Sequence record: OR258281.1 | DNA: 64,000 bases | Direction: 5' to 3' (one strand) | Part shown: positions 1 to 64,000 of the stretch, one piece after another | Position numbering within the stretch: the first letter of the stretch is position 1 | Layout of the letters: each line of letters starts with the position of its first letter | Notes under the pieces: generated by a model | Told to the model about the DNA's origin: nothing | Databases searched by the model: none | What the model saw: only the letters and a program-made list of their open reading frames with translations | Position numbers and translations under genes: made by a program

Positions 1-1
1 A

Positions 2-157
2 ATCAATGGTATAGTACCTTACAACTTCAAGGGTAATTTTATGTGGGTAAGAGTGGTAGTATGTATTCCACCTTTCATCCGTACAATTACTCCTGTAACT
101 GTCAGAAAAGAATACAATCCATATAACACGATGCCTAAAGTACTAGTTCGAAGATAA
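2..157 (+). CDS. 3' end of a hypothetical protein (truncated by window start)
   Basis: Open frame INGIVPYNFKGN...PKVLVRR ending TAA 155-157. Confidence 0.6.
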   Translation: MNGIVPYNFKGNFMWVRVVVCIPPFIRTITPVTVRKEYNPYNTMPKVLVRR

Positions 158-158
158 T

Positions 159-187
159 TGAAACACTATTCTAATGTGTTCTATACT
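159..187 (+). promoter_or_regulatory. phage promoter TGAAAC-N17-TATACT
   Basis: tgaaac actattctaatgtgttc tatact upstream of primase; motif recurs 10 times. Confidence 0.75.
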
Positions 188-216
188 ATCATGTGTAATG
201 CTAAGGATAGTAGAAA

Positions 217-1242
217 ATGAATAATGTATTAACAATAATAGCGGGACTCATGCATAACCCATGTCCACCAATTGGTAGATGGGTAAAACGTGACTGTCCC
301 GTTTGTCTTAATGGTGCTTCAGGAAGGGTACGCGGATCATATATTTTCGATAATGACAGTTTCGCTTTCCACTGTTTCAACTGTGATTTTAAAACTAACT
401 GGAAACCCGGTTATAATATAAATCAGAAGATGATAGACTTCCTTCAAAAAGTCGGTGCTAGTTCCAATGAAATAATGCAGCTAAGTATGATGGCTAAAGA
501 TATTATTGAAAACGGAAATTTTGAAAAGCCCGAACTTACCAATTCTGCAATATATCAGAAAATAACACAACGTCAGTTACCAAGTACTGCAAAGTCGTTT
601 CTGGAATGGGGAAACTCAAATCCTCCACCTGACTTTGTTAAGGTACTTAATCATGTGTTTGCAAGAAACCCATATTTATTTGACTTAGATTTATACTGGA
701 CGCCGGATAAAAATAACGATTTAAACTTTCGTTATCTTCTACCTTACTATATGAATGGTGAGATAGTTGGTTATTCTGGTCGAGATACAAGACCTTACAG
801 TAAGTTAAAGTATTACAATCAGATTAGTACTAGCACTTTTTATAACTTTGACCTTCTTAATGATCCTAACATCAAAACTCTTTTTGTTACTGAAGGATTA
901 TTCGATGCTGCTCTTATGGGTGGACTAGGAAGTAATAACTACAAGATGACGGATATCCAGATTGCACAGTTATTACATGCAAAGGAACGTGGTAAAAGAA
1001 TAGTACTAGTACCTGACCGTGATAAGAATGGTATTGAATCTATTAATCAAGCACTGGAACATGGATTTGAAGTTTCATTGCCAGATTGGGGAACAAAGAG
1101 AACATCAAATGGAGTTGAATTTATAAAGGACTTTGAAGAAGCCAGCAAAACATACGGAAGATTGTTTTGTACTTTACTTCTTCACAAGAGTATTTGTAAT
1201 TCAGAATTTGAAACTAAAGTATTAATGAATAAATGGATTTAA
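217..1242 (+). CDS. DNA primase (T4 gp61-like, Zn finger + TOPRIM)
   Basis: CPVC...FHCFNC zinc finger, VTEGLFDA and VPDRD TOPRIM motifs, adjacent to helicase. Confidence 0.85.
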   Translation: MNNVLTIIAGLMHNPCPPIGRWVKRDCPVCLNGASGRVRGSYIFDNDSFAFHCFNCDFKTNWKPGYNINQKMIDFLQKVGASSNEIMQLSMMAKDIIENGNFEKPELTNSAIYQKITQRQLPSTAKSFLEWGNSNPPPDFVKVLNHVFARNPYLFDLDLYWTPDKNNDLNFRYLLPYYMNGEIVGYSGRDTRPYSKLKYYNQISTSTFYNFDLLNDPNIKTLFVTEGLFDAALMGGLGSNNYKMTDIQIAQLLHAKERGKRIVLVPDRDKNGIESINQALEHGFEVSLPDWGTKRTSNGVEFIKDFEEASKTYGRLFCTLLLHKSICNSEFETKVLMNKWI

Positions 1243-1254
1243 AAGGAAGAAAAG

Positions 1255-2730
1255 ATGATCTCACAGGAAGTGAAAAACTATGATCCAAAATTCCAGCAGT
1301 TTATGCTGAGTGTTATGTTAAACGAACCTGAAATTTTTGTTCGTTGTCAGGGTATTATTAAACCTGAATATTTTGATAAAGCTTATAAGCCTGTTGTGAA
1401 CTTCGTACTTGAATATGCTGACAAGTACCGTACCCTTCCATCTCTGAAAGAAATTGAAGTTAATACTACAGCAGCATTTGAAGCAGAAGTAATTAAGAAG
1501 GAACACCGTCAAGGACACCTTGATAGTATTGAAAGTTTCTGTCGTCATAAAGCACTAGAGAATGCAATCCAGGAAGGAATGAAATGCGTTCAGGAACGTA
1601 AGTACGGTATGTTAGAAGTACTGGTCAAAGAAGCAATGCAGATTTCATTGCAGAATGACTTAGGTACTAACTATTTTGAAGATCCTGAAGGTCGTATTCG
1701 TGCACTATTTGACGAACAGGGTACTATCAGTACTGGCTGGATTGATGTTGATAAACGTCTATTCGGTGGTTTCGGTCCAGGTGAATTAGAAATCTTCCTT
1801 GCACCTTCTGGTTGTGGTAAGTCAATGCTCATGCAGAACCTTGCTGTTAACTTCAGTGCACGAATGATGAACGGCGTATACATTTCTTTGGAACTATCAG
1901 AGAACCTTGTAAACAGCCGTATTGACAGTATGATGCTTGATCGCAGCAAGAAGAATATTCAATCCAATATTGAAGACGTTGCTGCTGAGATTAAAGTACT
2001 GGAAAAGAAACGTGGTTCTTTCTATGTTAAACGTATGCCAGAAAGTTCTACTACAGTACATGATATTCGTGCTTATCTTAAAGAGTACTTAGTTAAAACA
2101 AATTTAGAACTTCATTATGTCTGTGTAGATTATCTTGATCTTTTGACCTCACCAAAAGTAGGTAACTCAGCAGATACATTCATGAAAGATAAATTTGTTG
2201 CTGAAGAACTTCGTGCACTGGCATCAGAGTTTAATGTAGTAATGATTTCAGCATCACAGCTTAACCGTTCTGCAATTGACAGTACTGAATATACTCATGC
2301 AAACATTGCTGGTGGTATCAGTAAGATTTATACAGCAGATAACGTAATTGGTATTCGTAATACTGATGCAACTCGTGCTCGTGGTGAAATCGGTCTTGAA
2401 TTCCTTAAAACACGTAACAGTGGTGGTTCAAGTCAGTTTATTAAGTGCGGATTTAATGTTGATACTATGCGTGTATTTGATCATCCTGAATCGCCAAATT
2501 TAGGTGCAGCAACTAACCTTAAATATCAGCCTAAGTCAGTAACACCTAGTACTGAAAGTATTCAGCAGACTGCACAAGTACTTGCTGGAAATATAGATAT
2601 GCCCGTCCAGACGTTTGAAGATTCCCCAAATGCGTCAGCACTAAATACTCAAAATAAGCCAGCATCATCTGGTTCTGGTATTGACCAATTACGGAATATG
2701 ATTAAGAAAACTTCACGCTCAGGGGTATAA
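1255..2730 (+). CDS. dnaB: replicative DNA helicase (DnaB/T4 gp41-like)
   Basis: Walker A APSGCGKS, VCVDYLDLL, ASQLNR, GGISKIYTAD motifs. Confidence 0.92.
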   Translation: MISQEVKNYDPKFQQFMLSVMLNEPEIFVRCQGIIKPEYFDKAYKPVVNFVLEYADKYRTLPSLKEIEVNTTAAFEAEVIKKEHRQGHLDSIESFCRHKALENAIQEGMKCVQERKYGMLEVLVKEAMQISLQNDLGTNYFEDPEGRIRALFDEQGTISTGWIDVDKRLFGGFGPGELEIFLAPSGCGKSMLMQNLAVNFSARMMNGVYISLELSENLVNSRIDSMMLDRSKKNIQSNIEDVAAEIKVLEKKRGSFYVKRMPESSTTVHDIRAYLKEYLVKTNLELHYVCVDYLDLLTSPKVGNSADTFMKDKFVAEELRALASEFNVVMISASQLNRSAIDSTEYTHANIAGGISKIYTADNVIGIRNTDATRARGEIGLEFLKTRNSGGSSQFIKCGFNVDTMRVFDHPESPNLGAATNLKYQPKSVTPSTESIQQTAQVLAGNIDMPVQTFEDSPNASALNTQNKPASSGSGIDQLRNMIKKTSRSGV

Positions 2731-2733
2731 TCT

Positions 2734-2997
2734 ATGTCTAAAAAGCAAAATATGCTTGACAGTATAATGAACTACAGTGCACCCACTGATGAATTACAGA
2801 CTCTTGGTAACAGAGCTAATCATGCTATTAATTCTATTATTAATATTCTAGAAGCAATAGATGAAAACTTTGATCAGCAGATTGCAGAAGATTTGCAACG
2901 TAGACTCTATCTAAGTATTAAGAACAGAGACTACCGTAAATTTGAAAAAGGGCTTGAAAATATAGCCCTTAGTGAGAAAAGGAATTCTCGTAAATGA
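2734..2997 (+). CDS. hypothetical protein
   Basis: 87 aa ORF in operon. Confidence 0.7.
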   Translation: MSKKQNMLDSIMNYSAPTDELQTLGNRANHAINSIINILEAIDENFDQQIAEDLQRRLYLSIKNRDYRKFEKGLENIALSEKRNSRK

Positions 2998-3683
2998 AGA
3001 AAGTAATTATGTTATATGATTACACTGGTATTATGGCTAAGCCATGGCTTGATAATGGATATGAAGTCTGGAGTTTTGATGGTCAGCACCCAGCGGGTAT
3101 TACTAAAGATGGTAATCATAATAAAGTAGGTATGTGGTTTGATGCATATGATACTACTACTCATGTAAAAGAAATTGCCGAAATGGTTGGTGATAATGTA
3201 GTATTTCTTTTTGGTTTTCCAGAATGTACTAATATTGCAGTATCTGGTGCTAAACATTTTGATAAGAAACTTAAAGCCAACCCAGCAGTACAGGCAGAAG
3301 CTGTTGAACTCGCTAGATTGGTTATGTACCTTGGGGATTATCTCAACGTACCATGGGGATTAGAAAACCCGGTAAGTGTTATGAGTACTATATGGAGAAA
3401 GGCTGACTTTAGTTTTCATCCTTATGAGTACGGAGGCTATTTACCTGTTAATGATGTACATCCATTATATCCGGCTTATATTGCTCCACGTGATGCTTAT
3501 CCAAAGAAAACCTGTATCTGGTGTGGTAATGGATTTAAAGAGCCAGTTAAAGCACCAGTACCTTGTCCACCGGGATATAGTGCTCAGCAGTTAAAATTGG
3601 GCGGTAAATCTACTAAGACTAAAAATATACGTTCAGCCACGCCTAGATCATTTGCAGAAGCAGTATATCAGGCAAACAAATAA
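2994..3683 (+). CDS. putative Dcm-like DNA cytosine methyltransferase (phage type)
   Basis: FPECTNIAVSGAKHF (PC-like catalytic motif), LENPVS (ENV-like), PKKTCIW, RSATP. Confidence 0.65.
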   Translation: MKKVIMLYDYTGIMAKPWLDNGYEVWSFDGQHPAGITKDGNHNKVGMWFDAYDTTTHVKEIAEMVGDNVVFLFGFPECTNIAVSGAKHFDKKLKANPAVQAEAVELARLVMYLGDYLNVPWGLENPVSVMSTIWRKADFSFHPYEYGGYLPVNDVHPLYPAYIAPRDAYPKKTCIWCGNGFKEPVKAPVPCPPGYSAQQLKLGGKSTKTKNIRSATPRSFAEAVYQANK

Positions 3684-3689
3684 GGGATT

Positions 3690-3851
3690 ATGATGAAGAA
3701 GATTAAAGAATCTGCAACAGCAGGAGCGACTACAGCAGGCGGTATTGCAACTGTTAATACTGGAACCAACTTTCCAATATTCAGTAGATTACCTAAATCA
3801 AATTTCTTCGGATATAAAGAATACATTCCAAAGAAAACTAAGGGCGAATAA
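3690..3851 (+). CDS. small putative virion/prohead protein (53 aa, missed by ORF track)
   Basis: MMKKIKESATAGATTAGGIATVNTG...; SD-like gggatt upstream; abuts next ATG. Confidence 0.7.
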   Translation: MMKKIKESATAGATTAGGIATVNTGTNFPIFSRLPKSNFFGYKEYIPKKTKGE

Positions 3852-4244
3852 ATGACTCCGTACACCTTTTATACAATTCATACAGTAATTGATATTGGTG
3901 ATGGTAACTCTAAGCAGAACAATATACTAAACTCAAGTAAGAACTTAACACGCTTACTTGAGAGTATAATGAGCAAGTCTTATCCAATGATGGTCAGTCT
4001 TCATACCGATAAAATTGACCTATCAAAGAATAATAATAGTTCTTATTATGCACTACCTAGATTATGGGGAGAATGTACAATAAGTACTTTAAAATTCGCA
4101 CTTCCCATGGATATAGATATTCCCGTTGATGGTGTTCCATTAGTGGTGAGTACATTAGTTAACCAATATCGTATTACTAAATTCAAAAGTACTGGTTTAG
4201 ACCGTAATATCAGTATAACTAAACAGACCTTTTCATATGCTTGA
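3852..4244 (+). CDS. hypothetical protein
   Basis: 130 aa ORF in operon. Confidence 0.7.
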   Translation: MTPYTFYTIHTVIDIGDGNSKQNNILNSSKNLTRLLESIMSKSYPMMVSLHTDKIDLSKNNNSSYYALPRLWGECTISTLKFALPMDIDIPVDGVPLVVSTLVNQYRITKFKSTGLDRNISITKQTFSYA

Positions 4245-4250
4245 TAAATA
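4244..4250 (+). promoter_or_regulatory. putative late promoter (ATAAATA)
   Basis: T4-late-like TAAATA core upstream of acidic virion-like genes; similar cores at 6056, 8392, 9026, 20530, 22475, 28799. Confidence 0.5.
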
Positions 4251-4291
4251 AAATTATCTAGCATGAAAAGGTTTTTTTATTGGAGATAATA

Positions 4292-5179
4292 ATGGATATT
4301 CAAGAATTAAGTACTCAACTTCAGCGTTTTGCTGAAGCTAATGGTTTACAGATGGATGTGCAAGCTGCACTAAATCAGATGGATGCTGGTGACTTTGTTG
4401 AAATCAGTCAGGCAATTGACAATTCCGACAATCGCAGTATCATGCACATTTTACAGAAATACCGTGCAGTTACAAATGAAAATTATAAGTACTTTGAAGG
4501 TACTAAACTTATTGAATCAGAAAGTGTTCAGTTCTTTAATGATATGGGTGTTGAGGAATTAGTTGAAAATTATCGTTCATTTGTTAAAGGTGCTACTTAT
4601 GATCACTCTCATCTAACTCTTAGTCAGATGCGTACCCTAGTTATGGAAGACCTAACTACTTCATTAGGTGCAATTTCAAATAACGATAATCAGAACCAAA
4701 CCACAATGAATCCACAAGCTCAGGCTAAACTAAAACAGGCTGAACTACAGAAACAAGCAGGTAATCCTAATTTTAGTGTAACTGTACCTAATGGTACTGG
4801 TGACAGTATTGAGCCAGTTGTTGGTGTTGATATTGGTTCTTCACCTGAGAAATCTTTGGTGGTTACAAAAGATCCTTCACAGACTAATCAGTTACAGGTA
4901 TTCGGTCTTAATGACGTTGAACCAGTACAGGAAGATTCAATGGATGTACTGGATATGGCGGTACAGGGTGCTGATGATTCATTAAAAGATAATGTTGATG
5001 AGGAATGTATTGATCCTTCACTTACTCATGAACCTGAAATGCAGGATAATCCAGAAGTAGAGATTGTTCAGATTGATGGTGATGACATGGGTGATGCAGT
5101 ACCAGATCTTCAACCAAGTACTGATGAAATTTTAGCACAGATCATGGATTTCTGTTCAAGATTAGATGGGTTAAAATAA
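4292..5179 (+). CDS. acidic hypothetical protein, possibly virion/prohead
   Basis: SD ggag before ATG 4292; D/E-rich; follows late promoter. Confidence 0.7.
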   Translation: MDIQELSTQLQRFAEANGLQMDVQAALNQMDAGDFVEISQAIDNSDNRSIMHILQKYRAVTNENYKYFEGTKLIESESVQFFNDMGVEELVENYRSFVKGATYDHSHLTLSQMRTLVMEDLTTSLGAISNNDNQNQTTMNPQAQAKLKQAELQKQAGNPNFSVTVPNGTGDSIEPVVGVDIGSSPEKSLVVTKDPSQTNQLQVFGLNDVEPVQEDSMDVLDMAVQGADDSLKDNVDEECIDPSLTHEPEMQDNPEVEIVQIDGDDMGDAVPDLQPSTDEILAQIMDFCSRLDGLK

Positions 5180-5391
5180 TGAGATCAAGAGATACTGGTA
5201 AAGGTTATAGTACTATAGTTTCTAATGAAGAATACAGACTTCTTAAGAAAATTGATGCACGTAAGTATATTCCAGTACTTGATCTAGACGAGTTCTACCA
5301 GGAACTCGGAGAAAATCTTTACTCAAAATCCTTACTAAATAAAGTTACTAAAAACGGAATTGATTATTTCGTCGCTTTAAAAAGGAATTAA
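5179..5391 (+). CDS. hypothetical protein
   Basis: 70 aa, translationally coupled. Confidence 0.7.
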   Translation: MRSRDTGKGYSTIVSNEEYRLLKKIDARKYIPVLDLDEFYQELGENLYSKSLLNKVTKNGIDYFVALKRN

Positions 5392-5393
5392 TT

Positions 5394-6059
5394 ATGAGTG
5401 ATAGAATATTACCTGATCAGGATATTGGAAAAAGTACTGATTTCTTCTCTAATCTACTTGGTAAATTGGACTACGAAAATTTAGATCTTTCAGCAGGTCA
5501 TTCAGCACCCCCTAAAAGAAACATCGTGGCTGAGAGCAGATTAGAAACTTCATATAATGATATTGATTTGGAAGGTTCATATAATGAATATGAACTACCA
5601 CAACAGGAACCAATCTTTAGTGATTATACTCCTATGCCACAGCACCGAGAATATCAACCACAAGTTGTACTCAAGGAAGCTTGGAAAATGATAGGTACTG
5701 AAGTTCCTGGGATGAAAAATGTCAAAAAATACAGCATACAAAGTAATTACAACCAGCAGAATATTGTTGAAGGTATTATGATGCAGGAAGCTGCTATTGC
5801 ACTTCTTAAAGTACTTAATGAAGGTGGTTCACTTAGTGATCCTAAAGTACTTGGTATTATGAGTTATGGTATTCAGTACACTGACTTACTTGAAAAAGCA
5901 TTGAAGTCTGTTAAATCAAGACAAATAGTATTAAACGAATCTAATTACAGCCGAGCAATGGAACTTGATAAAGATATTGCTGAGTACAAAACTCAGGCAC
6001 AAAGTCTTAAAGCTAAGATTATATCATTTATCAATGCTAATGGTTTCGGTACGAAATAA
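5394..6059 (+). CDS. hypothetical protein
   Basis: 221 aa ORF in operon. Confidence 0.75.
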   Translation: MSDRILPDQDIGKSTDFFSNLLGKLDYENLDLSAGHSAPPKRNIVAESRLETSYNDIDLEGSYNEYELPQQEPIFSDYTPMPQHREYQPQVVLKEAWKMIGTEVPGMKNVKKYSIQSNYNQQNIVEGIMMQEAAIALLKVLNEGGSLSDPKVLGIMSYGIQYTDLLEKALKSVKSRQIVLNESNYSRAMELDKDIAEYKTQAQSLKAKIISFINANGFGTK

Positions 6060-6092
6060 ATAGTATAGAATTTTTATAAAAGGAATTATAAA

Positions 6093-6677
6093 ATGGCTAA
6101 AACCTTAAAACAATTACTTGAAAGTAATATGGAAAAAGCTGAAATTGTCCTAGCTGTAAAAGGTGAGATTGTTGATAAACTACAGCGTCAGGCTGAAGTT
6201 ATTAATAACATGGGCGTTGACGTACTTGGTCCACTACTTGATCGTATTAAAGCTGAACATGGTTTAGAAAGTGCTGAACAGTTCAAAAATGAAATTAGTG
6301 GCTATCTAGATACTGCTGTTAAAACTATCATGGATGTAAAAGATAAAATCAGTACTGAAACTCTGAAACTTACTGGTGATATTACTGCACAACCTGGAGT
6401 TGCTGATCTTGGTGCTGGTGACTTTGATAGCGTAGATGTACAGGCTGAAACTCCAACTTTTGATATGGAAGCCGATGCTGAACTACCTGATGTTGATTTG
6501 TCTGAACCGGTTCCTGATGAACGTGCTATGAAAGAAAGTACTCGTAAGCTAGGTCTAGTATTAGAAAGTAAATCTGGTAAACAAGGTACTAAGTACTTTA
6601 CATCTAAAGATGAAATGAATACTTGGATTGCAGAAAACAAATCTAAAATCAGTAAAGTACTCAAAGTAATTAAGTAA
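6093..6677 (+). CDS. putative prohead core/scaffold-like protein
   Basis: N-terminal KQLLES, helical, acidic linker; ATAAATA at 6056-6062. Confidence 0.5.
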   Translation: MAKTLKQLLESNMEKAEIVLAVKGEIVDKLQRQAEVINNMGVDVLGPLLDRIKAEHGLESAEQFKNEISGYLDTAVKTIMDVKDKISTETLKLTGDITAQPGVADLGAGDFDSVDVQAETPTFDMEADAELPDVDLSEPVPDERAMKESTRKLGLVLESKSGKQGTKYFTSKDEMNTWIAENKSKISKVLKVIK

Positions 6678-6687
6678 TGGGGGTACT

Positions 6688-7011
6688 ATGAAGTATTCTC
6701 AAATTACTGAAGATGCACCACCTAAAGATATTCAGAATCTAGTTCAGAGTATCGCACTAAGTCTAATCGGTTCCGGGAAGGAACAGATTGGTACTCAGAA
6801 CCTAGTTAATGAAATTAAGAAACGTTTCCAGATAGATATACCTTATGGTGTTCTTATGGATATGTTGAATCAGTTACCATTTGTACAAAGTGCAACGGCA
6901 GATACCGTTACATTAGGTTCTAACGATGCTGATGGTACTGCTGAACCCGGTGAAAGTAGTGCAGAACAAGTTCAAGATATGGCGGTTAAAGCTGCATCTA
7001 AGGACATTTAA
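6688..7011 (+). CDS. hypothetical protein, possibly virion
   Basis: N-terminal MKYSQITED. Confidence 0.65.
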   Translation: MKYSQITEDAPPKDIQNLVQSIALSLIGSGKEQIGTQNLVNEIKKRFQIDIPYGVLMDMLNQLPFVQSATADTVTLGSNDADGTAEPGESSAEQVQDMAVKAASKDI

Positions 7012-7014
7012 AAG

Positions 7015-7040
7015 AATCCCCTCATTGCAGGGGATTTTTT
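7015..7040 (+). terminator. rho-independent terminator
   Basis: aatcccc-tcattgca-ggggatt + T run. Confidence 0.85.
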
Positions 7041-7063
7041 ATTTAATATAACAAAGAAACAGT

Positions 7064-7092
7064 TGAAACAATGAGCCTTTGTGTACTATACT
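7064..7092 (+). promoter_or_regulatory. phage promoter TGAAAC-N17-TATACT
   Basis: exact motif and spacing. Confidence 0.75.
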
Positions 7093-7105
7093 TAAGGAGA
7101 AGTTA

Positions 7106-7798
7106 ATGTACATCCCACCAATTATTGGTCGATACGAATACCCATCATATTCCAGAATTCATACTGAAGAGGGTCGCAAATATAGCACTCCTTCAGGTAA
7201 CTTACCTTCAGTAACTACTATATTAAGTGCTACTAAAAACAGTGAAGGCTTAAAGAAATGGCGTGAATTTGTCGGTAACGAAGCTGCTGACAATATTACT
7301 CTTGAAGCTACCACTGTTGGTACTTTTATGCATGAAAATCTTGAATACCGTTTAGTTGGTAAAGAAGACCATCAAGGTAACATGCCAATTCGTGTATTAG
7401 GCCGAAGAATGGCAGATGTAATTCAAGAAAATGCATGGCCTAAAATTAATGAAGTATGGGGCCAAGAGATTGCATTATATTACGAAGGATTATGGGCTGG
7501 TACTACCGACTTAGTTGGTTTACATGATGGAATTCCAAGTATAATGGATTACAAGAATTCCAGAAAACCTAAGACGTGGAAATTTATTGAAGATTATAGA
7601 TTACAACTTGCCGCTTATGCATTAGCCCATAATAACTTATATGGTACTGATATTAAGCGTGGAGTTATTTTTATTTGTGTACGTCAAGACCCTAAGAACT
7701 TACAGTATCAGGAATTCGTTATTGAAGGTAAAGACTTTCAGGACGCAATTGATATGTGGATTGACCGCGTAAATATGTACTACAATATGGAGAAATAA
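7106..7798 (+). CDS. PD-(D/E)XK exonuclease (Cas4/lambda-exo-like)
   Basis: LPSVTTIL, GTFMHENLE, WAGTTDLVG, IMDYKNS, QLAAYALA motifs; SD aaggag before ATG 7106. Confidence 0.85.
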   Translation: MYIPPIIGRYEYPSYSRIHTEEGRKYSTPSGNLPSVTTILSATKNSEGLKKWREFVGNEAADNITLEATTVGTFMHENLEYRLVGKEDHQGNMPIRVLGRRMADVIQENAWPKINEVWGQEIALYYEGLWAGTTDLVGLHDGIPSIMDYKNSRKPKTWKFIEDYRLQLAAYALAHNNLYGTDIKRGVIFICVRQDPKNLQYQEFVIEGKDFQDAIDMWIDRVNMYYNMEK

Positions 7799-7801
7799 AA
7801 C

Positions 7802-8398
7802 ATGGGAACAAGAGCAATGAAATTTGATTCGTTTGTGCTTAAAGCACTTGAAAAGAAAGGTTATACCTTACCAGAACTAGTTAAACTGTCTGATGATGAA
7901 ATTGAAGAACTAAATCTTTCTGATACTATAATTCAGGCAGTTAAGTCTTATAAAGCTCGTGGTGGTCGCACACAGGAAGAAGTGGCGAAAGAAATCGCAG
8001 CTATTATGGAAGAAGACGATGTAACTAATCTCAGTACTGAAGAGAAAGATAAACTTAAAGTAGAACTAAACGATACTAAACGTACAATGACTATTGACGT
8101 TGGTGAATTAAGTACCGAAGAAGCAGTTCAGTTTATTGAAGATATTAAAGAAGTAGTTAACAATAAAACACAATCTGCACCAGATACTGAAGAAGTAGTT
8201 CGTACTGTAGCTAAAAAGGAAGATATTGATACAGTCAAAGATGTACTTCAGAAGAAAGAACTACGTTCATTCGCTACATATATTAAATTTCTAAAATCTG
8301 AAGTTCCAGCAGTAATCCTAGAAAGTATTGAAAGTACTACTCTTAACGATCTAATCAGTGCTCGCATTGAAGAAGTTAAGGCTCAGGGTACTAAATAA
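7802..8398 (+). CDS. hypothetical protein
   Basis: 198 aa acidic ORF. Confidence 0.75.
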   Translation: MGTRAMKFDSFVLKALEKKGYTLPELVKLSDDEIEELNLSDTIIQAVKSYKARGGRTQEEVAKEIAAIMEEDDVTNLSTEEKDKLKVELNDTKRTMTIDVGELSTEEAVQFIEDIKEVVNNKTQSAPDTEEVVRTVAKKEDIDTVKDVLQKKELRSFATYIKFLKSEVPAVILESIESTTLNDLISARIEEVKAQGTK

Positions 8399-8427
8399 TC
8401 TTATAATTTATTAAGGAGATTATTGCA

Positions 8428-9000
8428 ATGGCACAGAAAGAAGTTGCATTGATGCAACAACGTACTGGTAAACAACGTGACCTGCCTAATGGTGAATTAG
8501 GTCAGGTACTATTCACTACTGATGAAGCACGTATGTTTGTCGGACTTCCAAGTACTGCACAACCTGCATCATTAGTTGCAGGTCGTAATCAGACTAATGC
8601 ACCAAATCGTGGTAACGAGAATGTTGAAGTACTTACTGAATTCACTCCATGGGAAATCCTGAATGGTACTATTAATAAACCATTTACGGTAACTGCGACA
8701 GCAAATTCTAGTACAACATTTAATATCAACGGTACATCAAGACTGTTTATTGATTATATTGCTTATGACGGAGATAGTTCTTTATCTATTCTTGAGAGTG
8801 GTACAATCCAAATGGTAGCATTACAGAATACTACTATTTTATCTCAACAGAATAATACTACTCAGTCAGAAGGTGTAGTATGTCTGGACTTCAATAGTCC
8901 AGTTTACAGCACTGATACTAAAAGACTTACGCTCACTGTTACCAATACTGGAACATCGAGTTTTACAATTGAATTTATTTTACGTGGGTGGGACATTTAA
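8428..9000 (+). CDS. putative virion protein with Mtd_N-like N-terminus
   Basis: MQQRTGKQRDLPNGELGQVLFTTDEARMFVG resembles tail-fibre N-terminal motif; TAAATA at 8392. Confidence 0.55.
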   Translation: MAQKEVALMQQRTGKQRDLPNGELGQVLFTTDEARMFVGLPSTAQPASLVAGRNQTNAPNRGNENVEVLTEFTPWEILNGTINKPFTVTATANSSTTFNINGTSRLFIDYIAYDGDSSLSILESGTIQMVALQNTTILSQQNNTTQSEGVVCLDFNSPVYSTDTKRLTLTVTNTGTSSFTIEFILRGWDI

Positions 9001-9019
9001 AAGGCGTCCCGCCTTTTTT
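9001..9019 (+). terminator. rho-independent terminator
   Basis: aaggcg-tcc-cgcctt + T run. Confidence 0.7.
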
Positions 9020-9065
9020 AATCACTAAATATAAAACCTTAAAAATATAGTCGCAAGGATGTACA

Positions 9066-11396
9066 ATGACAAACGTTACAAAACGTAATGGTGCAATGGA
9101 AGCACTTAATTTAGAGAAAATTCATCAAATTCTATTCTTCGCATGTGATGGCCTAACTGGTGTTTCAGTATCAGAAATAGAATTGCGTTCACAGATTCAG
9201 TTCTACGAAGGTATCACTACCGACACTATTCACGATATTCTTATTAAAGCAGCATCTGAACTAATTACTGAAGAAACTCCAAACTATCAGTACGTAGCAG
9301 GTCGTCTGATTAACTATTCTCTCCGTAAGAAGGTATACGGCAAATATGAACCAGTTTCTTTCCTACAACACGTACAGGAATTAGTTGATAAAGGAATCTA
9401 CGACGAAGAAATCCTACAGGGTTATACTCTGATGGAAATCGAAGAATTAGGAAAATACATCAAGCATAAGCGTGATGAGAAGTTTACTTTCGTTGCAATG
9501 GAACAATGGCGTGGTAAGTACTTACTGCAAAACCGTGCAAAGAAAGCAACTGAATCTAAAATCTTCGAAACACCACAAATGGCTTATATGATGATCGCTG
9601 CTACTCTCTTTATGAAGTACAAAGAGAATCGCATTTCGTATGTTAAGCGTTTTTATGATGCAGTAAGTAATTTTGATATTAGTCTTCCAACTCCTATTAT
9701 GAGTGGCGTCCGTACCAAAACCCGTCAGTTTAGTTCTTGTGTAGTACTTAACATGGGTGACAGTCTGGATAGTATTGCAAGTGGTAACCATGCTATTATT
9801 CGTTATATTTCTCGCCGTGCAGGTCTAGGAGTTAACTTTGGTAAAATCCGTGCGGTAGGTTCAGCTATTCGTGGTGGTGAAGCAGTTCATACTGGTTTGA
9901 TTCCGTTCCTTAAAAGTACTGAAGCATCTGTAAAAAGTTGTTCACAGGGTGGAGTACGTGGTGGTGCAGCAACAATTCACTTCCCATTGTGGCATTATGA
10001 ATTTGAAAACCTTGTAGTACTAAAGAATAACAAAGGTACTGAAGAATCTCGTGTACGTAAATTAGATTATTGTTTCCAGTTCAACCGTTATATGTATCAG
10101 CGTCTTATTGATGGGAAAGATATTTCATTCTTCTCCCCAAGTGATGTTCCCGGTTTATATGATGCGTTTACTAAGAACCAAGATGAATTTGGTATTCTTT
10201 ACGAGAAATACGAAGCAGATACAAGTATTCGTCGTAACACAATGAGTGCACAAGATGCATTCGCAATGTTTATGCAGGAACGTGCTGATACTGGTCGTAT
10301 CTATCTACAGAATATTGATCATACCAATACACACTCACCGTTTATTGAAGAAGTAGCACCAATTGAACAAAGTAATCTTTGTCAGGAAATAGCATTACCA
10401 AGTATTGAGCTAAATCATATTGATGACGAAGAAGGTCTAATTAGTCTTTGTACTTTAGCTGCAACCAATTGGGGTAACTTTGATAAACCAGAAGATATGG
10501 AAGAAGCATGTGATCTTTCAATCCGTGCACTAGATGCACTACTTGATTATCAGGACTATCCAATTATTGCTGCACAACGCAGCACAAACGGTTATCGTCC
10601 ACTTGGTGTTGGTATTGTTAACCTAGCTTACTTCCTTGCGAAACGTGGCTTAAAATACGATACAGACGCTCTAAGCACCATTAACGAATGGGCTGAAGCG
10701 TGGTCTTATTATCTAATCAAAGCATCTGTTAATCTTGCAAAAGAATTTGGCAAATGTGAAATGTTTGAGAACCTTAAGTACTCAAAAGGCATTCTTCCTA
10801 TTGATACTTACAAACGTGATGTTGATGATTTAGTTGGTTCTGAACTGAAAATGGATTGGGATTCTCTACGTGCTGATATTCAAAAATACGGTATTCGTAA
10901 TGCAACCTCAATGGCATTAATGCCTGCTGAAACATCAGCACAGATCAGTAACAGTACTAATGGCATTGAACCACCTCGTGCACTTGTTTCAATTAAAACC
11001 TCGAAAGATGGTGTATTGTCTCAGGTTGTTCCAGAGATTGGCAAACTAAAGAATAAGTACACACTTCTTTGGGATCAGAAAAGTAACGAAGGTTATTTGA
11101 AAATCTGTGCAGTACTACAGAAATACATTGATCAGAGTATCAGTGCTAATACTAGTTATAATCCAGAGAATTATCCAAATAATAAAGTACCAATGAAAGT
11201 ACTACTTGGTGATTTACTACTGGCGTATAAGTATGGTGTTAAGAATTTGTATTATCACAATACCCTAGATCTTTCTGGTGAAGTTGACCTAGAAAAACTA
11301 GAAGGTAATTCAACTGATAAAAAAGAACAGAAAAAAGCACTACTATTACCTGATCTACCAATGGATGATGCAGATTGCGATTCTTGTAAACTGTAA
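9066..11396 (+). CDS. nrdA: ribonucleoside-diphosphate reductase class Ia, alpha subunit
   Basis: ATP cone (VTKRNG), QFSSCV, QSNLCQEI, MPAETSAQISN, C-terminal CDSCKL; uninterrupted. Confidence 0.98.
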   Translation: MTNVTKRNGAMEALNLEKIHQILFFACDGLTGVSVSEIELRSQIQFYEGITTDTIHDILIKAASELITEETPNYQYVAGRLINYSLRKKVYGKYEPVSFLQHVQELVDKGIYDEEILQGYTLMEIEELGKYIKHKRDEKFTFVAMEQWRGKYLLQNRAKKATESKIFETPQMAYMMIAATLFMKYKENRISYVKRFYDAVSNFDISLPTPIMSGVRTKTRQFSSCVVLNMGDSLDSIASGNHAIIRYISRRAGLGVNFGKIRAVGSAIRGGEAVHTGLIPFLKSTEASVKSCSQGGVRGGAATIHFPLWHYEFENLVVLKNNKGTEESRVRKLDYCFQFNRYMYQRLIDGKDISFFSPSDVPGLYDAFTKNQDEFGILYEKYEADTSIRRNTMSAQDAFAMFMQERADTGRIYLQNIDHTNTHSPFIEEVAPIEQSNLCQEIALPSIELNHIDDEEGLISLCTLAATNWGNFDKPEDMEEACDLSIRALDALLDYQDYPIIAAQRSTNGYRPLGVGIVNLAYFLAKRGLKYDTDALSTINEWAEAWSYYLIKASVNLAKEFGKCEMFENLKYSKGILPIDTYKRDVDDLVGSELKMDWDSLRADIQKYGIRNATSMALMPAETSAQISNSTNGIEPPRALVSIKTSKDGVLSQVVPEIGKLKNKYTLLWDQKSNEGYLKICAVLQKYIDQSISANTSYNPENYPNNKVPMKVLLGDLLLAYKYGVKNLYYHNTLDLSGEVDLEKLEGNSTDKKEQKKALLLPDLPMDDADCDSCKL

Positions 11397-11403
11397 AAAA
11401 ATA

Positions 11404-11428
11404 AGGGACTCAAAGAGTCCCTATTTTT
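11404..11428 (+). terminator. rho-independent terminator
   Basis: agggactc-aaa-gagtccct + T-rich tail. Confidence 0.8.
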
Positions 11429-11441
11429 ATCGGAGAAATAA

Positions 11442-12215
11442 ATGAAAGTTGATTATACCCAACCAATGGATATTGATTTCATTGAAGAGTTTTGGGATGA
11501 CCTTGATATGGACCAGGTAATTAAGAACCAGAAATTACCACAGGACTTTATTGAGAAGCATTTCAATAAACTAGATTCTAATGCATTGTTACGTTATCAA
11601 ACAATGACAATTGATTTTATTAAACAGAAATGGGATCAATTCAATAAGAATATTGTTGCTCAGTATGTAGTACTTCCACTAGAATATATCAAAGAAAAAT
11701 GGATGGACTTAAAAGATACCGCAGCAGAGAGTATTGCAAAGTACCAAAAGTTAACTACCGATTTCCTTAAAGAAAAGTGGGATGACCTAACTAAGTTTTC
11801 TGAAAATGTAGTAGACCATATCGCACGTTATCAGAAGATGACTACTGATTTTATTAAAGAGAAGTGGGAATATCTGGATAAAAACTATATCTCTAAATAT
11901 CAGACTCTAACAGTTGACTTCATCAAAGATAACATTGCATCACTCAGTGTAGCAGCACTATCTGCATTCCAGATCATCTCAGATGATATTAGATCACTAT
12001 TAGGTTTAACACCACCAGCAGCAACTATTACTGGTGCACAGATTTTAGCATTTGATCCATGTACTGATGGTATGGCACGTTTTAATGCACATACACCTAA
12101 CAACGCTACAGTACTAACATGGAACGAACTTTTAACTAAGCATTTGGGTACACAAGATGGTATTCGTGATATTCATTGGCTTACTTATAAACTAGGAAAG
12201 AAAATTAACTCGTAA
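11442..12215 (+). CDS. tandem-repeat protein (about 8 x 22-23 aa, YQxL/MTxDFIKEKW)
   Basis: Repeats visible in translation; lies between nrdA and nrdB. Confidence 0.8.
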   Translation: MKVDYTQPMDIDFIEEFWDDLDMDQVIKNQKLPQDFIEKHFNKLDSNALLRYQTMTIDFIKQKWDQFNKNIVAQYVVLPLEYIKEKWMDLKDTAAESIAKYQKLTTDFLKEKWDDLTKFSENVVDHIARYQKMTTDFIKEKWEYLDKNYISKYQTLTVDFIKDNIASLSVAALSAFQIISDDIRSLLGLTPPAATITGAQILAFDPCTDGMARFNAHTPNNATVLTWNELLTKHLGTQDGIRDIHWLTYKLGKKINS

Positions 12216-12225
12216 GGAAAAGAAA

Positions 12226-13347
12226 ATGTCCGTATTTAAAAAGAATGAAAAATCACATCTAGAAAAAAATATGTTTCTTGATGAAAGTGTTGATATTCAA
12301 CGCTATGATGCTGTAAAGTACTCTGCATTCGAAAAGATGACAGACAGTCATCAAGGATTCTTCTGGCGTCCAGTAGAAGTAGATGTATCAAAGGACCGTA
12401 TTGATTTCCAGGCACTGTTGCCGCACGAGAAGAAGATCTTTACCTCTAACCTAAAACGTCAGATTCTTCTTGATTCTGTGCAAGGTCGCGGCCCGAACCT
12501 AACACTACTACCAATTGCATCTATTCCTGAACTGGAAGCATTTATTGAAACTTGGGCGTTCTTTGAAAGTATTCATAGTCGTTCATATACTCATATCATT
12601 CGTAACGTGTACCCGAATCCATCAGAAGTATTTGATACTATGCTGGATATTCCACAGATTACTGCATGTGCTGATGACATTTCTAAGTACTATGATGATT
12701 TAGATACTTATATCAAGTACTATCAGCTATTCGGTTTCGGTACTCATGTACTAAATGGTAAAACTGTAGTAATTGATGAGTATGAACTCAAAAAGAAACT
12801 ATGGTTGTGTATTAATAGTATTAACATTCTAGAAGGTATTCGTTTCTATGTATCTTTTGCTTGTTCATGGGCGTTCGCTGAGAACAAGAAAATGGAAGGT
12901 AATGCTAAGATCATTCGTTTGATTTGTCGTGATGAGAACATTCACCTTGCAGCTACGCAAATGATGTTACGCATGATGAAAAAAGAAGATCCAATGTTTG
13001 CAAGTATTGCAGAAGAATGTCATGATGAAGTCCAGGCAATGTTCATTCAGGCAATCGAACAGGAAGAGGATTGGGCTGATTACCTGTTCGACGATGGTTC
13101 AATGATTGGCTTGAATGCTGAAATTCTAAAACAGTACATCCGCTGGATTGGTCATCGTCGTATGACTGCGGTAGGTATCAAATGTCCTTATACTGTAGGT
13201 AAAGCAAATCCTCTACCATGGACTGAACGCTGGATTACCAGTGCAGGCGTACAAGTGGCACCACAAGAGACAGAAATCAGTTCTTATGTAATTGGTGGTA
13301 TTGAACACGATACAGATCAAGAAACATTTAAAGGTTTCAAACTATAA
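12226..13347 (+). CDS. nrdB: ribonucleoside-diphosphate reductase class Ia, beta subunit
   Basis: FFWRPVEVD, ESIHSRSY, LEGIRFYVSF, RDENIH, VAPQETEISSY; uninterrupted. Confidence 0.98.
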   Translation: MSVFKKNEKSHLEKNMFLDESVDIQRYDAVKYSAFEKMTDSHQGFFWRPVEVDVSKDRIDFQALLPHEKKIFTSNLKRQILLDSVQGRGPNLTLLPIASIPELEAFIETWAFFESIHSRSYTHIIRNVYPNPSEVFDTMLDIPQITACADDISKYYDDLDTYIKYYQLFGFGTHVLNGKTVVIDEYELKKKLWLCINSINILEGIRFYVSFACSWAFAENKKMEGNAKIIRLICRDENIHLAATQMMLRMMKKEDPMFASIAEECHDEVQAMFIQAIEQEEDWADYLFDDGSMIGLNAEILKQYIRWIGHRRMTAVGIKCPYTVGKANPLPWTERWITSAGVQVAPQETEISSYVIGGIEHDTDQETFKGFKL

Positions 13348-13354
13348 GAAATAC

Positions 13355-13383
13355 AGGGAAGTACTTTAAGTACTTCCCTTTTT
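13355..13383 (+). terminator. rho-independent terminator
   Basis: agggaagtact-tta-agtacttccct + T run. Confidence 0.85.
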
Positions 13384-13397
13384 AATTGGTACTATAC

Positions 13398-13955
13398 ATG
13401 ACTAAACAACTAAGTCCTATTGAATCACAACAAATCGGTAATGTTGAAGAAATGTACGACAATATATTATATAAACTAATGAACATAACAACAAGTGATG
13501 ATTTACTTGAAGAACTTTATGAAAATGCAAATCAATTTGATCCATGGAGAATTCATGTCCTTAGATGCAAAAAAAATGCAGAACATAATTATGATACTTT
13601 TAATACATTTAGATATTGTACCTTATATTTCGAACCAAGAGACAATATTTCAATGATTCTAAACATTGGACCCTTTAATGTAAGATTCAATGAAACAGTT
13701 ATTACTTCTATAAATCATAAACCAATTAACTTAGATATTAATATTGTTAATGAAGATGACCTTTTCTCATTGAGTACTATGTATGAACATGTAGATTTCA
13801 TATGGAGATTTAAGAAATACTTTCTTACTCTTGACTCTATTAGATTGAAACTTAACGTATTAATAAGAAAAAGAGCATTAGATGCGGCATCTCAAATAGA
13901 GAAAGATACTAGTCAATTTTTTGGTAAAGATGTTGATTTGAGAAATATAGTATGA
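13398..13955 (+). CDS. hypothetical protein, paralog of next ORF
   Basis: Shares VNEDDLFSLST, RFNxTVIT, FLTLDSxRLK with 13952-14494. Confidence 0.75.
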   Translation: MTKQLSPIESQQIGNVEEMYDNILYKLMNITTSDDLLEELYENANQFDPWRIHVLRCKKNAEHNYDTFNTFRYCTLYFEPRDNISMILNIGPFNVRFNETVITSINHKPINLDINIVNEDDLFSLSTMYEHVDFIWRFKKYFLTLDSIRLKLNVLIRKRALDAASQIEKDTSQFFGKDVDLRNIV

Positions 13956-14494
13956 AATATAGTGATGAAGAACTTGCAGCATCAATTTTAAGAACTAAAA
14001 AACAGGCAAAAGAACGTGATTTACGTTTACGTACAGTTGTTACCTGTGATGATTTACTTAAAGAAATACTAGATAGTCGAAACGAGTACAACCCTAGTAG
14101 ACTACATGTACTTAATACTTATGGAAAAGAGAAAAGTAATTTTAAAACTTCTAGATGTGCTTCTTTATATTTCAATAAGATTGATAATCTAACAATGATT
14201 GTTAATTTAAATAATTATATTTTTAGATTTAACGGTACTGTTATAACTTATCTTAATTATAATAAATTCGATCTTGATTTAGTTGATGTAAATGAAGACG
14301 ATCTTTTTTCTTTGAGTACTATATATGAAAATATTGATGTTATATATCGATTCAAGCAATTCTTTTTAACTTTAGATAGTATGCGTCTGAAACGAAAAAA
14401 AGAAATTGATGAAAAATGGCTTGTAGATAAACGACCATATAGGTTAAGAAATGACCTTTATGGTAATGATTATGATTTAAGGAGTTTACTATGA
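13952..14494 (+). CDS. hypothetical protein, paralog of previous ORF
   Basis: Shared motifs with 13398-13955. Confidence 0.75.
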   Translation: MKYSDEELAASILRTKKQAKERDLRLRTVVTCDDLLKEILDSRNEYNPSRLHVLNTYGKEKSNFKTSRCASLYFNKIDNLTMIVNLNNYIFRFNGTVITYLNYNKFDLDLVDVNEDDLFSLSTIYENIDVIYRFKQFFLTLDSMRLKRKKEIDEKWLVDKRPYRLRNDLYGNDYDLRSLL

Positions 14495-14862
14495 AATATA
14501 CAGTTAAAATTTATCATACCGATGGTGATTCGGAAAAATCATATGAAACAGATGATGAGTTGCCTTATGAATGGAAAACAAAAGAAGGTGCTAGACATGC
14601 ACTTAAGTGCATCAGAGAATATCATGAGTTTCAAAAAGAATTAGGTAGTTATGGTAATACTTATAAAGGTATTGTAGAAAGGTATAAAAACCATTCATGG
14701 TTCTGTACTACATATCCAGAATTATATATAATGATACCCATAGATGATGGCACTTTGCATCGTTTTTCTGCTTTCTGGGCGGGGTGGCCCTGTAATCTAA
14801 TCAAAGCAGAAGTAATTGAAAAAATTGATTATAATGATAACCCTGACATTTTCATTGCATAA
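14491..14862 (+). CDS. hypothetical protein
   Basis: 123 aa, coupled start. Confidence 0.7.
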   Translation: MKYTVKIYHTDGDSEKSYETDDELPYEWKTKEGARHALKCIREYHEFQKELGSYGNTYKGIVERYKNHSWFCTTYPELYIMIPIDDGTLHRFSAFWAGWPCNLIKAEVIEKIDYNDNPDIFIA

Positions 14863-14869
14863 AAAATCC

Positions 14870-14898
14870 TGAAACGATTTATGGATGTGTCCTATACT
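14870..14898 (+). promoter_or_regulatory. phage promoter TGAAAC-N17-TATACT
   Basis: exact motif and spacing. Confidence 0.75.
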
Positions 14899-14934
14899 AT
14901 CGATGTTAATAACAAAACAGCTAAGGAATTTAAA

Positions 14935-15168
14935 ATGACCGAACAAGCTCAGGCAGTACAAGAATTTACCGATGAAGCACTAAAGATTGCAGAAGATGAA
15001 TTCAATATGACACCGGAAGAACTGGCGTATAATAAAGTACTGATTCAGCGTCTGGCGAAAGAACTTGAGAAGCGTGAAGTTGAACTGAAACAGAAACGCC
15101 GTATTAAGGCTGCCCGCCGTGCTGCAAACAAAACTGCACGTAAGCAGCGTCGAGTAAACCGTAAGTAA
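14935..15168 (+). CDS. hypothetical protein with basic C-terminal tail
   Basis: SD aagga before ATG 14935; KQKRRIKAARRAANKTARKQRR tail. Confidence 0.75.
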   Translation: MTEQAQAVQEFTDEALKIAEDEFNMTPEELAYNKVLIQRLAKELEKREVELKQKRRIKAARRAANKTARKQRRVNRK

Positions 15169-15181
15169 TTAAAGGTAAATC

Positions 15182-15574
15182 ATGAAATATAATATCACTA
15201 AAGTTAAAGACAAGTTTCCAAAACGTGCGACACGTTCTGAACGCACTAAAAAGAAAATGCATCTTGATAATTATGCAGAAACTATTATTGATGTATATAT
15301 TCCATTGATGGTTGATACTACTGAAATTTATGATGATTTGTTTGATCGTCTATTAGATGCTCTATATGATAATAATAAAGGGTTTGAGACTTTAGGAATG
15401 TATGGTGGAAACTTTACATTGATTGCTTCATATAGTACTTCAGAGTTCACAGAACAAGTAGCTATCGACTATGTAAATGATGTAATGCGTATTATTACTG
15501 AAGTTGAGCCTTCATTCGCGGAAGTTAATGAAGTAACTATCAATCATGGTGATGCATGGTATGGTGAGTGGTAA
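15182..15574 (+). CDS. hypothetical protein
   Basis: 130 aa ORF. Confidence 0.7.
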   Translation: MKYNITKVKDKFPKRATRSERTKKKMHLDNYAETIIDVYIPLMVDTTEIYDDLFDRLLDALYDNNKGFETLGMYGGNFTLIASYSTSEFTEQVAIDYVNDVMRIITEVEPSFAEVNEVTINHGDAWYGEW

Positions 15575-15580
15575 TTAATA

Positions 15581-15712
15581 ATGAAACCTGAACAATGGGT
15601 AATTGATGATATTGGTGCTATGCGTAAAAAGAAAGATAATCGCACACCAACTGAAGAATCATATTTAGAACTATTGTTATGGTACGTAAAAGTACTACAA
15701 GGGAAAGAATAA
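15581..15712 (+). CDS. small hypothetical protein (43 aa, missed by ORF track)
   Basis: MKPEQWVIDDIGAMRKKKD...; fills the gap in the operon. Confidence 0.55.
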   Translation: MKPEQWVIDDIGAMRKKKDNRTPTEESYLELLLWYVKVLQGKE

Positions 15713-15725
15713 ACTAAGGGATAAA

Positions 15726-16442
15726 ATGAATACAAGTATTAAACAGTTTAAAGCAGTAGCAGAGTTCATGAAAGTATGTGGTCAGGAAGTTAATGATAGC
15801 ATTAAGTACCCAAGTACTAAAGTTGGTAAATTTCGTTTACGTCTTATTCATGAAGAAATTCATGGTAAAAATGAACTTGTTGATTCAGTAAACAACGATA
15901 AAGCCGTTGGTATTTTGGATGGCCTGTGTGATATTCTGTATGTCGTATATGGTGCTTATGCAACATTCGGAATCGAAGTTCCTTTCTATAATTTAGAACA
16001 CACCAAAACCAATGGTAACAACATCCTTCCAATGAATGATGCGTTACTAATGGTACGTCATATCAATGATGCATATGAACAATTAGAACGTGGTCTTATT
16101 AGTGGTGATCAGAGAACCGTAATCTATGCACTTTCACATTTGATTATGAATTGCAGCCTAATGGCTAAAGCATCTGATTTTGATTTGGTTGGTGCTTTCG
16201 AAGAAGTACATAATTCAAATATGAGTAAGTTCTGTTCTTCAGAAGAAGAAGCACTTGAAACCATCAAAATTCGTTCACAATCTGATGACGCTGACGAACG
16301 TGCGAAATATGTACCGGATGAAGTGTATGTTGAAAAGAATGTCGTGAATGGTGTTGAGTACTATGCTATCAAGCGTAAAGCTGATGGTAAAGGACTTAAA
16401 GGTATTAAGTTCTTTGAACCGGATTTGAGTAAGTACTTGTAA
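15726..16442 (+). CDS. MazG-like NTP pyrophosphohydrolase (PRA-PH-like)
   Basis: LIHEE, ILDGLCDILYVVYG, AFEEVHNSNMSK motifs. Confidence 0.8.
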   Translation: MNTSIKQFKAVAEFMKVCGQEVNDSIKYPSTKVGKFRLRLIHEEIHGKNELVDSVNNDKAVGILDGLCDILYVVYGAYATFGIEVPFYNLEHTKTNGNNILPMNDALLMVRHINDAYEQLERGLISGDQRTVIYALSHLIMNCSLMAKASDFDLVGAFEEVHNSNMSKFCSSEEEALETIKIRSQSDDADERAKYVPDEVYVEKNVVNGVEYYAIKRKADGKGLKGIKFFEPDLSKYL

Positions 16443-16447
16443 GAAAT

Positions 16448-16480
16448 AAAGGGTGTTCTGGTGAACACCCTTTTATTTTT
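16448..16480. terminator. bidirectional terminator between convergent genes
   Basis: aaagggtgttc-tggt-gaacacccttt flanked by A and T runs. Confidence 0.8.
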
Positions 16481-17120
16481 GATTAACTAAATTAGCTATT
16501 TTATTCAGATAAGGTGACATACTCTTTATGAGCAGTACTTGTTCATCTTCTGATAGTTCTCTATCTAGAAGGAAAGTCATATAACCTTTCACTGAATAGT
16601 CGGAATCATCATAAATTGGAAAAGACATGATCGCCTTAAAGTTTTCTTTAACGTACAAAAATTGTTGACACTCAGTTTCCTTCATTGAACAATTTTTCTT
16701 AATACTATCTACTGTTTCGTAATGTGTATTATTAAGTAAAAGTGTTTGTAACTTCTCAGGGTTCGAATTCATTGGAAGCCAATAGGCTCGAAATCTCGTG
16801 ATGAAATCGCTTCCATCACGAGACTTACTTGTAATACCTATTCTTCCGTTGTAAATTGACGTCTGAGTGTTAGCTACAAATTTATATAATAATATTGTAC
16901 TAACAGCAGGAGTTGAATCGATTATTTTGTCCAATTGCGTATTGATTTCAGATACATTTCTCTTCGGAACTGTGTATGGTTCATCTACCGCATAAGGGGC
17001 AAGCATGTTATTAGTTGCTAGTTTAATATTCACCGAGTTCAAATACATGAATACGGTGAATACAGAGCACATAATAAACACTACAATACGATTCAATACT
17101 TTACCTGTATACCAGATCAT
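16473..17120 (-). CDS. T4 gp t-like holin paralog (TM + periplasmic GAF-like domain)
   Basis: N-terminal TM helix; LLYKFV...IMSFPIYD...VKGYMTFLL parallels T4 holin motifs as recalled. Confidence 0.55.
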   Translation of the reverse strand: MIWYTGKVLNRIVVFIMCSVFTVFMYLNSVNIKLATNNMLAPYAVDEPYTVPKRNVSEINTQLDKIIDSTPAVSTILLYKFVANTQTSIYNGRIGITSKSRDGSDFITRFRAYWLPMNSNPEKLQTLLLNNTHYETVDSIKKNCSMKETECQQFLYVKENFKAIMSFPIYDDSDYSVKGYMTFLLDRELSEDEQVLLIKSMSPYLNKIANLVNQK

Positions 17121-17131
17121 ACTGTTACTCC

Positions 17132-17836
17132 TTAGAAAGAAACATAATATCCAGTATCTCCGGTTACTTTCTTAGCAAGTTCTACAAATTGCTGTTCTTC
17201 AATTGCATCTGCCGGTACTCGGTCGAATATAACGGAAACATAACCTATTACTCGGTTAGAGTAAATTGGTACTGAAACCATATAACGAGCACCGTCAATA
17301 TACATTGAATTGAAATTTCCAGGAGTTAGATATTCATCTCTTACATCACTGTCTGGCTTCAAGTACTCAGTGACAATTTGTTTAATATCTCCGGTAAAGA
17401 TCTTACCTTTCAATATTAACCTCATTTGTGCACTTAAGGCACTTATTGGAAGCCATTTAATATTATACTTATCGGGATTCAATAGAGAAGCAGGTGAAGT
17501 ACTGGCAGTTACAAGAATCCTACCTTGAAAAAATGTATCGTGGTCTGGTACAAACTTATATACCGCCACCATGCAAATCATCTTGTTAGCATTAATATAT
17601 ACCTGTGCTGTCTTCTGTATGTTTTCTATATTCTCCTTAGATATATTTAAATCTTTTGGGATATAATATTCAGTTCGTGTAGCATTTTCAACTTTTAACT
17701 GAACAAATGTAGTAATACTGTCTTTGGTGATGAACATTACATAACCAAAACCGAATATTGCCGCCATAAGTATCATTTTAAAGTTCGTAATTTGAGAGAA
17801 TACTTCAAGGACTTTAGCAAAAAGATTTTCAAACAT
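17132..17836 (-). CDS. T4 gp t-like holin (TM + periplasmic GAF-like domain)
   Basis: TM helix; AVYKFVP and YMVSVPIYSNRVIGYVSVIF resemble T4 T AVYSFRP and YMYSCPYF..AGTITMYW as recalled. Confidence 0.6.
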   Translation of the reverse strand: MFENLFAKVLEVFSQITNFKMILMAAIFGFGYVMFITKDSITTFVQLKVENATRTEYYIPKDLNISKENIENIQKTAQVYINANKMICMVAVYKFVPDHDTFFQGRILVTASTSPASLLNPDKYNIKWLPISALSAQMRLILKGKIFTGDIKQIVTEYLKPDSDVRDEYLTPGNFNSMYIDGARYMVSVPIYSNRVIGYVSVIFDRVPADAIEEQQFVELAKKVTGDTGYYVSF

Positions 17837-17932
17837 GACCTTATTATCCTCTTAGTTTGTTTTATAATTATAACAATATTTACCCTAAAATCCCTTATTT
17901 ACCGAGTATTGTAAAGTACTATATATTTTTCA

Positions 17933-17961
17933 TGAAACGATATGTTAATGTGGTCTATACT
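17933..17961 (+). promoter_or_regulatory. phage promoter TGAAAC-N17-TATACT
   Basis: exact motif and spacing upstream of DHFR. Confidence 0.75.
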
Positions 17962-17974
17962 AAGGACGTAGCGA

Positions 17975-20217
<2,243 letters not shown>

Positions 20218-20224
20218 GAAGCTA

Positions 20225-20533
20225 ATGGACAATATTGAAATTTCTTACGCAACAATAGCAACTAAGACTGTATCATTAGAAAAATTTTTAAGAGATCGTG
20301 CTATTTTATATACATATGATGATACAAGAGACTATCATGTTCAATACTACAAAGTACCAAAAGGGTCTAGATTTGTATTAATAACATATGATCTAGTCCT
20401 AGATATGAATAATGAAACTATTGAGGTTGCCTCATTAGTAATTGATACTGATGAATTACTTTATGGGGAAACGTTAATTCAGTACATCCTTGACAATAAG
20501 GAAAGACTAATTGACTTACGGGAACCAGAATAA
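20225..20533 (+). CDS. hypothetical protein
   Basis: 102 aa ORF. Confidence 0.65.
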   Translation: MDNIEISYATIATKTVSLEKFLRDRAILYTYDDTRDYHVQYYKVPKGSRFVLITYDLVLDMNNETIEVASLVIDTDELLYGETLIQYILDNKERLIDLREPE

Positions 20534-20566
20534 ATAGGTAAGTTCTATTACCTTATGGAGAAGAAA

Positions 20567-21100
20567 ATGAATAACCAATTTAACGCATTTAGTATCAAAG
20601 TACCAGGACAGGTACTAGATAACCAAAAATATTTTCAGTACAGTGATTTCGATTCTGAAAGTACCCCAACTGATGAACAGTCTTTAGCTAAAGCAGTAGC
20701 ATTCACCCGTATGCGTCATATTCAACGCAAACTAAGTGAACTTTCTGTTCCTGTATACAGTACTGTTACCTTTGGTACTGCTGGTACTTCTAAAGTTGTA
20801 CCTACTGATGCAGAGATCGTTGTTGCATACGTAAGTATTGATGCATTCTTAAGTACTTTAAGTGTTGCACCTGCTGAAGCAGACCGTTTTACTGCTGCTG
20901 CTGATGTTCTTAAAGGTATCATTGTAGATGCACTTAATGCTGAAATTAAAGAACTTGCTGAAGTACAGAAAACTTCTACACGTGAAGAATACGCTGGTTC
21001 TCCTTCACAGGAAACTTTTGTAGACGTCCGTAATGTGTATGTTGACGTTCCGGCAGTAACTCCTGCGGTCACTGTTAAATCAGTAACCATCAAGGGCTAA
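20567..21100 (+). CDS. hypothetical protein, possibly virion
   Basis: ATAAATA at 20530; SD ggag; A/V/T-rich. Confidence 0.7.
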   Translation: MNNQFNAFSIKVPGQVLDNQKYFQYSDFDSESTPTDEQSLAKAVAFTRMRHIQRKLSELSVPVYSTVTFGTAGTSKVVPTDAEIVVAYVSIDAFLSTLSVAPAEADRFTAAADVLKGIIVDALNAEIKELAEVQKTSTREEYAGSPSQETFVDVRNVYVDVPAVTPAVTVKSVTIKG

Positions 21101-21122
21101 GTTTATAAAATATTGAAGGAAA

Positions 21123-21320
21123 ATGATTGACATGGACGACAAGAAATATTACGATGAGTTCCTAAATGATACCGCTGCTGTAGACCGAGTAACCGTACAT
21201 CTAGAGAGCATGATCAAAAACGCACCAAATGCACGAATCCGTACACAGGCAGAACGTGCACTGGCTGACCTGAATTTAGTACTTGCCATTTGTCAAGAAC
21301 TTAAAAAGCATTACGGTTAA
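21123..21320 (+). CDS. hypothetical protein
   Basis: 65 aa with SD aagga. Confidence 0.7.
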   Translation: MIDMDDKKYYDEFLNDTAAVDRVTVHLESMIKNAPNARIRTQAERALADLNLVLAICQELKKHYG

Positions 21321-21350
21321 TTTAATAATATCTGGAGTTTAATAAACTAT

Positions 21351-21863
21351 ATGAATCAAATCATTGCCAATGAAAGTATCACCGCAACTCAAGTTCGTTT
21401 AGTACATGAGGGGGTGAGTACGGTAATGGCTACTGCAAGTGCTTTAGAATTCGCCCAATCTAAAGATCTTGATTTAGTACAAATCACTGACCGAGAAGAA
21501 GTACCCGTAGTTAAAGTACTTGATTACAATAAGTACGTTTATGAGATGAAACAAACTCAGAAAGCGAACGATAAAAAGCAACGTACTACTGCTGTTCAGG
21601 TTAAAGAAATTCAACTAAGTTCAGTTACCCAAGAAAATGATTTAAATGTGAAAGTTAAAAAAGCACAGGAATTCATTACTGGTGGTAAACAGGTCCGATT
21701 GGTAATGAAAGTTATTGGTCGTGTAAGTTCTAATAAAGAATTGATTCAGCAAGGTATCTCTAAGATGAATGTCTTTGTGGGTTTCCTTAATAATGTCGAT
21801 TTTGTTCAAACAATCTCAGTACAAGGCAATAACATTGTCTGTACGATTAAAAGTGCGAAGTAA
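21351..21863 (+). CDS. infC: translation initiation factor IF-3
   Basis: ANESITATQVRLV, DLDLVQI, PVVKVLDYNKYVYE, VKEIQL, KAQEFITGGKQVRL. Confidence 0.9.
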   Translation: MNQIIANESITATQVRLVHEGVSTVMATASALEFAQSKDLDLVQITDREEVPVVKVLDYNKYVYEMKQTQKANDKKQRTTAVQVKEIQLSSVTQENDLNVKVKKAQEFITGGKQVRLVMKVIGRVSSNKELIQQGISKMNVFVGFLNNVDFVQTISVQGNNIVCTIKSAK

Positions 21864-21870
21864 TTAAAAT

Positions 21871-21892
21871 AGGGGAATATAAATTCCCCTTT
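21871..21892 (+). terminator. rho-independent terminator
   Basis: aggggaat-ataa-attcccct + T-rich tail. Confidence 0.75.
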
Positions 21893-21909
21893 CTTATTGG
21901 AGAACCACA

Positions 21910-22458
21910 ATGAATAACAATGATATTAACTTAGTTACCTTTGATACAGTACCGGTTAAGGTAACACGTGCAGAATATAAAAATTCAGTATACTTTATTG
22001 CAAATGGTGAGGATATTACTGATTACGTAATTTCCGTACATGGTGAAGTGGATAATGTAGATATTTTAAGTCTACAGAATGTAGTAAGTAACTATTTGTA
22101 TGATAACCCGGATAAAAAAGTAGTTGATTATCCAGTGTTCAACTTCTATCTTCTGGATGATAAATTCACTTCTGAAATGTATGTACATTCATTCTGTCGG
22201 GAAATCTTAGGTTTCCGTACTCGCCAGTGTGAGAACGTAGTAAATGATCTGAACTCAGCATCAGGTGAAGCATTCTGCGGTACTTTTATCAAAGAAGTAT
22301 GTACCACTCTGTGTGCATTCATCACACACAATAACTATCAGCGTTCTGAGAATCTTGGCTTCCGTATCGAAGAACTTTCTGAAGAACAGAAAATCGAGAA
22401 CTTGAGTAAAGATGCACTCAGTAAACTGATTAGTCGCGATTACCCACAAGATCTATAA
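21910..22458 (+). CDS. hypothetical protein
   Basis: 182 aa with SD ggag. Confidence 0.75.
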   Translation: MNNNDINLVTFDTVPVKVTRAEYKNSVYFIANGEDITDYVISVHGEVDNVDILSLQNVVSNYLYDNPDKKVVDYPVFNFYLLDDKFTSEMYVHSFCREILGFRTRQCENVVNDLNSASGEAFCGTFIKEVCTTLCAFITHNNYQRSENLGFRIEELSEEQKIENLSKDALSKLISRDYPQDL

Positions 22459-22478
22459 TAGCTGACTCCAAGGCATAA

Positions 22479-24633
<2,155 letters not shown>

Positions 24634-24634
24634 A

Positions 24635-25267
24635 ATGGAAAAGAAAGATATTTCTGAAGATCTACGTACCTGGGCTGATATTGTTCAGAACGCTGATATT
24701 GAAAAACAGATTGATGATGCACAGGAACAAACTCTTATAAGTACTGGTCGTGAAGAACTGGATGAGATGCCTATGGTTCATGACATTTACGATGGTGATC
24801 GTGAAGATGCTGATGCTACTTTAGGTTATCAGACTGATGGTCTTGAAACTTCTAAACTAGTACCAGTACAAGACAAGGGTGATTATAAGATTTTCAAAAA
24901 CCCACGTGGTGATAGTTACTTTGCTTATAATGCAAATGGTAAGTGTATTGGTTTACTACGTGGTACTAAATCAGGTTCAGTACTTATTGTTGATAATACT
25001 GTGGCTGATAGTACTTCAGGTGTTAAGGGTGTAATGTTTAATGTCTTTATGGCTGCAATTGCCGATGGTAATAAAATTCTCAGTGACGTAACACATTCTC
25101 CGGCAGCAAAACAGTTTTGGCAGAGATTGATTACAACAGGCCATACAGTTTATTTCGTAGTATATGGTGAAGTCAAAGGCAAAGTTACTCCAGAAAACAT
25201 GGAGCAACTATGGACTGATAATATAGAAAACGATGCAGCAGATATTAGACTACTTTTAGTAAAATAA
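24635..25267 (+). CDS. hypothetical protein, possible GNAT-like fold
   Basis: KGVMFNVF...KILSDVTHSPAAKQFWQRL pattern. Confidence 0.45.
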   Translation: MEKKDISEDLRTWADIVQNADIEKQIDDAQEQTLISTGREELDEMPMVHDIYDGDREDADATLGYQTDGLETSKLVPVQDKGDYKIFKNPRGDSYFAYNANGKCIGLLRGTKSGSVLIVDNTVADSTSGVKGVMFNVFMAAIADGNKILSDVTHSPAAKQFWQRLITTGHTVYFVVYGEVKGKVTPENMEQLWTDNIENDAADIRLLLVK

Positions 25268-25273
25268 ATAATA

Positions 25274-25301
25274 ATGGAGTACTTAGGTACTCCATTTTTT
25301 T
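25274..25301 (+). terminator. rho-independent terminator
   Basis: atggagtac-ttag-gtactccat + T run. Confidence 0.85.
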
Positions 25302-25302
25302 A

Positions 25303-25331
25303 TGAAACAAAATATAAACTCGTTCTATACT
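25303..25331 (+). promoter_or_regulatory. phage promoter TGAAAC-N17-TATACT
   Basis: exact motif and spacing upstream of topoisomerase. Confidence 0.75.
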
Positions 25332-25369
25332 TATATGGCTAAGAGACAAAGAAAAGGAAATTAAGCAAA

Positions 25370-27343
25370 ATGGCAAAGGAAAAGAAAAGTGCAGTTCTAG
25401 CTGAACATGATGTACAGCGACTATCGGACTATCAACATGCTCGTATTCGTACTGAAATGTATCTAGGTTCACGTGAAGAACAAGAACAGCCAGTTCTTAT
25501 TTTTGGCGAGAATGGATATGAAGTAAAAAATGTTGCATGGGTTCCTGCATTACTTACTGCATTTCGTGAGATTGTTGATAACTCTCTTGACGAATTTACC
25601 AAAGCTCGTACTAAAGATGCAACATTAAGAGTACAATATAATGAAGATACTCTAGAGTTCGAAATCTCCGATAATGGTCGTGGTATTCCAATTGACTATG
25701 TACCAGAGTTCGGAAAACACTTGTGTACTATGGTTATGTCCGAAACTAAAACGGGTCGTAACTTTGATGATTCACAACGTAAAGGTACATCAGGCCAGAA
25801 CGGTCTAGGTGGTTCTATTACTATGTGCGTCAGTGCAGAAGCTGAGATTGAAATTCATCGTGCAGGCCGTCCATATAAAACGGACAAGGCTAATGATGAA
25901 TATACTGGAATATATAAATTCAATCAAAAATTCAAGGAAGGTAATGAGTTTTTCCCGGAAATGATTATTGAAGAACCTACTATTCGCAAAGTAAAAGCGG
26001 ATAAGACCGGTACTACAATTCGTTACCGTTTGAATACTACTGAAGTATTCCGTAAGAGTCAGAAATTACCAACCGAATTAGTATACAGTATTCTAAAAGA
26101 AATTGCCGTAGCTAATCCTGATTATAAAATTTTCCTGAATGACAAACGTATTCAGGCTAAAGGTACAGTTGAGAAATGTCTGTTTGGCGTCAGTAAGGCT
26201 ATGAGTCTTGTCGTACAGGATAATGAATTCTACAGTACTTTTTACGTAGTACCCAATTCTGTGAAAGAACAAGCAATGAACCTTCATATGCATGGTATCG
26301 TGAATAACGTACCTTCATTTGATGCTGGTACACATCTTGATACTTTTAAGAAAAACTTTGCACTTGGTGTTATTAAATCTCTTGAAAAAGAATCAAAGAA
26401 AAAGAAACTAACTCCAAACCGTTCTGATATTGAAGAAGGTCTGTTAATCTATAATATCACAACAATGAACGCACCATATTTTGCATCTCAAACAAAAACC
26501 AAACTCATTAATGAAGAGGTTATCAAACCAATTGCTTCAGCTATGAGTACTGATTATTTTGATGATCTGGTTAAACGTAATAAGACGTGGATTGAAGAAA
26601 TCTATGCTCGTTGTGCAGAACGTACTAATAAGAAAGATGCAGAAGAAGACCGTAAAGCAGCTAAGAAGCTACTACGCGGTAAAGTTGCTAAACTGGTTGA
26701 CGCAACTTCAAAAGACCGTATGTCATGTTCTCTGTTCATTGCTGAAGGTAACTCAGCAGCAGGTTCTATCAGTGGTTCACGTGATTCTAAGATTCATGGT
26801 ATTTTACCGCTTCGTGGTAAAATTAAGAACGTAACTGGTAATGAAAAAGTCAGTACTATTATGGAGTCAGAAGCACTGAAGGATATTATGTCCTCACTGA
26901 ATCTAATTCCAGGACAAAAAGCAGTCCGTTCAGAACTGAATTATGGGCGTGTATTCATTGCAACAGATGAAGACCTTGACGGGTACAACATTGCTGCACT
27001 ACTGAATAATTTCTTCTATAAATTCTGGCCTGAACTATATGAAGACGAAAATGATCCGTTCATTTATGTTTTCAAAACTCCATTTATTATTCTGGAGAAG
27101 GGTAAAGAAAGTAATTATTTCTATGGTCATAACTATAATGATTATAAACCTGAAGAATGGACAGGCTGGAAAGCTCGTCGTGCAAAAGGTTTAGGTACTC
27201 TACAAAAGAAAGATTGGGATGCAGCGTTATCTAACATGTATTGTGTAGCTATTACCGAAAGTAATGGTGAACTAGGAAAAGTACTGGAATTACTTTTCAA
27301 TGACAATGCTGATGACCGTAAAGAATGGATGGCTGACAAATAA
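25370..27343 (+). CDS. type II DNA topoisomerase large subunit (GyrB-like, T4 gp39+60 fused)
   Basis: EIVDNSLDE, DNGRGIP, GQNGLG, IAEGNSA, PLRGKI, ATDEDLDG, KGLG. Confidence 0.95.
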   Translation: MAKEKKSAVLAEHDVQRLSDYQHARIRTEMYLGSREEQEQPVLIFGENGYEVKNVAWVPALLTAFREIVDNSLDEFTKARTKDATLRVQYNEDTLEFEISDNGRGIPIDYVPEFGKHLCTMVMSETKTGRNFDDSQRKGTSGQNGLGGSITMCVSAEAEIEIHRAGRPYKTDKANDEYTGIYKFNQKFKEGNEFFPEMIIEEPTIRKVKADKTGTTIRYRLNTTEVFRKSQKLPTELVYSILKEIAVANPDYKIFLNDKRIQAKGTVEKCLFGVSKAMSLVVQDNEFYSTFYVVPNSVKEQAMNLHMHGIVNNVPSFDAGTHLDTFKKNFALGVIKSLEKESKKKKLTPNRSDIEEGLLIYNITTMNAPYFASQTKTKLINEEVIKPIASAMSTDYFDDLVKRNKTWIEEIYARCAERTNKKDAEEDRKAAKKLLRGKVAKLVDATSKDRMSCSLFIAEGNSAAGSISGSRDSKIHGILPLRGKIKNVTGNEKVSTIMESEALKDIMSSLNLIPGQKAVRSELNYGRVFIATDEDLDGYNIAALLNNFFYKFWPELYEDENDPFIYVFKTPFIILEKGKESNYFYGHNYNDYKPEEWTGWKARRAKGLGTLQKKDWDAALSNMYCVAITESNGELGKVLELLFNDNADDRKEWMADK

Positions 27344-27363
27344 TACTTCAAGGATGAACTAAA

Positions 27364-28764
27364 ATGGCTAAGAAGCAAGAACAAAAAGAATACAAAATTA
27401 CACTACTACCGAAAAACAGTGCAGAGTACGTAAATGATACATCTCTTGAGTACTCAATTTATACCCTTGACCGTGCTATTCCAAGTATGATCGATGGTCT
27501 TAAAAGTGCTCAGCGTAAAGCACTGTACATCATGAGTAAAATCAATGGTGAGAAGAAGACTGTAGCTATCGGAGGCGATATGATCGCCTCTAACATCTAT
27601 TTGCATGGTGACTCAAGTGCCAACGGTACGCTATCATTGATGGCGTCTCCAGTGGCTAATAACATCCCGTTAATTCAGGGTGTGGGATTCTTTGGTTCAG
27701 TAGTTGAAACCGAAGCTGCAAGTCCACGTTATACATATTGTAAGAAAAATATCAATACGGAAAAACTAATTTATCCTGATATTAATATCGTACCAATGCA
27801 GGATAACTATGATGGAAGTACCCAGGAACCATCGCACTTCCTACCTATTATTCCTACTGTACTATTGAATGGTGTTGTTGGTATTGCTGTTGGTTATAAA
27901 AGTACTGTACTGCCTTATACTATAAAAGATGTTGTTAATAACACCTTAAAAGCTATTGATGACAAAGAACTTTCATATATGAAACCTACATTCGAAGGTT
28001 ATGGTACAAATGATCTTGTTGATCATAACGGAGAAGGTAAGTATACATTCTATGGTAAAGTAAAAATTATTGATGGAAGTAGTCTTAAAGTAGTCGGTCT
28101 TCCACCTAATCTAAGTCTTGAGAAGTTCGTAGAGAAGCTGATTAAGATGGAAGAAGATGGCAAGATTCGCGACTACGAAAATAACAGTACTGATATTGTT
28201 GATATTGATATTAAATTACCACGTGGTGCATCTGCAAGCTGGAATGAAATGGATGCTATTAAGTATCTGAACCTGAGTACTAGTGTGACTCAATCACTAG
28301 TAGTACTAGGAAGTACAGGTAAAGTTCGTACTTATGGTAACGATACCAGTACTATGATTAAAGACTTCGTTAAATTCCGTTTCACTTATTATATTAAACG
28401 TTATGAGAAGTTGCTACAGGATACGATGCTGGAGCTACGTTATAAACTTCTGATTAAAGAATGTTTCGATAACAATATTCCATCTCAAATAAAGGGTTTT
28501 AAAAACCGTGCAGAAATGACACAGGCTATTAATAACCTTAATGCAGTGATCGAAGCGACTCCTGCTAATGTGGATAGTATTGTTGCCTTTGCATCATATC
28601 GCTGGACTGAAGAGTACTATACTGATGTGCTTAATGAGATTAACACTCTAGTACAAAATATCGGTACTTACGAAAACATGCTTAAGAATGAAAGTCTCAT
28701 TTGGGATGTATATCGTTCAGAAGTTAAAGACCTACTGAATGTTAAGTTTTATACTGGACGTTAA
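27364..28764 (+). CDS. type II DNA topoisomerase medium subunit (GyrA-like, T4 gp52)
   Basis: RAIPSMIDGLKSAQRK, YLHGD, AASPRY (catalytic Tyr), LLNGVVGIAVGY. Confidence 0.95.
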   Translation: MAKKQEQKEYKITLLPKNSAEYVNDTSLEYSIYTLDRAIPSMIDGLKSAQRKALYIMSKINGEKKTVAIGGDMIASNIYLHGDSSANGTLSLMASPVANNIPLIQGVGFFGSVVETEAASPRYTYCKKNINTEKLIYPDINIVPMQDNYDGSTQEPSHFLPIIPTVLLNGVVGIAVGYKSTVLPYTIKDVVNNTLKAIDDKELSYMKPTFEGYGTNDLVDHNGEGKYTFYGKVKIIDGSSLKVVGLPPNLSLEKFVEKLIKMEEDGKIRDYENNSTDIVDIDIKLPRGASASWNEMDAIKYLNLSTSVTQSLVVLGSTGKVRTYGNDTSTMIKDFVKFRFTYYIKRYEKLLQDTMLELRYKLLIKECFDNNIPSQIKGFKNRAEMTQAINNLNAVIEATPANVDSIVAFASYRWTEEYYTDVLNEINTLVQNIGTYENMLKNESLIWDVYRSEVKDLLNVKFYTGR

Positions 28765-28770
28765 TAAATC

Positions 28771-28796
28771 AAAGCCTCTTATATAGAGGCTTTTTT
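28771..28796 (+). terminator. rho-independent terminator
   Basis: aaagcctct-tatat-agaggcttt + T run. Confidence 0.85.
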
Positions 28797-28798
28797 CA

Positions 28799-28806
28799 TA
28801 TAAATA
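28799..28806 (+). promoter_or_regulatory. late promoter TATAAATA
   Basis: exact T4 late consensus between terminator and large structural-like gene. Confidence 0.7.
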
Positions 28807-28837
28807 TCTGTAACATTCGAATGTTGGAGATATATAA

Positions 28838-31210
28838 ATGGCTAATTTTGACCCTAAATGGGACATTACATTAGACAGCACTGTTATTCAGGAAGGACAA
28901 AATACCTTCTGTAGATTAAAGCTGTCTAAAGCTGATGAGTCGGTTAGTAATAATTATTATCTTGATACGGATCAGTACCTTGAAATAAGCTTTGATATCA
29001 AGCTACAGGGTGCAACCGTTCTGGAACGTGATTATACTGTAAGTGTAGGTGAAAGTACCTCGACGCTTGTTCCGATTGCTAACGCTAACACTGGTACAAC
29101 AAAAATAAATGGTACTCATATTGTAAAACTCAATAAGAAGAATTTCCAGTTAACCGGAACTAATATTGATGCGTACCTTATTAAAATTACATGCCCCGAT
29201 GACGGTATTTGGGATGATGACCAAAGTATTGCAATTACACTTAATTATGTAAAAGTTAATAAAGTACAGGATGACGTTGTTACTTCTATTACTGATAGTG
29301 GCATTATTGGTGTAAGTACTCTTACTCTGATTTATGATAGTTCCAATGATGTATGGGTTACACCTGACCTGATCACTCATGGCGATCAACTGTTCACGAT
29401 AGGTGCGATTGATTTTGGAGCAGAAAGTCGTTTATTCGTGCAAGCATATGGTAAATCAGTATATGATAGTTCTATATCAGCCTCACGTGTTTTTGTACCA
29501 TCTTATCAGTTACTGGATATGACTGAAGCCGAAATGCCGAAAAAACATATTACAGGTTCTGGTACTATCAGCACAAGACAGAACGTACCTAATGCTGTTA
29601 CTAACGAAGAAGTACTAATGTACCTTAAAGATGGTAATGGTGCTATGGTAAACAGTGGATTACGATTCAATAACAACAACGGACAATTTGTACAGATTCT
29701 TCAGTACGATTCAGAACCAGTTGACCTGTATTTTAAAGTTCGTATATCAAGTATTGACTTGTACTATAACTATGATACTGATGCGTATTATGAAGGTAAA
29801 CGTTTTCGTGCATATGCATTATTCGTCGCACCACAAGATGTAAGTGGTTTTGATAATCCACCTATTCCCGGTCATCTATATCAGCTAAAGAATACTAAAG
29901 TCTATCCTTATGTAGTTAAAACCACTACAGTAGATGGTAAGGAATATCTTAAGTTTGAATCAGAGTACTGGTTAGATATGGGTCTGTATGATAGTACATT
30001 AGGTGAAGGTATTTTAGGTAAAACTAAAATCTTCCGTATAGTACTGAATAATAACTATGGTAGTACTATTTCATTCGATACCGAACCAAATCTAGGTACT
30101 GTACATGTTGGTGAATACTTTGGACATACCAAATATCCAAAAATAATTGCCAGTGGTTCTGATCTAATCACCTATACATTAAGTTCAGCATCAGTTGATG
30201 ATATAACCAAGTACAATCTAGGTTTGAGTGCAGATGGTTTTATTACAGGAACTGCGTACTGTAAAGGTGCAGATTTTAATAGTAATGACGAATTACCTTT
30301 ATCATTTATTGTTACCGCAACTGCCAAAGATGGTTCTTCAGTATCACAAGAATTTAAGTTAACTATTGTACGTGGTTTCGGTGAGAACTATATCAGTTCT
30401 TACCTTCAGCCAACGTCTGCATTAGAAAGAAGTTATTTCCAATGCATATCAAGTAATACCTTTAACAAGTTTAAGTACTACAGAGAATCAGATTCAAGGT
30501 TCGGTCGTCAGAGAGTACCTAATATTCTGTTAAAAGAGAACTTCGTAAATCCTAATGGTAATTTTACTGATATTAAAACAGCTAAGTCAGAACTACGTTC
30601 TAAGATAATTGATACTGTTAATGGTGCTCTCATCCCTGATAGTACTTTCCGGTACGTTATCGGAAACTACAAAGTTATTACTGCTGTTGATAATGATGGT
30701 AATGAATTATATGACGTTCTTTATCGTGAATTGCTTCCATTCGGAAGTACACCTAAGAAAGAACTTGACCCTAGAGTTTACAATAGTACTGACTACTTCG
30801 ACTTATCTGAAGTATATGGATTAAGACAGAATATATACAATGTACTCGGTGAAGATACTAAGAACTTGGTGAATGATCCTGACGATTTCGAAAACCGTGC
30901 AATATCAGTTCCAGAACTGGACAGTATCAGTATTTCTATGGTAGATACAGTACCACGTTTTATGAATCACACACAAGGTACTAGTGGTATTAAAGATGGC
31001 TATCGTCCTGTAATGGTTGTTGCATATTTGCAGCCCGGAGAAGGGGATAACCTATTCAGTGCATTAGTTGGTGCTGATGAGAATTCAGTAATGCTGGGTA
31101 CAGTAGTGGAAGTACAGTACGTTAAGTTCAAGTACTTCTCGGAAGAGAATGGGAAATATGTTGAGCAGAGTTTTGCTATTCCTATTCCAGTACGTTCGTT
31201 AATGGCATAA
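28838..31210 (+). CDS. large virion structural protein (baseplate/tail-like)
   Basis: 790 aa, beta-rich, Ig-like segment (LGLSADGFITGTA), late promoter. Confidence 0.6.
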   Translation: MANFDPKWDITLDSTVIQEGQNTFCRLKLSKADESVSNNYYLDTDQYLEISFDIKLQGATVLERDYTVSVGESTSTLVPIANANTGTTKINGTHIVKLNKKNFQLTGTNIDAYLIKITCPDDGIWDDDQSIAITLNYVKVNKVQDDVVTSITDSGIIGVSTLTLIYDSSNDVWVTPDLITHGDQLFTIGAIDFGAESRLFVQAYGKSVYDSSISASRVFVPSYQLLDMTEAEMPKKHITGSGTISTRQNVPNAVTNEEVLMYLKDGNGAMVNSGLRFNNNNGQFVQILQYDSEPVDLYFKVRISSIDLYYNYDTDAYYEGKRFRAYALFVAPQDVSGFDNPPIPGHLYQLKNTKVYPYVVKTTTVDGKEYLKFESEYWLDMGLYDSTLGEGILGKTKIFRIVLNNNYGSTISFDTEPNLGTVHVGEYFGHTKYPKIIASGSDLITYTLSSASVDDITKYNLGLSADGFITGTAYCKGADFNSNDELPLSFIVTATAKDGSSVSQEFKLTIVRGFGENYISSYLQPTSALERSYFQCISSNTFNKFKYYRESDSRFGRQRVPNILLKENFVNPNGNFTDIKTAKSELRSKIIDTVNGALIPDSTFRYVIGNYKVITAVDNDGNELYDVLYRELLPFGSTPKKELDPRVYNSTDYFDLSEVYGLRQNIYNVLGEDTKNLVNDPDDFENRAISVPELDSISISMVDTVPRFMNHTQGTSGIKDGYRPVMVVAYLQPGEGDNLFSALVGADENSVMLGTVVEVQYVKFKYFSEENGKYVEQSFAIPIPVRSLMA

Positions 31211-31222
31211 GGGGAATATAAA

Positions 31223-31522
31223 ATGTTAAGTCCATTTTTTGATCCAAGTTTGCTTTCTGAAAAAGAGCTAATGAATAAAATTGATGAAGTCTCGGGTCGG
31301 ATTATTAAGGCACGTATGGCAGGAATCGATTATAATGTAGTTGAAAGCATGAAGATGATTATAGCAACGTGCGAGGAAGAACTTCGCACTCGCTATGGTC
31401 TTAAAGCACTTGAAGAAGCTAAGAAAAGTGATCCCTGTATTTTTCAGAGTGATTACGATTACAGCAAAGAAGATGAAATACATGAAAGTACAAAGAAATC
31501 GATCAATAGACCAAAATGGTAA
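31223..31522 (+). CDS. hypothetical protein
   Basis: 99 aa with SD. Confidence 0.7.
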   Translation: MLSPFFDPSLLSEKELMNKIDEVSGRIIKARMAGIDYNVVESMKMIIATCEEELRTRYGLKALEEAKKSDPCIFQSDYDYSKEDEIHESTKKSINRPKW

Positions 31523-32000
31523 TGTAAAACTGGATTTGAATGCAGCGGTATATTCAATTAACGCTGGATTCAATGTCCAGGACATACAAATTCAAGATCT
31601 AAATAGTGATGAAATTGAGTTATTCAATAAGCATTGCAAAGATTTTGGATTTGAAGAACGTATATTCAATCATGAAGTTAATCATGAGAACAATCACGAA
31701 CTATGGAAATACGATTCTGCATACGACAAATTAAACCTTGAAGATTATTTCCTTAATTTATGTAGTACTCAGGAACAAAAGGATCGAGTACTGTATGAAC
31801 TTAAGTTGTATACTGAATATAACATGACTAAACTATTACGTTGTATGTTATGGTTGGTACACACATTTGAAGAGAATAATGTGTTTTGGGGTGTTGGTCG
31901 TGGTAGTTCAGTAAGTTCATATTGTTTGTATTTGATTGGTTTGCATATGATAGATTCCATTAAATACGATCTTGATGTACATGAATTTTTGAAATGGTGA
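31482..32000 (+). CDS. DNA polymerase III alpha (DnaE)-like fragment
   Basis: RVLYEL...WGVGRGSSVSSYCLYLIGLHMIDSIKYDL matches the DnaE GRGS region; only about 172 aa. Confidence 0.75.
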   Translation: MKVQRNRSIDQNGNVKLDLNAAVYSINAGFNVQDIQIQDLNSDEIELFNKHCKDFGFEERIFNHEVNHENNHELWKYDSAYDKLNLEDYFLNLCSTQEQKDRVLYELKLYTEYNMTKLLRCMLWLVHTFEENNVFWGVGRGSSVSSYCLYLIGLHMIDSIKYDLDVHEFLKW

Positions 32001-32018
32001 CCGTTCTTGAACTATACT
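31990..32018 (+). promoter_or_regulatory. phage promoter variant TGAAAT-N17-TATACT
   Basis: same spacing as TGAAAC class. Confidence 0.6.
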
Positions 32019-32035
32019 AATAAGGAAGTTAGAAA

Positions 32036-32398
32036 ATGAAACACACAAGTTATCGTGGTAAGCAAGTTGACATGGATATGTTACGTTTCCAGAACCAGCA
32101 CAGTGTTGCAATTGGTAATGCCAATATGAATGCACGTGGTGACGTTCTTGGTCGTGGTGGAGTGATTGTTAAAACTCGCGAAGAACTCTTGAAAGAGCGT
32201 GAAGTACAAATGACTAAGCCAGATTTTAATCCACAATCACAAACATCATCCGCTTCACCTGAAATGGAAACAGTATCTTTTACTAATCCAGGTGCTAAAG
32301 GTTTTGTTGATTTTACTGCTGATGATGAACCAGAAGCAACAACAGAACCAGAAGTACAGGAAGCACCTGCTAAAAGAGCACCACGCAAAAAGGATTAA
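32036..32398 (+). CDS. hypothetical protein
   Basis: 120 aa; YRGKQVDMDMLRF, AIGNANMNARGDVLGRGG. Confidence 0.75.
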   Translation: MKHTSYRGKQVDMDMLRFQNQHSVAIGNANMNARGDVLGRGGVIVKTREELLKEREVQMTKPDFNPQSQTSSASPEMETVSFTNPGAKGFVDFTADDEPEATTEPEVQEAPAKRAPRKKD

Positions 32399-32408
32399 GA
32401 GGTAATAC

Positions 32409-32720
32409 ATGGAGTCTAAAGTAATTGAAGCCTGTAAAGGTAAAGTACTCGTAACTGAACTGGAAACCGGAGAACGTGTTCTGGATTCCAAAATCATCAT
32501 TCCTAATGATGACGGTAAATTAAGTGGTATTCGTTCACGCTGGGCTAAAGTATATGCCATTGGTGATGATATTACTGATATTTCTGAAGGTGAGTACATT
32601 CTTATTTCACATGGTCGCTGGAGTCGCACTATCGAAATTGATGGTGTAAAACTAAATTTAGTTGACTACCCTAAAGGCGTCCTGGCTGTATCGCCGGATA
32701 AACCAAAAACTCGTTATTAA
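32409..32720 (+). CDS. groES: GroES-like co-chaperonin
   Basis: KVLV...KIIIP...AKVYAIG..ISEGEYILI GroES pattern. Confidence 0.75.
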   Translation: MESKVIEACKGKVLVTELETGERVLDSKIIIPNDDGKLSGIRSRWAKVYAIGDDITDISEGEYILISHGRWSRTIEIDGVKLNLVDYPKGVLAVSPDKPKTRY

Positions 32721-32726
32721 TATTTT

Positions 32727-32752
32727 AAGGCACTCAGTAGAGTGCCTTTTTT
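32727..32752 (+). terminator. rho-independent terminator
   Basis: aaggcactc-agta-gagtgcctt + T run. Confidence 0.85.
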
Positions 32753-32766
32753 CATGGAGTGAATTT

Positions 32767-33381
32767 ATGCATTACTATTTCTATTCGGACCTCAAAGACT
32801 GCAATATCGTCGCTGGTGAAGCTGAAGCATTTTTTAAAGATGCAGTCAATGATGTTGATGAACTAATTAGTTATGGAAAGCTAAATGGTAATTATCATAC
32901 TTTAGATAATCCCCCATCTGATGTTGTTAAAAAATTACTATTCGGCACTAAAAAGGGTCACATCTATCGGTTCGAAACAAAAAATAAATTATCAGAATCT
33001 AAAGTAAAATTGCTAATCAGTACTCTCATTATGAATATCATGGGTAATGTACAAATTATTCCAGCTTCTAAATTTAAAGAACCTGAAATATATAAAGAGT
33101 TTCTGAATAAATTACTTGCTCGTACTAAACAATCGTATAACCGAGTAATCGCTGATGATCTCGACACGAAATATAAATTTACTGGCAATAATACGTCATT
33201 TGCATTACAGTTAAAAGTCTCACGATTTAATGAAGATTGGTGGCAAAGACAATCTAAAGGTTTAACATTTAAAACAAACTGGATGCATTATTATATTCAC
33301 TATGAGGTTGATAACTTTCTCATACATCATGAAGCACTTAATGCGTTAAATGCACTTCAAGAGAAGTCAGAGGGAAAATAA
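32767..33381 (+). CDS. hypothetical protein, tandem family A member 1
   Basis: MHYYFYSDLKDCNI...LIMNIMGNVQI, close to next ORF. Confidence 0.75.
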   Translation: MHYYFYSDLKDCNIVAGEAEAFFKDAVNDVDELISYGKLNGNYHTLDNPPSDVVKKLLFGTKKGHIYRFETKNKLSESKVKLLISTLIMNIMGNVQIIPASKFKEPEIYKEFLNKLLARTKQSYNRVIADDLDTKYKFTGNNTSFALQLKVSRFNEDWWQRQSKGLTFKTNWMHYYIHYEVDNFLIHHEALNALNALQEKSEGK

Positions 33382-33983
33382 TGAAGTACTATTTTTATTC
33401 CGATTTCAAAGACTGCAATATTCTTTCTGGTGATGCAGAAGAGATGTTTACTACAGCAGTTAATGATGTTGATGAATTAGTTTCGTATGGGAAACTTAAT
33501 GGTAAAGATTTTGATTTATATAATCAACCATCAATTAAAATTAAAAAACATCTGTTCGGCACAGCAAAAGGTCATATTTACGTATTTGAAACCGTAAATG
33601 AATTATCTGAACCTAAATTAAAAGTACTTAAAAATAGTCTTATTATGAATATTATGGGTAATGTTCAAATTGTGCCTACCTCTGATTTTCTTAAAGATGA
33701 TGTTTTTAAAAACTACCTAGAAAAACAAATAAAAAGTACTAAAAAATCATATGACAGAATTCTTCTGGATAAAATTGATACCAGATACAATGTTATGAAT
33801 AATTATGAAACATCTGATGATTTCTATAGTATTTGTTCAAGAATGCAAAATGATTATTATCAAAGTGGTTATTTAGGAATAATGAAATATAAAGCTAATT
33901 GGGATTATCACGATTTTTTCTGTAATACAAGAAATTTTATAATTCACACATTATGCAAAGATAAATTAAAGGAATTAGAATGA
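33381..33983 (+). CDS. hypothetical protein, tandem family A member 2
   Basis: MKYYFYSDFKDCNI...LIMNIMGNVQI. Confidence 0.8.
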   Translation: MKYYFYSDFKDCNILSGDAEEMFTTAVNDVDELVSYGKLNGKDFDLYNQPSIKIKKHLFGTAKGHIYVFETVNELSEPKLKVLKNSLIMNIMGNVQIVPTSDFLKDDVFKNYLEKQIKSTKKSYDRILLDKIDTRYNVMNNYETSDDFYSICSRMQNDYYQSGYLGIMKYKANWDYHDFFCNTRNFIIHTLCKDKLKELE

Positions 33984-34492
33984 AGTACTATTATGTTATT
34001 ACCTATCCGGGTTGTTCAAAGCGTGAATTTACACGAACGATAGTTCCAGTTATTAAGGAACATTCTGAAGGATTCAACCGTGAAGTAATTACACCTGTAA
34101 ACGTTACGCAATATACAGGTTTTGAATATCCTTATATGCAATACAAGTTCTCTCCCCATGAGGATGAAGTACGTATGACATTATTCAGTACCACTTCAGA
34201 ATTTAATTATAATTTAGTAAAATCTGAACTTATTATGATGCTGATGAATGAAGTACAAATCAGTGAAGTTCATATGCATGAAGACCACGTAGAACGTCTT
34301 GAATTTCTTGAGTACAAAATGAAGTACATCACTGAAAGTGTACTTCAACGTAAATCAAAGACAACTGGTACTGGTTATCACTGGTGCAGAAATGGTCGCG
34401 ATTGTGAAGCCTCATATAAGCGTGACGTTGAACGTCATATGCAAACCCTTAAAAGTGATTATAATAAATTAAAAGGAATTTTAAATGTCTGA
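33980..34492 (+). CDS. hypothetical protein, diverged family A
   Basis: MKYY...ELIMMLMNEVQI. Confidence 0.75.
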   Translation: MKYYYVITYPGCSKREFTRTIVPVIKEHSEGFNREVITPVNVTQYTGFEYPYMQYKFSPHEDEVRMTLFSTTSEFNYNLVKSELIMMLMNEVQISEVHMHEDHVERLEFLEYKMKYITESVLQRKSKTTGTGYHWCRNGRDCEASYKRDVERHMQTLKSDYNKLKGILNV

Positions 34493-35084
34493 TGTATACG
34501 CAGTATTTCTAAAACCCGGTGCGGATTTTTGTACTCATTCAATGAAGTCCAGTATCAGAAAAATCCTTGACCGAGAAAATATCCATTATCGTGATGTGTC
34601 CCGAACATGGTGGCATTTGGTAATTAAAAGTGGCACTCAGTATATCAAATTACTTGAAAATGATAATAAAGTACTGAAGGAAATTTACTTCAGTGGTAAA
34701 AGTGATAATGGAAGAACTGGTGCAATCCTGTATGCACTTACCAATGATGAAAAACAATTACGTATTGTACGTAACGAAATGGTAATGGAACTAGGTATGC
34801 ACATTGAATACCATAAAGTTCAAGTAGCAGATTATACACCAGGTACTGAAATCTACAACAACATGATTAAGTACATTGTCAAGAAGACTAACAACCGCCA
34901 GGACATTGATTATAAAAGACTGCGTATTATTCCTAAACTTAACAGTACTAAAATCTACTCTGATGATGAAATAATGGCAATGGCAGAAGATGCAACGTAT
35001 GCTGGCTGGGATAATGATGGTGTAGAACGTGTGTTTTTAAAATTGAAAGCAGTGAATGAGTTCAATCAATTTTCGGTGAAATGA
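34485..35084 (+). CDS. hypothetical protein, diverged family A
   Basis: YAVFLK...NEMVMELG. Confidence 0.75.
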   Translation: MSDVYAVFLKPGADFCTHSMKSSIRKILDRENIHYRDVSRTWWHLVIKSGTQYIKLLENDNKVLKEIYFSGKSDNGRTGAILYALTNDEKQLRIVRNEMVMELGMHIEYHKVQVADYTPGTEIYNNMIKYIVKKTNNRQDIDYKRLRIIPKLNSTKIYSDDEIMAMAEDATYAGWDNDGVERVFLKLKAVNEFNQFSVK

Positions 35085-35105
35085 TATCAGAAAGTGTTCT
35101 ATACT
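35077..35105 (+). promoter_or_regulatory. phage promoter variant TGAAAT-N17-TATACT
   Basis: same spacing as TGAAAC class. Confidence 0.6.
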
Positions 35106-35134
35106 ATCTGGACTATACAATCAAGAGATTAATT

Positions 35135-35734
35135 ATGCAGATATTTGCAATTTTAGTAAAAGCTGACAGTGATTACAACACATCTTCGATGAAAGCACGA
35201 GTACTTAAGTACTTCAAAGATGAAAAGATTTATTGCTTCAAAACCAACATTGAAGCCATCGACGAAGTTATGACGAGTACCCATTTTAAACAAACTCATC
35301 TTAGCTATAATTCATATATTTCACATGATGCTATTAAAAATATCGTGTTTGATAGTACTGGTGGTTTGTTCTTTATCAAGGTTCCTGATGAGAATGATGC
35401 AAAGAAAATAACAAATGAACTTGTTATGAATTTAAACTGTACCGTCTTATATAAACTATTTGATAATGAATATTTCCAGCCAGTATCTGAGAAATATAAG
35501 AAAACTATTTCTTATGTTCATATGAAAGTAGTTGATAATCAATCATCGTATTATAGTACTATTCATTATTTGTTTAATGGCGTTGCAGACTTTAATTCTC
35601 TTGGAAAACTTAGACATGATGAACTATGCGACAAAATTAAAAAGTTACCTAATTATACTGGTGGTTCAGTCGATTTTATTGCACTTTTTATTAAATTAGT
35701 ATACGAGTTCCAAAATGACATCTCTGATTACTGA
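35135..35734 (+). CDS. hypothetical protein, diverged family A
   Basis: FAILVK...NELVMNLN; start placed after internal promoter. Confidence 0.7.
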   Translation: MQIFAILVKADSDYNTSSMKARVLKYFKDEKIYCFKTNIEAIDEVMTSTHFKQTHLSYNSYISHDAIKNIVFDSTGGLFFIKVPDENDAKKITNELVMNLNCTVLYKLFDNEYFQPVSEKYKKTISYVHMKVVDNQSSYYSTIHYLFNGVADFNSLGKLRHDELCDKIKKLPNYTGGSVDFIALFIKLVYEFQNDISDY

Positions 35735-36023
35735 TGACGGTAAAGTTAACTTTGCTGAAATAGAAATATTTTCGAGAAATAAAGACTCTAAATTTTACAC
35801 TCCCGTCAATACTACACGTGTTCGTGAAGTTGATGAAGTATATTTCCTCAATCTGTTAGTTGCTACTGCACAAGCCTATGCTGCATCTAAAAGTACTAAT
35901 TCTGAGGAAATAATCAAGACTAGATATGAACGATACAAATTTTATGAAAATCAGATTGACCTAACTAAAGGTGATATGTTCACTGCGTTGCTTTATGATT
36001 TTGATTGCTGGATATTTTTATAA
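35715..36023 (+). CDS. hypothetical protein
   Basis: 102 aa ORF. Confidence 0.7.
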   Translation: MTSLITDDGKVNFAEIEIFSRNKDSKFYTPVNTTRVREVDEVYFLNLLVATAQAYAASKSTNSEEIIKTRYERYKFYENQIDLTKGDMFTALLYDFDCWIFL

Positions 36024-36032
36024 GGATATAAC

Positions 36033-36986
36033 ATGAAAAACACTCTATGGACAGAAAAATACCGCCCACAAACCATTTCTGATTATGTATTCAAAAATAA
36101 TGCTATTAAGCAGAAAATGGAAGATTGGATCAGTACTGGTGAAATCCCACATATTGGTTTATTTGGTCCCGCTGGTACTGGTAAAACGTCTGCTATCCAG
36201 GTTCTTATTAATGGCTTAGCAGCAAATGGACATATTGAAGAAACTGAGGTTGAGTACTTCAACATGTCAGATGAAGGTATGGATGCGGTACGTGAACGTA
36301 TTCTACCAACTGCCGGAATGGTATGTATTGGTAAGTACCGCGTATTTGTGCTTGAAGAGATGGAACAGATGAGCCAGAAGTCACAGGGTTCTCTGAAACG
36401 CATTATGGAGGACTTTGCAGGTACTGCCCGCTTCATCCTTACCTCTAATGCAATGCATCGCATTCTGCCGCCTATTCGTTCTCGTGTGCATACTATCATG
36501 ATCGATACACACAACCAGAATGATTTTACTACACACTTACTGAATATCTTAATTAAGGAAGGCGTTGACCTGTCTGATACCAAAAGTATCGAAGTAGTTG
36601 ATCGTATTTCCCGTACTAACTGGCCTGATTTCCGTAAAGCACTAAACACTCTTCAGGGTAATATCAGTAACGGTAAGATCCTTCAGATGGACGATGTAGT
36701 AGACAGTACTGCGGATTACAAAGCACAGATTATTGAAGCTGCTAAATCAGACAGCATTAACAAGATGCGTCAGCTAATTGTTAAAAACATTCCAGAAGAT
36801 CAGACTGATGAATTCTTCTCTTTCTTGTATCGTAACCTAGAACTTTTCAGTACTGATGAAATGATTCAGAACCAGTTAATCATTGCTATTCGTGATGGTA
36901 TGGTGAAGAGTACTATGTGTGCGGATTTAGAGCTGAACCTCAGTGCAGTACTGATTGAACTGAATAATATTATTAAGGGTCAGTAA
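36033..36986 (+). CDS. sliding clamp loader AAA+ subunit (RFC/T4 gp44-like)
   Basis: LWTEKYRP, GPAGTGKTS, VLEEME, QGSLKRIME, PPIRSR. Confidence 0.92.
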   Translation: MKNTLWTEKYRPQTISDYVFKNNAIKQKMEDWISTGEIPHIGLFGPAGTGKTSAIQVLINGLAANGHIEETEVEYFNMSDEGMDAVRERILPTAGMVCIGKYRVFVLEEMEQMSQKSQGSLKRIMEDFAGTARFILTSNAMHRILPPIRSRVHTIMIDTHNQNDFTTHLLNILIKEGVDLSDTKSIEVVDRISRTNWPDFRKALNTLQGNISNGKILQMDDVVDSTADYKAQIIEAAKSDSINKMRQLIVKNIPEDQTDEFFSFLYRNLELFSTDEMIQNQLIIAIRDGMVKSTMCADLELNLSAVLIELNNIIKGQ

Positions 36987-37606
36987 TGACGAAGCGTAAC
37001 TGTATTATTTTTGATTGTGATGATATTCTTCTGGATTACATGGAAGGTCTCAAAAAGTTTGTAGAGAAACATTACGATATATATCCAGCAGGTTATAGCA
37101 CTGATTATGTACTGAATGAATGGCTAGGAGTTGATGAATATACATGTCAGGAAATTATCAATCACTTCAATCATAATTCATACGAATTTGGATTGTTAAA
37201 ACAACTGGAAGATGGATTAAGTACTGAACTTCTTATTTTATACAATCATGCAAAAAAACATGACACTGATCTTGTTGTACTTACTAAAAGTGGCAAGAAG
37301 GGTCATGGTGAAGTACTACGTAAAGTGAACTTAATGAATACATTCGGGGATATATTCTCCGAAATTATCATTATTGAAACAAATGAAACTAAACGTGCGT
37401 CATTACTAAAGCTTAAGTCTAAGTATAATGTATTATGCTTCGTTGATGATTACGTAGGTAATATTGATGATGGAATCAAGTGCGGGATTAACTCAGTACT
37501 GATAGAACGTCATCATAACGTAAAACACAAAGGTAAAGAGCAATACGTATTTTTCAAAGATTGGGAACTACTTATTGATTACCTGTACGAGTTAATTAAA
37601 CAATAA
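36986..37606 (+). CDS. HAD-family phosphatase (5'-nucleotidase/T4 30.2-like)
   Basis: IIFDCDDILLD motif I, VLTK, FVDDYVGN. Confidence 0.75.
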   Translation: MTKRNCIIFDCDDILLDYMEGLKKFVEKHYDIYPAGYSTDYVLNEWLGVDEYTCQEIINHFNHNSYEFGLLKQLEDGLSTELLILYNHAKKHDTDLVVLTKSGKKGHGEVLRKVNLMNTFGDIFSEIIIIETNETKRASLLKLKSKYNVLCFVDDYVGNIDDGIKCGINSVLIERHHNVKHKGKEQYVFFKDWELLIDYLYELIKQ

Positions 37607-37616
37607 GGATTATTGT

Positions 37617-38303
37617 ATGTGCGAAGTACGAATGGATTCGTTAAAATCAGATATTGAACGTGTACTATCAAAAGTACCAGAAATTACTGAAAAGCATAGT
37701 AAGTTAAACAGCTTATCTTCTTATATTGAATCGAAGATGGCTACCATTGTACCATCTAAAAGTGTGGTTTTTATCGGGCAAACTAAAAAAGATATTCTGG
37801 CGAATTCAAAAGAATATCTTAATTTTGCACAGAAAGAACTACTGACCAACTTGAAACCTTTAGATAAATCAAAGCACCTTGCACTTAATGATCAATTTAA
37901 CGAAGTTGAGATTGGTTGGGGTTATTCATATTATATTCCAGGAGATAGTGCATTTTACAAGAAGTTTCTAATGGGTGTTGGTATGATGGATGACTTTGCA
38001 AAAATGGCATATGTAGTTGACCACAATACAAAATACAACTCGATGAGTGCAAGAAAGTTAATTGAAGAAGTATGTATCGGAAGATTTGACTTAAATCTGG
38101 CATTGAAACTGAAAGAACGTATTAAGTTCAGTTCATACTATGTTGATGAAAATTTCAAAATTACCAATGTGTATGCCCTGAACTTGTACAATTCGCATAT
38201 CAACGATTTTGAAAGTTTTTATAGTACTACATTTAAACATCATTCAATAGAAGACATTAAAAAAAGTATTGAAACATACATCGATTCTCAATTAAGTAAA
38301 TAA
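37617..38303 (+). CDS. hypothetical protein
   Basis: 228 aa ORF. Confidence 0.7.
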   Translation: MCEVRMDSLKSDIERVLSKVPEITEKHSKLNSLSSYIESKMATIVPSKSVVFIGQTKKDILANSKEYLNFAQKELLTNLKPLDKSKHLALNDQFNEVEIGWGYSYYIPGDSAFYKKFLMGVGMMDDFAKMAYVVDHNTKYNSMSARKLIEEVCIGRFDLNLALKLKERIKFSSYYVDENFKITNVYALNLYNSHINDFESFYSTTFKHHSIEDIKKSIETYIDSQLSK

Positions 38304-38339
38304 GTTATAAATGTTAATTACTTTTTGAGGATTAATAAC

Positions 38340-38906
38340 ATGCAAAGTGATAATAGTTCTGGAACCATCCAACGTCTGTATGATCAAGACGGTCTTCTAG
38401 ATATACTACTAGGAGTAGAACAGTACTTTGATGGTATGGATTTGTATGCGTACAAAAACTGGATTGATGGGGAAATTGTTGAAGGCCCAATCGTTTCCAA
38501 ATATTGGGTTGAAGTGACAATTAAGTACAATCATGAAACTTTCCCCGATCCACGTGCACTACTTATTTTTGAACGTCAAGGTACTAAAGTATTAGTAAAA
38601 CAGGAGTACGAAGTACATCCTATTGAACATCCACGCAGTTCAGATGATATGCAGAGTGTTCTTGGTAGTTATACATCAGTACAGAAACCGAAGGAAGTTC
38701 GTGAACCTATTCTGTTGGTTAAGTTCCAGATCCCACGCAGATTAGTGAATCCTGAAAGTTTCGATGAGTACAAACTAATGAATGCTGATTTTAATAATAA
38801 TGCATTACTGAATGATGATGCTGAACAAGATGCACCACCAGCACCTGAACAACAGGATAATGGTGATGATATTCAGTTTGATGAAATGGGAGGAATGGGT
38901 GAGTAA
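38340..38906 (+). CDS. hypothetical protein
   Basis: SD gagga before ATG 38340. Confidence 0.75.
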   Translation: MQSDNSSGTIQRLYDQDGLLDILLGVEQYFDGMDLYAYKNWIDGEIVEGPIVSKYWVEVTIKYNHETFPDPRALLIFERQGTKVLVKQEYEVHPIEHPRSSDDMQSVLGSYTSVQKPKEVREPILLVKFQIPRRLVNPESFDEYKLMNADFNNNALLNDDAEQDAPPAPEQQDNGDDIQFDEMGGMGE

Positions 38907-39582
38907 TATTCTAAATGAGAAATCACTTAAACCTGAAGTACTAAAGGATCTTATTAATCCAATTGTCAGTATTGATGAGTACACACCAAAGCTTGATTCA
39001 AGCAACATTGTTATCATGTTTCAGGTACTTGACAATTTTGATGCGGCATACGATCTTAGTTCCTTCATTGAAAAGTCTCCCGAGGATGTAGTTGATACTG
39101 AAGCAGTTGAAACACCTAACGTAGATGGACAATATCAGGTTTTTGTGGAGATGGAGCGTAATGCCGAATTTCCTGAGAAATTTGTACGTTTAGTACATGA
39201 TATTGCTAATATTTCTCCGGGTATAGATTGGAAGTTACAACTATATAAAGTTAACGATCCGATTGATCTTGATGTTAAGAAACTTAATAAGAATCTGAGA
39301 CTAAGTACTGAAGATACTTTGCGTGAATTTTTTGATTACGCACCAGTTCAGGTACAGATGTTAGAAGAAGGTTTCAAACTTAAGAGTGTATACGGTTCTG
39401 AACTTACGTACTCTAAAAACTCCGGTGCAGTATCAGAAGAAACAATGAAGTTCATGCTGAATTGTGATACTAAACTGGACGAATCAAAACTAAGTTCAGT
39501 ACTTGGTTCTGAATATGATGTAGTAAGAAGTGGTTCTGAACTCATTGTAGGCCGTGCCGGAAAATACATTATATTGAGGTAA
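38899..39582 (+). CDS. hypothetical protein, possibly virion
   Basis: GTG start after ggagga; N-terminal SNILNEK. Confidence 0.7.
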   Translation: MSNILNEKSLKPEVLKDLINPIVSIDEYTPKLDSSNIVIMFQVLDNFDAAYDLSSFIEKSPEDVVDTEAVETPNVDGQYQVFVEMERNAEFPEKFVRLVHDIANISPGIDWKLQLYKVNDPIDLDVKKLNKNLRLSTEDTLREFFDYAPVQVQMLEEGFKLKSVYGSELTYSKNSGAVSEETMKFMLNCDTKLDESKLSSVLGSEYDVVRSGSELIVGRAGKYIILR

Positions 39583-39583
39583 C

Positions 39584-40378
39584 ATGAGAGTACTTAATCT
39601 TATTAAGGAACTCCATGAGAATACGCGTTCAGAGCTACAATCACATTCTAATATTGGCTTAACGAAGCGTATGTACTGTAGAGCATATGAGATTAACCGT
39701 ATAGGGAAATCATATGATAACAGTGCACGACAAGATATAAGTACTGAATTTATTTTAACATCATACTTAGCACGTACTGTGTTCATTAATGAAAAGTACT
39801 TACGCTCAAGATATTTTTATGATGAAGAGTATCAAAATGAATTAAAGTTCACTAAAGGGTTATGGAAGATTTTCAGTACTGAAGTATTCAATGAAATCCT
39901 TCCTGAACTTCCAGTACCCAAAACCTATAATGAACTTGAAAGTATTTTCATGAGTAGAAGCAGAAACATGAAATTCAACCTGTACAATACAGTAAAAAGT
40001 GCAGTCATTCATAGTACTATTACAGATTCTAAACACTGTAGTACCATGAAAGATTTCGACCTTTTCTGTTGTCTTCCTGGCATACCGGGATGGACTTCAG
40101 TACAGCACGGAGCATCACTTTCAGATGGTCGCAGAGAAGCCCCGCAGAGGCTTCTACAATGCAGCATGGGTATGTTTAGATACGACCACCTTAATGCTAA
40201 TGAACCTTACAAAAACTTTTGGAAGGAGCAGGCTAATTTAGCATTGACAAAGGCGATCACTATATGGGAAGATTCATACATAACGAAGTTTAGGAACGCG
40301 TCGATGTATGATTTGACCCCATTACCAGAAAGATTTACTCCAGTTGGGGAATTCAAATGGAACATCAAAAGGACTTAA
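39584..40378 (+). CDS. hypothetical protein
   Basis: 264 aa with SD gagg. Confidence 0.7.
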   Translation: MRVLNLIKELHENTRSELQSHSNIGLTKRMYCRAYEINRIGKSYDNSARQDISTEFILTSYLARTVFINEKYLRSRYFYDEEYQNELKFTKGLWKIFSTEVFNEILPELPVPKTYNELESIFMSRSRNMKFNLYNTVKSAVIHSTITDSKHCSTMKDFDLFCCLPGIPGWTSVQHGASLSDGRREAPQRLLQCSMGMFRYDHLNANEPYKNFWKEQANLALTKAITIWEDSYITKFRNASMYDLTPLPERFTPVGEFKWNIKRT

Positions 40379-40402
40379 CTTTTAGTTGAGTCCTTTCTTT
40401 TT
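40368..40402 (+). terminator. rho-independent terminator
   Basis: aaaggactt...gagtccttt + T-rich tail. Confidence 0.65.
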
Positions 40403-40421
40403 GAATTAAGGAAACCCACCT

Positions 40422-41228
40422 ATGTTTAGCTTTGCTTTTGGAAACAACTCAGTTTGTAACATAGAACCTAAAGTTAAATGGTCAAACATACGTCAGTCTG
40501 CGTTACGCCGTAACAAACATATGCGTTTATCAGTAAACCATGTCACTAAGTTACTGGATAAGGATGTTAATAAAGGAGTATGTGATTACACTGGAGTTGA
40601 GTTTAGTACTGATACTAATTCTCCTTTATATCCTACTTTTGACCGGATTAATTCTGCACTTGGATATGTACCGGGTAACATTGTAATCTGTACTACACAA
40701 GCAAACTTACTAAAAGAAAAAGTATTTGAAAATGGAATTTCTTGGACAAGATCTAAAGAAAATGATTTTATTGTTAATAGTATCTTCAAAACTTTAAGTA
40801 CTAATATTGTAGTTAAAGCTAAGAAGTACCTAGTTAAAGGTGAAAGAGTAAATCTTACTCTGAATCTTAACACTCTTTTAGAGAACCACAAAAAAGCAGT
40901 ACTTTCTTTAGACTACTGTGATTCTGAAGTACTACTAAGTGTTCAGAATCCTTATGCTAAAGCTGGTTTAATTAAAATTAACCGCAGTAGTACTAAGTCT
41001 GACAAGTGTACCATAAAGGACTATAACGAATTTTGTCGTTTGAACTTTAAAGTACAACTAACGTATCTGGAATTCCATACTCTGATGAACACTGAATTGT
41101 GTCAGCACAGTGGAAAATATATCGAAAATCCTTTGCTAATTGTGCTTGACAAAACTAAGCCAGTGCGTAAAAATAGCGTTATAGTGATTGACCGGAAATA
41201 TCAGGAAGCGTATCGTGAGCAAATGTAA
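40422..41228 (+). CDS. HNH-like endonuclease-family protein
   Basis: CDYTG...PTFDRINSALGYVPGNIVICTTQANLLK (DR..GY..GN..C..N). Confidence 0.6.
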   Translation: MFSFAFGNNSVCNIEPKVKWSNIRQSALRRNKHMRLSVNHVTKLLDKDVNKGVCDYTGVEFSTDTNSPLYPTFDRINSALGYVPGNIVICTTQANLLKEKVFENGISWTRSKENDFIVNSIFKTLSTNIVVKAKKYLVKGERVNLTLNLNTLLENHKKAVLSLDYCDSEVLLSVQNPYAKAGLIKINRSSTKSDKCTIKDYNEFCRLNFKVQLTYLEFHTLMNTELCQHSGKYIENPLLIVLDKTKPVRKNSVIVIDRKYQEAYREQM

Positions 41229-42216
41229 TGAAATCAAAATTCCTACGGGAAGAGAAGGATATGTGTTTAGGAGTGATATGCATTTTGGTCATTCAAAAAT
41301 GGGAAAAACCATGAAGAAAGTTGACATTAAACTGAAAGAAGTACATCCGAATGATATGACGGGAATTCCTTTACCTGTTACAAGTATTAATGATGTTGAA
41401 TTGCCAAAATTTAATGATTTTTCATTGGACTTTAGCCTTTATATTCATCACTTGGACCTTACATTGTCCGATTCATTAAAAAAGAAAATCAACTTCAAAC
41501 AATTACGTTTTAGTACTTCTTTAAGTGATTTATATCGGCAGCTATTTATTAATGTTCCAGAAGTACATTTTTATCTGAATTTTAATAATTACAGTTATCA
41601 TAATTTTAGTAACTGTTTGAATATTATAGAAAATTTGTTGAAACATGAATTTACCCAACGTGGTTCTTGTAAAATGAAAAACTTACTGAACCCAGCATAC
41701 GATTATCAAATTAACCCAGCAATACATGGAAAAAACGAAATGTCTTATACTCTGAAATTCTTTTATACTGAAGGCCATACTTTTACTGCTTCTAACGTTG
41801 ATAACCACACAGTAGGTCAAGGTTGTATCAATTACTACACCAGCAAGCAAACTGATACCGTTCACAGTTCAGCACAACATCGTGTATTTGTTGATGATGT
41901 ACTGTATGTAGAAGTACACAAACCTAACGGTTTCTTTGAAGTAATTCCAGGTCTGATCAAATCATTCAGTGCAGTACCAAATGCACAGGAAATGAATAAA
42001 GTTAACAACGTGGTTGCTAACGAAAATCAGCATAAAGAAGCTGCTGCAAAACGACATGACAAAAATGTTAAGGCAATTGCCGCTAAGCGTAAGGCACAAC
42101 GTGCTCGTGAACTTGGTGTTACTATTGCAGATCTGGAAAAAATTGGTACTATGCAAAAAGCAGAACGTACCCGTATTAAAGAAGAAAAGAAAGCTAAGAA
42201 AAATACTTCTGCATAA
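41188..42216 (+). CDS. hypothetical protein (possibly two fused ORFs; internal ATG 41674)
   Basis: Single open frame; compositional switch near 41674. Confidence 0.6.
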   Translation: MTGNIRKRIVSKCNEIKIPTGREGYVFRSDMHFGHSKMGKTMKKVDIKLKEVHPNDMTGIPLPVTSINDVELPKFNDFSLDFSLYIHHLDLTLSDSLKKKINFKQLRFSTSLSDLYRQLFINVPEVHFYLNFNNYSYHNFSNCLNIIENLLKHEFTQRGSCKMKNLLNPAYDYQINPAIHGKNEMSYTLKFFYTEGHTFTASNVDNHTVGQGCINYYTSKQTDTVHSSAQHRVFVDDVLYVEVHKPNGFFEVIPGLIKSFSAVPNAQEMNKVNNVVANENQHKEAAAKRHDKNVKAIAAKRKAQRARELGVTIADLEKIGTMQKAERTRIKEEKKAKKNTSA

Positions 42217-42235
42217 TAATAAGATATTTTAACAA

Positions 42236-42266
42236 TAGGGAGCTAATGAAAGTTAGCTCCCTATAT
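42236..42266 (+). terminator. terminator-like hairpin
   Basis: atagggagctaa-tgaaag-ttagctccctat. Confidence 0.7.
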
Positions 42267-42281
42267 TGTTTAGGAAGTACA

Positions 42282-42509
42282 ATGAGTAAGTTTAGCAATG
42301 TCTTTTATAGTATTGCATGTATAGTACTTTGCGGTACTCTTTTATTTTTAGTTCTACACGATACACCCACCGATAGCAGCATACAATCATTTGACGATAT
42401 TATCACTAATCCAAAGGACCGTGAGGTACTTAGGAAGTTAGGTATTCGTCAATTTGTCTGTACTAAAGACCACAAAACTGACGTAATTATATGTAAAAAT
42501 GAGAGGTAA
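42282..42509 (+). CDS. small membrane-anchored protein
   Basis: SD agga; N-terminal hydrophobic helix. Confidence 0.65.
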   Translation: MSKFSNVFYSIACIVLCGTLLFLVLHDTPTDSSIQSFDDIITNPKDREVLRKLGIRQFVCTKDHKTDVIICKNER

Positions 42510-42515
42510 TAATAT

Positions 42516-42725
42516 ATGAACACTGGTAACTATATCATTCTTGGTAGTAATCATGACGGCACAAACGTTACTGTACGTGCTAAGCCATACGAACACACCT
42601 CACTGTGTTCAGCACAGAAAGAAGCAGAGCGTCTTGCCGTGCAATTTCCTGAGCGGTCTTTCATCGTTGTTGAAGTGAAGGGAACCGTAAAACAGGTTGT
42701 TGTAAATCCGATTCAATGGAAATAA
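42516..42725 (+). CDS. hypothetical protein
   Basis: 69 aa with SD gagg; AQKEAERLA. Confidence 0.7.
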   Translation: MNTGNYIILGSNHDGTNVTVRAKPYEHTSLCSAQKEAERLAVQFPERSFIVVEVKGTVKQVVVNPIQWK

Positions 42726-42753
42726 TTATTTTAAAGAAAAATGATATTTCTGC

Positions 42754-42782
42754 TTGACGGTCCTAATGGTATTTGGCATAAT
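42754..42782 (+). promoter_or_regulatory. sigma70 promoter TTGACG-N17-CATAAT
   Basis: near-consensus, upstream of Ter cluster. Confidence 0.7.
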
Positions 42783-42813
42783 GACCTCACTGAAAACGAA
42801 CAGGAAAAAAGAA

Positions 42814-43530
42814 ATGGCTCTCTCACTTGATAAAGAAGTAGAAAAAGTTAAATTAACTCTGGACAAAGTAACTACTGGTGATGTTCCTCCAGTGCAGGTT
42901 GAACTGCTGGCAGACGTCTCTGGTTCAATGGGTTCTGCGTATACTCAGCGTGGCTGGATGTACCCAATCCTTCAGCGTACTATCGCACTGGCAAGCGTTA
43001 TTGACCCGGACAAAGTAGTACAACTGACGATCTTCGATACTTCTGCAACTTCGTTGGGCGACTTCGGTGTTGATAAGTTCGAAAGCATTTATAAAGCATT
43101 CGACGGTAAAGTAGGCGGCGGTACTGACTACGAAAGTGCATTTAACCAGGTATTGTCAAACCGTAATTCACCGGTACAGAAAGCAAAAGGTTTCTTTGGC
43201 TCTCTGTTCGGTAAAAAAGACAATTCAGCAGCAAAAAGTACTTCCAAAGAGCCGTCACTTATTGTATTCTTTACTGACGGCGAAGATGGTGGCAGTACTT
43301 CAAGTTTCCTGAAAGCAGTAGATAAAGTTCTGGATGGTAATACTTATCTTCTGTGTATTGGTGCTGGCGGTTCTGAGTACTCTTATCGTACACTGAAACA
43401 ACTTGCCGATCAGCGTAGTGATGTTGGTTATGTGTACTTCGACAAACCACACAATCTTACCGATGACCAGTTCTATAATACAGTACTGAGCGGTGAATTT
43501 GGTGAATGGCTGAAGCAGTTCTCTGCTTAA
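42814..43530 (+). CDS. vWA-domain protein of Ter stress clusters
   Basis: MIDAS DVSGSM, GGTDY, FFTDGED. Confidence 0.85.
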   Translation: MALSLDKEVEKVKLTLDKVTTGDVPPVQVELLADVSGSMGSAYTQRGWMYPILQRTIALASVIDPDKVVQLTIFDTSATSLGDFGVDKFESIYKAFDGKVGGGTDYESAFNQVLSNRNSPVQKAKGFFGSLFGKKDNSAAKSTSKEPSLIVFFTDGEDGGSTSSFLKAVDKVLDGNTYLLCIGAGGSEYSYRTLKQLADQRSDVGYVYFDKPHNLTDDQFYNTVLSGEFGEWLKQFSA

Positions 43531-43611
43531 GTTAAAAACAATTAGTACTTAAATGATGCACCAATATATTGTTGGTGCATATAAATCAAAACCTTTTAGG
43601 GTAATAAAGTA

Positions 43612-44673
43612 ATGAAAAGCACTTTGAGCTATTTCCGTGGAGCACTGACGTTTCTGGTAATCGGTATTGGGTTCGCAGCATATGATGGTTATATGTATGG
43701 GGGTATGGCTGGAGCATGGCCTGCTGTACTGACAATGCTGATGCTTGCTGGTCTTGAAATTAGTATGTCGATGGATAACGCAGTAGTCAATGCTGGTATT
43801 CTGAAACACATGTCACCGTTCTGGCGTAAGATGTTCCTGACAGTGGGTATGTTCATTGCAGTATTCGGTATGCGAGCATTTTTCCCATTAGTGATTATTT
43901 CCATTACAGGCGGAACTTCACTACTTGAAGCTGGGAAAATTGCACTATTCGATCATGAAAAATTCCAGAGTATTATGCTTGGTGCACACATGAGTATCAT
44001 GGGATTCGGTGCAGCATTCCTACTCATGGTTGGCTTGAATTACTTTGTACAAAAAGAACATGAAACTATCTGGATTCCAGTAGAGAAATGGTTCGAAAAA
44101 TTACCTGAAGGTGTGATTGCCCGTTTAGTACTAGGTGTTCTGATTACTACTCCAGTACTGGCAGGTGTATATATTACTCACCCATCAGAGTTCCAAGGTT
44201 TCGCAATCTCTATTGCTGTAGGCTTTGCTACTTATGTACTGTTAGATGTTATTAAAGCAATTGTTGGTGGTGGAGATATTGCAGCACTTGCAGCTAAACA
44301 TGGGGTACTTGCTTTCCTGTGGTTAGAAGTAATCGATGCAAGCTTTAGTCTCGATGGTGTCGTTGGTGCATTCAGTATCACAAATGATCCAGTACTGATT
44401 GCAATTGGTTGTGGTTTAGTTGGTGCAATGACAGTACGTGATGCTACTGTATATCTGGTAGAAACTGGTAAGTTAGATACTTATGAGTATCTTGAACCAG
44501 GTGCAATGTGGGCGATTTTAGCACTCGTTACCATCATGTTTGTAAGTGCATTTGGAGTACACGTACCGGAAGTAGTAGCTGGTGGCGTTAGTATTATGAT
44601 TATCATTGCAGCAGTAATTTGTAGTATTAAGAAGAATGGTCTTCATGATACAATGGAACTTGAAAACGAATAA
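43612..44673 (+). CDS. terC: TerC-like (DUF475) integral membrane protein
   Basis: LEISMSMDNAVVNA, EVIDASFSLDGVVGAF, LEPGAMWAI; multiple TM helices. Confidence 0.85.
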   Translation: MKSTLSYFRGALTFLVIGIGFAAYDGYMYGGMAGAWPAVLTMLMLAGLEISMSMDNAVVNAGILKHMSPFWRKMFLTVGMFIAVFGMRAFFPLVIISITGGTSLLEAGKIALFDHEKFQSIMLGAHMSIMGFGAAFLLMVGLNYFVQKEHETIWIPVEKWFEKLPEGVIARLVLGVLITTPVLAGVYITHPSEFQGFAISIAVGFATYVLLDVIKAIVGGGDIAALAAKHGVLAFLWLEVIDASFSLDGVVGAFSITNDPVLIAIGCGLVGAMTVRDATVYLVETGKLDTYEYLEPGAMWAILALVTIMFVSAFGVHVPEVVAGGVSIMIIIAAVICSIKKNGLHDTMELENE

Positions 44674-44687
44674 GTTCTGACAAATCT

Positions 44688-44719
44688 AAATACTCCCATA
44701 ATATTATGGGAGTATTTTT
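44688..44719 (+). terminator. rho-independent terminator
   Basis: aaatactcccata-atat-tatgggagtattt + T run. Confidence 0.85.
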
Positions 44720-44912
44720 ATGCCAATTAAGTTAACGACAGAACAATGAAGACGCGATTAAAAATGATTTTTTCATAAAAAAATGAGATAAATTTATTGC
44801 GGATTTCATACAAAGATGATATAGTTAGTGAAATTGATTCACACATGAATGACCTTAAGAAATGTGAAGTACTTATAAAAATTCATGGCGAAATAAAGTT
44901 TAAAAAGCATTG
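44720..44912 (+). pseudogene. possible decayed remnant of zinc-finger-repeat homing endonuclease
   Basis: MPIKLTTEQ* and ...KIHGE fragments resemble MPKKFTKEDF and CKIHGEF of 51968-53560. Confidence 0.3.
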
Positions 44913-44938
44913 ACAGATAGTACCAAACGTTTTAAAAT
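44910..44938 (+). promoter_or_regulatory. sigma70 promoter TTGACA-N17-TAAAAT
   Basis: near-perfect consensus upstream of terD-like gene. Confidence 0.8.
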
Positions 44939-44984
44939 ATATCCCGTAACGTAAACTTAATTCATACACAAGAAGGAAAATTAC

Positions 44985-45566
44985 ATGGCTCTCACTCTCG
45001 AAAAAGGTTCATCACTGCCACTGACTAAAGAAGACGGCAAAACACCACTGAACCGTATTCGTGTTGAACTGTCCTGGAATCCAAACGAAGGTGCATCTCA
45101 GTTCCAGTTCGACCTGGATGTATTAGGTGCAGTATGTAAAGATGAAACTCTGCAAGCAGTAGCAGCATCTGAAGTAGCATATTGGGGCCAGAAAGTTACC
45201 AAAGCTATCAAGGTTTCTCCTGATAACACTACTGGTAAAGGCGATGGCGTTGATGAATATATGGATGTTACTATCGATCAGGTAGCTCCTGAAGGTACTC
45301 GCATTCCGATTCTGGTTTACATCTATAACGCACGTCAGAAACAGCAGAGCTTTGCACAAGTTGATGGTGCAACAGTAGTACTGCGTGATCTTGATACTGG
45401 TAATGTAGTTGGTTCTTGTAACATTACTGAAAAAGGCACTTCAAGCGATGAATCACTGCTGGTCGGTGTGTTCGAAAAACAGGCTGATGGTACTTTCGTT
45501 TACAATCAGTTGAACGAATTCTACGATAAGAGCTTCCAGGAATGGGTTCAAGTCTTCACCAGCTAA
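44985..45566 (+). CDS. terD: TerD-family protein
   Basis: LTLEKG, LSWNP, FDLDV, DNTTGKGDGVDE, QSFAQV. Confidence 0.85.
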   Translation: MALTLEKGSSLPLTKEDGKTPLNRIRVELSWNPNEGASQFQFDLDVLGAVCKDETLQAVAASEVAYWGQKVTKAIKVSPDNTTGKGDGVDEYMDVTIDQVAPEGTRIPILVYIYNARQKQQSFAQVDGATVVLRDLDTGNVVGSCNITEKGTSSDESLLVGVFEKQADGTFVYNQLNEFYDKSFQEWVQVFTS

Positions 45567-45585
45567 TCTGAAGTTCTTCTACATT

Positions 45586-45618
45586 ATTGGGTACTCAATT
45601 GAGTACCCAATTCTTTTT
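45586..45618 (+). terminator. rho-independent terminator
   Basis: attgggtactc-aatt-gagtacccaat + T-rich tail. Confidence 0.8.
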
Positions 45619-45657
45619 AAACAGTACTTAAACAAAAGCTAAACAGAGGAAAAGTAT

Positions 45658-46248
45658 ATGTCTTTTACACTTGATAAAGGTTCTAAACTAAATCTTGATA
45701 AGTTTGAAGCCTCCGGCTTGAACGTTCTTCGTGTTGAAATGAATTGGGATGCACCAGAAAAAACAAGTTCTCATTTTAAAACGTATGATTACGATCTGGA
45801 TGCAGTTGCATTTATCATTGACAAAAATGAAAAAGCAATTGATAACTACAAACATTTTTGTTTCTTCAAACAGCCAAATACTCCAGCAATTCTGAGTTCA
45901 GGGGATGACCTGAATGGTAAAGATGGTGGTGAATCCCTTCTGATTACCCTGGCTAATGTACCAACAGAAGGTACACAGATTCCAATTATCGTTGATCTGC
46001 ACAAAGCAGCAGAACGTAAGCAGAACCTGTCTCAGATGAAATCTGGTACTGTTCAGATCCTGAACCATGAAACTGATGAAGTACTTTGTACTATCAACAT
46101 GAGTTCGTTCTCAAGCAGTGATACTTCAATCCTGTGTGCTATGGTTAACCGCACATCGTCTGGTTTTGACGTAGAAAACATCAGCTTAGGTTTTGATAAA
46201 GGCTTGGGTGATTGGGTTAAATTGTACGGGATTGATTTGACCAAATAA
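45658..46248 (+). CDS. terD: TerD-family protein (second paralog)
   Basis: FTLDKG, MNWD, YDLDAVAF, SGDDLNGKDGGE, QNLSQM. Confidence 0.85.
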   Translation: MSFTLDKGSKLNLDKFEASGLNVLRVEMNWDAPEKTSSHFKTYDYDLDAVAFIIDKNEKAIDNYKHFCFFKQPNTPAILSSGDDLNGKDGGESLLITLANVPTEGTQIPIIVDLHKAAERKQNLSQMKSGTVQILNHETDEVLCTINMSSFSSSDTSILCAMVNRTSSGFDVENISLGFDKGLGDWVKLYGIDLTK

Positions 46249-46269
46249 GTAAAAGCTGTTAGAATTAAT

Positions 46270-46293
46270 GGGTGCTGAAGAAGCACCCTTTTT
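46270..46293 (+). terminator. rho-independent terminator
   Basis: gggtgct-gaaga-agcaccc + T run. Confidence 0.8.
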
Positions 46294-46310
46294 CGCATAG
46301 GGATGAATAA

Positions 46311-47315
46311 ATGAGTACAGATTATAAAAACCTTTTTAACAAGAATAAAAAGAAAGATTATTCTAATCTGTTTTCTAATATAGAAAAAGAAGTACCAAGT
46401 ACTACAACCTCTAATCAGGAATCAAGAATGGCGTATAAAAACTTATTCAACGATGCTGATAAAAAGGAAGAACCAAGTACACCAGAACCTAAAAAGGCAT
46501 ACAATAATTTGTTTGGTTCTAGTACTAATACTCCTTCAGAACCAGCAAAGAGTAAAATTCCAGTGTTTCCACAAGAAGCACCTAAACGAACTTCAATACC
46601 GCAACGTATCGTAGATCCAAGAGTTCCGGTTATTCAACAAATTGATGCAAAGATTAGTACTCATGCAGTAATAGAATGGATTGATAACTTTGATCTAAAG
46701 TTCAAAGAACTGAGTAAAGTTAACCAGGATTTATCACAGCGTGAATTAGATCTTGCAATGGACTTTACTGGTGGTCGTACTTCGGTACAGAAGCTGTTTA
46801 CGGACATTAAAATTACTGTTGGTAAACTGAAAGGGCCGGAAAAGAAACAAGGTTTTATTTCCCGGTTACTTAGTACTCCAGAAGAATTTAAACTTACTCA
46901 GGATGTAATTACCGATGTTATCCAGAGTATACGAGTACTTCTTGAAGTTTTCGCAAGAAAGTCAAAGTACAATACAAGTATGTTTGTACGTTCTGAAATG
47001 CGGAAGATTGAAACTGATATTTCTGAATTAAAAAGTGAACTTCAATGTGCATTGGTTGCAAGTCAGTACCTTAAAAGTACCGACGACTTTAAAGCACCAG
47101 CACTGTTGGAGAAAGTACAGAAATTAAGTACTTTAGTTGATCTGTCTGAAATTCAGTTAAAGAATTCATATCAGCTTCTTGAAAAAGATATTGATTCATA
47201 TGAGAACCTTAAGAACACTACAGTTCCGTTCTTGTATATTAAGATTCAAAGTCTCATGAACAGTACTTTAGATACTGAAGTACTCAACGTAATTAACGAT
47301 ATTGATAAACTCTAA
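46311..47315 (+). CDS. hypothetical coiled-coil protein next to TelA
   Basis: N-terminal repeated (Y)xNLF motifs also at the TelA N-terminus; helical C-terminus. Confidence 0.7.
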   Translation: MSTDYKNLFNKNKKKDYSNLFSNIEKEVPSTTTSNQESRMAYKNLFNDADKKEEPSTPEPKKAYNNLFGSSTNTPSEPAKSKIPVFPQEAPKRTSIPQRIVDPRVPVIQQIDAKISTHAVIEWIDNFDLKFKELSKVNQDLSQRELDLAMDFTGGRTSVQKLFTDIKITVGKLKGPEKKQGFISRLLSTPEEFKLTQDVITDVIQSIRVLLEVFARKSKYNTSMFVRSEMRKIETDISELKSELQCALVASQYLKSTDDFKAPALLEKVQKLSTLVDLSEIQLKNSYQLLEKDIDSYENLKNTTVPFLYIKIQSLMNSTLDTEVLNVINDIDKL

Positions 47316-47324
47316 GGGTATACT

Positions 47325-48431
47325 ATGTCATACGGTAATCTGTTTAAAGATAAAAACACATCTGCTAAAGAAACTACTGTCATTGATGCAGAGAAAAATA
47401 CAAGTACTGGTACTTTTGAGCAAAGTGTTAAATCACTTCCAGTACTGAAAGATTCTAAGGGTAATATTTTCAACATGACCCTTACTGATATTCCAAAATT
47501 TGGTGTTGTAAAAGATTCCAAAATGCAGGAAATCAACAACCAGATCCTTAATAAAACAATGGTTGCTGACAGTGGTGTTATGGCCCAAGGTTTTACCCAA
47601 ATCATGGCACTTACTGATAAAGTAGACTTTGGCCTACTTCAAGAAACTAATGGTAAAGTAGGCTTTATTGCGAGTATTCGTAATAAGTTCATTGATAAAA
47701 AAGCCCAAGTTACCGCACAATTTACAACAGTACGTACTCAGATCACTGCGATTGCTGCATCTCTTCAGGAAAAAGTTAAAGAGATGGAACAGGAAGGTAT
47801 CTGGCTTGAACAAGCATACCGCATGAACATTGAAGAAATCAAAGAATGGGAACAGAACAAAGTACTTGTTGAAAATGCACTTGCACAGGCTGAAAAGTAT
47901 CTCGGTTATCTTGGTGAACTTGACGATTCAAGTACTGAAGAGATCGAAGAAACGCGTATTAAGGTTAATGCATTAAGTTCTCAAGCTGATACTGTTCGTA
48001 AGATGCATATGCTGAGTACTTTGGCTGCACCAGAAATTCGCATGATGCAGGTTACTAACTACAACAACCTGACTAAATTCAATAACATTATTGGGTTAAG
48101 TATTCCGTTTTGGGAAAAGAAAATGTCCCTGGCACTTACCTCAGAAAAACAACGTCAGTCTATTGCACAAGGTGCTGCAATGGATGACTTCACTAATAAA
48201 CTTATTGAAGAAACTGCTAAGCAAGTTGGTAAGAATATGGTTGATTCAGCTAACGCAGCACAACGTGGTATTGCTGATGTAGATATTATGGTTGAAGCTA
48301 CCAATGTTATCGTGAATGCAATGAAAGAAGCAGTACAGATCGATAAAAACGGTAACGAAACTCGTCGTCAGAATGCCGTGAAGATTGAAGATTCAATGAA
48401 TAAAATGAAAGAAGCACTGCGTACCATTTAA
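47325..48431 (+). CDS. telA: toxic anion resistance protein TelA-like
   Basis: APEIRMMQ.TN..., IPFWEKKMSLAL, Q..IA..MDDFTNKLI. Confidence 0.8.
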   Translation: MSYGNLFKDKNTSAKETTVIDAEKNTSTGTFEQSVKSLPVLKDSKGNIFNMTLTDIPKFGVVKDSKMQEINNQILNKTMVADSGVMAQGFTQIMALTDKVDFGLLQETNGKVGFIASIRNKFIDKKAQVTAQFTTVRTQITAIAASLQEKVKEMEQEGIWLEQAYRMNIEEIKEWEQNKVLVENALAQAEKYLGYLGELDDSSTEEIEETRIKVNALSSQADTVRKMHMLSTLAAPEIRMMQVTNYNNLTKFNNIIGLSIPFWEKKMSLALTSEKQRQSIAQGAAMDDFTNKLIEETAKQVGKNMVDSANAAQRGIADVDIMVEATNVIVNAMKEAVQIDKNGNETRRQNAVKIEDSMNKMKEALRTI

Positions 48432-48455
48432 TAGTGATACACAGTACTGAATACT

Positions 48456-48478
48456 AACCCCGCTATGCGGGGTTTTTT
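48456..48478 (+). terminator. rho-independent terminator
   Basis: aaccccgc-tat-gcggggtt + T run. Confidence 0.9.
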
Positions 48479-48492
48479 AGTAGGTAAAAAAC

Positions 48493-48786
48493 ATGATCGG
48501 CACTTTTAATGTATGTACTAAAGTACTCAAACTCATCAAAACATATGTATTCGGATGGGATGTAACTGATCTCAGAAATGAAAGAAATGTTGTAATCAGG
48601 TTCTTGAGGAAAAGGTACGATGAATTTGTAGTACTAATGATACTTGCAGGTATCAGTGCAGTCTTTAATCTTATATTAGGTTTGTTCTGTGGTCAAATAG
48701 GACAAATTATATCTTTCATTGATTTACTAATGAGTATCTTCAGTGCATATCTATTAGTGTCAGAAAATAGAGGGCTATTACCGTGA
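48493..48786 (+). CDS. membrane protein (2 TM)
   Basis: hydrophobic C-terminal half. Confidence 0.65.
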   Translation: MIGTFNVCTKVLKLIKTYVFGWDVTDLRNERNVVIRFLRKRYDEFVVLMILAGISAVFNLILGLFCGQIGQIISFIDLLMSIFSAYLLVSENRGLLP

Positions 48787-49148
48787 TCTGGTTTATTTTA
48801 TTTCAAGTTTTAGGTTTAGTTGCAGTACTTGGTATTTGGTACTTGATTCACAAAGTACGTAGGAATAAACATCCAGAAGATATGTTTACTGATCTACTTC
48901 TGGATAATATTAAGAAAGTACTAATCAGTGCAGGTTTTGTATTTGTACTTCTTACCTTATGCATGGTTAAGCCAATCTACTACAGTGCTAAGTGTTCTAT
49001 TCATGGTACTAGTATGAATGCTAAAACTAAGTACTCATGGGTAATGGGTGAGTGTTTAATGGAAACCAAAAATGGTTCATGGATTCCGGTAAAGATTACT
49101 CGTGGCGTACCTGATGGAGCAGATGATCACGATTCTTATAGTGAATAA
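48783..49148 (+). CDS. membrane protein (2 TM)
   Basis: GTG start; two hydrophobic segments. Confidence 0.7.
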   Translation: MIWFILFQVLGLVAVLGIWYLIHKVRRNKHPEDMFTDLLLDNIKKVLISAGFVFVLLTLCMVKPIYYSAKCSIHGTSMNAKTKYSWVMGECLMETKNGSWIPVKITRGVPDGADDHDSYSE

Positions 49149-49149
49149 T

Positions 49150-49611
49150 ATGACAATCCAAGAACAACTTGATTACATCAGAAAGAATTTAACTTCGTGT
49201 GAATATGATAAGGACTTTCAAACAGCAGTACAATTTTATAACTATTGTGGCTCTTATATTGAAATAAGAACCGTATTCTTTAGTGATGAGGTTAATGACA
49301 AATCACTATGGATAAAGTATAAAGAAAATGACCAGTATTTTATTGCTTATGAAGAACGGGGTTTTGTTGTTAATAGAATTGCAGTTATTAAAAATCAAGT
49401 AAACTTATATAATGGTTGTTATTTCAGTAATAGTAGTAATATAGATGTTGAACCTAGATTATGTAATACTGAAGACTTAGATACTTCACTTCTTTTTAAT
49501 TTGATTATTGATGGTTTTGGTGATTTTAAACCATGTGTAGATGCATATAAACTTATGGTTGAAATGAAAGATACTATACAAAGTACTTTTCGGGAGGCAG
49601 GATGGAGTTAA
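49150..49611 (+). CDS. hypothetical protein, possible distant DxxFN family member
   Basis: EDLDTSLLFNL near C-terminus. Confidence 0.65.
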   Translation: MTIQEQLDYIRKNLTSCEYDKDFQTAVQFYNYCGSYIEIRTVFFSDEVNDKSLWIKYKENDQYFIAYEERGFVVNRIAVIKNQVNLYNGCYFSNSSNIDVEPRLCNTEDLDTSLLFNLIIDGFGDFKPCVDAYKLMVEMKDTIQSTFREAGWS

Positions 49612-49721
49612 TTTTAAGTATTCTAACTTTGTGTGCATTTGGAGTACTAGGTGTTGCTTTATTCATGTTAGTACTAATAGTAATTTGTGCTATTGAAGAA
49701 ATTTTATCTAAGAGATTTTAA
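49602..49721 (+). CDS. small single-TM protein (39 aa, missed by ORF track)
   Basis: MELILSILTLCAFGVLGVALFMLVLIVICAIEEILSKRF; SD ggagg. Confidence 0.6.
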   Translation: MELILSILTLCAFGVLGVALFMLVLIVICAIEEILSKRF

Positions 49722-49722
49722 T

Positions 49723-49881
49723 ATGGAAACACTACTTTTTACTTTAACAATTCTAATGCTAATAATGTGTGTTGTAGCTGTTATTAGTATTTTTGGATTT
49801 GTTGTTTATATGATGTACTCTATGATATGCGATGATATTCAAGATCGTAAAAAACGTAAGGATTATGACGAATGGAACTAA
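49723..49881 (+). CDS. small single-TM protein (52 aa)
   Basis: METLLFTLTILMLIMCVVAVISIFGFVVYMM... Confidence 0.6.
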   Translation: METLLFTLTILMLIMCVVAVISIFGFVVYMMYSMICDDIQDRKKRKDYDEWN

Positions 49882-49994
49882 TTTTAACCATACTGGCATG
49901 GTGGTTTGGTATTACGGTGTTAGGTCTAGCATTAGTTGGATTCTTCGCTATAATGTTATTTTGTGATGTAGTAGATGAATTAAACAGACGATAG
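49872..49994 (+). CDS. small single-TM protein (40 aa, missed by ORF track)
   Basis: MELILTILAWWFGITVLGLALVGFFAIMLFCDVVDELNRR. Confidence 0.6.
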   Translation: MELILTILAWWFGITVLGLALVGFFAIMLFCDVVDELNRR

Positions 49995-50001
49995 GAGAAA
50001 T

Positions 50002-50481
50002 ATGATTGTATTCGAAGATGATGATTCTGACCTATATGATCCTTTAAATGATGGAATCACTCATATCAATACATATAGTCGTGGTAAAACATTATTGGGT
50101 AGAATGCTCTCTAATTTTTATCACGCACCTTTTGAACATCCAGAATTTGGTAAGTTCGACTCAGTTGAAGGATTCTGGTACTGGTATAAAACTGGTGCTA
50201 AATATGACACACTGAGAAACCTTAGCGGGTATAAAGCTAAGGAAGAAGGAAAGAAGTACCCAACCGTTGAGGTTGATGATTTTTCTGAAAGAGTACTAGA
50301 ATGTTTAGTACTTAAAATTACTTCCAATACTGAAATCTACAATGAATTAAAGGATAGTACTCTACCTTTTGTTCACTACTATTACTATGGGGAAGAAAAC
50401 CCTAAAGTACATAAAGTACCTAGTGGTGATTGGTTAATGGAAGCACTGGAAGATATTCGTAAATTAATTAAGGAAGATTAA
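50002..50481 (+). CDS. NADAR-like protein (T4 30.3-like)
   Basis: THINTYSRGKTLLGRMLSNF, FDSVEGFWYW. Confidence 0.65.
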   Translation: MIVFEDDDSDLYDPLNDGITHINTYSRGKTLLGRMLSNFYHAPFEHPEFGKFDSVEGFWYWYKTGAKYDTLRNLSGYKAKEEGKKYPTVEVDDFSERVLECLVLKITSNTEIYNELKDSTLPFVHYYYYGEENPKVHKVPSGDWLMEALEDIRKLIKED

Positions 50482-50482
50482 C

Positions 50483-51628
50483 ATGGAAAAGATTTATAAT
50501 ACTGCTCATACTCGTATTTGTACCTATGATGATGCACTAAAACTACTTGAAAGTCTATCTTTACAGACTGAGTTATCTATACTTGCTATGAGCCATAATG
50601 AATCTGGTAAAGTAAGTATTACTTATTCATTCAACAAGGATGTTAAAGAACAACTAAGCCTAGAAGTAATAGCGTCTTATATTGTTAAAGCCAAATCTGA
50701 CATTTACTCTTATATTATGGAAGACAAGAAACGAAATCTTGATGAATCTGAAAAAGTAAAAGAGTTTGTAGCAGAACCAGTACTACCTAAAGTAGCTTCA
50801 TTCTTTGAAAACCTTCTTACAAAGTTTGAAGAAGTAGCACAAGAAGATAATCCTGAAGTACTAAATCAGATTACTGCTAAACTGCAAGAAGCGGCAGACG
50901 ATGTTTCTAAAATGGATCTGTTTGACTATGAACGACCAGCAGCCCTAATGAAACAGGTACTGAATGGATATAAAAATGCGTTGAATATTCCAGTAAATGA
51001 GGTACTATTTCATAAAGATAAAACTGGCAACTTGAAACTTAATGAAGGTAAAGAACCGCAACCAACGGAACAAAATTTAGTAGAACCGAGTATTACAGTG
51101 ATTGATGATACTGAACAGCGTAAAAATGCCAAAATTATGCGTGATATTCTTCATGCGGTTGAAGAAGCAGATAACGGCACTTATCACAAGAAAATTGCCG
51201 ACGAAATTGATTCTAAAGTACTTGCATATAATGCTACAATTGATAGTGTACTACCATTACAGAAAGAGATTTATGATCTCGTCCAAAAGCTTCCTAATAA
51301 AGAAAGCTATGATGTATTCATCAATGAAAGCGGTAAGTTTGAAGTGGTTAAAGTACCAGGTGTTTCAGTACTGAAGAACGTTAAGTTCGGTTCACAACGT
51401 AGTACTTCTGAATATGATGTACTTTATGTTGACATGTATCATAATGGAGTATTCAGTAGTGAAAATGCAATTCCAGTTGGGGCAAATGCAAAACACATTA
51501 TGTACAGTACTACTAAAGTACCTTTTGAGCGTTTTACTATTACACGTTCTGGTAATAACTTTATTGCGGTTGAAGTAGTAGAAGATCTGGTAGATGAAAT
51601 TACTCGTCTAGCTGGTGTTAAAAAATAA
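50483..51628 (+). CDS. hypothetical protein
   Basis: 381 aa ORF. Confidence 0.75.
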   Translation: MEKIYNTAHTRICTYDDALKLLESLSLQTELSILAMSHNESGKVSITYSFNKDVKEQLSLEVIASYIVKAKSDIYSYIMEDKKRNLDESEKVKEFVAEPVLPKVASFFENLLTKFEEVAQEDNPEVLNQITAKLQEAADDVSKMDLFDYERPAALMKQVLNGYKNALNIPVNEVLFHKDKTGNLKLNEGKEPQPTEQNLVEPSITVIDDTEQRKNAKIMRDILHAVEEADNGTYHKKIADEIDSKVLAYNATIDSVLPLQKEIYDLVQKLPNKESYDVFINESGKFEVVKVPGVSVLKNVKFGSQRSTSEYDVLYVDMYHNGVFSSENAIPVGANAKHIMYSTTKVPFERFTITRSGNNFIAVEVVEDLVDEITRLAGVKK

Positions 51629-51637
51629 GAGGTAATT

Positions 51638-51853
51638 ATGTTACGTTCACAACTTGAAGTAGATTTTCCTAAGTTCAAAGATCGCCTGTTCTATACGAAA
51701 CAGGAGGCACTGGATTCAGGCTTAAGCGGCACGGTGTACATTGGCTCGCCTGCGGTGCACAGCGTGTGTGAGATTAACACACGTGAGGTCAGAGGTAGTA
51801 CTGAAGTGGTGAAGGTTATCAATTACACTTGGACTCGGACTTATTGGGACTGA
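51638..51853 (+). CDS. hypothetical protein
   Basis: 71 aa with SD gagg. Confidence 0.65.
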   Translation: MLRSQLEVDFPKFKDRLFYTKQEALDSGLSGTVYIGSPAVHSVCEINTREVRGSTEVVKVINYTWTRTYWD

Positions 51854-51866
51854 GTAAAATTAGATT

Positions 51867-51892
51867 AGGGAGGCTTCGGCCTCCTTTTTTTT
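51867..51892 (+). terminator. rho-independent terminator
   Basis: ggaggc-ttcg-gcctcc + T9. Confidence 0.9.
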
Positions 51893-51967
51893 GGCTCAAA
51901 AATAGGTTGATTAACACGGATGATATGATATAATTTTCAGAATTGTTTAGTTCTTGAGTTTTGGGAA

Positions 51968-53560
51968 ATGCCTAAAAAGTTTACAAAAGAAGATTTTATT
52001 TCAAAAGCTATTAATATTCATAAAAACAAATATGATTACTCTAAAGTTGAATACATTAATAGTAGAACCAAGATTAAGATAATTTGTAAAATACATGGTG
52101 AATTTGAACAACTGCCATATGTACATTTTACAAGTGATGGTTGTTATACATGTGGACGAGAAACAACTCGCGATAAAAATAAAAAAGGTAAAGAACAATT
52201 CATAAAAGATTCAGTTTCAATTTATGGTACTAAATTCAATTATGATAAGGTTGATTACTTAAATGCTGTTACAAAAGTAATCATCACCTGTCCAATCCAT
52301 GGTGATATACTAATTAGACCAAAAGACCATATATTTAAAAAGAGAAGTTGTAAACACTGCAATTTAATATCTAAGAATGGTAATAGAAGAAGAGGTATAA
52401 CAAAAAATACAGAGGATTTTGTAAGTAAATCAATAGAAAAACATGGAATGAAATATACTTATGAAAAAACACAATATATCAATTCCAAAGATAAAGTAAT
52501 AATAACATGTACTGAACATGGAGATTTTGAGCAAACACCTAGCAATCATTTAACTGGTTTTGGTTGTTCAAAATGTTCAGGTACATTTAGATACGACACT
52601 GAATCTTACATTGAGAAGGCATGTCAGGTACATAACAACAAATATAAGTATGATAAAACCATTTATAAAATGGGAAGATCTAAAATAATAATAACATGTC
52701 CTATTCATGGAGATTTTGAACAGGTTGCAAGTGGTCACCTATCAGGAAATGGTTGCTCAAAATGTGGAGGAACCGAAAAATTAACAACCGAAATTTTTAT
52801 TCAGAGAGCAAACAAAGCACATAAGGGATTATATACATATGAAAAAGTAAAGTACGTAAATCTTACTACCAAAGTAAAAATTACTTGTCCTACTCATGGA
52901 GTATTTGAACAGAGTCCTGATAAACATATAGAAGGAAATGGTTGTAAAAAATGCTCAGGAATGGAACAATCCAATACAAATGACTTTATAAAAAAATCTA
53001 GCATAATACATAATAACATATATAATTATGATAAAGTAAATTATGTTACAGCACACAAAATCGTTACAATAACTTGTCCAGAACATGGTGATTTTGAAAT
53101 TACACCCAATCGACACTTAAATGGGTCAGGATGTATTTTATGCTCAACTGGTGGTGGATATAGAAGAACTAAAATAGGTTATTTTTATATCCACAACATA
53201 CATGACGAAAATGGATGTGTTAAATATTACAAATTTGGAATTACTAATAATCAGAGGAAAAGATTTCAAATACTATCTAGAAATAATAATGTAACTATAA
53301 CTCAGTTTAAATGCTTTAAATCTGATAATGGCGAAGAGATTATAAATTTAGAATCATTCATCAAATCATCTGATATAAAAACTAAAGTACTTGAACAAAC
53401 TAGTATGTCAGACGGGTATACTGAAACTATAAATGTAGAAGATTTACCTAAACTTATGAAAATAGTTCATAAATTTATGAACAAAGAGGGTTCATCTATT
53501 GTAGAAACGAGTTTAGTTACTGATTTAAAAGTATATAAAAAGAAAAATTCTACTAAGTGA
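51968..53560 (+). mobile_element. free-standing homing endonuclease-like gene with about 6 ITCPxHGxFxQ zinc-finger repeats and C-terminal GIY-YIG-like domain
   Basis: Repeats F(I/V)xK(A/S)..H..KYxY.K..Y....KVxITCPxHG.F.Q; C-terminal GYFYIH...YKFGIT; very AT-rich. Confidence 0.75.
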
Positions 53561-53577
53561 TATAATGAGGTTAAAAT

Positions 53578-53751
53578 ATGAAACGTAAAACAGATACACG
53601 TACTGATTTAGAAGAATGTAAAGCAAAGATTGAAGCATTACTTAAAGAGTACAATTGTACTGTTTGGGGTGTACATGATTGGTGTAATGTAGTACTTGAA
53701 GATAAAGATACCAAAGAAACGGTAGGATTAGGTAATGAGAAAACATACTGA
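53578..53751 (+). CDS. small hypothetical protein (57 aa, missed by ORF track), paralog of next
   Basis: MKRKTDTRTDLEECKAKIEALLKEYNC...LEDKDTKETVG; SD gagg. Confidence 0.7.
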   Translation: MKRKTDTRTDLEECKAKIEALLKEYNCTVWGVHDWCNVVLEDKDTKETVGLGNEKTY

Positions 53752-53887
53752 AGACCTACAAGAGTGTATGGATAAAATTCAAGAAATTCTTGAAGAGTAT
53801 AATTGTGAAATTGATAGTTCATATGATTACAGTCATGCATTCCTCCGTGACAAAGATACTGATGAAACGATTAGTTTTGGGAGGTAG
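53735..53887 (+). CDS. small hypothetical protein (50 aa, missed by ORF track), paralog of previous
   Basis: MRKHTEDLQECMDKIQEILEEYNC...LRDKDTDETISFG. Confidence 0.7.
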   Translation: MRKHTEDLQECMDKIQEILEEYNCEIDSSYDYSHAFLRDKDTDETISFGR

Positions 53888-53889
53888 TA

Positions 53890-54261
53890 ATGTACAATCT
53901 TAAAGTAATCAAGCAAGTACTGGAAATGATTCAGAATCCTTTGACCCGTAGAGAATATCACGGTATATGGTTTAATCTGAAATTCTACTACGAAGACTTT
54001 GCCGATGTGTCTCGTGAACAAAGTAACAAAGATGTTTCACACTTCATGAAAGATTGCCTTACTTCATTGTATGGTGAATACATTCCATATCCACTAGAAG
54101 CTAATTCTAATAACCCTAGAAGGGAGCATTATCGGATTGAAAAGAAATGGAGTAAGGATTGTAAAACAGGCAAAGAACGTGTTGAACTACTCAAGAAGAT
54201 GATTCAGTACTGCAATTCTGTTCTCGAAATGAGAATCCAAACTCAGAAAACTATTTCTTAA
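53890..54261 (+). CDS. hypothetical protein
   Basis: 123 aa with SD ggagg. Confidence 0.7.
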   Translation: MYNLKVIKQVLEMIQNPLTRREYHGIWFNLKFYYEDFADVSREQSNKDVSHFMKDCLTSLYGEYIPYPLEANSNNPRREHYRIEKKWSKDCKTGKERVELLKKMIQYCNSVLEMRIQTQKTIS

Positions 54262-54324
54262 TCATCGTTGATTTCACAAGCCCATTTGCGGTATAATGGG
54301 CTTTTAAGGAATCTGGAGAAACAA

Positions 54325-54498
54325 ATGAATCAGGAAACTAAGCTTTTTCAATTCAAAATTCGTCGTGTATATGCTGATAAAGTCAGGGATAGTAACTATC
54401 AGATCCCGGCTACAAGCCGCGATGAGGCACTCATCAAATTAGGTCAGACATTCAGTAATTCAAAAGATGAATATGAATTGACATTAATTGATGGTTAG
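54325..54498 (+). CDS. hypothetical protein
   Basis: SD ggag before ATG 54325. Confidence 0.65.
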   Translation: MNQETKLFQFKIRRVYADKVRDSNYQIPATSRDEALIKLGQTFSNSKDEYELTLIDG

Positions 54499-54563
54499 CA
54501 TTACGAATTTTGTTTGTATTACTGAAAGAACACCTTCATATTGAATACATACTAGGGGCAATT

Positions 54564-54890
54564 GTGGATATAATTGATTTTCTACAAAATGCAACGGAAG
54601 TAAAAAATTTACCAAACCGGTATAATTTTTATTATAACGAAATAAGATATAAAATTGACTGCACTAAACTATCAATTACTATACTAAGGGAAATTACATT
54701 AAGTGATATTATGGGAGCGATAAATGGAAAAGCTCCAGAAAATCATATACATACGTTTTTTGTACCTGAATCAGAAGACCATGCATTTAATTTATCACTA
54801 ATGTGTATAGATCATATTCCATATGAGCATTTAGGTACATATAAAAGCTTTATTTCTAAAATTGACGTAAGGTGTTTAAGTGAACATTAA
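54564..54890 (+). CDS. hypothetical protein, DxxFN family
   Basis: GTG start; EDHAFNLSL; paralog of next ORF. Confidence 0.6.
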   Translation: MDIIDFLQNATEVKNLPNRYNFYYNEIRYKIDCTKLSITILREITLSDIMGAINGKAPENHIHTFFVPESEDHAFNLSLMCIDHIPYEHLGTYKSFISKIDVRCLSEH

Positions 54891-55185
54891 AGAATTTTTA
54901 GAAACAGCAGTACTTTCAAGTCTATTGACCTATCAATACAAAGGAAGGGCATATACAGTTAAGTGTACTGATACCTACATTCGTATTGCATTAAAACTAC
55001 GACCTTTGATCTTAACATCAACTACAGGTTCAACAATCGATTCAAAAAGAGATATTTTCATTTTTGTAATACCTGAAGCAGTTGATGACGCTTTTAATTT
55101 GAGTACTACGAATGAACACGTACTTCCCTTTGAACTTCTTGATTTGTACTTAAAATTCAAAAAGAATCATGAAACAAAGAACTAA
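54880..55185 (+). CDS. hypothetical protein, DxxFN family
   Basis: GTG start; VDDAFNLST. Confidence 0.65.
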   Translation: MNIKEFLETAVLSSLLTYQYKGRAYTVKCTDTYIRIALKLRPLILTSTTGSTIDSKRDIFIFVIPEAVDDAFNLSTTNEHVLPFELLDLYLKFKKNHETKN

Positions 55186-55198
55186 TGTGTTCTATACT
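55170..55198 (+). promoter_or_regulatory. phage promoter TGAAAC-N17-TATACT driving a non-coding region
   Basis: exact motif; no plausible CDS for about 700 nt downstream. Confidence 0.7.
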
Positions 55199-55201
55199 AC
55201 T

Positions 55202-55229
55202 AGGGAGACTTGAAAAAGCCTCCCTTTTT
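55202..55229 (+). terminator. rho-independent terminator overlapping the predicted TSS
   Basis: agggag-acttgaaaaagc-ctccct + T run. Confidence 0.65.
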
Positions 55230-55900
55230 TACAATCCTGATTGGTGCACCCGTTTAGTAGTGGTGAGTACTTAAGAGTTAGTACTTGCTTGGTGTAATGA
55301 TATATTCCTGATCCTATCGAAAACGTAGATGGCAGATGAGTTGTCCAAACAGAACGATGAGCAAATGAGACCCGTGAAGATTTTACAGTGCACGGCAATG
55401 CGGCTCAATAAAAGTACCGGATAATACCCCGTAGGTACTCTTGATAGACATATATGGCTAAGACCCATACCAAATGGTATAAGGGAATCTAAGTACTATA
55501 CCAGATTCTGCTTCTGATTTCTATAATATAAATCCGTCCAGAATTCCTGAGTACTTCAGATAGATATTAGTATTGATCGTATTGTACTAATATTGAGTGT
55601 AGTGATGAGCTACGACCGTTGCATATGAACAGTGATAGGAAGAAACCGGGCAACCCGCTTCCGTGTATACAATACAATTCACAATACGATTGAATGATGA
55701 CTACCAGCGTCAAAATTAGTTTATTCATCCCTCTTGTGGGGGATGGAAATGAATTCAGTCAAACCGCGTCAAGTAGTAATTGCTGTTAAAGCTATCTATA
55801 ATTGTAGTAGTTTTAAAATTAATTATAACTGATTTGATATGAGAAATGAATGAACGTAGTGAATTCATTACGAATGAAAATCTTGACTTACGAAGTAAGG
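55230..55900 (+). ncRNA. candidate large structured ncRNA
   Basis: About 700 nt without credible plus-strand ORF in a gene-dense genome; many hairpins; own promoter; near tRNAs. Confidence 0.45.
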
Positions 55901-55907
55901 CAAACAA

Positions 55908-56285
55908 ATGTCTGATACCAATAATAGTCCATATGATGATGATTTTAAGTCATTTCTAAAAGGACTAGATTCTTCATGTATTAGTGGCAAAATCATGATT
56001 GAACCTGGTGTATCTATTACTGCGATGATTTATTTCAGTAATGGTAATACTATTTTTGTTTCTCAAATGATTACCAGAGTAGTAAGTTACAGGAATGCAA
56101 GTAGAGATCTTATTCTGTACACAGAAGAAGGCTTGGACGAGGATGATTTTTTTAATAAAAACATGCAAAGAGAAATCTCATGTATCATCAAGTCCAGTAG
56201 TATCAAAATGATACGTGATAAGATGAAACAGTACTTACAGTCTGAAATAAAAAACCTACAAGACTTAATAGACCTACTATCATGA
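55908..56285 (+). CDS. hypothetical protein, DxxFN family
   Basis: LDEDDFFN. Confidence 0.7.
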   Translation: MSDTNNSPYDDDFKSFLKGLDSSCISGKIMIEPGVSITAMIYFSNGNTIFVSQMITRVVSYRNASRDLILYTEEGLDEDDFFNKNMQREISCIIKSSSIKMIRDKMKQYLQSEIKNLQDLIDLLS

Positions 56286-56665
56286 AAACTACGCAATGTA
56301 TATTAGATAAACTATCTAGTGACGATTTTTCGCTTGAATTGAAAACTAAACCTAAACCTGGAGAAACTGGAGTATATATCTGGTTTTTGATACACTATAA
56401 ACAATATAGTTACCAATCATTTCTTAATTTAGGGAATTCTTTTTGGTTCAAAACGTTAAATGAAGGAACTTTACTTGCTAAAAATGATAATAGTCCATTT
56501 CTTGAGACGGATGAGTACTTTAATCTCAATATCCTAAATCCAATTCCAGACTTCTTACTTAAAGATAATTACTGTAAGATTTATTATCAAATAAAAGATA
56601 GATTAAAAAGCATATATAGGCATAGTTATAGATACGAAATTTTCATGAGAATTAACGGTGAATAG
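56282..56665 (+). CDS. hypothetical protein, DxxFN family
   Basis: ETDEYFNLNILNPIPDFLLKDN. Confidence 0.7.
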   Translation: MKTTQCILDKLSSDDFSLELKTKPKPGETGVYIWFLIHYKQYSYQSFLNLGNSFWFKTLNEGTLLAKNDNSPFLETDEYFNLNILNPIPDFLLKDNYCKIYYQIKDRLKSIYRHSYRYEIFMRINGE

Positions 56666-57005
56666 TACTGATATAGTGATACAAAAAATAATAGATGGAG
56701 ATTATACTATTACCAGAACTTATTCTGGATGTGAAGTAATATATGTTAAATATAATTCAAAAAATAGAGTTGAACTATGGCTAGAACATTCTCTTTCTAT
56801 TACCACATTTAGTTCAAGCTATGCACAGTATCTTAGAACTAAAAAACTACCAGTTGATGGATTAAGTGCTGATGAGTACTTTAATATGTCGTTAGAGTTG
56901 GATGTACCGGATATTGTATTAAAAGATAATATTAAAAAAATTATCAATTCATTTAAAAATAATATTAACCAATCTGCATATAGCATAGAGATAAAATTAT
57001 GTTAA
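56658..57005 (+). CDS. hypothetical protein, DxxFN family
   Basis: SADEYFNMSLELDVPDIVLKDN. Confidence 0.7.
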   Translation: MNSTDIVIQKIIDGDYTITRTYSGCEVIYVKYNSKNRVELWLEHSLSITTFSSSYAQYLRTKKLPVDGLSADEYFNMSLELDVPDIVLKDNIKKIINSFKNNINQSAYSIEIKLC

Positions 57006-57463
57006 GTACAGAAAACCTTTTAGATGTACTTCAAAAAAAGACTTACAACAAAATGATTTGTACTAATTTTATTAGTACTATCAAAAAGTATTTTCGTAAC
57101 AGAAAAGACTTTAAAAGAAAGAAATTCAGTATTTCTTATTCCTATAAAGTTGATAATGAAGATATACGCATTTTCATTTCAGAAACAGGCGTTAAGTATT
57201 CTGTCTTCAATACCAACATTTCTAAATATCAGTCATTCAGTGGCTGTGTACCAAAATACTCATCTCAAGATTTTATGAATCCTGATGAGTATTTTAACAA
57301 AACAATTACTGAAGAATTTCCAGATATTGTTCTGAAGAAAAACCACGATAAAATTGTGGAGTTTTTCAAAACAAGTAAAATACGACATTTCTCCTGCATT
57401 GAAGATGTAGTAGATGAGTCATTCGATATGTTCAACAAATATTTGTACCCTAACTATCTCTAG
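56999..57463 (+). CDS. hypothetical protein, DxxFN family
   Basis: NPDEYFNKTITEEFPDIVLKKN. Confidence 0.7.
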   Translation: MLSTENLLDVLQKKTYNKMICTNFISTIKKYFRNRKDFKRKKFSISYSYKVDNEDIRIFISETGVKYSVFNTNISKYQSFSGCVPKYSSQDFMNPDEYFNKTITEEFPDIVLKKNHDKIVEFFKTSKIRHFSCIEDVVDESFDMFNKYLYPNYL

Positions 57464-57471
57464 GAGATTAT

Positions 57472-57717
57472 ATGAAAGTTAAACTACTAAAATTTAAAGA
57501 TGCAGTACAACGTGTATGGCGTGAAGAAAAGGCTGAGTTCAGTGTGCAGTACTTTGTACATCACCTTGTACGTGGTGTATTCGCTATGATCCTTATCTCG
57601 CTGCTGTTCTGGCTGGTTAATGCAGTACTTGGAACTGGTTTTGTTGCTATCTTAGTACAGATCCCAATCCTTGCAGTGATCATGATTATTGTTGACCGTA
57701 TCAAGTTCGAACTATGA
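57472..57717 (+). CDS. small membrane protein (2 TM)
   Basis: SD ggag; hydrophobic C-terminal half. Confidence 0.7.
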   Translation: MKVKLLKFKDAVQRVWREEKAEFSVQYFVHHLVRGVFAMILISLLFWLVNAVLGTGFVAILVQIPILAVIMIIVDRIKFEL

Positions 57718-57926
57718 GTAAATTTGTAAAGTACAAAGATTGCTGTGTAGTTAATATGGATCAAGTATCATATTTCAATATTTTTACGAGATGTATTAGA
57801 TTTTTCCATACTGACAGTGAAGATAATTTTACTGAATGGCGTGTATATTCAAAAGAAGAAGCAGAATACGTATATGAACTGCTACTGAATTTGACTAACA
57901 CTGTAGTACTTAAAGATTTTAAATAA
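57714..57926 (+). CDS. hypothetical protein
   Basis: 70 aa, coupled start. Confidence 0.65.
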   Translation: MSKFVKYKDCCVVNMDQVSYFNIFTRCIRFFHTDSEDNFTEWRVYSKEEAEYVYELLLNLTNTVVLKDFK

Positions 57927-57943
57927 AAAGCAGTAAATTTTTT

Positions 57944-57972
57944 TGAAACGATTTTGAAAGATGTACTATACT
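57944..57972 (+). promoter_or_regulatory. phage promoter TGAAAC-N17-TATACT for tRNA cluster 1
   Basis: exact motif 11 nt before tRNA-Ser. Confidence 0.8.
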
Positions 57973-57982
57973 ATTAGTACTT

Positions 57983-58070
57983 GGAGAGTTGGGTGAGCGG
58001 CTTAAACCAACAGTCTACTAAATTGTCGCAGAGAAATCTGCCGTGGGTTCGAATCCCACACTCTCCGCCA
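57983..58070 (+). tRNA. tRNA-Ser, anticodon ACT (58017-58019), long variable arm, encoded CCA
   Basis: GGAGAGT/ACTCTCC acceptor, G discriminator, ACAGT-CTACTAA-ATTGT anticodon arm, GCAGA/TCTGC variable arm, GTGGG-TTCGAAT-CCCAC T arm. Confidence 0.9.
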
Positions 58071-58139
58071 CATTTACTTGTCGTCTAATTTTATAATATA
58101 GTAGTAACAACAAAAAGCAGTTACGAGATATTATATAGG

Positions 58140-58193
58140 ATACTACGTTCGAAATGCGTGGGGATGTAGGTGAGATTCCTACCGAGTATGCCA
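58140..58193 (+). ncRNA. truncated tRNA-like element (T arm + acceptor + CCA, no D arm)
   Basis: ATACT/AGTAT acceptor, GTAGG-TGAGATT-CCTAC, ends GCCA. Confidence 0.45.
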
Positions 58194-58199
58194 AATTAA

Positions 58200-58269
58200 A
58201 GCCCATATAGGTAATGTGTTCGGCCTCTAAAACCAAAACACAAGAGTTCAAGTCTCTTATGGGTTACCA
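58200..58269 (+). tRNA. compact/degenerate tRNA-like element with CUA (amber) anticodon loop
   Basis: AGCCCAT/ATGGGTT acceptor + A-CCA; AAGAG-TTCAAGT-CTCTT T arm; loop CT-CTA-AA at 58225-58231; imperfect anticodon stem, short D region. Confidence 0.5.
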
Positions 58270-58289
58270 ATTCTAATGGAGAATAAATT

Positions 58290-58646
58290 ATGAAATAGAC
58301 CAAACCATCTTTAAAAATGTTTCGCTGGGGTAACGATAAGTACTCACATTTAGGTTATAGAATTTTCACACTTGCTTATTGTAAGAGATTCGACTTATAT
58401 CTCTTTAAGTACAATGAAGGTTCGTTTATTCCTAAGCATAAAGATCCCTCTTTTGGGATGCGACACTACCGACTTAATTTAGTACTAAAGAAGCCGGATA
58501 AAGGTGGAGAGTTTATTTGTAATAATAAAATCTTCTCTATATTCAATGATAGAATCATGCTCTTTAGAGCAGATACTGAGTACCATAAGATTACAAAAGT
58601 TGAAAAGGGTACTAGATGGCTACTGAGCCTCGGTATCAGACTATGA
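58290..58646 (+). CDS. 2OG-Fe(II) oxygenase with in-frame TAG at codon 3 (or restart at ATG 58317)
   Basis: KYNEGSFIPKHKD (HxD), GGEF, YHKIT..V..GTRW; SD GGAG 58278-58281, ATG 58290, TAG 58296-58298 in frame with 58317. Confidence 0.75.
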
Positions 58647-58653
58647 GGTACTT

Positions 58654-58878
58654 ATGGCAAAGACTTATAAACCTGAAGTTCACTCCGAATATGAAACGTA
58701 TTGGGGTGAAGAAAGTGTTTACCATTCAGCACGAATGGTCTACGATAAGCACGGAAAATATGTGACTTTAGACTCACATTTGAGTACTGTTAATACTCTA
58801 ATCAGAGTACAGAATAAAAACAGAAAATTCAAAGAAGAAATTGAACGTCTTAAAGAAGAAATTAAGAAACTAAAATGA
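58654..58878 (+). CDS. hypothetical protein
   Basis: 74 aa with SD gagg. Confidence 0.7.
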   Translation: MAKTYKPEVHSEYETYWGEESVYHSARMVYDKHGKYVTLDSHLSTVNTLIRVQNKNRKFKEEIERLKEEIKKLK

Positions 58879-59339
58879 AAAACTCAGTGACTGAATATTT
58901 GAAGTTAATAATGCGTTATCTTAAAGTTGATACGTTTGAAGATATTACTGATTATAATTACCGTCATCAAACTGAATTTAAATTTGAATCAAAAAGAAAG
59001 TTTTTACTACAGAAATATATTTCTTCTAGATATAAAAAAGATGAACCAATTGTACCACTGATTTATAGTTTGTATTATAATGGTTTCTTTATTACCTATA
59101 GAACGGTCACAAAGAACTTAGAATTCAGAATGCATCAATTTCAAAAAGGTTCTATCACAGTAGATATACCACTTGATATCGATTCTAAAGATGAATTCTT
59201 CAATTTTGCACTTGAAAATAACATTGGTTATTTAAAGCTTGAAGACTTAGATATACTCCGTGAAATTGTAGAAATTATTAAAATAACTACTAAAAGTGGT
59301 GGATATTCGGATAAACTTTATGCAAATCAAAACAATTGA
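58875..59339 (+). CDS. hypothetical protein, DxxFN family
   Basis: IDSKDEFFNFALEN; LKLIMRYLK N-terminus. Confidence 0.7.
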   Translation: MKNSVTEYLKLIMRYLKVDTFEDITDYNYRHQTEFKFESKRKFLLQKYISSRYKKDEPIVPLIYSLYYNGFFITYRTVTKNLEFRMHQFQKGSITVDIPLDIDSKDEFFNFALENNIGYLKLEDLDILREIVEIIKITTKSGGYSDKLYANQNN

Positions 59340-59763
59340 AACGCATCTCAGGTTAATGAAGTACTATCTGAAAAATGATAATATGTGTAAACATTCAGAT
59401 GATTCTGACATTACTGATTATCCCACACTTGAGTTTAAATCTGAGAGGATAAGTCTTAGCACTCAAGTATGTAATAGAATTGATAATACATACAGTACTT
59501 TAATTGAAGTACGTTATGGTACTGTAATGATAATGTTCGGTACTGAGTACTATAACACGGGTTATATGTATGTACATAATAAACCTTTTTCGAAGGAAAA
59601 CAGTTTATTAACTGTACCACGTGGTATTGAAACTATTGATGACTTCTTCAATTACATATTAGTACACGATACGCCTTATTTTGAATATGATATAATTCCA
59701 GTACTGAATGAAATTGTTGTTTTGGTAACTGAATTTTTGAAATTGAAGTGTAAGTATTTTTAG
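59320..59763 (+). CDS. hypothetical protein, DxxFN family
   Basis: IETIDDFFNYIL; LRLMKYYLK N-terminus. Confidence 0.7.
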   Translation: MQIKTIETHLRLMKYYLKNDNMCKHSDDSDITDYPTLEFKSERISLSTQVCNRIDNTYSTLIEVRYGTVMIMFGTEYYNTGYMYVHNKPFSKENSLLTVPRGIETIDDFFNYILVHDTPYFEYDIIPVLNEIVVLVTEFLKLKCKYF

Positions 59764-59769
59764 GTACTT

Positions 59770-60192
59770 ATGAAAAAATCTATTGGGTCTTGTCTCAAAT
59801 TAATGTTACATTTTTTGCAAAAAGATGAACTTATTACAGACAATGATAAAAAACATAGTATAAGTTCATACATAGCAGAATTAAAGTCTGAAAGGCTTGA
59901 TGTATTAATATCAGGCCACACCGGTACTATAAGTACAAGTACATTATTGTATGTGCATTACAATGATACAAAAATATATATCAAGAACAGTAAAGTTTAT
60001 ATTGCTACGAAAAAGTTTGGTGACGAAGCCAGAAGTTTTTCTGCACCAATCGAAATTGCGGATAAAGGTGAATTTTTTAATTATGTATTAGAAAATGATG
60101 TTGATTGTCTAAAATTTGAAGACCTTGATACTGTTAGATCTATCCTTGATGTTTTAAGTGAAAAACGTTCAAATTTGTTTAAAAAAACGTGA
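59770..60192 (+). CDS. hypothetical protein, DxxFN family
   Basis: IADKGEFFNYVLEN; LKLMLHFLQ N-terminus. Confidence 0.7.
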   Translation: MKKSIGSCLKLMLHFLQKDELITDNDKKHSISSYIAELKSERLDVLISGHTGTISTSTLLYVHYNDTKIYIKNSKVYIATKKFGDEARSFSAPIEIADKGEFFNYVLENDVDCLKFEDLDTVRSILDVLSEKRSNLFKKT

Positions 60193-60218
60193 AACGTTTT
60201 CGAAATATGTTCTATACT
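60190..60218 (+). promoter_or_regulatory. phage promoter TGAAAC-N17-TATACT for tRNA cluster 2
   Basis: exact motif and spacing. Confidence 0.8.
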
Positions 60219-60254
60219 ATAGATACAAAGATTGATTAGCAATTAAAACTTTTT

Positions 60255-60473
60255 AAGTACTCAACCTGCTCTCATTTATAGTTGAGTACTTCTTTTAAAG
60301 TTAACTTTAAGATGAATACTCATTTATCACCTTACTCTCGTTGATAATAAAAGTAAGCAGGATAACCCCTCAGTTAAAGCTGTCCTGCTACTTTCATCTT
60401 AAAGTTAATTTGATAACTAAAGAAAAGAAAGTACGTGAGTAACCAAAGTAGGTTAACTACGCTCTTGTACTTT
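60255..60473 (+). ncRNA. candidate structured RNA / tRNA-operon leader
   Basis: 11-bp stem 60255-60265/60281-60291; 16-bp stem 60301-60316/60393-60408 enclosing two hairpins; third stem 60428-60473. Confidence 0.5.
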
Positions 60474-60480
60474 TGTATTT

Positions 60481-60556
60481 GCTTCCTTAGCACAGCAGGT
60501 AGTGCAACGCACTTGTAATGCGTAGGTCGGCGGTTCGATTCCGTCAGGGAGCACCA
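60481..60556 (+). tRNA. tRNA-Thr(TGT)
   Basis: Cloverleaf, ACGCA-CTTGTAA-TGCGT, encoded CCA, 76 nt. Confidence 0.95.
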
Positions 60557-60563
60557 AGATAAA

Positions 60564-60639
60564 TGCTCGTTAGCTCAGTAGGTAGAGCAGTTGACTGTTA
60601 ATCAATTGGTCACAGGTTCAAGTCCTGTACGAGCAGCCA
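60564..60639 (+). tRNA. tRNA-Asn(GTT)
   Basis: TGCTCGT/ACGAGCA acceptor, CTGTTAA loop, encoded CCA, 76 nt. Confidence 0.95.
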
Positions 60640-60644
60640 TATAT

Positions 60645-60735
60645 TATAACTAGACTCTGGTTGAATGTAAGTAGGGTTGAGTAGGCGTACTCAATGTGGA
60701 TTCCGATACTGGAGTAACGCATATTTCTAGTTATA
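60645..60735 (+). ncRNA. candidate 91-nt structured RNA between tRNAs
   Basis: TATAACTAG/CTAGTTATA closing stem, ACTCTGGT/ACTGGAGT, inner TTGAGTA-GGCG-TACTCAA. Confidence 0.4.
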
Positions 60736-60736
60736 T

Positions 60737-60813
60737 GGGGTTGTAGCTCAGTTGGTTAGAGCACTTGATTGAAAATCAGGGTGTCAGTGGTTCAAATCCA
60801 CTCTTCCCCACCA
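60737..60813 (+). tRNA. tRNA-Phe(GAA) with two U-U mismatches in acceptor stem
   Basis: GGGGTTG/CTTCCCC, CTTGA-TTGAAAA-TCAGG, AGTGG-TTCAAAT-CCACT, A-CCA. Confidence 0.85.
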
Positions 60814-60831
60814 CATTAAAAGTACTGAAAT

Positions 60832-61062
60832 ATGAATAATTCAGAGATACGTCAATATCGAATTACTATGGTTATGTACTTTACCCAACAAGAACGGTTC
60901 TATGATTTATATATCAATGATCGTCTGAAGTTATGTACTGAAGCAATGTTTTTTATAGAATTGCTTTATTCTAACGAAATTGATAATACTGATTTCAAAC
61001 TATACAATGATGGAATCAATATTTGTAATAACATTTATCAAAATCTGAAATCAAGTCTATGA
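60832..61062 (+). CDS. hypothetical protein
   Basis: 76 aa ORF. Confidence 0.5.
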   Translation: MNNSEIRQYRITMVMYFTQQERFYDLYINDRLKLCTEAMFFIELLYSNEIDNTDFKLYNDGINICNNIYQNLKSSL

Positions 61063-61454
61063 TTAACATAGAGTTACTAGATAAAATCGATAGCTTTTTG
61101 AGTACTACAACTCGTAAAGATTTCAACGCCAGTCATGATTATATTGGTGCATTAAAGTACTCTCGTGATATAGAGAATGCATCTGTCGAGTTGTGGTTAA
61201 CTATACAAGGCCATATATATACTTTTATGATTGTTAGTAGTGATCAGTATACTTATCTATCACAACTAACTAGTGAAATCATAGTATGTAATTATAATAA
61301 AGCCATTAGCTTTAATATGGATAATATAGAGTCTGATGATGACATATTCAATATGTCCTTATTAGAAGATGTTCAAGGTATTACAGTTGAAGTACTAAAC
61401 AAAATAAAACAATTGCAAGATAAAACAATCAAAATTATTGAGGATTATACATGA
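61059..61454 (+). CDS. hypothetical protein, DxxFN family
   Basis: IESDDDIFNMSLLED. Confidence 0.7.
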   Translation: MINIELLDKIDSFLSTTTRKDFNASHDYIGALKYSRDIENASVELWLTIQGHIYTFMIVSSDQYTYLSQLTSEIIVCNYNKAISFNMDNIESDDDIFNMSLLEDVQGITVEVLNKIKQLQDKTIKIIEDYT

Positions 61455-62080
61455 CTACAATTACTCTTACTCACGCATTAGTAGAAATCAAGAAACTAGA
61501 TCAACAGATTCAACGTGCTTCAATGCAAGCATTTGTTGGCTTCACTACTGGTGAGGGCGTGTGGGAGAAACCTTCTGATCGCAAGTACACTGACAAGAAC
61601 CAAGCAGCGTCAGCGTATAAATCGGCACTGGATTCTGTACAGGATCTGATTACCCGCCGTACTGCAATCAAAGGTGCAATCGTCAAAGCAAACGCTGTTA
61701 CCTTAGTAAAAGTAGCTGACGTTGAAATGACAATTGCAGAAGCAATTGAGCGTAAGAATAGCATTTCGTTTAAGCAGTTCCTGCTTGACAGTCTTCGTCG
61801 TCAGCAGGCAGAAGCAGTTAATTCTGTTACTCGCCTGGAAGCACAGATGCAGACTGAAATTACCAAAAGCCGCAACGAACTTGCAGCCGCTGGTAAGTCT
61901 GATGAAGCTAAACTTGAACAAAGTTCAGCAGATATTAAAAAGAAAGCACTACCAGTACTGAATGATCCAAACGGCATTCAGGCTGTAATTGAAGCACTGG
62001 AAAAAGAGATCGAAGATTTCGTTTCCAATGTGGATGTAGTACTTTCAGTAGCTAACGCTACAACTACTATTGAAGTTTAA
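61451..62080 (+). CDS. coiled-coil protein, DIP1984/DUF6847-like
   Basis: ITLTHAL, RRTAIKGAIVKANA, MTIAEAIERK, VDVVLSVANATTTIEV; highly-expressed-type codon usage. Confidence 0.65.
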   Translation: MTTITLTHALVEIKKLDQQIQRASMQAFVGFTTGEGVWEKPSDRKYTDKNQAASAYKSALDSVQDLITRRTAIKGAIVKANAVTLVKVADVEMTIAEAIERKNSISFKQFLLDSLRRQQAEAVNSVTRLEAQMQTEITKSRNELAAAGKSDEAKLEQSSADIKKKALPVLNDPNGIQAVIEALEKEIEDFVSNVDVVLSVANATTTIEV

Positions 62081-62090
62081 TAGTAAATAG

Positions 62091-62496
62091 TTCGGCACAA
62101 TGTGCCGAATTAATTAAGTACTCTATCGTCTTTACTGATAAGCCAAACAATTGCAGTTCTGTCTTTCCAGCGGAACTAAAACTTCTGGAGAACTAATCGG
62201 ATGATTAATTACACTTTTATGTAAATCAAAACATGTGCGACTTTGGCGGTATTAGTCCTGACCATTAAACCGCCATAACGATCAACATTGAAGCGATTAA
62301 CTCTGAAAAGTTTAACGATTGATACATTAAAAGCTAAACGCTAGATAAGCTCAATGCACTTAATGATATTCAAAATCCTTGATTAACGGGAACGATGTTT
62401 GCAATTTTGATCTAGGCTTACGACAAGGCTGGTAAACGGGGTTAGAGTACTTTACTAATTCGGTCCAAATAAAGCACCTTCAACGGGTGCTTTTTT
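62091..62496 (+). ncRNA. candidate about 400-nt structured RNA/3' UTR ending in a terminator
   Basis: No ORF; TTCGGCAC/GTGCCGAA and TGGCGGT/ACCGCCA stems; terminator 62471-62496. Confidence 0.45.
62471..62496 (+). terminator. rho-independent terminator
   Basis: aaagcacc-ttcaacg-ggtgcttt + T run. Confidence 0.85.
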
Positions 62497-62524
62497 ATTG
62501 TCTTCTTTATTTTTAGATGGTACT

Positions 62525-62737
62525 ATGTACAGTGAACAACAAATCTATCGAGTTCAATCTCACTTTAACACCTATGGCTTTGAAGCAACCATTCTCGTTG
62601 CGATATATCATGGCGTTACAGATCCAGTTGAACTTACAAGAATCCTTTTAGATGCAGCAGTCTTTGACTCTTCAATCAAAGACAATATCAGTATTGAAAA
62701 AGTAACTGATAGCATCAAAAAGTACACTAAATCATAG
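62525..62737 (+). CDS. hypothetical protein
   Basis: ATG 62525 in the 79-aa frame. Confidence 0.6.
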   Translation: MYSEQQIYRVQSHFNTYGFEATILVAIYHGVTDPVELTRILLDAAVFDSSIKDNISIEKVTDSIKKYTKS

Positions 62738-62747
62738 GGTAATTAAA

Positions 62748-63158
62748 ATGGATAAACCACAGTACTCTTGTTACATAGTACTCCGAAAAGACTTAGATAT
62801 GCCTGTTGGTAAGTTCTCTGCACAAGTAGGACACGCAGTAGGTAAAATCTTTGAGTACTACATGACACAAAAAGAACATCACCGAAATACCGATGATGAA
62901 GAACTTCTTTCACGTGTCAGTACTTTTGAGAACTGGAACAAAGAAGGTGGCGGTCACGGTGGTAAGAAAGTAATTCTTAAAGCCGATACTGAACTTAAAC
63001 TTGAAAATCTTCGTAAGAAACTTAACGAAGACAATGTTAAGTACTTCGATATTTTCGATTACGGATATAACTTCTTTGACGGTTTAACTTGTACTGGATT
63101 AGTACTTTATCCACGTCAGGAAGAACTAAAATACATTAAACGCTTACAGTGTTGGTGA
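62748..63158 (+). CDS. peptidyl-tRNA hydrolase type 2 (Pth2)
   Basis: YIVLRKDLDMPVGKFSAQVGHA, W..EG...KKVILKA, D.G....T..GL..YP. Confidence 0.85.
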   Translation: MDKPQYSCYIVLRKDLDMPVGKFSAQVGHAVGKIFEYYMTQKEHHRNTDDEELLSRVSTFENWNKEGGGHGGKKVILKADTELKLENLRKKLNEDNVKYFDIFDYGYNFFDGLTCTGLVLYPRQEELKYIKRLQCW

Positions 63159-63161
63159 TAT

Positions 63162-63449
63162 ATGAGTAAAAGTAAATTAGATACTACCCCAACGATTGTA
63201 TTACATCGTTATCGTGAAAGCTTACGTGCTAAAGTTAAATCAGTACGTGAAGATATTAAAATCTGGAAAGATACATCAAATCCTTATATTACAGAAGTAC
63301 TGGAATTCAGAAAACAGATTGCCAGCACTGAAGTACTAATCACTATTTGTGATGAACTACTTAAGAATATGGGTTGTATCGATCCTAAACGTGATGAACT
63401 TATTAATAAGTTCCTGATTGGTACTGGATATTATGTTGAAGAAAATTGA
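63162..63449 (+). CDS. hypothetical protein
   Basis: 95 aa ORF. Confidence 0.65.
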   Translation: MSKSKLDTTPTIVLHRYRESLRAKVKSVREDIKIWKDTSNPYITEVLEFRKQIASTEVLITICDELLKNMGCIDPKRDELINKFLIGTGYYVEEN

Positions 63450-63663
63450 TGATGCTGTTGTACAGGTAAAATGTAAAGGTAATTATAAGTTCCTGGACTT
63501 GTATGTGTTTGATAAAGAAGTTTATGCTAAACTTGGAAGTTCCTATATCAAGATCATGAGTTCTAATCTTACGAGTAATTCATCTTATCGTTGGGTGAAA
63601 CTCTACAACATCAATGAAAGCTATAGCAAATGTGTGCTTATCTACGATGAACCATCAAGGTGA
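63433..63663 (+). CDS. hypothetical protein
   Basis: ATG 63433 overlapping the previous gene. Confidence 0.6.
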   Translation: MLKKIDDAVVQVKCKGNYKFLDLYVFDKEVYAKLGSSYIKIMSSNLTSNSSYRWVKLYNINESYSKCVLIYDEPSR

Positions 63664-63667
63664 CTGT

Positions 63668-64000
63668 ATGACTCCTAAGCAGGCTTTAGAGAACGCAATT
63701 GATGCAGTGCATGGTTCGGACATTGAGAGCGTATATGTTCGCAACACGCTCCAGACGCTGCTTAAATCGCTGTCCGTAGAGTACTCGTACTATATGTACC
63801 GTTTTACGACAAGCTCAGGTCAGAGTTCCTGGCAGTACATCAAGTACTCAAAACAGGCTAAACCTTTGTCAGATCCAGATACCCATGAAGAAATAAAGGA
63901 ATGGATCTTAGAACAGTCGGAAAACGCTTGGTTTGAGTATGCCGCAAGCGGTAGTATAGAAATTAATGAATGTACAAAAGAATTTTTTCAACTCCAGAAC
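63668..64000 (+). CDS. hypothetical protein (runs off window end)
   Basis: MTPKQALENAIDAVHG... open for 111 codons to the end; SD aagg. Confidence 0.65.
   Translation, partial: MTPKQALENAIDAVHGSDIESVYVRNTLQTLLKSLSVEYSYYMYRFTTSSGQSSWQYIKYSKQAKPLSDPDTHEEIKEWILEQSENAWFEYAASGSIEINECTKEFFQLQN

Follow-up and report, generated by a model that had tools for sequence, protein, structure and literature searches.

Genomic context and coding status

In the window, by which we denote the whole stretch of 64,000 nt that was analysed, the gene XaC1_450 ends at position 55185 and the gene XaC1_452 starts at 55908. The gap between them (55186-55907) is the longest stretch without annotation within the 12.7 kb of annotation around the locus, and its sole annotated feature is a CDS of 27 aa, XaC1_451 (55749-55832, plus strand). 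The window is identical to Xanthomonas phage XaC1 (OR258281.1, 348,967 bp), with window positions equal to record positions minus 248,000. XaC1 is a Rak2/121Q/GAP32-like jumbo myovirus whose replication and recombination genes are T4-like.

XaC1_451 is located inside the RNA element described below and is probably not a gene, since its frame is broken by 1-nt indels in the homologues and a 3-nt periodicity is absent. We found no coding signal in the element as a whole: variability decays smoothly with distance, peaking at neither lag 3 nor lag 6, a length divisible by three is seen in only 25% of the gap runs in the alignment of element copies, and the conserved blocks contain single-nt indels among the 53 aligned copies. 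A protein-coding gene or pseudogene was ruled out by the unpreserved frames together with the missing periodicity. A preliminary description of this DNA had proposed a non-coding gap of about 700 nt, which is in good agreement with the gene bounds and with the absence of a coding signal. In several related records, up to four "hypothetical proteins" are annotated on the respective copies of the element; these are probably mis-annotations.

A scan of the window against Rfam 15 at gathering scores returned four tRNAs only. When positions 54900-56200 were scanned with E-values up to 10, the core of the element stayed empty, and chance matches fell on the end of the upstream gene and on the 5' hairpin. 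In particular, the Rfam 15 models of GOLLD, ROOL, group I and II introns, RNase P, tmRNA and riboswitches have no match in the element, and ARAGORN reported no tmRNA. The gap, which had been put forward as an unrecognised RNA, thus matches no Rfam 15 family.

A phage-specific promoter class

The element is preceded by a promoter of a phage-specific class on the plus strand (55170-55198), composed of TGAAAC (55170-55175), a spacer of 17 nt and TATACT (55193-55198). From its position, the transcription start is predicted at approximately 55204-55206. The pattern TGAAA[CT]-N16-18-TATA[AC]T occurs 36 times on the plus strand of XaC1 and twice on the minus strand, compared to about 1.9 matches in shuffled sequences, and this enrichment confirms the promoter named in the preliminary description. 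A promoter of the TGAAAC class heads the element in all 53 aligned copies. The same motif, TGAAACG with its -10 box, was reported in the CBB genome paper as a second promoter type that is present in GAP32, too (PMC5259590). Elsewhere in XaC1, the class precedes genes for DNA polymerase, SSB, primase and the late sigma factor. Within the window it is found at positions 159, 7064, 14870, 17933, 25303, 31990, 35077, 55170, 57944 and 60190, and sites of the class lie just upstream of tRNA-Ser (57983) and of a tRNA-Thr/Asn/Phe cluster (60481-60813).

Directly after the promoter, an optional hairpin AGGGAG...CTCCCT followed by a T run (55202-55230, plus strand) was read from the sequence and resembles a terminator. 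It is present in the XaC1 copies c5, c3 and c2 as well as in a minority of the copies from other phages, and it is absent from c4 and c1. The hairpin starts only 4-7 nt past the -10 box, which would place the start of a new transcript at the hairpin or within it. The hairpin may insulate the element against read-through from upstream, or it may protect or stabilise the 5' end.

Domain architecture of the core

All features given in this and the following section are on the plus strand. The 5' domain (55237-55479) comprises P1 to P8, including the P4 pseudoknot, and a further pseudoknot, PKa. P1 (55237-55244/55345-55352, coordinates set by eye) covaries in seven of its eight pairs and is followed by P2, an XaC1-specific insertion at approximately 55245-55300. 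P3 (55308-10/55333-35 and 55316-18/55328-30) shows covariation in five of six pairs. The P4 pseudoknot (55340-42/55353-55; two of three pairs covary) closes over the 3' strand of P1. P5 (55358-62/55403-07; four of five pairs), P6 (55372-76/55391-95) and P7 (55413-17/55435-39; all five pairs) are accompanied by PKa (55398-400/55449-51; two of three pairs), in which the internal loop of P5 pairs with a downstream strand, and a P8 hairpin is located at about 55456-55472.

The string TAAGGGA (55480-55486), invariant in 53 copies, is followed by a variable central domain extending to 55562. Its length varies widely between orthogroups, and its closing helix GUUU/AAAC covaries in four of four pairs; in the window copy it holds a GAATCT/AGATTC hairpin.

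The 3' core domain (55563-55690) with P10 to P14 and PKb is the best-conserved part of the element. The loop of the long P10 hairpin (55563-75/55582-94) pairs 100 nt downstream and thereby forms the pseudoknot PKb (55576-82/55684-90), of which all seven pairs covary and 99.5% are canonical. P11 (55598-601/55611-14) is followed by the P12 pseudoknot (55618-22/55650-54), where GUUGC pairs with a GCAAC located in the loop of P14 (55638-42/55658-62); P13 occupies 55631-35/55679-83. The strings GACCGTTG (55614) and AACCCGC (55652) within this domain are invariant.

Most of the individual stems listed in the preliminary description proved to be true helices. AGTACC/GGTACT corresponds to P7, ATATTAGTA/TACTAATAT to P10 and GGAAG/CTTCC to P14, and all three covary. 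GAGTACT/AGTACTT is an insertion of the XaC1 lineage that covaries among the five paralogues. CCGTG/CACGG, our P6, is conserved but offers hardly any variation by which its pairing could be judged. Two further stems were not upheld: one side of CGGG/CCCG varies without compensation, the loop forming the P12 pseudoknot instead, and CCC-ATACCA/TGGTAT-GGG has no consistent counterpart in the other copies.

The 3' module, direct repeats and terminators

Downstream of the core of about 460 nt lies a 3' module that is conserved, spans about 170 nt and contains two direct repeats. A TGAC just upstream and the GTCA of repeat 1 (ACTACCAGCGTCAA, 55700-55713) form the 5' and 3' arms, respectively, of a small hairpin. 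The next hairpin, TTCATCCC...GGGATGGAA (55724-55748), carries a G run with little or no variation among 53 copies. It is predicted to be a helix and shows almost no covariation; as a stem claimed earlier, it is conserved but hardly varies. Repeat 2 (CAAACCGCGTCAAG, 55760-55773) is followed by a poorly conserved AT-rich spacer (55775-55843) and by a hairpin AATGAAT/ATTCATT with the loop GAACGTAGTGA (55845-55869). The latter hairpin is the GAATGAACGTAGTGAATTCATT palindrome of the preliminary description; the motif GAACGNAGUGA in its loop is conserved in different genera, and the stems were seen by eye to vary from lineage to lineage. The CTTACGAAGTAAG palindrome, also noticed before, turned out to be the terminal hairpin (55883-55903; TTGAC, CTTAC-GAA-GTAAG, GCAA), with helices that covary in three of three and three of five pairs. 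This hairpin ends 4 nt before the ATG of XaC1_452 (55908). As the window copy is not followed by a terminator, its transcripts probably run into XaC1_452.

An intrinsic terminator, made up of a covarying stem and a U run, is present in 55 of 99 copies approximately 460 nt past the -10 box. This core terminator is placed between repeat 1 and the G-run hairpin, and the window copy is devoid of it. In one orthogroup, repeat 1 itself provides the 5' arm of the terminator. The XaC1 copy c2 carries a strong terminator after the whole element, right before the next gene.

The two repeats, 12-14 nt in length, flank the G-run hairpin and change in concert between lineages. They read UAUCAUCGUCAG and AAUCUCGUCAG in most enterobacterial phages, UACCAGCGUCAA and AACCGCGUCAA in XaC1, UACGAGCUUCAA and AACGCCUUCAA in RaK2, and ACCAACGAAG and ACCACGAAG in a divergent metagenomic subfamily of higher GC content. 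By lineage, CGUCAG, GCUUCAA or CGAAG each occurs twice, i.e., the repeats co-evolve by identity and not by complementarity. Being mutually identical rather than complementary, they point either to sites at the DNA level or to one shared partner, for example a protein or a strand with which both repeats pair. A boxA-like resemblance of repeat 2 in enterobacterial copies was dropped as XaC1 lacks it.

Covariation and folding

Helices were counted by script on the full-length structure with pseudoknots, using 73 representatives of at most 97% mutual identity. The 13 helices comprise 69 pairs, of which 95.6% are canonical, and compensatory changes were found in 58 of the 69. Cells with changes on both sides amount to 959, compared to 80-143 when the partner column was slid and to a mean of 253 (maximum 291) after shuffling. 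G:U cells (334) by far outnumber A:C cells (54), and the RNA is therefore read from the plus strand.

For an independent check, a covariance model (R1) was built from 40 sequences of the 3' core with a structure derived by RNAalifold instead of being drawn by hand, and 80 loci were aligned to it. The pair-counting tool reported 95.9% paired versus 73.1% in shuffles, with 0 of 500 shuffles as high; both-side cells number 430 versus 116, again with 0 of 500 as high, and the slid controls reach at most 84. The 3' core of the window copy scores 113 bits against R1 (E = 4e-26). Applied to a plain MAFFT alignment of the whole element, RNAalifold recovered a partial fold only, and the long-range and pseudoknot helices were found by a scan over column pairs.

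The folding energy of the window copy differs from shuffled sequences by z = -2.2 on the plus strand and by z = -0.4 on the minus strand. This is a modest advantage; the case for an RNA rests on covariation. The preliminary description had proposed a large structured non-coding RNA behind the TGAAAC/TATACT promoter and named covariation and conservation in relatives, as well as folding energy, as grounds on which it could fail. None of the three refutes it: covariation is strong, conservation extends over many phages (see below), and only the folding energy is somewhat, rather than clearly, better than in shuffles.

Copies, distribution and age

The XaC1 genome contains five copies of the element at 14.8, 48.6, 117.3, 209.0 and 303.2 kb, all intergenic, all on the plus strand and 70-74% identical to each other. 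Model R1 retrieved exactly these five from XaC1 and none further. The 64-kb window holds no second copy, the other four being located elsewhere in the genome.

A sensitive blastn search with the central part of about 480 nt yielded matches of approximately 66-68% identity in 70 phage records, with several matches per genome. Hosts of these phages are Escherichia, Salmonella, Klebsiella, Erwinia, Yersinia, Cronobacter, Pectobacterium and Serratia. An exact-pattern scan of IMG/VR returned 57 loci, all of them genuine members, and in metagenomes the same pattern returned 119 loci with 86 genuine members. The relaxed pattern GACCGTT-N20-50-AACCCGC gave chance matches only in bacterial genomes and in IMG/VR, a result that does not by itself establish absence from bacterial chromosomes. 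The region is conserved in relatives: about 70 jumbo phages with sequenced genomes have homologues, and metagenomes add more than 140 loci. Eight metagenome contigs (L347, L353, L365, L395, L399, L409, L410 and L427) carry the divergent subfamily of higher GC content (0.37-0.49). Its members keep the 3' core (100-120 bits with model R1), while their 5' half is different and internally conserved.

In the tree, the clade of GAP32, CBB, Serratia BF and Yen9-04 shows five orthogroups, each with one copy per genome, and the duplications are thus old. Orthologues are closer to each other than paralogues. Positions correspond across genera: the copies of 121Q, 7t3 and CBB precede a small gene and a Dam methylase, as does XaC1 copy 2, and the Yen9-04 copy follows gp46 and endonuclease VII, as does XaC1 copy 4. 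XaC1 and Yen9-04 have different genes downstream of the element at the endonuclease VII locus, and the element is retained in both. The five XaC1 copies form one clade although at least two of them are syntenic with different orthogroups elsewhere, and this clustering points to gene conversion among the copies or a lineage-specific duplication. A MITE-like mobile repeat was considered and rejected on account of the syntenic positions across genera, the one-copy orthogroups and the lack of terminal repeats; neither terminal inverted repeats nor target duplications were seen in the alignments.

Searches with Pfam and PHROGs revealed no common theme among the genes downstream of the five XaC1 copies. 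XaC1_35 (L002:15595-15837), just downstream of copy 1, matches a Pfam ParE-like toxin domain (31.5 bits, cutoff 24.4), and XaC1_229 (L004:18056-18496), downstream of copy 3, is a homologue of DUF5856, a "starvation-inducible transcriptional regulator". In RaK2, one copy is located just downstream of the gene of a phage sigma factor.

Expression in metatranscriptomes

A search for RNA-seq data from infections with XaC1 found none. For expression, we turned to metatranscriptomes with 121Q-like copies and compared four runs over a 5.2-kb 121Q locus. The 121Q-like element sequence is present in several RNA libraries. In two metatranscriptomes the deepest contigs are situated on the element, with a depth of 13-24x versus 0-9x on the flanks; these contigs carry no strand. 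One element contig is 100% identical to 121Q, and the same run is almost free of contigs from the flanking genes. The depth pattern is compatible with an abundant RNA, for which it is weak evidence, and it lends equally weak support to the discrete transcript that the preliminary description had asked for. Since the conservation of the element exceeds that of its flanks, contigs of relatives would be drawn to it and possibly inflate the signal, and DNA carry-over may contribute.

Discussion

Implementing all facts, we regard it as nearly certain that the locus encodes a conserved structured RNA element on the plus strand. Comparison of the copies shows that Rak2-like jumbo phages possess a new RNA family, of which XaC1 has five paralogous genes, and that the region 55170-55903 is one of these genes. 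It is the RNA fold that is under selection. The family members are approximately 0.5-0.7 kb long and have at least 13 helices, four of which are pseudoknots, with invariant unpaired stretches between the helices. By its length of more than 400 nt, the lack of coding capacity, the covarying multi-helix fold and the conserved unpaired nucleotides, the element is, on sequence grounds, a large ornate RNA. It is set apart from other RNAs of this kind by its five syntenic paralogues, its promoter class and its 3' module with twin repeats. We found no published description of the element in the literature searched; most subscription journals were outside this search, and an earlier report is possible.

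With respect to function, we tentatively prefer a discrete RNA that is made from its own promoter and works through its fold. Under this explanation, the promoter would yield a discrete, stable RNA that stops at the intrinsic terminator about 460 nt downstream in most family members, and extends through the conserved 3' module in the window copy. Neither a message nor a DNA site, the RNA would act via its three-dimensional fold, as a scaffold, a component of a ribonucleoprotein or a catalytic RNA, much as has been proposed for GOLLD and ROOL. The five diverged and individually conserved copies might serve dosage or supply distinct subunits, and the two co-evolving repeats might act as a pair of sites at which one partner binds or processes the RNA. 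We rank this reading first for the dedicated promoter, the frequent terminator after the core together with the strong one behind the whole element in c2, a conservation at the level of ribozymes or ribonucleoproteins, the unrelated downstream genes of the five XaC1 copies, which offer no shared target, and the metatranscriptome pattern. Several observations speak against it. Several copies, the window copy among them, have no terminator and border immediately on the following gene, as would suit a leader, and a gene in the same orientation comes straight after every copy. The ornate RNAs known to us are single-copy, and a set of five syntenic paralogues would be more usual for cis-regulators or origins. 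Finally, repeats that are kept identical could equally be protein sites at the DNA level.

The closest parallels to a discrete RNA of this size are GOLLD and ROOL. With these, the element shares a length of 0.5-0.8 kb, many helices and pseudoknots, conserved unpaired nucleotides, the phage origin and a promoter of its own. The XaC1 window copy is moreover located 2 kb from a tRNA gene, and the preliminary description had drawn its parallel from the tRNA regions of phages. This link is incidental, as the other four XaC1 copies are not beside tRNA genes. Furthermore, the element matches neither Rfam model even at E-values up to 10, has five diverged paralogues per genome at fixed positions instead of one, stems from Gram-negative jumbo myoviruses and possesses an extra 3' module with two co-evolving repeats. 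Non-coding transcripts of similar length are also found in a distant jumbo relative: ncRNA002 and ncRNA004 of PA5oct are lncRNAs of 450-620 nt detected by RNA-seq, some of them highly expressed (PMC7318152). Neither nhmmer nor model R1 detected any similarity to them, and they are analogues at most. PA5oct ncRNA004 (L309:1117-1735, 619 nt) likewise has a sigma-70-like promoter in front of its start, and a C-run/G-run hairpin lies near its end, which may be an analogous arrangement only.

The preliminary description had offered an origin or a regulatory hub as its alternative, and either may be what the RNA serves. A second explanation, which we consider rather unlikely, is a leader that acts in cis on transcription. 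Here, the folded RNA would govern its own polymerase, either by antitermination of the put type or by attenuation under control of a ligand or protein, as in riboswitches and T-boxes, and only transcripts from the five promoters would pass the core terminator and later terminators into the downstream genes. The layout of promoter, structured RNA, terminator, 3' module and co-oriented gene is the one expected of such a leader, and multiple copies per genome are normal for cis-regulators. The terminator is found at one fixed place in those copies that have it, the conserved repeat of one orthogroup being its 5' arm, and the gene behind c2 would need read-through of a second terminator. The promoter-proximal hairpin of some copies could block read-through from upstream, and the window element stops immediately before an ATG. 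Nevertheless, 44 of the 99 copies, including the window copy, are without the core terminator, and an alternative antiterminator pairing was not found. The downstream genes share no function, and the endonuclease VII locus swaps its gene and keeps the element. The size of the element is a further objection: with about 460 nt and four pseudoknots, the core far exceeds any antiterminator or aptamer known to us. The put RNA of HK022 comprises about 70 nt in two stem-loops. It resembles the element in being located just past a promoter, in occurring more than once per phage genome, in being followed by terminators and then genes, and in dispensing with a translated product; we know of no similarity between the two beyond this.

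A role in replication is less plausible still, and we consider it improbable. The five loci would be T4-style origins with middle-type promoters, at which the folded RNA, in the manner of ColE1 RNA II, would stay hybridised close to the G run and AT-rich spacer and prime DNA synthesis, with the repeats acting like iterons. T4 has several replication origins, which compares well with about five dispersed copies, and the promoter class also precedes the replication and late sigma factor genes of a phage with a T4-like replication and recombination gene set. A precedent for a structured primer RNA of about 550 nt exists in RNA II of ColE1, which has a dedicated promoter, a G run near its 3' part and a fold that is itself functional. 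The element resembles it in these traits, its G run being invariant and followed by an AT-rich spacer, and its identity-coevolving direct repeats resemble iterons. The sequences of both RNAs are unrelated, however, and the element differs by the terminators inside most of its copies and by its five loci per genome. An intrinsic terminator upstream of the G run would release the RNA in most copies, the hairpins past the AT-rich spacer covary too, which indicates selection for RNA structure in that part, and the repeats are only two. GC skew changes at no copy and cumulative skew is monotonic, a weak point given that T4-like phages are not expected to show such a change.

Explanations without an RNA gene, be it a protein gene in decay, a mobile repeat or a DNA repeat kept by recombination, are hardly credible: the small ORFs annotated inside the element and the single cluster that the five XaC1 copies form in the tree, possibly through recent spread or gene conversion, are set against compensatory changes in most pairs, a preference for G:U over A:C, frames that are neither preserved nor periodic, fixed syntenic positions across genera with orthologues closer than paralogues, and the missing terminal inverted repeats and target duplications.

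As a speculative and somewhat doubtful reading, the family might represent a new class of RNA machine that is specific to giant T4-like phages. This might be a hetero-oligomeric particle of five non-identical subunits, or else an RNA of very large size acting in cis, by which the transcribing polymerase is reprogrammed or replication is primed at five fixed genome positions. In both cases, the twin repeats would be docking or processing sites of a phage protein.

To our knowledge, large and intricately folded RNAs without known function are rare, and GOLLD, ROOL, OLE and raiA have each started a line of structural and functional work. Phages of E. coli, Salmonella, Klebsiella, Erwinia and Xanthomonas that carry the element described here can be grown in culture, and the element can thus be deleted, tagged, sequenced and imaged. 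Natural variants are numerous enough for a full covariation model, and the unusual layout of five syntenic copies constrains the hypotheses. Annotation can also be corrected in the many records that place small "hypothetical proteins" on the element. If it acts in transcription control or in the start of replication, it would explain the middle-phase organisation of 350-kb genomes; if it forms a free RNA particle, it would extend the ornate RNAs to jumbo phages of Gram-negative bacteria.

Follow-up and report, generated by a model that had tools for sequence, protein, structure and literature searches.

A giant Xanthomonas phage, XaC1, carries a gene for a stripped-down tRNA with the anticodon CUA, predicted to read the stop codon UAG, next to a small oxygenase-like gene whose complete reading frame can be translated only if an early in-frame TAG is read through. 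The same pair recurs in many unrelated phages, and comparison of the orthologous loci strongly supports its interpretation as a self-contained cassette of a suppressor tRNA and an amber-gated gene, operating without genome-wide recoding (rough probability 0.8), although expression and charging of the tRNA and actual decoding of the TAG remain inferred. The tRNA has no D arm and is apparently the first armless tRNA found outside mitochondria.

The analyzed window comprised 64,000 nt of the XaC1 genome (accession no. OR258281.1; position 248001–312000). The following features were identified (positions are those of the window):

57943..57972 (+): sigma-70-like promoter candidate (TTGAAA-18-TATACT) upstream of the tRNA-Ser / tRNA(CUA) / oxygenase unit
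57983..58070 (+): tRNA-Ser with the unusual anticodon ACU
58200..58269 (+): D-armless putative amber-suppressor tRNA gene, anticodon CUA (acceptor 58200–58206 / 58259–58265; linker 58207–58215, with the conserved GG at 58210–58211; long anticodon arm 58216–58224 / 58232–58241; loop 58225–58231 with anticodon 58227–58229; T arm 58242–58258; discriminator A 58266; CCA 58267–58269)
58278..58281 (+): Shine-Dalgarno (SD) sequence GGAG, 9 nt before ATG 58291
58291..58299 (+): the gate, ATG AAA TAG, with the in-frame amber codon at 58297–58299 followed by A
58300..58316 (+): coding segment after the TAG (T-K-P-S-L-K), in frame with the oxygenase
58317..58646 (+): annotated XaC1_459, a 109-aa minimal cupin / Fe(II)-2OG-oxygenase-like protein; the full gated ORF is 58291–58646

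The sequence features listed in the initial annotation were all confirmed. The acceptor strands AGCCCAT and ATGGGTT form 7 bp (one G-U), the T arm has the sequence AAGAG / TTCAAGT / CTCTT, and the loop CTCTAAA contains the CTA anticodon. The frame opened by ATG 58291, 21 nt downstream of the tRNA, continues in phase to ATG 58317 and to the stop codon at 58644–58646. However, the “short D region” of the initial annotation is in fact a 9-nt single-stranded linker, and the would-be variable region pairs with the 3′ part of the former D region. The resulting anticodon arm is therefore about 9 pairs long, with a bulge and two C-A mismatches. The 12-bp acceptor/T-arm stack, a canonical T loop, A73, U33, a purine at position 37 and an encoded CCA are retained.

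The element was not called by ARAGORN with default settings. It appeared at -ps85 and in mitochondrial mode, as a “D-loop” tRNA(cta), but since about 25 relaxed calls arise by chance per random 64 kb at -ps80, this evidence alone is weak. The Rfam tRNA model (RF00005) gave 19.3 bits, below its gathering score of 29. Of the armless relatives, only 1 of 13 passed this threshold, whereas all 5 cloverleaf-type suppressors did; standard tools miss 12 of the 13 armless elements found here. A covariance model (R1) scored the XaC1 element at 78.6 bits. The decisive test employed an independent model (R2), built only from armless tRNA(CUA) genes of other phages, with XaC1 and its close relatives left out. 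This model identified 58200–58269 as the best hit in the whole 348,967-bp genome (59.8 bits, E 1.4e-15), the next hits being ordinary tRNAs at 27 bits or less.

The armless structure is supported by covariation: 89% of cells are paired, compared to 58.5% when shuffled and 31–46% when slid, and 18 of 20 pairs change on both sides (7 of 8 pairs in the helix of the anticodon arm). The T-arm pairs are 100% paired across the family, and a 7–9 nt unpaired linker replaces the D arm. Minimum-free-energy folds gave the same three helices, although the XaC1 fold is only modestly better than that of shuffled sequence (z -1.8). In the closest relatives (clade loci L010, L022 and L024) the acceptor stem is irregular, with the top three pairs mismatched unless one U is bulged.

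Comparative analysis revealed that all 23 distinct members of this oxygenase clade contain an in-frame TAG, never TAA or TGA, at codons 2–7. TAG is the first upstream in-frame stop in 28 of 29 clade loci. These sequences come from soil, freshwater and marine metagenomes and from three independently sequenced cultured phages, namely XaC1 and the Vibrio phages nt-1 and CZ01, both of which grow on Vibrio natriegens. In the relatives, as in XaC1, an ATG preceded by an SD-like motif lies 1–6 codons before the TAG. The base following the gate TAG is a purine in 23 of 23 sequences (A in 21, G in 2), while the 41 true TAG terminators of XaC1 are followed by T in 19 cases and by A in 8. A database protein that appeared to read straight through this position (…KLQTNP…) is encoded by DNA with a TAG at the site; the “Q” came from the source's translation and is not informative on the inserted amino acid.

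The segment following the TAG shows coding constraint. The peptide (T/I)x(P/S)(T/S)L(K/R) is conserved through synonymous codon changes, with entropy at codon positions 1/2/3 of 0.96/0.31/1.24, like that of the downstream coding sequence. The codon matching Met 58317 of XaC1 is ATG in only 8 and TTG in 2 of the 23 sequences, and is a non-start codon in 13. Two clade loci (L011 and L012) have no in-frame ATG, GTG or TTG between the TAG and that position, and in nt-1 no start codon follows the TAG before residue 26. There is no GGAG/GAGG/AGGA before ATG 58317 in XaC1, but the missing SD, noted in the initial annotation, is weak evidence on its own, since only 8 of 28 neighbouring annotated starts have a strict SD.

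A tRNA(CUA) was found within 600 nt of the gene in 20 of the 23 sequences (15 armless, 5 cloverleaf), upstream or downstream, which implies action in trans. Its loop is always (C/U)UCUAAA. Interestingly, the tRNAs upstream of the nt-1 gene have anticodons UAA and CAA, but an unannotated CUA tRNA lies immediately downstream. Two loci (L027 and L028) showed no tRNA(CUA) in the 0.4–3 kb of sequence examined. In XaC1-like phages the conserved upstream neighbour of the suppressor is tRNA-Ser(ACU) (Rfam, 52.5 bits in XaC1), and the same CTACTAA loop, with compensatory anticodon-stem changes, is present in L010, L022 and L024. The promoter candidate upstream of this unit rests on a consensus match only (10 of 12 positions), and no terminator-like site lies on the + strand between it and the oxygenase gene. 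Part (58128–58196) of the 129-nt spacer between tRNA-Ser and the suppressor was folded as a possible second degenerate tRNA, but it folds no better than shuffled sequence.

The gated genes form one clade (support 100/99), and their nearest ungated phage homologs (FLC9, RP12, Vp_R1) have ordinary starts and no tRNAs nearby. The 109-aa part following the TAG, which alone was searched and folded, scored below the cut-offs for PF13640 (24.7 bits; cut-off 27) and PF05118 (19.4 bits; cut-off 22.6). However, the residues H41-x-D43, H90 and R100, corresponding to the HxD...H metal triad and a basic residue for 2OG, are at least 90% conserved. The AF2 model (pLDDT 92) is all-beta, and Foldseek returned cupins and the AspH oxygenase domain (TM 0.61–0.73; 0.73 for AspH), suggesting a cupin fold. 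The protein belongs to phrog_13746 (unknown function), while a sequence search of the PDB and a search of NCBIfam gave no hits. The oxygenase ORF is annotated too short in all three cultured phage records (XaC1_459 by nine codons; nt-1 ORF180 and CZ01_185 truncated), and each record lacks a tRNA gene.

Taken together, these data are best explained by a two-part module residing in phage tRNA gene clusters. It is proposed that the tRNA is probably co-transcribed with tRNA-Ser(ACU) and the oxygenase mRNA, whose SD begins 9 nt after the CCA, and that it is then cut out, charged by a host synthetase and used to insert an amino acid at UAG (codon 3) in competition with RF1, so that ribosomes that started at ATG 58291 continue into the oxygenase. 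Without a working suppressor only Met-Lys would be made from this start, although XaC1 could additionally initiate at Met 58317, which may allow expression without the tRNA and which most relatives cannot do. Oxygenase output would therefore depend on, and report, the activity of the phage's own suppressor, the gate behaving as a translational AND gate, or feed-forward delay, within the tRNA cluster; this regulatory purpose is inferred. XaC1 has no full aminoacyl-tRNA synthetase by annotation (the only “tRNA ligase” entry is a 90-aa AlaRS-like fragment), and thus charging must rely on the host. That such a fold can function in bacteria is indicated by the finding that E. coli HisRS, EF-Tu and ribosomes accept an engineered D-armless tRNA, although this tRNA was unstable until PNPase was mutated (PMC11551756). 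An active suppressor would also read through roughly 41–79 phage genes ending in TAG, and no excess of back-up stops was found after these genes.

Other explanations appear unlikely. The initial annotation considered it equally possible that the element is a decayed tRNA next to a recent nonsense mutation or sequencing error. Its sub-threshold scores and mismatched anticodon arm might suggest this, but conservation of the TAG and the CUA tRNA, the compensatory changes maintaining the helices and the single old clade of gated genes refute this view. Genome-wide reassignment of TAG is also very improbable. The genome is indeed AT-rich (35% GC) and TAG is its rarest stop, resembling the described precursors of recoded phages (10.1101/2021.08.26.457843). 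Nevertheless, of 724 open frames of at least 80 codons, 404 end in TAA, 241 in TGA and 79 in TAG, and TAG terminates 41 of 510 frames of at least 100 codons. The gate pattern occurs once for TAG, twice for TAA and never for TGA. In-frame adjacent long frames separated by TAG number 8, mostly on the non-coding strand, compared to 47 for TAA and 15 for TGA, and the GenBank annotation in standard code is dense.

SD-ATG-AAA-TAG could alternatively be a two-codon leader ORF, apparently similar in architecture to the lambda bar minigenes, with independent initiation at ATG 58317 and the tRNA-like element serving only as an RNA-processing or stability signal at the 5′ end of the message. In agreement with this, GenBank annotates the gene from ATG 58317, SD-less starts are common in this genome (20 of 28 nearby) and the phage encodes a peptidyl-tRNA hydrolase. 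This is improbable, however, given the non-start codons in 13 of 23 relatives, the coding constraint after the TAG, the exclusive use of TAG (a leader ORF could use any stop) and the fact that the tRNA can lie 580 nt upstream or downstream of the gene. It is somewhat less unlikely, though still doubtful, that the TAG is passed by another route, such as weak RF1 termination at very early codons (termination on very short nascent chains may be inefficient) with near-cognate host tRNAs, or ribosome hopping, and that the CUA RNA is a decoy for host anticodon nucleases, a substrate of the oxygenase or a processing punctuation mark. AAA TAG ACC AAA in XaC1 offers a possible take-off and landing pair, and the constant location of the gene inside tRNA clusters suggests a tRNA-related substrate. 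However, matching codons are absent in most relatives (e.g. CAT TAG ATT ACT in clade locus L008 and ATG TAG ACT CAA in nt-1), the only strictly invariant part of the RNA is a textbook amber-suppressor loop complementary to the one codon that is invariant in the gene, and both structural types of tRNA keep CUA.

A further, tentative possibility is that phages have evolved a family of truly armless tRNAs that work in bacterial cytoplasmic translation, the first natural non-cloverleaf tRNAs outside mitochondria, with a single tRNA-cluster gene as their only conserved client. The oxygenase-like product may in turn act on tRNA or on the translation or termination machinery. In that case the early UAG would be a sensor in a feedback loop setting the level of stop-codon readthrough in the infected cell, an RF2-like control circuit built from a tRNA and a possible stepping stone to full code reassignment.

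The published literature states that natural armless tRNAs are known only from mitochondria and that all known bacterial tRNAs are cloverleaves (PMC11551756, PMC7609411); a conserved, covarying family of D-armless tRNA(CUA) genes in phages of Xanthomonas, Vibrio and many uncultured hosts would overturn this view. It would also explain why suppressor tRNAs are often missing from phage annotations, and would provide a simple model of how stop-codon reassignment begins, with one tRNA and one client gene, as well as a candidate scaffold for orthogonal translation. No description of this cassette or of armless phage tRNAs was found in a non-exhaustive search of the literature.

D-armless mitochondrial tRNAs, such as mt-tRNA-Ser(AGY), and the engineered “mini HisT” of E. 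coli (PMC11551756, PMC7609411) similarly lack a D stem, have a short single-stranded connector and retain the T arm. The phage elements differ in that the anticodon arm is lengthened to about 9 pairs by recruiting the variable region, the canonical T loop and a GG motif are kept, and the anticodon is a stop-codon reader; the structural similarity does not imply common descent with mitochondrial tRNAs. Like stop-codon-recoded (“code 15”) phages (10.1101/2021.08.26.457843, PMC9523058, PMC10879173), XaC1 carries its own UAG suppressor tRNA and an in-frame TAG that must be decoded, in an AT-rich genome in which TAG is the rarest stop and in a standard-code host. Here, however, the TAG is present in one gene, not in a block of late genes, it always lies in the first seven codons, the gene and tRNA are physically linked and inherited together as one clade, and TAG remains an ordinary terminator elsewhere. 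As in prfB (RF2), a conserved early stop makes protein yield depend on how efficiently it is decoded, but no frameshift is involved, passage needs a dedicated tRNA instead of a +1 slip, and the product is oxygenase-like, with any feedback loop unproven. Read without suppression, the XaC1 gate is exactly a lambda bar-type minigene (fMet-Lys-stop), but in the relatives the pre-TAG length varies from 1 to 6 codons and the frame continues into a conserved protein, which bar minigenes do not have.

The resemblance to tRNA-Pyl, noted in the initial annotation and reflected in the ARAGORN label, is limited to the CUA anticodon and compactness, and kinship is rejected. tRNA-Pyl has a D stem with a small loop, a 3-nt variable loop and a 6-bp anticodon stem, lacks the GG and T-psi-C motifs and requires PylRS and the pylBCD genes, whereas the XaC1 element contains the GG and the TTCAAGT loop, has no D stem or variable loop, and no pylS or pylBCD appears among the 550 annotated XaC1 genes (annotation being the only evidence examined). 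Finally, allo-tRNAs with 8/4 or 9/3 acceptor/T stems (PMC5389517) are also non-canonical tRNAs found by metagenomics, sometimes with stop-codon anticodons, and the minimum-free-energy fold of the XaC1 element can be drawn as 8/4. However, allo-tRNAs keep a D arm and have a long variable arm, and relatives of the XaC1 element are clearly 7/5.

The analyzed window derives from Xanthomonas phage XaC1 (accession no. OR258281.1; 100% identity), a 348,967-bp jumbo myovirus of X. vesicatoria, with window position 1 corresponding to position 248001 of the record. The published description of this phage lists eight tRNAs and does not mention a suppressor (PMC11273794), while in GenBank the oxygenase gene (XaC1_459) is annotated from the second ATG, at window position 58317. 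Inspection of the nucleotide sequence confirmed the presence of all the features described in the initial annotation:

58200–58206 with 58259–58265, a 7-bp acceptor stem
58225–58231, the loop CTCTAAA
58242–58258, a canonical T arm
58266, discriminator A, followed by an encoded CCA
58278–58281, GGAG
58291–58299, ATG-AAA-TAG, in frame with the ORF that ends at 58646

The tRNA-like element was not detected by ARAGORN with default settings, and the Rfam tRNA model gave a score of 19.3 bits, below the 29-bit threshold. ARAGORN identified it only with relaxed settings or in mitochondrial mode, as a D-loop-replacement tRNA(cta). Since such relaxed calls are frequent in random sequence, evidence from this single sequence cannot settle the matter, and a comparative approach was applied.

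Homologs of the 109-aa protein were traced to their contigs, to IMG/VR, to JGI/ENA metagenomes and to cultured phages. In every member of the closest clade, an ATG with an SD-like motif is followed, after 0–5 sense codons, by TAG, and the frame then continues into a conserved peptide, (T/I)x(P/S)(T/S)L(K/R), and the (L/M)(F/W)(R/K)WG core. The stop codon is TAG in 28 of 29 loci and never TAA or TGA; the exception, locus L030, appears to be frameshifted. After the removal of duplicates, 23 distinct sequences remained, all of which carry TAG. One database protein seemed to read through this position with Q, but its DNA contains TAG. The cultured Vibrio phages nt-1 and CZ01, which were isolated independently, both read ATG TAG ACT CAA AAA CCA…, and in both records the gene is annotated as a truncated ORF (ORF180 and CZ01_185, respectively), about 26 codons too short, because the true start is ATG-TAG.

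At the position corresponding to Met 58317 of XaC1, only 8 of the sequences have ATG and 2 have TTG, while the other 13 have CTC, CTT, CTG, TTA, AGA or ACC. Translation cannot begin there in most members of the clade. The four codons preceding this position vary mostly at the third base (entropy 0.96/0.31/1.24 for codon positions 1/2/3), which matches the downstream coding region (0.56/0.50/1.25). The base following the TAG is A in 21 and G in 2 of the 23 sequences, whereas the genuine TAG terminators of XaC1 are followed by T in 19 and A in 8 of 41 cases. A 3′ purine, especially A, would be expected to favor amber suppression, and UAG-U to favor termination.

A tRNA with a (C/U)UCUAAA loop is located directly upstream of the gate (the start codon and in-frame TAG) in most loci. 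A covariance model built from ten armless examples (R1) revealed further copies, one about 580 nt upstream of the gene in the phage group represented by loci L002 and L005, and others immediately downstream of the gene in nt-1, CZ01 and loci L032 and L039. The copies in nt-1 (locus L018, 1813–1880; accession no. HQ317393.2, minus strand, about 90462–90529) and CZ01 (locus L110, 1013–1080; accession no. PV740454.1) are unannotated armless tRNA(CUA) genes. In total, 20 of the 23 distinct sequences have a tRNA(CUA) within 600 nt (15 armless and 5 ordinary cloverleaves); of the remainder, L109 is too short to judge, and L027 and L028 show none within the 0.4–3 kb examined. The variable position of the tRNA, upstream or downstream, argues for its action in trans. 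The oxygenase gene is always located within a phage tRNA cluster, of up to 27 tRNAs in nt-1. The cluster of L032 (Ga0222646_100003, 210 kb), which holds a gated oxygenase and an armless tRNA(CUA), also contains a tRNA with anticodon UUA, an ochre-suppressor type (4963–5037; Rfam 47.5 bits), and this phage may read through more than one stop codon.

Minimum-free-energy folding of the elements of XaC1, L012, L013 and L040 gave the same three helices: the acceptor stem, followed by an unpaired 7–9 nt linker, a long anticodon arm of 8–9 pairs with a bulge or internal loop, and then the T arm, with no variable loop between them. In the alignment of ten sequences, 89% of cells form standard pairs, compared to 58.5% in shuffled alignments (0 of 500 reached the observed value) and 31–46% when the partners were slid, and 18 of 20 pairs show changes on both sides. 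The invariant features are a GG in the linker, the anticodon loop, G53 and the T-loop core, and A73. It is inferred that the long arm is built from the former 3′ strand of the D stem paired with the former variable region, which would preserve the length of the normal D-stem plus anticodon-stem stack. The GG could still dock on the T loop, so an L-like shape is plausible.

To test the model independently of XaC1, a second covariance model (R2) was built from nine armless tRNAs, with XaC1 and its close relatives left out. This model scored 58200–58269 at 59.8 bits (E 1.4e-15), the only such hit in all 348,967 bp, while ordinary tRNAs reached at most 27 bits. Standard tools miss this class: only 1 of 13 elements reaches the Rfam threshold, and default ARAGORN calls only L013/L014. 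The element that passes is that of L005 (2352–2420; compare L002, 2351–2420), in whose phage group two small genes separate the suppressor from the oxygenase gene. It can alternatively form a 3–4 bp mini D stem (GCUC-GGUA-GAGC) and may be an intermediate between the cloverleaf and armless forms.

In L011 (1911–1978) and L012 (3860–3927) the T loop is AUCGUGU in place of UUCRANU, with positions 54 and 58 swapped from T/A to A/U, which is consistent with a maintained reverse-Hoogsteen pair and may represent a compensated T-loop pair. In the closest relatives of XaC1 (L010, 222–290; L022, 2884–2952; L024, 116–184), the top three acceptor-stem pairs are mismatched unless a U on the 3′ strand is bulged (GCCCGU / ACGG-U-GC). 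This is shared by all three, and reflects either an unusual acceptor stem or a different 5′ end.

The suppressor of XaC1 is preceded by the following features:

57943–57972, promoter-like site
57983–58070, tRNA-Ser with anticodon ACU
58071–58199, 129 nt between tRNA-Ser and the suppressor
58073–58102, second promoter-like site, within these 129 nt

The tRNA-Ser (loop CUACUAA) has an unmodified-looking A34, which is very unusual for bacteria and phages. The loop is identical in four phages (XaC1; L010, 128–215; L022, ~2789–2875; L024, ~19–106), while the anticodon stem changes in a compensatory way (ACAGT/ATTGT, AACGC/GCGTT, AATGC/GCATT, CAGC/GCTG), so it appears to be under selection. This tRNA may be specialized for AGU in an AT-rich phage, and, if A34 were deaminated, it could also read AGA. 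In L010, L022 and L024 only 4–6 nt separate the two tRNAs. The longer insert of XaC1 also contains a weak hairpin with a …GCCA tail, but it does not fold better than shuffled sequence. The cassette is flanked by two runs of three tandem paralogous small genes (56282–57463 and 58875–60192), one sharing a DEYFN…PD(F/I)(V/L)LK motif and the other (D/E)(E/D)FFN(F/Y)…LE(N/H)D.

Analysis of the whole XaC1 genome (in seven pieces) showed that open frames of at least 80 codons end in TAA 404, TGA 241 and TAG 79 times. The gate pattern, defined as an SD-ATG within 10 codons before a stop that is followed by at least 80 open codons, occurs once for TAG (the oxygenase gene), twice for TAA and never for TGA. 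Long in-frame neighbors separated by TAG number 8, mostly on the non-coding strand, against 47 for TAA and 15 for TGA. Therefore, XaC1 uses the standard code and the suppressor has one evident client. One further junction was noted at 59761–59772, where XaC1_462 ends in TAG and the ATG of the next gene (59770), a paralog, lies in the same frame two codons later, so that an active suppressor would fuse the two. However, the base following this TAG is G, and L022 shows no matching TAG junction among its downstream ORFs, so this is probably due to chance. Among its annotated genes, XaC1 encodes no complete aminoacyl-tRNA synthetase, although it does encode a CCA-adding enzyme, a Thg1-like enzyme, RNA ligases, a polynucleotide kinase and a peptidyl-tRNA hydrolase.

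In a maximum-likelihood tree of 41 homologs, the 22 gated genes form one clade with support 100/99. This clade nests among ungated phage homologs (FLC9, RP12, Vp_R1 and IMG/VR contigs) and a bacterial group, all of which have ordinary Met starts; the three cultured ungated phages also have no tRNA within the 1.5-kb flanks examined. The loci with cloverleaf-type suppressors form a subclade nested among loci with armless ones. It is inferred from this topology that the armless form looks ancestral to the sampled clade, and that the cloverleaf form looks like a later replacement.

Pfam analysis of the protein gave sub-threshold matches to 2OG-FeII_Oxy_3 and Asp_Arg_Hydrox, and residues H41, D43, H90 and R100 are conserved. 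AlphaFold produced a confident all-beta model (pLDDT 92), whose best structural matches are minimal cupins and the oxygenase domain of aspartyl/asparaginyl beta-hydroxylase (TM up to 0.73). The corresponding PHROG family has no known function. The constant residence of the gene in tRNA clusters makes a tRNA- or translation-related substrate an attractive, but unsupported, guess.

Since no terminator-like site separates the tRNAs from the oxygenase gene on the + strand, their co-transcription, possibly from the promoter-like site preceding tRNA-Ser(ACU), is likely. In the mechanism proposed, excision of the tRNA would leave an mRNA that begins just upstream of the SD, ribosomes start at ATG 58291, and at UAG (codon 3) the charged suppressor competes with RF1. 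Success yields the 118-residue protein, and failure only Met-Lys. The location of the stop at codons 2–7 means that failure costs almost nothing and leaves no truncated protein. Output should scale with both the mRNA and the tRNA, giving a delay and a threshold. When unsuppressed, SD-AUG-AAA-UAG (AUG-AAA-UAG at 58291–58299) is a two-codon minigene of the lambda bar type; such minigenes probably promote peptidyl-tRNA drop-off, and since the phage encodes its peptidyl-tRNA hydrolase (XaC1_471; 62748–63158) about 4.5 kb downstream, there may be a functional link. On this computational evidence, a probability of about 0.8 may be assigned to the reading that the adjacent tRNA decodes the TAG and thereby gates the gene, with much less confidence in any particular purpose, whether timer, sensor of tRNA-cluster function, or feedback on readthrough.

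The finding is real, is not an artefact, and is considerably broader than could be seen in the initial annotation. It represents, on wholly computational grounds, a conserved, widely distributed tRNA-plus-gated-gene module, whose tRNA is, in most lineages, of a structural type not previously reported outside mitochondria. No paper describing this cassette was found in the literature searched. The likeness to tRNA-Pyl, suggested in the initial annotation by the compact form of the element, fails on the defining features of that tRNA. Armless tRNAs are established in mitochondria; a 2024 study states that natural armless tRNAs exist exclusively there, and shows that E. coli can use an engineered one (PMC11551756), while a 2020 review of non-canonical tRNAs mentions no phage case. 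Phage suppressor tRNAs and in-frame stops are, in turn, established in recoded gut phages (10.1101/2021.08.26.457843; PMC9523058), but there many late genes are affected and the stop is largely abandoned as a terminator.
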